From positions 1-20,699 of IMG/VR virus record IMGVR_UViG_2663763232_000003: DNA of 20,699 bases; one strand, 5' to 3'. The notes beneath the pieces were generated by a model. It made no database searches. It was not told where the DNA came from and was given only the letters and a program-made list of their open reading frames with translations. Position numbers and translations under genes: made by a program. Source of the stretch: a virus (lineage: Duplodnaviria > Heunggongvirae > Uroviricota > Caudoviricetes). Positions 1 through 20,699 of the stretch are shown here, one piece after another. Every line of letters begins with the position of its first letter. Position 1 is the first letter of the stretch.

Positions 1-222
1 ATAAAGGACGGTTTGGGGCGTCATATCGGGAGCTGCGGACCACTTAATCGCAACTTCCTTAATTTTGATGATATTTAAAATTATTTTTCCAGTTTTTTGA
101 TTTTTCAACGCCTGAATATCGGAAATAGTCAGTGACGAACATCAGTATTTTTACATCATTACGTCCGGGTCATTGTCGGTTTATCTCCTTTTACTTGTGG
201 TAATTGAGGGATAACAACAAAA

Positions 223-246
223 AAGGTGAGTTTTGCGACTCACCTT
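223..246. terminator. Bidirectional intrinsic terminator hairpin 3' of mlaA
   Basis: Perfect inverted repeat GGTGAGT-(6 nt loop)-ACTCACC (225-244) flanked by an A-run upstream and a T-run downstream, so it reads as stem plus U-tract on either strand. It sits 14 nt beyond the mlaA stop (TAA, complement of 260-262). Confidence 0.6.
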
Positions 247-259
247 TTTTATTTGTTTC

Positions 260-1015
260 TTATTCAGAATCAATATCTTTTAAATCATCCTGAATCGCTT
301 GTGCGTTCGGATTTTCCTGCGGTTTGAGTTCGCCGCCATTAGCGATGAAATCATGACGCTGGAAGTACGCTTCGCGCACCATAATATAAGGATCGGACGA
401 CTGACGCAGCAGACCATCGGAATCCAACAACTGCGCACGAGTTTCTATCCCTTCAAGCGTCCATTTACCCACAGACATCGGCCAGGTCAGCCAGGAAAGA
501 ACCGGGTAAAGACCATCCGCCATATCACCACCGTCATCACGCAGCGTGAAGCTACCGTAGAACGGTAACTGGACGTAAGGCCCATAACCCACGCCATAAT
601 GACCAAGCGTACTACCGAAGCGGTGAGGTTCAGTCCGTTGCAGTTTCGGGTTCGCCATCCCTGCAACATCAATAAAACCGCCCATCCCCAAAATGGTGTT
701 CAGGAAAAAGCGGGTAAAGTGGACCATCCCCTGATAAGGGTCGCCCTGCAAGAAGTAGTTAACCATCACCGCAGGTTCTTCAAGGTTGCCAGTAAAGTTG
801 CTCAAACCGTTACGCGCCGGTTGCGGAACATAATCACGCCAGGCGACAGCGACCGGTCGAACAATATACGGGTCTAATACATTGAAGTTGAAGTTGTACA
901 TGGTGCGGTTGAACCCTTCTAACGGGTCAGAACGCCCTTGCTGATCTGTACCGGAACTCGCACACCCCACCAGAAGCGTAGTTCCCAGAGCAAGCGCCGA
1001 CAGGCGAAGCTTCAT
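260..1015 (-). CDS. mlaA: MlaA/VacJ outer-membrane lipoprotein (phospholipid transport, Mla pathway)
   Basis: 251-aa ORF with a lipoprotein signal (MKLRLSALALGTTLLVGC, lipobox LVGC); length and sequence agree with E. coli VacJ/MlaA as I recall it. GGGAGA ribosome-binding site upstream of the ATG at 1015. Confidence 0.9.
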   Translation of the reverse strand: MKLRLSALALGTTLLVGCASSGTDQQGRSDPLEGFNRTMYNFNFNVLDPYIVRPVAVAWRDYVPQPARNGLSNFTGNLEEPAVMVNYFLQGDPYQGMVHFTRFFLNTILGMGGFIDVAGMANPKLQRTEPHRFGSTLGHYGVGYGPYVQLPFYGSFTLRDDGGDMADGLYPVLSWLTWPMSVGKWTLEGIETRAQLLDSDGLLRQSSDPYIMVREAYFQRHDFIANGGELKPQENPNAQAIQDDLKDIDSE

Positions 1016-1308
1016 AAATGTCTCCCTGTTTTTTTATGGCTTATGCAGTTTGCCATCCATGACGGAACGATACCGTATCCGCCTGTTTAGGTGTGGGCGA
1101 TTGTAACAGCACGTCAACTGATGTCCAGACGCCCTGATTTGCTGATTTGATCATAGCCTGGTAATCGCCGCCCTGTAGGCTACTTGATTCTATAGAAACA
1201 GAAAAAGGCAAACGCAGCCTTTTCTACATTTTCAGAGTAACTCCCGTCAGTTGCGAGCAAAAAAGCCGCTACGCTTTAGCTATACGTGCTAATTCAAGAG
1301 AAGAGACC

Positions 1309-2241
1309 ATGGACAACGACAAAATTGATCAACACAGCGACGAAATTGAAGTTGAGAGCGAAGAAAAAGAGCGCGGCAAAAAAATAGAAATAGATGAAGA
1401 CCGACTCCCCTCCCGGGCGATGGCAATTCATGAGCATATCCGCCAGGATGGTGAAAAAGAGCTGGAACGCGACGCAATGGCGCTACTGTGGTCAGCCATT
1501 GCGGCGGGTCTGTCGATGGGCGCTTCGTTACTGGCAAAAGGGATATTTCATGTCGAACTGGAAGGTGTGCCGGGCAGCTTCTTGCTGGAGAATCTCGGTT
1601 ATACCTTTGGTTTTATTATCGTCATTATGGCCCGCCAGCAATTATTTACCGAAAATACCGTGACTGCGGTACTACCCGTCATGCAAAAACCGACAATGAG
1701 CAACGTCGGCTTACTTATACGGTTATGGGGCGTCGTGCTGCTGGGTAATATTCTCGGGACAGGTATTGCGGCGTGGGCATTTGAATATATGCCTATCTTC
1801 AATGAAGAAACTCGCGATGCATTTGTCAAAATCGGCATGGATGTGATGAAGAACACCCCCAGCGAGATGTTTGCCAACGCGATCATTTCCGGCTGGCTGA
1901 TCGCCACTATGGTTTGGATGTTTCCTGCAGCGGGTGCGGCAAAGATTGTGGTGATTATATTGATGACCTGGCTTATTGCCCTGGGTGACACCACCCATAT
2001 CGTGGTCGGTTCTGTTGAAATCCTCTATCTGGTGTTTAACGGTACGCTGCACTGGAGCGATTTCATCTGGCCCTTCGCACTACCTACTTTAGCGGGGAAC
2101 ATCTGCGGCGGCACCTTTATCTTCGCGTTAATGAGTCATGCACAGATTCGTAACGACATGAGCAATAAGCGTAAAGCAGAAGCACGCCAAAAAGCAGAAC
2201 GTGCGGAAAACATTAAGAAAAATTATAAAAACCCGGCATAA
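1309..2241 (+). CDS. yfdC: Formate/nitrite transporter-family inner membrane protein YfdC
   Basis: 310-aa ORF with multiple hydrophobic transmembrane segments, acidic N-terminus and basic C-terminus; position between mlaA and argW matches E. coli yfdC. GAGAAGAGA ribosome-binding site before the ATG at 1309. Confidence 0.85.
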   Translation: MDNDKIDQHSDEIEVESEEKERGKKIEIDEDRLPSRAMAIHEHIRQDGEKELERDAMALLWSAIAAGLSMGASLLAKGIFHVELEGVPGSFLLENLGYTFGFIIVIMARQQLFTENTVTAVLPVMQKPTMSNVGLLIRLWGVVLLGNILGTGIAAWAFEYMPIFNEETRDAFVKIGMDVMKNTPSEMFANAIISGWLIATMVWMFPAAGAAKIVVIILMTWLIALGDTTHIVVGSVEILYLVFNGTLHWSDFIWPFALPTLAGNICGGTFIFALMSHAQIRNDMSNKRKAEARQKAERAENIKKNYKNPA

Positions 2242-2316
2242 ATGGCGAGGGTTTAAGCAATCGAGCGGCAGCGTACTTACCCCGCACTCCATTAGCGGGT
2301 ATACTCATGCCGCATT

Positions 2317-2391
2317 GTCCTCTTAGTTAAATGGATATAACGAGCCCCTCCTAAGGGCTAATTGCAGGTTCGATTCCTGCAGGGGACACCA
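2317..2391 (+). tRNA. argW: tRNA-Arg (anticodon CCU)
   Basis: 75-nt sequence GTCCTCTTAGTTAAATGGATATAACGAGCCCCTCCTAAGGGCTAATTGCAGGTTCGATTCCTGCAGGGGACACCA: acceptor stem GTCCTCT/AGGGGAC, T-arm GGTTCGATTCC, anticodon loop CUCCUAA, encoded 3' CCA. Matches the E. coli argW sequence from memory. Confidence 0.93.
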
Positions 2392-2552
2392 TTTATCAGT
2401 TCGCTCCCATCCGTACCAGTCCGCAAAATCCCCTGAATATCAAGCCTTCCGTATATTCACGGTTCGTCATGGTTCGCGTCAGATCGTTGACAGCCGCACT
2501 CCATGACGGGTAAAAAGTGGATAAAATAATTTTACCCACCGGATTTTTACCC

Positions 2553-3710
2553 ATGCTCACCGTTAAGCAGATTGAAGCAGCAAAGCCGAAAGAAAAACCA
2601 TACCGCCTTCTCGATGGTAATGGCCTGTACCTTTATGTCCCTGTATCCGGGAAAAAGGTATGGCAGCTTCGCTACAAGATTGACGGTAAGGAGAAAATCC
2701 TGACCGTAGGAAAATATCCGCTAATGACTTTGCAGGAGGCAAGAGATAAAGCATGGACCGCGAGGAAAGACATCTCGGTTGGCATCGATCCGGTAAAAGC
2801 GAAAAAGGCTTCGTCTAACAACAATTCCTTTAGTGCAATTTACAAGGAATGGTACGAACACAAGAAGCAAGTCTGGTCAGTAGGGTATGCGACTGAACTT
2901 GCAAAAATGTTTGATGACGACATTTTACCCATCATCGGCGGCCTTGAAATTCAGGATATTGAGCCGATGCAACTACTGGAAGTAATCCGCAGATTTGAAG
3001 ATCGCGGTGCAATGGAGCGAGCCAACAAAGCACGTAGAAGATGCGGCGAGGTTTTCCGTTACGCTATTGTCACTGGTAGGGCTAAATATAACCCGGCACC
3101 TGACCTTGCTGACGCCATGAAAGGATACCGCAAGAAGAACTTCCCGTTTCTTCCTGCAGACCAGATCCCGGCATTCAACAAAGCACTGGCAACATTTTCA
3201 GGAAGCATCGTATCGCTCATTGCGACCAAAGTTTTACGCTACACAGCCCTAAGAACGAAAGAGCTTCGTTCCATGCTATGGAAGAACGTCGATTTTGAAA
3301 ACAGGATTATCACCATCGACGCCAGTGTGATGAAGGGACGCAAAATTCATGTGGTCCCGATGTCAGACCAGGTGGTTGAACTTCTCACTACGCTAAGTTC
3401 AATCACCAAACCAGTCTCAGAGTTTGTTTTTGCCGGGCGCAACGATAAGAAGAAGCCAATCTGCGAGAACGCGGTATTGCTTGTGATCAAACAAATCGGC
3501 TATGAAGGTCTGGAAAGCGGTCACGGATTCAGGCATGAATTCAGCACGATTATGAACGAGCACGAATGGCCTGCTGACGCTATTGAAGTGCAACTGGCAC
3601 ATGCCAACGGCGGATCTGTGCGCGGTATTTACAACCATGCTCAGTATCTCGATAAGCGCAGAGAAATGATGCAGTGGTGGGCGGATTGGATTGATGAAAA
3701 GGTGGAGTGA
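2553..3710 (+). CDS. int: Phage tyrosine integrase (P4/Sf6/IntS type)
   Basis: The ORF track starts this ORF at a GTG at 2517; I call the ATG at 2553 (MLTVKQIEAAKP...), which gives 385 aa, the length of E. coli IntS. C-terminal catalytic signature HGFRHEF ... RGIYNHAQY (H-x-x-R and catalytic Tyr). Location next to the tRNA 3' end is typical. Neither candidate start has a strong ribosome-binding site, so the start is uncertain. Confidence 0.88.
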   Translation: MLTVKQIEAAKPKEKPYRLLDGNGLYLYVPVSGKKVWQLRYKIDGKEKILTVGKYPLMTLQEARDKAWTARKDISVGIDPVKAKKASSNNNSFSAIYKEWYEHKKQVWSVGYATELAKMFDDDILPIIGGLEIQDIEPMQLLEVIRRFEDRGAMERANKARRRCGEVFRYAIVTGRAKYNPAPDLADAMKGYRKKNFPFLPADQIPAFNKALATFSGSIVSLIATKVLRYTALRTKELRSMLWKNVDFENRIITIDASVMKGRKIHVVPMSDQVVELLTTLSSITKPVSEFVFAGRNDKKKPICENAVLLVIKQIGYEGLESGHGFRHEFSTIMNEHEWPADAIEVQLAHANGGSVRGIYNHAQYLDKRREMMQWWADWIDEKVE

Positions 3711-3740
3711 TCCACCTTAACCACAATTGAATAGCACAAA

Positions 3741-3770
3741 GCCTTGCAATTCAGTGCAAAGCTTTTTGTG
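3741..3770 (+). terminator. Putative intrinsic terminator between the convergent int and tailspike genes
   Basis: Imperfect hairpin GCCTTGCA-ATTCAG-TGCAAAGC (7 of 8 bp paired) followed by TTTTTGTG on the plus strand, with an A-rich tract on the other side. Lies in the 223-bp convergent intergenic region. Confidence 0.4.
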
Positions 3771-3933
3771 TCTCAGTTTTGCCCCATCAACCACAGCAAG
3801 TCATCGATCGATTAAGATTAAGTAAAGCTATCTGGAAACAGATCTTTTTCTGTGTTCTTATTATTATGTAAATATAACCCCACTAATGTGAGGTTATTCT
3901 ACAGAATATGTTAATTACCCAACCATCGAAATA

Positions 3934-5838
3934 TCATGCGGATGGCGCATAAATTCCGTTAAAGTTAATTGAAATATCGTAATGTTGCATGTTGGCAGGA
4001 GTAATCAGTAAATCTCTAAGTGTAACAACCACCCAGGGATTATCAGTGTTTGCTTTATCACAATAAACTCTTGTCGTTGTGGTTGACCCGGCATATACAG
4101 ATACATTTGCCGCAGATAATGTTCCGTCACTAGTGGCGTAATATGTTGCTGATGGCATTGTTGCAGTGCGGCCATGCGTTATTTCCACGATGCCAGCACT
4201 CACCACAGAAACAGAGATATTATTTCTAATCCACTCTGGGACACCAGAGCCTGAAGGCGGTCTTCCATAACGAATGACTCCTGTTTTTGTATTAACAATA
4301 AAAGAGACGTCGGCATACACCGTGATTTTTAAAGTGAATGCATTGCCAACACGAAGTGGCTCTGCGTAGGCCCTGGCACCTTCTATACCCATAGTGCGAT
4401 TGACATATGCTGTAGCATAAAACCAGTTTTCTGCATTGTCTGCAATTTCTACAGAAAAATATTCCCCATCAGCAGAAACAACTAATTTATGGGCATTGGA
4501 AATTTTCCATTCACTGTTTACTTCTTTAGATAAAAGAACCCATTTATCGTTATCATTGCTGTATTTAATAGTACCAGCGACTAATTTTGATCTTGTCCAA
4601 GGTGGGGCAAAATTTGAATATTGCGCTAAATCGGTTGAGGTTTTATTACTCGCCCCTCCTTTGACTATAGACCATAACCCCCTAGCACCTTCTCGCCCCA
4701 TCGTATTGTAACCACGTTGTGTATAATGGACGCCTCCATCGTAAGTGCCAATATTGCCATCACCTTTTAAAAATGAAGGACAACCATCAAATACTGTCAC
4801 AGCATCAGTTTTGTTATTACAAACCCATCTTTGTGCATTTTGAATAGCAGCCCATGATTCTTCCGTTCGGTTCCCAGGGCAACCAACGGTAAAATTACCA
4901 AATAAATCAAAATTAATATCGGCTTTCAGGTCATCTATCAAGGCTATAAAGCGGTCTCTATAAGAATTGTATGTGGTTCCTGATGACATATCCGTTTCAC
5001 CCTGATGGAACAATACATACGTTTTACCGACAGGCAGACCTGCGGCAACCATCGCCTTTTTAGCTGATACCACGGCATTCACCAACAGCGAGTAGTATGT
5101 TGTCCCTTTTGATAGATGTGCTATCGACATTGCGCCACGGCCACAATGTATCTCCACTGAACCGCGCCCACTAAGGCGATACCATTCATTCTCAAATTCT
5201 CCCCAGGCATGTCCTGATGATGCAACTCCTGAAGAACTAACCACATTCTGAATTATTGGCTTTATAGTTCCATCTTTAAAATCGTACATTAACGATTTAG
5301 GAAGAGGATCTGGAAAACCTGATGTATCACCTGATAAAATAGCCTCGCCTGCGCTATTTGATTGCCCATACGTAACAAACACATCATATACATTTGGCGA
5401 CTCAAGGTATTCTGTTGCAATAACATTACTTGCTATTTTTGATGCGGTTACTCCAGATATCATTACTGTACTATTAGTTTCTGACAACCTGCTTTCTAAT
5501 TGATCTGGATCATACTTCAATACGTTTGGAAAATAGAATTGCTGCGAACCATACGCATCATAAACAGCCATAGAATGGCCTTGCACAGTTACGAATTTGG
5601 CAATCTGTCCGTTATATACAGGGTAACCAGCAGCGTTAATGATGATTGGTTGAGAAACAGGAACGTGAGAGCCATCTTCGTTCTCCACATAAGTCTGAAT
5701 CTGGTTTTCAGGATTTACAGGGTCAGTATCAATTTTACCGATATAAATTTTGCCATTAGCTACGGCTTTAAAGGAACGAGCCATAGTGAAGAGTTGCGAA
5801 GGCATTCCAATTACAACATTTGGGGTGATTTCCGTCAT
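3934..5838 (-). CDS. Tailspike protein: P22-type N-terminal head-binding domain fused to an SGNH/SASA-like acetylesterase receptor module
   Basis: The N-terminus [59 protein letters not shown]...[17 protein letters not shown]...NVLKYDPDQ is closely similar to the P22 gp9 head-binding domain. AGGA ribosome-binding site 8 nt before the ATG at 5838. The ORF track extends the frame to 5931, adding 31 residues (see findings). Downstream motifs [17 protein letters not shown] and DGGVHY fit the esterase family. Last gene of the late operon. Confidence 0.85.
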
Positions 5839-6029
5839 GGGCGCAATCCTATTAGATTGACTCGATAAAGAAGAAAATGGAGTTAATGCTACAAATGACG
5901 CTATTGATTTGAAAAATGATCTTCTGTTCATTTAAGACACTCTTTAAGCATGACATTTGGTAGTAATGTAAGAAAAAATTACAATCAACTCCATAGCTAT
6001 TTAATTTTTAAAAGTGATTCACACCTGCA

Positions 6030-8423
6030 TTACCCTGACAACACATCAGACTTAGCACCCTGAGTCAGGGCGTTAATGGCCTTTTGCGCCTGCTGCATGG
6101 CTTTCTCAAATGCTGTTGACCCGCGTGGGGTATTTGCCATTCGGAGCATTGCATTTCTGAATGGTTCGCTCTCATAGGCGCGCGTAAGAAGTCCGTAGCT
6201 TACTGCTGCGCCAGTTGTCGCCGGGTTCATTGCCGTCCCATACCCAATAATGAACGGGATAGTTTGCTGCCCTGTGGGTGTTGTTACTGCAGCTTTTGCA
6301 GCCTGCTGCGTGGATTGCAGGTAGTTTTTTAATCCTTTCAGATAAGCGGCTTCCTGACCTTTAAATGTGATGCCAGTCTGGTTTTGCAGGATGTTAAGCT
6401 GTCGAAGGAACTGGTCAGGGGAGCCACCTGATTTCTCCATCGCCTTTCCAATGATGCCATTGCGCATTTGCGCCCTGCCAACACGACCAACTGAGTTATA
6501 CAGCGTCTTAATTTCCGATTTGTTCTTGCTGAATAGCATGTTGTTGACAACTTCCGGCGTCAGGTCGCCTTTCATGAGAACATTCTTCAGCCTGGTATTC
6601 TTTAGTTTCGCCGCTTCGTCAGCGTAGACGGCATTGGCCTGCTGATATTTACGGAGAGTATCGTTGCCAAGATTCTGACCAATGGCACCATTGATATCGT
6701 CGGTCATTGCCTTGTAAACGCGCTGAATGGCAGCATCGGAACGGTTTGGTAACACTGGTCGCTCCCCCTTCACGTCCATTCTGAACTGGCTGCGCAGATC
6801 GCTTAATTGCTTCAAATCCAGATTTACCGGACCATCAGGACCAGCATTGCGAACAAGCTCATCACGATAGGACTGAAGTTTTGAAATAGTCTCGTTATCA
6901 GCAACCTTACCAAGCTTCTGCAGGTTAGATATTTCTGTATCAATCTGCTGAATTGCTCTTGCAGGCTGAATGTTTATTCCTGCCATAGCATTCTGAACCT
7001 GCTCAAGACGGTTCCCTGCAGCACGACGAATTCCTGATGTTTTCGCTTTAAGGCTGTCAATAACAACAGCTGGATCATACTCACCGAATTTATCAGCAAA
7101 TCTCTGCACCAACTGGCTTCTCGCTTCCTGTTGCGTTGCTCTCATTCCGCTTGTGCCAGCCAGGGGGATATTTTCCGCTGTCGTCTGCGCCATTTTTCCG
7201 ACGCGGGAAGTGGGTTGTAACAGGTCTGTGGTGTGCAGAGGAACTCCTTCACGTTCTGCAAATCTGATAGCCTGTTGCGCTTCTGGTGCTATCGAACCAC
7301 GAACACCACGATAAGCAGCACCTAATCCACGTCCGGCAGCGTTAATAGCACCGCCAGCCAGCACACCAACGCCTAAATCGGTGGCGAGTGCTTCCGCATC
7401 ATCTTTCGCACTGTTTGCAGCAAGTGATCCAACTGCGTTTTCTGCGAGAAGGCGAGTTGCCCCCTGAGCAATTCGACCAGCAAGTGTTGGTGCCTGTGCT
7501 GCCGCTCTCTCAACGCCAGCAGGAGTGAGGTAAGGCAATGCTTCAGCAAATACCCTTCCCTCTGTCGTTTGTGGAGTCAGCGCGCCTTGCTGAAGGCCAA
7601 AGTCCTGCTCTAATCCCTGCGTTGTTACTCGTGGTGCTGGTTGATATGTACCATCGCCAATGCCGAGTTTACCGCCAGCCCAAGCCGCCGCGCTTGTTAC
7701 AGCATCAGTGAGTTCAGCAGGTATGTTCGCTACGTTGATTCCTGCCTGTAGTAAGCCGCGCCCGGTTTCAGCAAGTCCATTACCAAGGTCAGACATTATT
7801 CCGCCTTGCTGCTGAACAGGTTTCGGTGCGACAGAACTTACGGGTTGAGGTGGCTGCTGACTGGCTGCCTGCTGCTCAATCTGAGCAAATGGATTATTTG
7901 GGTCTGACTGCACGCCTGATGCCGATACTTGTTCGGATGACTGTGCTTCCAGTTGTGCAAACGGGTTGTTAGGGTCTTGCTGAGGATGTACCTTTGCAGA
8001 GGTGGCGCGCTGTTCGACTGTTGAGTCTGTCACCGGGTCACCCGCCCATTGAGCAAAGCGATCATCAACGTAACCGCGGCCTTCAGGTCCTGGCGTATAT
8101 TCACCACGCTTTGCCTTCATAACGTTGCCGGGACCGTCGTGATAAGCCTGAAGAGCGTCACGCCAGTTACCAAACTGCTGGTACATCTTTGCCAGATAGC
8201 GCGCGCCAGCGTCAGCCTGATATTCGGGGTTTTGCATTTGCTCATCGGTATAACCCATATCACGCCATGTCCCAGGCATGACCTGAGTCAATCCTACAGC
8301 CCCGGCGGAGCTTACTGCGGCAGGGTTGTAAGAAGACTCCTTGGCACCCAGTGCAGTCATCAACCCTTCTGGCACACCGTAACGTGCGCCAGCCTGCTCT
8401 AACAAATCACGGTAATTAGCCAT
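6030..8423 (-). CDS. gp16-like ejection (DNA-transfer) protein with N-terminal lytic transglycosylase domain
   Basis: 797-aa ORF in the position of P22 gene 16. N-terminal ~100 aa carry soluble lytic transglycosylase motifs (GAKESSYNPAAVSSAGAVGLTQVMPGTW ... AYHDGPGNV). Gln/Pro-rich linker with a duplicated DPNNPFAQ(L/I)E segment. Its start is immediately adjacent to the gp20 stop. Confidence 0.8.
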   Translation of the reverse strand: MANYRDLLEQAGARYGVPEGLMTALGAKESSYNPAAVSSAGAVGLTQVMPGTWRDMGYTDEQMQNPEYQADAGARYLAKMYQQFGNWRDALQAYHDGPGNVMKAKRGEYTPGPEGRGYVDDRFAQWAGDPVTDSTVEQRATSAKVHPQQDPNNPFAQLEAQSSEQVSASGVQSDPNNPFAQIEQQAASQQPPQPVSSVAPKPVQQQGGIMSDLGNGLAETGRGLLQAGINVANIPAELTDAVTSAAAWAGGKLGIGDGTYQPAPRVTTQGLEQDFGLQQGALTPQTTEGRVFAEALPYLTPAGVERAAAQAPTLAGRIAQGATRLLAENAVGSLAANSAKDDAEALATDLGVGVLAGGAINAAGRGLGAAYRGVRGSIAPEAQQAIRFAEREGVPLHTTDLLQPTSRVGKMAQTTAENIPLAGTSGMRATQQEARSQLVQRFADKFGEYDPAVVIDSLKAKTSGIRRAAGNRLEQVQNAMAGINIQPARAIQQIDTEISNLQKLGKVADNETISKLQSYRDELVRNAGPDGPVNLDLKQLSDLRSQFRMDVKGERPVLPNRSDAAIQRVYKAMTDDINGAIGQNLGNDTLRKYQQANAVYADEAAKLKNTRLKNVLMKGDLTPEVVNNMLFSKNKSEIKTLYNSVGRVGRAQMRNGIIGKAMEKSGGSPDQFLRQLNILQNQTGITFKGQEAAYLKGLKNYLQSTQQAAKAAVTTPTGQQTIPFIIGYGTAMNPATTGAAVSYGLLTRAYESEPFRNAMLRMANTPRGSTAFEKAMQQAQKAINALTQGAKSDVLSG

Positions 8424-9755
8424 TTACTGCCCCAAAGATGGAAGATATCCGTAGCGATTAATGAAGTCGATTGACAGCTCGGGGTGTTGCTTCAGGTAAT
8501 CTATAGAAGCCTGAGGCGCTTCCACTCGCTTGATACCGTTTTGCTGAACGTACTTACCAACCGCCTCATTACGCTTCTGGTTGAGCGTGTTCAGGATGAC
8601 GCCAGCGTTGCGACGAAAGGACTCCTCGCTCTGCGAGTTCTGCAGCGAACCAACAGCCTGGTCGAGCTTTTTGCCCTCGGCATCAGAAAGTGCGCCCATG
8701 CCTCGCATGGCCTGAACCGCTGTCAGGTATGCTTGGGATTTAAAGGTATCAAGTCGTGCCTGAGTGTCTGCAGCCTGTGAGCCTGGAACGTTGGGGATTA
8801 CTCCACGTAAGCCTGTAATGCTCTTAAGTGAAGGAGAACTAACGATATCGTTCAGAGTGAACATGCTGGTTGTGAGGGTGTTGATGCCGTCTTTGTAGCC
8901 ATCATTTAGCGCTTGCTGCTTCTGCTGCAACTGCTGGTTGTTGGCTGCTATGCGGCTCTGTATTTCCTGGCGCTTCAGGTCGTTAGTTTCTGCTGATAGC
9001 ATCCGGTCAAGGCGCTTATTTTCGTTGTTAATGCGGTTTGTTTCTGCGTCTAGATTAATGCGCTGCTGACCTAAATTCGCCTGGATATCTTGTCCGCGCA
9101 TTGTGATTGCCTGATTCCGAGCGGCGGTTTGCGAATCCAGATCCTGACCGCGCATGGTAACCTGGCGACCCTGCATTTTATCCTGTAGGTCAAAGTATTT
9201 TTCTGGCCCGAGACTGTTCATCCCCAGGTGATCGACAAATTCGCCGAACTGCCGCGGGTTCTGTTGGTACATCTGAGCGACGTCCTGAGGATTAACGCCA
9301 ACACGAGCTAACTCACCGGCGTTGTTTTGCAGCCATGATTGCATTGCTTCTGGAGACGATGACGCAAGGCGTGCGCCAGCCGCTAAGGTGCCGATAGAAT
9401 TACGCTGATCTTCATCAATGAATCCCATGCCTTTACGAACGGATTCAATCTGTTCTGGATATTGAGTAGCCAACTGACGCAAAGCACCGCGATCACCAGA
9501 CGCATAAGCATTAGCGTATGCCTGCTGAAATTCTTTCTGCCGCTGAGCCTGCTTTTCCTGCTGAAACACCCCCGCAATACCTGAAAGGCCTTGCAAAGCA
9601 GTCAGCCCAACATTGTTAGCGCCTGAACGCTCAATATCATTGTTCTGCCTGATAAGCTGAAGCGTATTGCCGATGTCATTTACGCTCGGAGCGTTTGAGT
9701 TGACGCCGCCGATACCAGCCAACAATCCGCCGTTTGTTCCTTGCCAAGTAGCCAT
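8424..9755 (-). CDS. gp20-like ejection (DNA-transfer) protein
   Basis: 443-aa ORF, Gln/Asn-rich and predicted helical, in the position and of the approximate size of P22 gene 20 (471 aa as I recall). Confidence 0.75.
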   Translation of the reverse strand: MATWQGTNGGLLAGIGGVNSNAPSVNDIGNTLQLIRQNNDIERSGANNVGLTALQGLSGIAGVFQQEKQAQRQKEFQQAYANAYASGDRGALRQLATQYPEQIESVRKGMGFIDEDQRNSIGTLAAGARLASSSPEAMQSWLQNNAGELARVGVNPQDVAQMYQQNPRQFGEFVDHLGMNSLGPEKYFDLQDKMQGRQVTMRGQDLDSQTAARNQAITMRGQDIQANLGQQRINLDAETNRINNENKRLDRMLSAETNDLKRQEIQSRIAANNQQLQQKQQALNDGYKDGINTLTTSMFTLNDIVSSPSLKSITGLRGVIPNVPGSQAADTQARLDTFKSQAYLTAVQAMRGMGALSDAEGKKLDQAVGSLQNSQSEESFRRNAGVILNTLNQKRNEAVGKYVQQNGIKRVEAPQASIDYLKQHPELSIDFINRYGYLPSLGQ

Positions 9756-9764
9756 GATTACCCC

Positions 9765-10457
9765 TTAAAACAACGAGCCAAGCAATCCGATACCAGCACC
9801 AATGCCAGCGCCCCAAGGCGTTGATGTTCCCAAAAGGCTGGCAAGACCTGCACCGGCAATCGCACCAGACGTGCCACCGCTAATTGCAATCTGAAGACTT
9901 GATGGTTTATTGGCATTAGCAGCGGCAAGTGCTGCGCTTTGCTGTGCAATGCTGCTCATGTTGTTGGCGTATGTCTGCCCAGCGTTTGCCTGACCTTGCA
10001 GCGCACCAAGCCCAACGTTTGCCAGATTGTTGTAATTGCTCATCTGATTTGATAACCAAGACTGACCGAGTGTCGGCGCGATCGTAGCCAGTTGATTGCT
10101 TGTGGCTGTCGAACCAAGTCCACCCGTCGCCTCCGCAGCAGCAAGACTCTGGTAACGAGCCTGACCTGCAAGGTCTTTATACTGCTGAGAGTTGTAATAC
10201 TGATTAAGTGCCTGCCCCTGACCTTCTAAACTGGAAAGGTTCTGAAGCTGGTTAACATACTGCTCCGCAAGCGGCGTGAACGGAGCAAGCTTTTTCATGA
10301 TCGTCTGCCACTGCTGATTTTGCAGGTCTGCGGCATACTTCTGAGCTTCTGCTGCATACTTTGCGCTTTTATCAGAGCTGCCACCTTTCCCGCCTTTTTC
10401 AGGGCAATAAGGTTCCTCGCCGCGCAGTTTTCTGCCCAGCTTAAATGCATATAACAT
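9765..10457 (-). CDS. gp7-like ejection protein
   Basis: 230-aa ORF (P22 gp7 is about 229 aa) with Gly/Ala-rich hydrophobic C-terminus ...GAGIGAGIGLLGSLF typical of this internal virion protein; syntenic position. Confidence 0.75.
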   Translation of the reverse strand: MLYAFKLGRKLRGEEPYCPEKGGKGGSSDKSAKYAAEAQKYAADLQNQQWQTIMKKLAPFTPLAEQYVNQLQNLSSLEGQGQALNQYYNSQQYKDLAGQARYQSLAAAEATGGLGSTATSNQLATIAPTLGQSWLSNQMSNYNNLANVGLGALQGQANAGQTYANNMSSIAQQSAALAAANANKPSSLQIAISGGTSGAIAGAGLASLLGTSTPWGAGIGAGIGLLGSLF

Positions 10458-10459
10458 GG

Positions 10460-10918
10460 CTATCTCCCGTGATTCAGGAAGTCGATTAGTTCTTCGCGTG
10501 TGGCGCTGTAAAACGTCACGTCATCCACGCCTTTGAAGTATTTCTTGATGGTTCCTACACGCTTAAGACCAATCATTGCGCAGTACATCTGCCCGTGGCG
10601 GAATTTGCGTGCAGCGAACGATGTTACGCACTGAACGGTGGTGTTAGTCAGAATGTATCGCCAGAACGCCAGCCCGATTTCCTTGCTGAATCCACGAACC
10701 TCTGGCAGGTACATGGCGTGGCAATCGAATGTCAGCGGCTGAATCTCCTGATAGTAAACAATGCCGCCGAACTGCCCGTGCACGTTCACCTCAAAGTAAC
10801 GGCATTCAGGCTTGTAGTCGTATCCATCACCATTGTTGCTTCCGGCAATAATGTCAGGGTGATTTCCGACTGCTTCGATCAGGTCGATATTTCGCGTTGG
10901 TTTGAACTGAATCATCAC
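10460..10918 (-). CDS. gp14-like protein (syntenic with P22 gene 14)
   Basis: 152-aa ORF between the needle and gp7 genes; 4-nt overlap with the upstream gene and 2-nt gap to the downstream gene. Identity is inferred from synteny only. Confidence 0.6.
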
Positions 10919-11868
10919 TGCTCCGCAATGATTTTGATGGTTGTGGCATTAAACGCCGCACCATTCGACTGAATGGTTAACGTACTGCCATTTGTGGCAA
11001 GAAAGCCGTCTTTATCCACGCTGAAGAACGTAGCTAACAGGATGTTGTCGGTTGTTGTCGCCGCATTACGACTGCTGACCAGCGTATCAGGAACAGAACC
11101 GGAGAATGTTATCTGCATTGACCTGTTGGCGGTTCCGCTGGGCCACGTCCCGACAATCGACAGCTTGAAGAACAGGGTTTTGTTTTCGTTGAACACAACC
11201 ATCTTGTTGTTAACAGTGTCGAAGAATGGTGCTAACGTGCCGGATGACGGCGTGAGCGTTTTTAGCAGGCTAACAAGGTTGGTCGGCGCTGTCGGGATGG
11301 TTACAGATACTCCTGAGTAAACAACCTCTGATTTCTTGCGCGTGATGGCATACTCAAGCGCAGATATTCTTGTTGAGTGATCACCAACTGTGCTTTGTAG
11401 CGTCGAAATACTTCCCTCTGCCGCTGTGAGCCTGGTATCAAGTGCGTCGATATCGGTTGTATTCTGAGTTATTCGCGCATCATGGTTTGCTAACTCAGAT
11501 TCATTGGCAGCAATTCGCGTCTCGTGATCAGCCAGCTCTGTTTCAGCAGCCGTAATCCTTGTTTCATGATCTGCAAGAGTGCTTTCCGCTGCTGCAATTC
11601 TATGTTCATGATTGACGAGAGTTTCTTCAGCAGCAGCAATTCTGGATTCATGGTCTTCAAGGGTGACATCCTGCTCATCATTCTTCACCTGTGCATCATA
11701 AGCCCCCTTCCCTGCTTCGTTGGCCTTGTTCGCCACGTTACCAACATCAGTGCCCTGTGCAATAACGTACAGCAGATATGACTGCGAGAAGATATTGCGT
11801 GGAAGGATTGATGTATCGAGCCACGTCGCCTGCACAATAACAGGGGTGTTGAGATTCGAATCAGCCAT
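10915..11868 (-). CDS. Tail needle protein (gp26-like) with extended C-terminal knob-like domain
   Basis: N-terminus [43 protein letters not shown]... is similar to P22 gp26; followed by a long trimeric coiled-coil repeat region ([10 protein letters not shown] / [10 protein letters not shown] / [10 protein letters not shown] / [10 protein letters not shown] / NHDARIT...). At 317 aa versus about 233 for P22 gp26, there is an extra C-terminal domain. Confidence 0.85.
11360..11660 (-). repeat. Tandem degenerate repeats encoding the tail-needle coiled coil
   Basis: DNA periodicity visible about 11470-11660 (for example ...tcatgatcagccagctc.../...tcatgatctgcaagagt.../...tcatgattgacgagagt...), matching the repeated peptide units (D/N)HExRI(A/T)A(A/N)E. 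Coordinates are approximate. Confidence 0.6.
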
Positions 11869-13286
11869 TACTCAATCCTTATCTGGCAGCCAGACAGAGT
11901 GACAGGTGACTTCGTGATAACGCGCAATTTGAAGCCGACATTTTTCCTGATTCGCCCGACACGCTTCCACAAAACGCGTTTGTCGTAAACGAACGGTTCA
12001 TTCTGCTCAATCATCTGCTCACGCCCGTAATTGATGCCGTCAGTGGTTGCAGAAAGGAACAAGCGGTCGGCGTACTGCGCAACGCCAGTTGACGATTCAA
12101 CCTCAAGATCAAAACATCTGGCGTTCTCAGCTTTGAACAACGGAGTAAACAACAGGTGTTCTTGCTGTAGCCCATACTGGCTGCTGATATCGAACTGCAA
12201 TTTCCCGGTCACGGATTCCAGCTTATCGCCGCACGTTATCTGATTGCCTTCGTAAATGAAGTCGATAGCGCGGTACACATCGTCATACAGGCCTGTTTTC
12301 AGTACACACCATTGCGGACCATTAGCACTTGAAGATGTGTCGTACGCGAGGACATGGCGCGGAAGATGGATAATCAGCAGCTCATGCGCATCAAATCGCA
12401 GAGACTCCATCACGCCATCAGCCAGTTCATCAGCAGTGTAGGAGCGGAGGATTTTCTCAATGCTCGCGCTGGCGATTGGTGACACCTGACCAGAGCCGAT
12501 GATGTATACAGACGGCGCACCCGTTGCCGGATTGCTGATAAACGCATAGGAATCAGCAAACGGCGTTTTGCAGTAAGTCCCGGCAATGCCTTTCTGCACC
12601 ATCAGCGATGGTTGTGCAACATACAAAGCGGCACCAACGGTGGTTGCCCCAGTCAGGGAAAAATATTCAATCGTCGATGAACCAAAGCAGACGATGAAGT
12701 CTCGCCATGTTCCGATTCCGATGATGCCGTCAGGCTGCGACTCGGCACGATATTGTGCGCTGTAACGGTCAGGGTGCGATTCGTCTTCAAGGTCAGTGAT
12801 AAACCATGAATCAGTACCGTCTTTTGACCACGCATAACGCCCACGCAAGCGCGTAATGTCGCGAACTGAACCTAACTCATACTGAGTGAATCCACTGTCT
12901 GTAGGCCAGTTTGAGACGGTTTTAACCGTACCATCATAGCGATACTCGACCAGTTGACCATTAACGCCTACCGCCTGTGATGTCCGACCATGCGCCATTG
13001 ATACGCGACCACTTCCGGCAACGTCACCGACTTTACTTTCGCCCTTATACAACTTGCCACCACACACGCGATAAACAGCACTCTGCGCCATGTTGTACTC
13101 GACGCCTCGCGATACGCCGTTCACATCAGAACGTTTGGCAATGCCCGGGAATGAGCGAAGATATCCGCTGCTGTTGAGGATTTCTTTGGGTGTAGCCAGC
13201 ATATTCACTGGAAGATAGTCGATATAGTCGGCGTTTCGAAAGTCTTTGCCGACACCTTTCATAAGCGGAAGTTGCTGAATCGGCAT
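11868..13286 (-). CDS. gp10-like tail hub protein
   Basis: 472-aa ORF, the same length as P22 gp10 and in the syntenic position (gp4 - gp10 - gp26). Its stop overlaps the needle gene start (TAATG). Confidence 0.8.
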
Positions 13287-13295
13287 TTATTCACC

Positions 13296-13757
13296 TCACG
13301 TACTCGGATCATCTTTCTCGATGTAAAACCGATTCCACGTAAACGCGCTTTTGTTACCACTACCGCGAGGCATGTCATTTCGCCGCTCAAGTGGTGGTAT
13401 TTTGGTTAAAGCGATGCAGATTGTCTGATATGCGCTGTCAGCAGCGGTAAGGAGAGCATCTGACGGCTGAATGACGTTATCCATGCACACTTGCACAGCG
13501 AGTTTCAAAGCGACGCCATCATTTGCCCATGCAGGGATACCTGAATCATCGTCAGGTAACGGCATGATGCCGTTTTCTGTATCAGCAAACTGATATCCAA
13601 GCTCGATACCTTTCGCCTGCCATGCTGCCATCATGTCTTCGAGATCATTAATGGCATCTTCTATTGCCTGAGGGTCGGCATCTGTCAACGTGGCATTGGA
13701 ATACAGCCCGGCTTTTCGTAAAGCCTTAAGAACGAGATCACCCTTCGTTTTCGCCAT
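13296..13757 (-). CDS. gp4-like head-to-tail adaptor protein
   Basis: 153-aa ORF; N-terminus MAKTKGDLVLKALRKAGLYSNATLTDADPQAIEDAINDLEDMMAAW resembles P22 gp4 as I recall it, and the protein ends with a PRGSGN segment. AAGGCGGAAG ribosome-binding site upstream. Confidence 0.8.
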   Translation of the reverse strand: MAKTKGDLVLKALRKAGLYSNATLTDADPQAIEDAINDLEDMMAAWQAKGIELGYQFADTENGIMPLPDDDSGIPAWANDGVALKLAVQVCMDNVIQPSDALLTAADSAYQTICIALTKIPPLERRNDMPRGSGNKSAFTWNRFYIEKDDPST

Positions 13758-13926
13758 CTTCTTCCGCCTTAGCCACTTTATGCTTCGTTGCGGTTTCTTC
13801 AGGAGTTTTTACCCAGCCTTTTTTCAGGTGAGATTTAACTTCTTCGTCATCAACAATGATGTAATCGACAGCAAACTGACCACAGGTGATCATGTTGCCA
13901 GGCTTATAGAGCATTGTTCGTGCCAT
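13738..13926 (-). CDS. Small hypothetical protein between coat and gp4 genes
   Basis: The ORF track gives 74 aa from 13962. I call the internal ATG at 13926 (MARTMLYKPG..., 62 aa), which has a GGAGAAG ribosome-binding site and lies downstream of the coat terminator hairpin. A small ORF occupies this position in Sf6-like genomes. Overlaps the gp4 start by 20 nt. Confidence 0.55.
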   Translation of the reverse strand: MARTMLYKPGNMITCGQFAVDYIIVDDEEVKSHLKKGWVKTPEETATKHKVAKAEEDGENEG

Positions 13927-13936
13927 TGTCTTCTCC

Positions 13937-13962
13937 AAATAAAAATGGGGCCGAAGCCCCAC
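13937..13962 (-). terminator. Intrinsic terminator immediately after the coat gene
   Basis: Minus-strand reading: perfect hairpin TGGGGC-TTCG-GCCCCA followed by TTTTTATTT, starting a few nt after the coat stop codon (complement of 13968-13970). Confidence 0.7.
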
Positions 13963-13967
13963 AAAAA

Positions 13968-15221
13968 TTACTGCCCGGCAATAACGATGCCCGTATATTC
14001 AGGAACAAGTACAGAGCAACCGTACAGGGTGGTGAAACGCGCAGTGGTTACACCTTTGATGTGGTCGAAGGCGTAAGACATGATCAGCGTAGCGCCCTGC
14101 TCGGTGGTTGCTGTCATTACCTGTGGACCCTGACCAGTCGGGAACGCCAGTTTGCCGTACATCAGTTCAACAGAACCATCAGCCCAGAACAGGTTAGCCG
14201 GTGCGGCATTTTTGTTGAGAATGGTGATTGCTGCGCTACTTGCCGCATTAGCATCAACGTTTGCATATGGACGGCTGGCGACATCCGCGTTGTCAGGCGG
14301 CAGAATTTTCGGGGATATAGTTACTGTCGTTCCGCTAACTGCCAGAACGCGGAATACCTGCGGCTGCCCAGTGGTATCTTTGGTGATCTGGTGTACGGAA
14401 TTCACCCCTGCGATGGTAAACGCATCGCCAACCTGCAAACCTTCAGCAGATACCGTAATGGTCCCCTGTCGGTTATCCACTGGCATATCGTTAGCATCTT
14501 TCGCTTCAACCTTGTGCGCAGGTGCTGCTGCCAGCGTAATGGAAGTTGCTGTACCCTTCGGAACACGACCGGAAATATCGGTCTTGTAGCTATCGAAGGA
14601 CGCAACCGGAGGGATCTGCGCTTTTTCGTATGCTGTCAGGGTTGCGCCCTGAGCATAAGCACGGTGACCAAGCTCGCCAGCAAGGTCTTTATAGTTGAAG
14701 GGATTCCAGAAAGAGCGGCGGTTGATACCCTGTGGTACACCAATCGCCGTCATGGTGGCATCAATACCTGCCGCACAGTTCCACAAATCACGGCCCTGTG
14801 AACCAGTGGTTGAGTCAGCCATTGTGATCACGTTAGTAGCACGCTGCGTGACCATGGAAATCAGGTCAGAGTCAATCTGTGCAGCAAGGCGCATACCTGC
14901 GGCGCGACCAGCTTCAGTTTTATGCTCAGGGTCACGCATTTCACGCGCATCCAGAGTGTACAGAATGTTTTTCGGCTCCTTGAACACAGAAGGAACAAGG
15001 CGCTGAACCAGTGCTGTTGGCGTTTTGCCGCTGAGATCTAGGCCTTCCTCAATGTTCATGTGGTAATGCTGCGGACGATACAGAACATCACCTGCTCGCT
15101 GCATTGCTGTATCACCGGGACGGAATTTTTTAGCGTTACGGGAAACTACGCAGGCGGCCTCAAAGCCTTCAACGTAGTTTTCGAACATGATTTCAAGGTC
15201 TTTTGCTAATTGGTTAGCCAT
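13968..15221 (-). CDS. Major capsid (coat) protein, P22/Sf6 family
   Basis: 417-aa ORF with blockwise similarity to P22 gp5 (for example ...AYANVDANAASSAAITILNKNAAPANLFWADGSVEL... against the P22 ...[36 protein letters not shown]... block). GGAG ribosome-binding site. Downstream of the scaffold gene as expected. Confidence 0.88.
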   Translation of the reverse strand: MANQLAKDLEIMFENYVEGFEAACVVSRNAKKFRPGDTAMQRAGDVLYRPQHYHMNIEEGLDLSGKTPTALVQRLVPSVFKEPKNILYTLDAREMRDPEHKTEAGRAAGMRLAAQIDSDLISMVTQRATNVITMADSTTGSQGRDLWNCAAGIDATMTAIGVPQGINRRSFWNPFNYKDLAGELGHRAYAQGATLTAYEKAQIPPVASFDSYKTDISGRVPKGTATSITLAAAPAHKVEAKDANDMPVDNRQGTITVSAEGLQVGDAFTIAGVNSVHQITKDTTGQPQVFRVLAVSGTTVTISPKILPPDNADVASRPYANVDANAASSAAITILNKNAAPANLFWADGSVELMYGKLAFPTGQGPQVMTATTEQGATLIMSYAFDHIKGVTTARFTTLYGCSVLVPEYTGIVIAGQ

Positions 15222-15239
15222 GCTTAATGCTCCGATAGG

Positions 15240-16133
15240 TTATTTTTTTGCCTTTTTAGCGGCGAAATACGGCGTCCAGTCACCAGTTTCCAGCGCCTTG
15301 GCTTTCAGTTTGTCGAGGTTATTGATTACTGCGCCGTTGCTCCCCTTAACTGTCGGGGTTGTGGCTGCCGTGGTTTTTGCTTTTGGCATGATTCTGGCCT
15401 TCGATTCGATACGTTCCAGCAGACGACCAATTGCTACGGGGTTGGTAGCTTCTGCCAGTTGCTTGCGCAGTTCAGCGTTGCGACCGAGCGCCAGAACAAC
15501 GATTTCCGGCTTCTCTGACTCAAACAGGATCGCGTTTTGTGTCTCGATGGGAATTTCCTCGAGTACGGCCTGCTCAGCTTCCTGATAGCCAGGAACTTTG
15601 AGAGCCTTAACACGTTGCTGATATTTGGATAATCGCTCTTGATAGGCAGCCTGAAGCTCCTGCTCCTTCTGCTTGCGAGCCATCTCCTGTTGCTGGTACT
15701 TGCCGTTATCCTCTGCCCACTTAGCCATGCGTTGCTGGTAGATTTCTTCATCGAAACCGATGTCCTCATCATCCAGTTTTGGCATTCGCGGTGGTTGAGT
15801 GATTACCGGCTGCTGCTCGACGGGTTTCTGAGACTGACGCATCAGCTCTTTCAGCTCACGGTCTTTCTCTTTAATCGTCTTGCGCAGGTGTTTTACCAGT
15901 CCATGCTCTGCGCCATCTTCGCTGGTTGGCGAATCCAGCTTTTCGTCACCAAAGTAGAATTCCTGTTCTGATTCGTCGGCATCAGTTTCAGTATCTTCCT
16001 CTACATCATTGCCGGAGGACTCACTGCCATCTTCTGTTTCGACTTCTTCAGCCAGTTCGACATCATCAGGAATCTGCTCTGACGCGTCGGTTTCGATTTC
16101 AACTTCTGGTGTGTTTTCTGCCATCTGGTCCAT
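15240..16133 (-). CDS. Scaffolding protein
   Basis: 297-aa ORF, very acidic N-terminus (D/E-rich), central charged helical region, basic C-terminus; located between portal and coat as P22 gp8 is (303 aa). AGGGG ribosome-binding site. Confidence 0.8.
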   Translation of the reverse strand: MDQMAENTPEVEIETDASEQIPDDVELAEEVETEDGSESSGNDVEEDTETDADESEQEFYFGDEKLDSPTSEDGAEHGLVKHLRKTIKEKDRELKELMRQSQKPVEQQPVITQPPRMPKLDDEDIGFDEEIYQQRMAKWAEDNGKYQQQEMARKQKEQELQAAYQERLSKYQQRVKALKVPGYQEAEQAVLEEIPIETQNAILFESEKPEIVVLALGRNAELRKQLAEATNPVAIGRLLERIESKARIMPKAKTTAATTPTVKGSNGAVINNLDKLKAKALETGDWTPYFAAKKAKK

Positions 16134-16223
16134 TTGTTACCCCTGTTTACTCGATGTTCAGCCCATCGGAAGGCAATAGGGTGCCAGGCCTCATAAAGAC
16201 AGCCATTGCACGTTATGGGTTAA

Positions 16224-18422
16224 TTACTGCTGTGGTTGTTGCTGAGTTGATTTTTGCAGGATGCTGCTGATGTCCATGCGCTGCGCATGACCCTGTGTCT
16301 GACTTTTCAGGACAAGCTCTGCATCAGCACGGGCATTGTCTCCTTGCTGTTGCTGGAACTGTCCGAGCAGTTTCAGAGCCTCGCGGATATCAGATTTCTG
16401 CTGACTATCGGCAGATGCGAGTATTTTCACAACATTTGCCGCTGCAACCTGAGCATCAGTCTGTGCCTGGAATGCTTTAACCTGAATGGCTGCCTGTTCG
16501 TTCTGCGCTTTCTGCAATTCAGCCTGACCAGCAAGAAGCTGACCTTGCGCAGCAACCATAGCCGGATCTGGCTGACTGGCCTGTTGTTGTTTCGCCTGCT
16601 CAACCATCTTCTGTTCTTCTGGTGTTCTCGGCTTGATAACTCCAGACAGAAGCAACTGATTGCGGTTGTATTCTTTAAGGTCGTCCATCCCTTCGCCGTC
16701 CATATTGTCGAGAATCATCGACGATACAAGGTCGTGCTTCGGCGTTCCTGGTGGGATAAGTGCCAGCATGGAAAGTAACGACTTAACCGTTGCATCACGG
16801 CGAGTAGCGAACGACTGACCAACATCGACAGTCACTTCATAGTTACCCTGCGAAAGGTCGTTAAGCGCGATAACCTGCCCTGTCTGACGGTCAACCACTT
16901 CACCAGTCATCAGCGCCACGTCATCGCTGCCGTCCTCATTAACGATACGCATCGGCGTATCACTGCCATAGACCTCACGCGCCATAGAAAGCCACACAAC
17001 GCCAGCGCGGCGCATGGATTTAGCCATGTTGTCCATGTAGATATAGGACTGCGTGTCCATCCGGTTAAAAATGCTATCAACGGTATCGGTGGCGACGTTG
17101 CTCGGCATGTTCTCAAGCTGCGACGCACCTGTAATTTGCTGAATAGCCGTTCCGGTGTACTGCAATAGCCCGGCAAGAGCAGGAGGCATTTGTGTCGGAG
17201 GTGTCCAGCCAGCAACCTGAGCCTCTGAAATGACCGTTCCGTTTTTGTCCTTCTTGCTGGTCATGGGAAGAACTGCAGGCCTTTTCTTATTTCTCTCTGC
17301 CCAGTGATTCATTAATGGACCGGGAATGAAATCAACATCCACGATAGGAATGCCATCACCGCCAGCCTGAGTAGCGTTATCTGCAATCATGGAAACCATC
17401 AGGTTCTCAAGACGCTGTGCATCCATCGCTTTTGCTGCGTGGCCTTCGATTCGCTCCTGATTATCAACAAATGAGCGACGCCCATATACCGGGATGAGAG
17501 GAATATGTTCGCCCGGAATACGCTTCGGTTCTTCCAGCCATTCAGCGCCAGACAGAAGACCGCAATAAACTCTGCGTTTCTTCACTGTCCGCTCACCAAT
17601 CAGTTCGAATGCGCCATCGGTCAGCTCGTCGACAATATCTTTGATTTGCTCTTCATCATAGATTGCCGTTTCTCCGCTAACAGGGTTGCGCCATGCCGTG
17701 AGCTTCACCTTCTCTATGCGAACTTCGTAGTAGCGACCAACATAGATGGCGTCAGGAGTTGACCAGTCATATTGAGTGCCAGTGTCATCACGAGAAAGGC
17801 TTGCCGCGATGGAATCAGGGTATTCAGCCTCGAACGCTTTAGGCGTCATGGAGAACATTTCCATAGCCCACATAGCATCAGAGCGGTCATATTGCTTGCT
17901 GTCCTGATCAAAGAAGACGCATGTCGCTGGGTCGTAAACAGGGAGAAGGCTTATACGGCGTTGCTCGTTACTCGGATCCATTTCATCTTCGTAATCGGCA
18001 CACATGCGGAAACAACCGAATCCGCCCGTTACGGCATCATCAAATGCGTTATCACACGCTTCGCCACCGGATGTTTCCTGATAGTCAGCGCGGAATTTGC
18101 CGTTCATCTTTTCGGCCAACGCTTCCGATGCCTTATCGTCCTTCGGCCTGAATTTAACGCTGATGCGATTCTGTCGATACTCGCCAATGATGCGATCACA
18201 TTCACGGGCAATCTTATTCAGTTCAAAGCGCGGGTAATGCTCAAACCTGCCTTCATCAAATGAGTAACCAGCGTTTGTGCTGCCTTCCCACTGTGCGCCG
18301 GACACCCGGACGAAACGTTGAGCCTCAATAATCTGCTCACGCATATCCTGCGTTGCTGACCAGGCATTATCAAAGTTGCACAGCACCTTGCGATGCCAGT
18401 CAGTCATCTTTTTTTCTGCCAT
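16224..18422 (-). CDS. Portal protein
   Basis: 732-aa ORF (P22 gp1 is 725 aa). The long C-terminal helical Gln-rich barrel segment (...PEEQKMVEQAKQQQASQPDPAMVAAQGQLLAGQAELQKAQNEQ...RMDISSILQKSTQQQPQQ) parallels the P22 portal C-terminus. Lies directly after TerL. Confidence 0.9.
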   Translation of the reverse strand: MAEKKMTDWHRKVLCNFDNAWSATQDMREQIIEAQRFVRVSGAQWEGSTNAGYSFDEGRFEHYPRFELNKIARECDRIIGEYRQNRISVKFRPKDDKASEALAEKMNGKFRADYQETSGGEACDNAFDDAVTGGFGCFRMCADYEDEMDPSNEQRRISLLPVYDPATCVFFDQDSKQYDRSDAMWAMEMFSMTPKAFEAEYPDSIAASLSRDDTGTQYDWSTPDAIYVGRYYEVRIEKVKLTAWRNPVSGETAIYDEEQIKDIVDELTDGAFELIGERTVKKRRVYCGLLSGAEWLEEPKRIPGEHIPLIPVYGRRSFVDNQERIEGHAAKAMDAQRLENLMVSMIADNATQAGGDGIPIVDVDFIPGPLMNHWAERNKKRPAVLPMTSKKDKNGTVISEAQVAGWTPPTQMPPALAGLLQYTGTAIQQITGASQLENMPSNVATDTVDSIFNRMDTQSYIYMDNMAKSMRRAGVVWLSMAREVYGSDTPMRIVNEDGSDDVALMTGEVVDRQTGQVIALNDLSQGNYEVTVDVGQSFATRRDATVKSLLSMLALIPPGTPKHDLVSSMILDNMDGEGMDDLKEYNRNQLLLSGVIKPRTPEEQKMVEQAKQQQASQPDPAMVAAQGQLLAGQAELQKAQNEQAAIQVKAFQAQTDAQVAAANVVKILASADSQQKSDIREALKLLGQFQQQQGDNARADAELVLKSQTQGHAQRMDISSILQKSTQQQPQQ

Positions 18423-18423
18423 A

Positions 18424-19902
18424 TCAACCTACACCACAAGGAATTGAGTAACTGGAATAGTCGGGTTGCGCAGCCGACTCCGGGCAATGCATACACATCA
18501 TCAGCGCATCAGCCAGGTTAGGAGATGGAATACCGAGCTTCTGCTTCATTTCGACTTTGGTCATCAGCTCAAGCTTTCCGTTGCCGTTGAATTTGCGTTG
18601 GATCTGCGTTAGCTCTGCGAATAACTTGTTGAGGATATTCTCTCCAATAGCCTCTTTGTCAAAGCTAAGCATTTCATCAGGGTCGGCGTATTCACCATGC
18701 TCTACCGCCCGGTATGTTCGATAAAGCCTGTCAGCCAGCGTGTAATAGAACTGCGCTCGCTTGTTTCGGAATACATCTCCAATAGTGCGGACGTTATCAC
18801 CCTGCACAACTTCATCAGTCCATGCCCCAGCCTGATATGGAGCATCTTCGTCGAATGGCGATTCACTACCTTTAAACATTGTTACGGTGACTTTCTTTCC
18901 ACTGAAATAGTCTGTTATCTGTCGACGAAGCCCTGCTCCAAGTCCATCTCCATCAAACAGGAAATGATCAACATCATCGATTACCGCCAATGAAGATGCC
19001 CAATCAGCACCCTCGTTTATATCCATGAGCAGCCCTTCACATACGCGCTTAACAACTGATCCATGTCGCACTGCATATCCTTTGGCATCTGGGCCGGTGT
19101 CTGACGGGTCATGCGCTGCAATCACTGCACCTTTAGCTTTCCATCCGAGCTTAATGTGGGCGTCTGTTGCAGCCTCTAACCATGCAAACTTGATAATAGC
19201 CATTTCTGATGCCCCCACCGGTTCACCAAGATACACATGCCGATAAAGCTCGTGATTAGCCTTCTTCATAATCTCCATATCCCTGCGGAGAGTTTCCGGG
19301 AACCATGGATTAGCTGTGTAGTTGATCTGCTTGACGATGCAGTAGCGATTACCGTTTTCGTCATAGTCGGGGTATATGCGATTCGTAACAAAGCGCTGAT
19401 GTGTATCGCTGAGTCTGTTCTTCGGGTTGTATGCAACCCATATTTCCGACTCAACCACTCGACCATACTCAGCGCTGTAGAACTCTTTACGTACCGTTGG
19501 GATAAGCGTTTCCCATGAGTCCTTTGATACGTTTTCTGCTTCCTCTACAAGGGCGGCATCGAAGTTTGCGTAACCTTTGATATTTTCCACGTTAAGGCGC
19601 AGGAAGTCGAAACTGATACGTCCGCCGCTATTGGCAAATATCTCTGTCTTATTGATAGTCACCAGTGAGTGGAGGTTTCGGCGGTTAATCTCTTCAACAA
19701 TTTCCGCATAGCATGATTCCTTGATGGACTTCATGTACTCACGAAAACAGATAAGCTTCCATCCGTGATAGATGACGTTATTGAGGAGGATTGTTATGAA
19801 CGTTCGCGTCTTGGCGGAACCTCGCCCGCCATAAGCTACCTTGAATCTGGCTGGCTGCAGGTATTCCTCAAACGCTTCAGGAATGCTGCATTGCTCTGTC
19901 AT
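18424..19902 (-). CDS. Terminase large subunit (Sf6 gp2-like)
   Basis: 492-aa ORF with Walker A motif (VAYGGRGSAKT) and a C-terminal nuclease region; extensive similarity to Sf6 TerL as I recall it (...GWKAKGAV..AHDPSDTGPDAKGYA.RHGSVVKR...). 4-nt overlap with the TerS gene. Confidence 0.9.
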   Translation of the reverse strand: MTEQCSIPEAFEEYLQPARFKVAYGGRGSAKTRTFITILLNNVIYHGWKLICFREYMKSIKESCYAEIVEEINRRNLHSLVTINKTEIFANSGGRISFDFLRLNVENIKGYANFDAALVEEAENVSKDSWETLIPTVRKEFYSAEYGRVVESEIWVAYNPKNRLSDTHQRFVTNRIYPDYDENGNRYCIVKQINYTANPWFPETLRRDMEIMKKANHELYRHVYLGEPVGASEMAIIKFAWLEAATDAHIKLGWKAKGAVIAAHDPSDTGPDAKGYAVRHGSVVKRVCEGLLMDINEGADWASSLAVIDDVDHFLFDGDGLGAGLRRQITDYFSGKKVTVTMFKGSESPFDEDAPYQAGAWTDEVVQGDNVRTIGDVFRNKRAQFYYTLADRLYRTYRAVEHGEYADPDEMLSFDKEAIGENILNKLFAELTQIQRKFNGNGKLELMTKVEMKQKLGIPSPNLADALMMCMHCPESAAQPDYSSYSIPCGVG

Positions 19903-20342
19903 TGCGTCTCGCTTTTTACAATGTTATACACTGGAGCTTTTGGAGTCATGGAGCCGTCATCAGATGTATGGTTGACGTCCTGCTTCTCTCGCCATTTATC
20001 TTTCTGTCTGTTCTTGAGCCAGAAGATGGCGGCAGTTGTATCAGGCGGGTAATACTTCTTAAGCGGAGTTTCGACAATTCTGTTTTCAATAACACGAATA
20101 TCGATGTCTGGAGCCACGAAGCCCATAGCGCGTTGATAAAGACGATCACTAACTTCTGCATCAGCGACGGCCTTACCCTTTTTTATGGACTCTAAAAACT
20201 CCGGATATTCCAATTTCCAATTGTTGATTGTTGCCTCGCTAACTTCAAAGAAGTCAGCGAGTTCGGCGTCTGTATAGCCCAGCAAGCACAGTTTGCGTGC
20301 CTGTTCGGCATACGCCTCTTGATACTTTGTTGGGCGCGCCAT
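19899..20342 (-). CDS. Terminase small subunit
   Basis: 147-aa ORF immediately upstream of and overlapping TerL, with an N-terminal helix-turn-helix-like segment (ELADFFEVSEATINNWKLEYPEF) typical of small terminase subunits. GGAG ribosome-binding site. Confidence 0.75.
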   Translation of the reverse strand: MARPTKYQEAYAEQARKLCLLGYTDAELADFFEVSEATINNWKLEYPEFLESIKKGKAVADAEVSDRLYQRAMGFVAPDIDIRVIENRIVETPLKKYYPPDTTAAIFWLKNRQKDKWREKQDVNHTSDDGSMTPKAPVYNIVKSETQ

Positions 20343-20344
20343 GT

Positions 20345-20587
20345 TTATGCTCCGGTAGTGAACAGGTCTAACGCTTCCTTCGATTTACGCACCGCTTCGA
20401 ATGTGCGGATCGTGATATCTGAATTAGCGCCACCTGACTGGAAGTGAATTTTGAATAGTTCAAGCTTCAGCTCGTCAGTGCCAATGAATTGAAAAGCTTC
20501 CTCTGCGGCTGCGTTCTGGTTCATGACCAGCTTGTAAATCTCTAACTGGAATTTCTGTTCTTCAGTCATGGGAATAATCTCTGCCAT
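20345..20587 (-). CDS. Small acidic hypothetical protein upstream of TerS
   Basis: 80-aa ORF ending 2 nt before the TerS start codon (translational coupling); GGAG ribosome-binding site 7 nt before its ATG. Function unknown. Confidence 0.6.
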   Translation of the reverse strand: MAEIIPMTEEQKFQLEIYKLVMNQNAAAEEAFQFIGTDELKLELFKIHFQSGGANSDITIRTFEAVRKSKEALDLFTTGA

Positions 20588-20699
20588 TGTTGGCTCCGTT
20601 TATCCGTTAAAAGGGATATCAGTTAAGTTATCCCGTGTAGTGAACCGCCCCGGAAATCCTGGAGACTAAACTCCCTGAGAAAGAGGTAAACAGGATGAC

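Follow-up and report, generated by a model that had tools for sequence, protein, structure and literature searches.

How the short-tailed P22-like phages pass the peptidoglycan is not settled. The locus described here, part of a 20,699-nucleotide stretch of viral DNA (IMG/VR record IMGVR_UViG_2663763232_000003, positions 1 to 20,699; hereafter the window), bears on this problem. The protein encoded in the position of gene 16 has 797 aa, compared with 609 aa in P22 gp16 (the latter figure was given correctly in the earlier note). The earlier note, made from the letters alone, had read this protein as a gp16 homolog enlarged by an N-terminal lytic transglycosylase domain and a repeat linker. The questions are what the N-terminal part of this protein is, how it came to be there and what it would do during DNA entry.

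A third ejection protein in a P22-like operon

The gp16-position gene is a single ORF on the minus strand, with its ATG at 8423 and its stop codon at 6032-6030 (Table 1); the coordinates given for it earlier stand and only the strand has to be added. It begins on the base that follows the gp20 stop codon, directly behind the gp7 and gp20 homologs, where a member of the P22 gp16 family is expected, and its downstream neighbour is a head-binding tailspike gene. The complete order gp4-gp10-gp26-gp14-gp7-gp20-gp16-tailspike is that of a P22-like late (virion-assembly) operon, which here lies at the argW end of an E. coli prophage. The prophage is P22-like and belongs to Lederbergvirus, Sf6/IME10-type.

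The body of the protein shares both gene position and family with P22 gp16, Sf6 gp13 and HK620 gp16. A match to phrog_770 ('DNA transfer protein') covers aa 108-795 (E=5e-239); the body is 97% identical to Sf6 gp13 from aa ~205 on and 33% identical to P22 gp16 across 98% of its length. Both Pfam SLT and PF26808 (Phage_P22_gp16) are precomputed on proteins 99% identical to the window protein, and the PF26808 assignment rests on those proteins, our local copy of Pfam having returned no PF26808. No solved relative was retrieved when the body was searched against PDB sequences. The full-length AlphaFold2 model, for which 16 close homologs were used, reached a mean pLDDT of only 49 and was left out of the fold comparison; aa 440-700 are helical in it, with 10-residue block means mostly of 57-85, and the helical body proposed earlier is thus borne out for this region at low confidence only. 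Taken together, these matches identify the 797-aa protein, at the level of sequence, as the third ejection protein (gp16).

Could the long ORF be an artefact of assembly or frameshift that joins two genes? Evident chimeras do occur among database entries, for example NinG joined to a gp16 body in P0116. However, this 797-aa ORF is also found in the isolated phage IME10 and in many complete genomes, its 90%-identity cluster comprises 1,295 sequences, and orthologs of 790-815 aa are present in Cronobacter, Klebsiella and Kosakonia. Given this recurrence in independent assemblies, the artefact was rejected as having a negligible probability.

Table 1. Positions in the window of the gp16-position gene, its parts and the related genes (aa numbers are those of the gp16-position protein unless another protein is named)
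Feature	Position	Strand	Basis
gp16-position gene (SLT domain, linker and P22-gp16-family body)	6030..8423	-	ORF; phrog_770
Lytic transglycosylase domain (SLT, family 1 / GH23-type), aa 1-130	8034..8423	-	Pfam, AlphaFold2, Foldseek
Predicted catalytic Glu29 codon (E-S motif)	8337..8339	-	Alignment to Slt70 and T7 gp16
Gln/Ser/Pro-rich linker, aa 131-209	7797..8033	-	Composition; low-confidence prediction (disordered or flexible)
Motif copy 1, DPNNPFAQLE, aa 150-159	7947..7976	-	Sequence
Motif copy 2, DPNNPFAQIE, aa 174-183	7875..7904	-	Sequence
Sf6-type gp16 body, aa 210-797, starting with the conserved hinge ...ETGRGLLQAGINVANIP...	6033..7796	-	Sequence identity
Mosaic cassette, gp20 aa ~179-443 and gp16 aa 1-~205	7806..9219	-	DNA similarity breakpoints
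gp20 homolog, 443 aa, periplasmic channel protein	8424..9755	-	Pfam Inj_translocase, E=3.8e-68
gp7 homolog, 230 aa, outer-membrane/extracellular channel protein	9765..10457	-	Pfam P22_gp7, E=1.3e-133
gp4 homolog	13296-13757		Pfam search

An intact lytic transglycosylase domain at the N terminus

Pfam assigns aa 7-110 to SLT (PF01464) at E=2.8e-25, the score of 88.6 bits lying above the cut-off of 21.3. The family-1 signature that the earlier note had quoted is complete: E29-S30, GLTQVMPGTW at aa 44-53 with G44-L45-T46-Q47 as the G-L-x-Q motif, and AYHDGPG at aa 93-99 with A93-Y94-H95-D96-G97 as the A-Y-N/H-x-G motif. E29-S30 falls on the catalytic E-S of Slt70 (...RQESAWNP...). Across 58 aligned sequences, namely the window protein and 57 diverse homologs, seven columns do not vary (E29, S30, G44, Q47, A90, Y94 and G97), and all seven are kept in the window protein.

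An AlphaFold2 model of aa 1-210, built with 58 diverse sequences and good in the SLT domain only, gave a lysozyme-like all-alpha fold with pLDDT 88-98 for aa 1 to ~125. The domain is therefore N-terminal, as had been proposed, but extends to about aa 125-130 instead of ~100 residues. In a Foldseek search with the SLT model, Slt70 (1qte, E=2e-6) and the T7 gp16 chains 7k5c_B and 9jyy_I were matched with a probability of 1.0 throughout; every one of the top 50 PDB matches was a lytic transglycosylase or T7 gp16, the best being Slt70, Slt, MltC, MltE, MltF, MltD and T7 gp16 (7k5c_B, the ejectosome periplasmic tunnel). Slt70 of E. coli (PDB 1qsa, 1qte), with its E-S, G-L-x-Q and A-Y-N/H-x-G motifs, is the best solved match in both sequence and fold. 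It is, however, an enzyme of the cell's own periplasm and carries a large superhelical U-domain, whereas the catalytic domain here stands alone at the N terminus of a virion protein. The conserved residues and the modelled fold thus predict a catalytically intact family-1 lytic transglycosylase in the N-terminal module.

Some phages use lytic transglycosylases as endolysins, and the domain has a weak match to phrog_669 ('endolysin'), as would fit an enzyme that acts late, in aid of lysis, or on neighbouring cells and not at entry. This is highly improbable, as the SLT domain belongs to an ejection protein encoded in the virion-assembly operon, neither a signal sequence nor a holin-linked context was found around it, and in related phages the lysis genes form a cassette of their own (for example S, R and Rz in HK620).

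Comparison with T7 gp16

A close functional parallel is T7 gp16 (internal virion protein D; PDB 7k5c, 7eyb and 9jyy), which is likewise an ejection protein. Its gene, too, comes last of the three in an ejectosome operon, and it has an N-terminal family-1 lytic transglycosylase domain and a non-globular segment behind it. In a pairwise alignment aa 2-119 of the window protein correspond to aa 10-139 of T7 gp16 and E29 falls on T7 E37; phmmer against the T7 gp16 N terminus (7eyb_I/7k5c) gave E=7e-4. The earlier note had offered T7 gp16 as a comparison in principle; for the SLT domain, the alignments point to homology and not only to analogy. T7 gp16 is, on the other hand, a protein of 1,318 aa, and similarity beyond the SLT domain is undetectable: the body had no match to T7 gp16, matches to T7-type proteins in PDB and PHROG end at aa ~112-189, and a region homologous to the ~1,100-aa C-terminal part of the T7 family was not found. 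The partner channel protein is also of the P22 gp20 (dodecamer) type and unrelated in sequence to T7 gp15. By analogy, then, the window protein would work like T7 gp16 while lying outside the T7 gp16 family.

A linker with paired aromatic motifs

The segment between the SLT domain and the body is rich in Gln (20%), Ser (13%) and Pro (13%), with pLDDT of about 50-65 in the model of aa 1-210, and the duplicated DPNNPFAQ(L/I)E unit noticed earlier lies within it. Between the two copies, 9 of the 30 bases are different and yet only one amino acid is (L/I); with that many base differences, a recent DNA duplication was rejected as the origin of the repeat. None of 500 shuffles of the non-SLT residues produced an 8-mer pair that scored as well. 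Both motifs are kept in the Cronobacter, Klebsiella and Kosakonia homologs, with a variable 14-aa spacer.

In most of the diverged gp16-like proteins examined, the SLT domain is flanked by paired, similar aromatic motifs of the form [N/G]-x-[F/W]-x-x-[F/Y/L/I]. Murrayvirus IME_EC2, Skarprettervirus Skarpretter and Kosakonia phage Kc259 encode such proteins after gp7-like and gp20-like genes; their N-terminal SLT domains are 58-67% identical to the one in the window. These proteins are about 1,000 aa long, with much longer and largely unrelated bodies, and a leader of 30-40 aa ahead of the SLT domain holds the first motif copy; the window lineage lacks an N-terminal leader and both of its copies follow the domain. 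Judged by sequence, the DPNNPFAQ(L/I)E duplicate appears to be part of this wider pattern of paired aromatic motifs around the SLT domains of gp16-like proteins.

The module was exchanged together with half of gp20

DNA similarity to Sf6 ends at 9219 and comes back at 7811, while similarity to Sf101 (98%) is unbroken up to 7806. The cassette so delimited carries the C-terminal 60% of gp20 along with the N-terminal part of gp16. In place of SLT and linker, Sf6 and HK620 have a short unrelated N-terminal module (MAKAWKDV...) and P22 another (MKVTANGK...), none with an SLT domain in Pfam or NCBIfam. The SLT domain is thus present, as the earlier note held, but the comparison with P22 and Sf6 indicates that it was swapped in for a different N-terminal module, not added to a smaller protein.

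The gp20 homolog is 43% identical to P22 gp20 over aa 1-242, and the start of the cassette at gp20 aa ~179 corresponds to P22 gp20 aa ~183. Residues 186-255 of P22 gp20 form the barrel through the peptidoglycan and residues 256-435 the plinth, a proposed template for gp16 (bioRxiv 10.64898/2026.09.03.749273). By this alignment, the cassette part of gp20 is the predicted counterpart of the P22 gp20 region that crosses the peptidoglycan and abuts gp16; the cassette edge coincides with a structural domain edge reported for P22, which hints at the portions of gp20 and gp16 that have to fit each other. Among the loci examined, this gp20 C-terminal type was found in all those with the SLT domain and in none without it, and the two are co-inherited also in a K. 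aerogenes prophage diverged to 73-83%. This linkage could merely reflect adjacency and a lack of internal homology for recombination. For gp20 C-terminal types against motif types in distant genera, identity was 24-29% throughout.

Tentatively, the DPNNPFAQxE pair may represent docking motifs, and gp20 PP2-PP3 and the gp16 SLT/linker may have co-adapted as one unit, which forms the part of the channel that crosses the peptidoglycan; we consider this possible, though doubtful. With two motifs per gp16, six gp16 subunits could then engage twelve gp20, and a 12:6 combination of gp20 and gp16 has been used in AlphaFold modelling of P22 (bioRxiv 10.64898/2026.09.03.749273). Such docking would position the SLT enzyme at the wall.

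On the gp15 tunnel of T7, the N-terminal part of gp16 makes up 'wings' and a 'molecular tape', and the module here might likewise be mainly architectural, the SLT domain and the two peptides docking gp16 onto the gp20 plinth with cleavage secondary or dispensable. The co-inheritance of SLT and the gp20 C-terminal half (PP2-PP3 equivalents) at all loci examined would agree with such a role, as would a motif pair that is kept as peptide despite its base differences and recurs in diverged gp16-like proteins, and the stabilization of the gp15 hexamer by T7 gp16 residues 157-228 (PMC8954989). However, catalytic and substrate-groove residues are all conserved, arguing for a retained enzymatic function, an SLT-less gp16 with a 97% identical body works with other gp20 types, and no DPNNPF-type motif was found in T7 gp16; a mainly architectural module is therefore unlikely.

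Distribution of the SLT module

The earlier note had reckoned with the possibility that the domain is universal in the gp16 family. This was rejected: it is absent from the gp16 of P22, Sf6 and HK620 and present in only 14 of 72 IMG/VR P22-like contigs, where it occurs on at least three different bodies. Among 5,426 complete E. coli genomes the module was found in 70, and the gp7 homolog in 1,167. The gp16-position proteins of Sf101 (911 aa), IME10 (797 aa), Huey, Dewey, APC_JM3.2 and phiKp_30 share the SLT-plus-linker module (100% identity over 183 aligned residues of the 206-residue query). IME10 matches along the entire gene at 97% nucleotide identity, although the gene is unannotated in its RefSeq record, whereas in Sf101 the module sits on another body, which resembles that of P22 at the hinge and is unrelated beyond it. 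The NCBI product name is 'lytic transglycosylase domain-containing protein', and the SLT-gp16 architecture is already in the public annotation of many phages and prophages and is not a discovery; the domain is not discussed in the genome papers of Sf101, Kapi1 and E212.

The patchy distribution, and close relatives that are fully viable without SLT, could suggest a decayed, inactive remnant spread by recombination. We regard this as very unlikely in view of the Pfam score, of a module at least 99% identical in DNA in 67 of the 70 E. coli genomes, and of invariant residues that are all intact in the SLT domains of K. aerogenes (83% identity) and of the other phage genera (58-67%).

Discussion

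Altogether, sequence, modelling and homology with T7 gp16 favour, with a probability of roughly 0.75, a P22-like gp16 bearing a catalytically intact lytic transglycosylase module for accessory local wall cutting during DNA entry. P22 gp16 is packaged in the virion, is ejected ahead of the DNA and forms part of the channel in the cytoplasmic membrane. From the homology with T7 gp16 and the P22 channel architecture, we infer that the 797-aa protein would similarly be packaged and expelled through the tail before the DNA. In the periplasm, the SLT domain would cut glycan strands beside the passage of the gp20 barrel through the sacculus, the flexible linker may serve as a tether between enzyme and body, and the body would assemble beneath the gp20 'plinth' and complete the channel across the cytoplasmic membrane.

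Since P22 and Sf6 infect efficiently without an SLT domain, it cannot be essential to the mechanism. In T7 gp16, the transglycosylase is helpful under some conditions. The activity here is probably accessory too, speeding or permitting genome entry through a dense or highly cross-linked wall (in stationary phase or at low temperature), which would explain why close relatives manage without it. It could also be redundant, as gp4, the sole virion-associated lysin listed for P22 (PMC5380687), has a homolog in this prophage.

A predicted lytic transglycosylase domain is carried by a virion protein in an appreciable minority of P22-like phages and prophages. Sf6-type gp16 (665 aa) and the IME10-type protein (797 aa) are 97% identical in the body and so provide a natural pair, with and without the module, for the role of a virion-borne transglycosylase in entry.

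The N-terminal domain and body of the gp16-position protein

The earlier note had recognised the motifs of a family-1 lytic transglycosylase (SLT) at the front of the 797-aa protein. A profile search gives a clear Pfam match at residues 7-110 (E=2.8e-25), with the motifs at E29-S30, residues 44-53 and residues 93-99. When the protein was aligned with 57 diverse SLT proteins (28-48% identity), seven columns alone proved invariant: E29, S30, G44, Q47, A90, Y94 and G97. They make up the family-1 signature, and all are kept here. The model derived from this 58-sequence alignment reaches pLDDT 88-98 over residues 1 to ~125 and is not confident at residues 130-210. Its closest solved structures are Slt70, Pseudomonas Slt, LtgA and MltC/E/F/D, and it also matches T7 gp16, both in the periplasmic tunnel of the ejectosome (7k5c_B) and in the virion core (9jyy_I). 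By sequence, the domain matches Slt70 (E=6e-11) and T7 gp16 (E=7e-4), and pairwise alignment places E29 on E37 of T7 gp16. Both the observation and its interpretation stand, including the comparison with T7 gp16.

Residues 210-797 belong, on sequence grounds, to the P22 gp16 family. The protein matches phrog_770 (E=5e-239), near-identical proteins carry a precomputed PF26808 (Phage_P22_gp16) assignment, and this body shares 97% identity with Sf6 gp13 and 33% with P22 gp16.

Features of the window discussed in the text
Feature	Position	Strand	Remarks
Host genes			mlaA/vacJ-like lipoprotein and yfdC-like transporter, followed by tRNA-Arg(CCT)
tRNA-Arg(CCT)	2317-2391		
Integrase	2517-3710		directly after tRNA-Arg(CCT)
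Tailspike	3934-5931	-	P22-type head-binding domain, aa 32-144; SASA/SGNH-type carbohydrate esterase domain, aa 182-414
797-aa gp16-position ORF	6030-8423	-	first base adjoins gp20 stop codon
Gln/Ser/Pro-rich linker	aa 131-209		
Paired motifs	7875-7976	-	DPNNPFAQLE and DPNNPFAQIE, 24 residues apart in the linker
Mosaic cassette	7806-9219	-	gp20 aa ~179-443 and gp16 aa 1-~205

A mosaic cassette spanning gp20 and gp16

The protein had been described as a gp16 enlarged by the SLT domain and linker. Both are present; however, they replace the short unrelated N-terminus of the Sf6 protein (MAKAWKDV...) rather than being added to it. DNA similarity to Sf6 (95%) ends at position 9219 and returns at 7811, and similarity to Sf101 (98%) runs unbroken to 7806, which together define the replaced block as the C-terminal part of gp20 plus the front of gp16. 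The gp20 end of the block corresponds to residue ~183 of P22 gp20 and coincides with the boundary between its structural parts PP1 and PP2, placed at 185/186 by in situ structures (2026 preprint, 10.64898/2026.09.03.749273). In that work residues 186-255 form a barrel through the peptidoglycan, while residues 256-435 form a plinth against the cytoplasmic membrane, proposed as the gp16 template and modelled together with gp16 residues 1-205. Mapped in this way, the cassette corresponds to the wall-crossing, gp16-facing half of gp20 and the gp16 front.

The linkage holds without exception in all the loci retrieved: wherever the SLT domain is present, gp20 has the C-terminal type of the window at ≥97% identity, and none of the SLT-less loci shows that type (≤45% identity or a short fragment only). 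A Klebsiella aerogenes prophage has the same arrangement with all parts diverged (gp20 C-terminal part 73%, SLT 83%, body 77%), and a Cronobacter prophage has a nearly identical cassette with a body at 76%. This fits a co-adapted unit, although plain physical linkage of the two segments could also account for it, since the interior of the block contains no conserved sequence for recombination.

Distribution and prior record

The comparison proposed in the earlier note separates this protein from three relatives: P22 gp16 (609 aa), Sf6 gp13 (665 aa) and HK620 gp16 (722 aa) have no Pfam match to SLT, and the first two have no NCBIfam match either. The domain is thus not universal in the family. 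It occurs in 14 of 72 IMG/VR contigs selected by near-identical gp7 alone, where it sits on at least three different bodies (Sf6-type, HK620-like and Sf101 type). The 618-bp module (SLT plus linker) is present in 70 of 5,426 complete E. coli genomes, 1,167 of which have a gp7 homolog, and is 100% identical over 183 alignable residues in phages Sf101, IME10, Huey, Dewey, APC_JM3.2 and phiKp_30. In Murrayvirus, Skarprettervirus and Kosakonia phages, the gp16-position proteins are ~1,000 aa long and headed by an SLT domain 58-67% identical to that of the window.

An SLT-bearing gp16 is not new, being catalogued and mechanistically familiar. The Sf101 GenBank record labels its gene 'transglycosylase', and in NCBI pipeline annotation the proteins from E. 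coli, Cronobacter, Klebsiella and Kosakonia go under 'lytic transglycosylase domain-containing protein'. We found no discussion of such proteins in the accessible literature: the Sf101, Kapi1 and E212 genome papers do not discuss the domain, and a 2017 review gives gp4 as the sole P22 virion lysin (PMC5380687). The same NCBI name is carried by SLT-less Sf6-type proteins, namely the database entries P0115 and P0117 (665 aa) and gp13 of phage VSe13 (locus L003, 2722-4719). Pfam finds no SLT in VSe13 gp13 or in Sf6 gp13; the name was probably taken over from SLT-bearing relatives.

Paired motifs around the SLT domain

The duplicated DPNNPFAQ(L/I)E unit reported in the linker was recovered in both copies. 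In 500 shuffles of the residues outside SLT, no equally good 8-mer pair arose. By our count 9 of the 30 bases differ between the copies, yet only one residue does. Cronobacter, Klebsiella and Kosakonia homologs retain both, with a variable spacer. Among representatives sharing less than 50% identity, a motif of the same kind usually provides the best internal 8-mer pair once the SLT core is set aside, with one copy at the extreme N-terminus and the other ~20 residues past the domain (ANVFDQFD/GNVFDQFG, MANMFAEF/AGNMFAEF, PFAQFDNP/PFAQFDKP). Such short aromatic motifs, paired or sometimes triple, flank SLT in diverged gp16-like proteins: database proteins P0124-P0128, P0132, P0135, P0142 and P0181 and in loci L089-L091. 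Most have one copy on each side of the domain, whereas in the lineage of the window both follow it and in other representatives both precede it (GPWEKYQ/GPWSKYQ). Copies are more alike within a protein than between proteins. Some single pairs are weak by shuffling (observed score reached in 12/500, 136/500 and 41/500). The motif was not found in T7 gp16, and neither SLT-less proteins nor SLT-gp16 proteins whose N-terminus is P22-like showed a comparable pair. We regard the pattern as real. Among SLT-gp16 variants, the database proteins P0090 (886 aa) and P0107 (880 aa) have an extra insert of ~90 residues after the second motif (…GNIDIHNRPVVKNPDGSISTVRSMS…; columns ~185-370 of alignment A2), for which P0090 gave no Pfam match.

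Prophage setting and tailspike

The window contains the left end of a P22-like prophage, placed at argW by the tRNA gene directly preceding the integrase. The minus-strand virion-assembly operon is complete (small and large terminase, portal, scaffold, coat, gp4, gp10, needle with a knob of Sf6 type, gp14, gp7, gp20, the 797-aa gene and tailspike). A dozen complete E. coli genomes contain prophages that match the region at 95-97% identity, and phage IME10 matches it at the same level. The RefSeq record of IME10 (NC_019501; locus L005, 5001-7389) has no annotation for the 797-aa gene or for anything further up to the integrase. In a related K. aerogenes prophage (locus L092, 2058-2603), an HNH/NUMOD4 homing-endonuclease gene lies between the gp10 and needle genes. 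Unlike Sf6, which has oac, and a Cronobacter relative, which has gtrABC, the window has no O-antigen modification genes between integrase and tailspike.

The tailspike carries its esterase domain in place of a beta-helix glycosidase, which suggests a receptor enzyme that deacetylates rather than depolymerises. Its longest ORF starts 31 codons ahead of the usual start, MTEITPNVV at nt 5838; oddly, these extra codons (5839-5931, minus strand) resemble a twin-arginine signal (MNRRSFFKS…), and they are probably untranslated.

Proposed role

By homology with T7 gp16 and given the P22 channel plan, the 797-aa protein would most likely leave the virion before the DNA, with its SLT domain locally opening the sacculus where the gp20 barrel passes and its body completing the channel at the cytoplasmic membrane. 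That the domain is so patchily distributed points to an accessory that helps under some conditions. To the known picture the analysis adds two small points that deserve follow-up, the cassette structure and the paired motifs.
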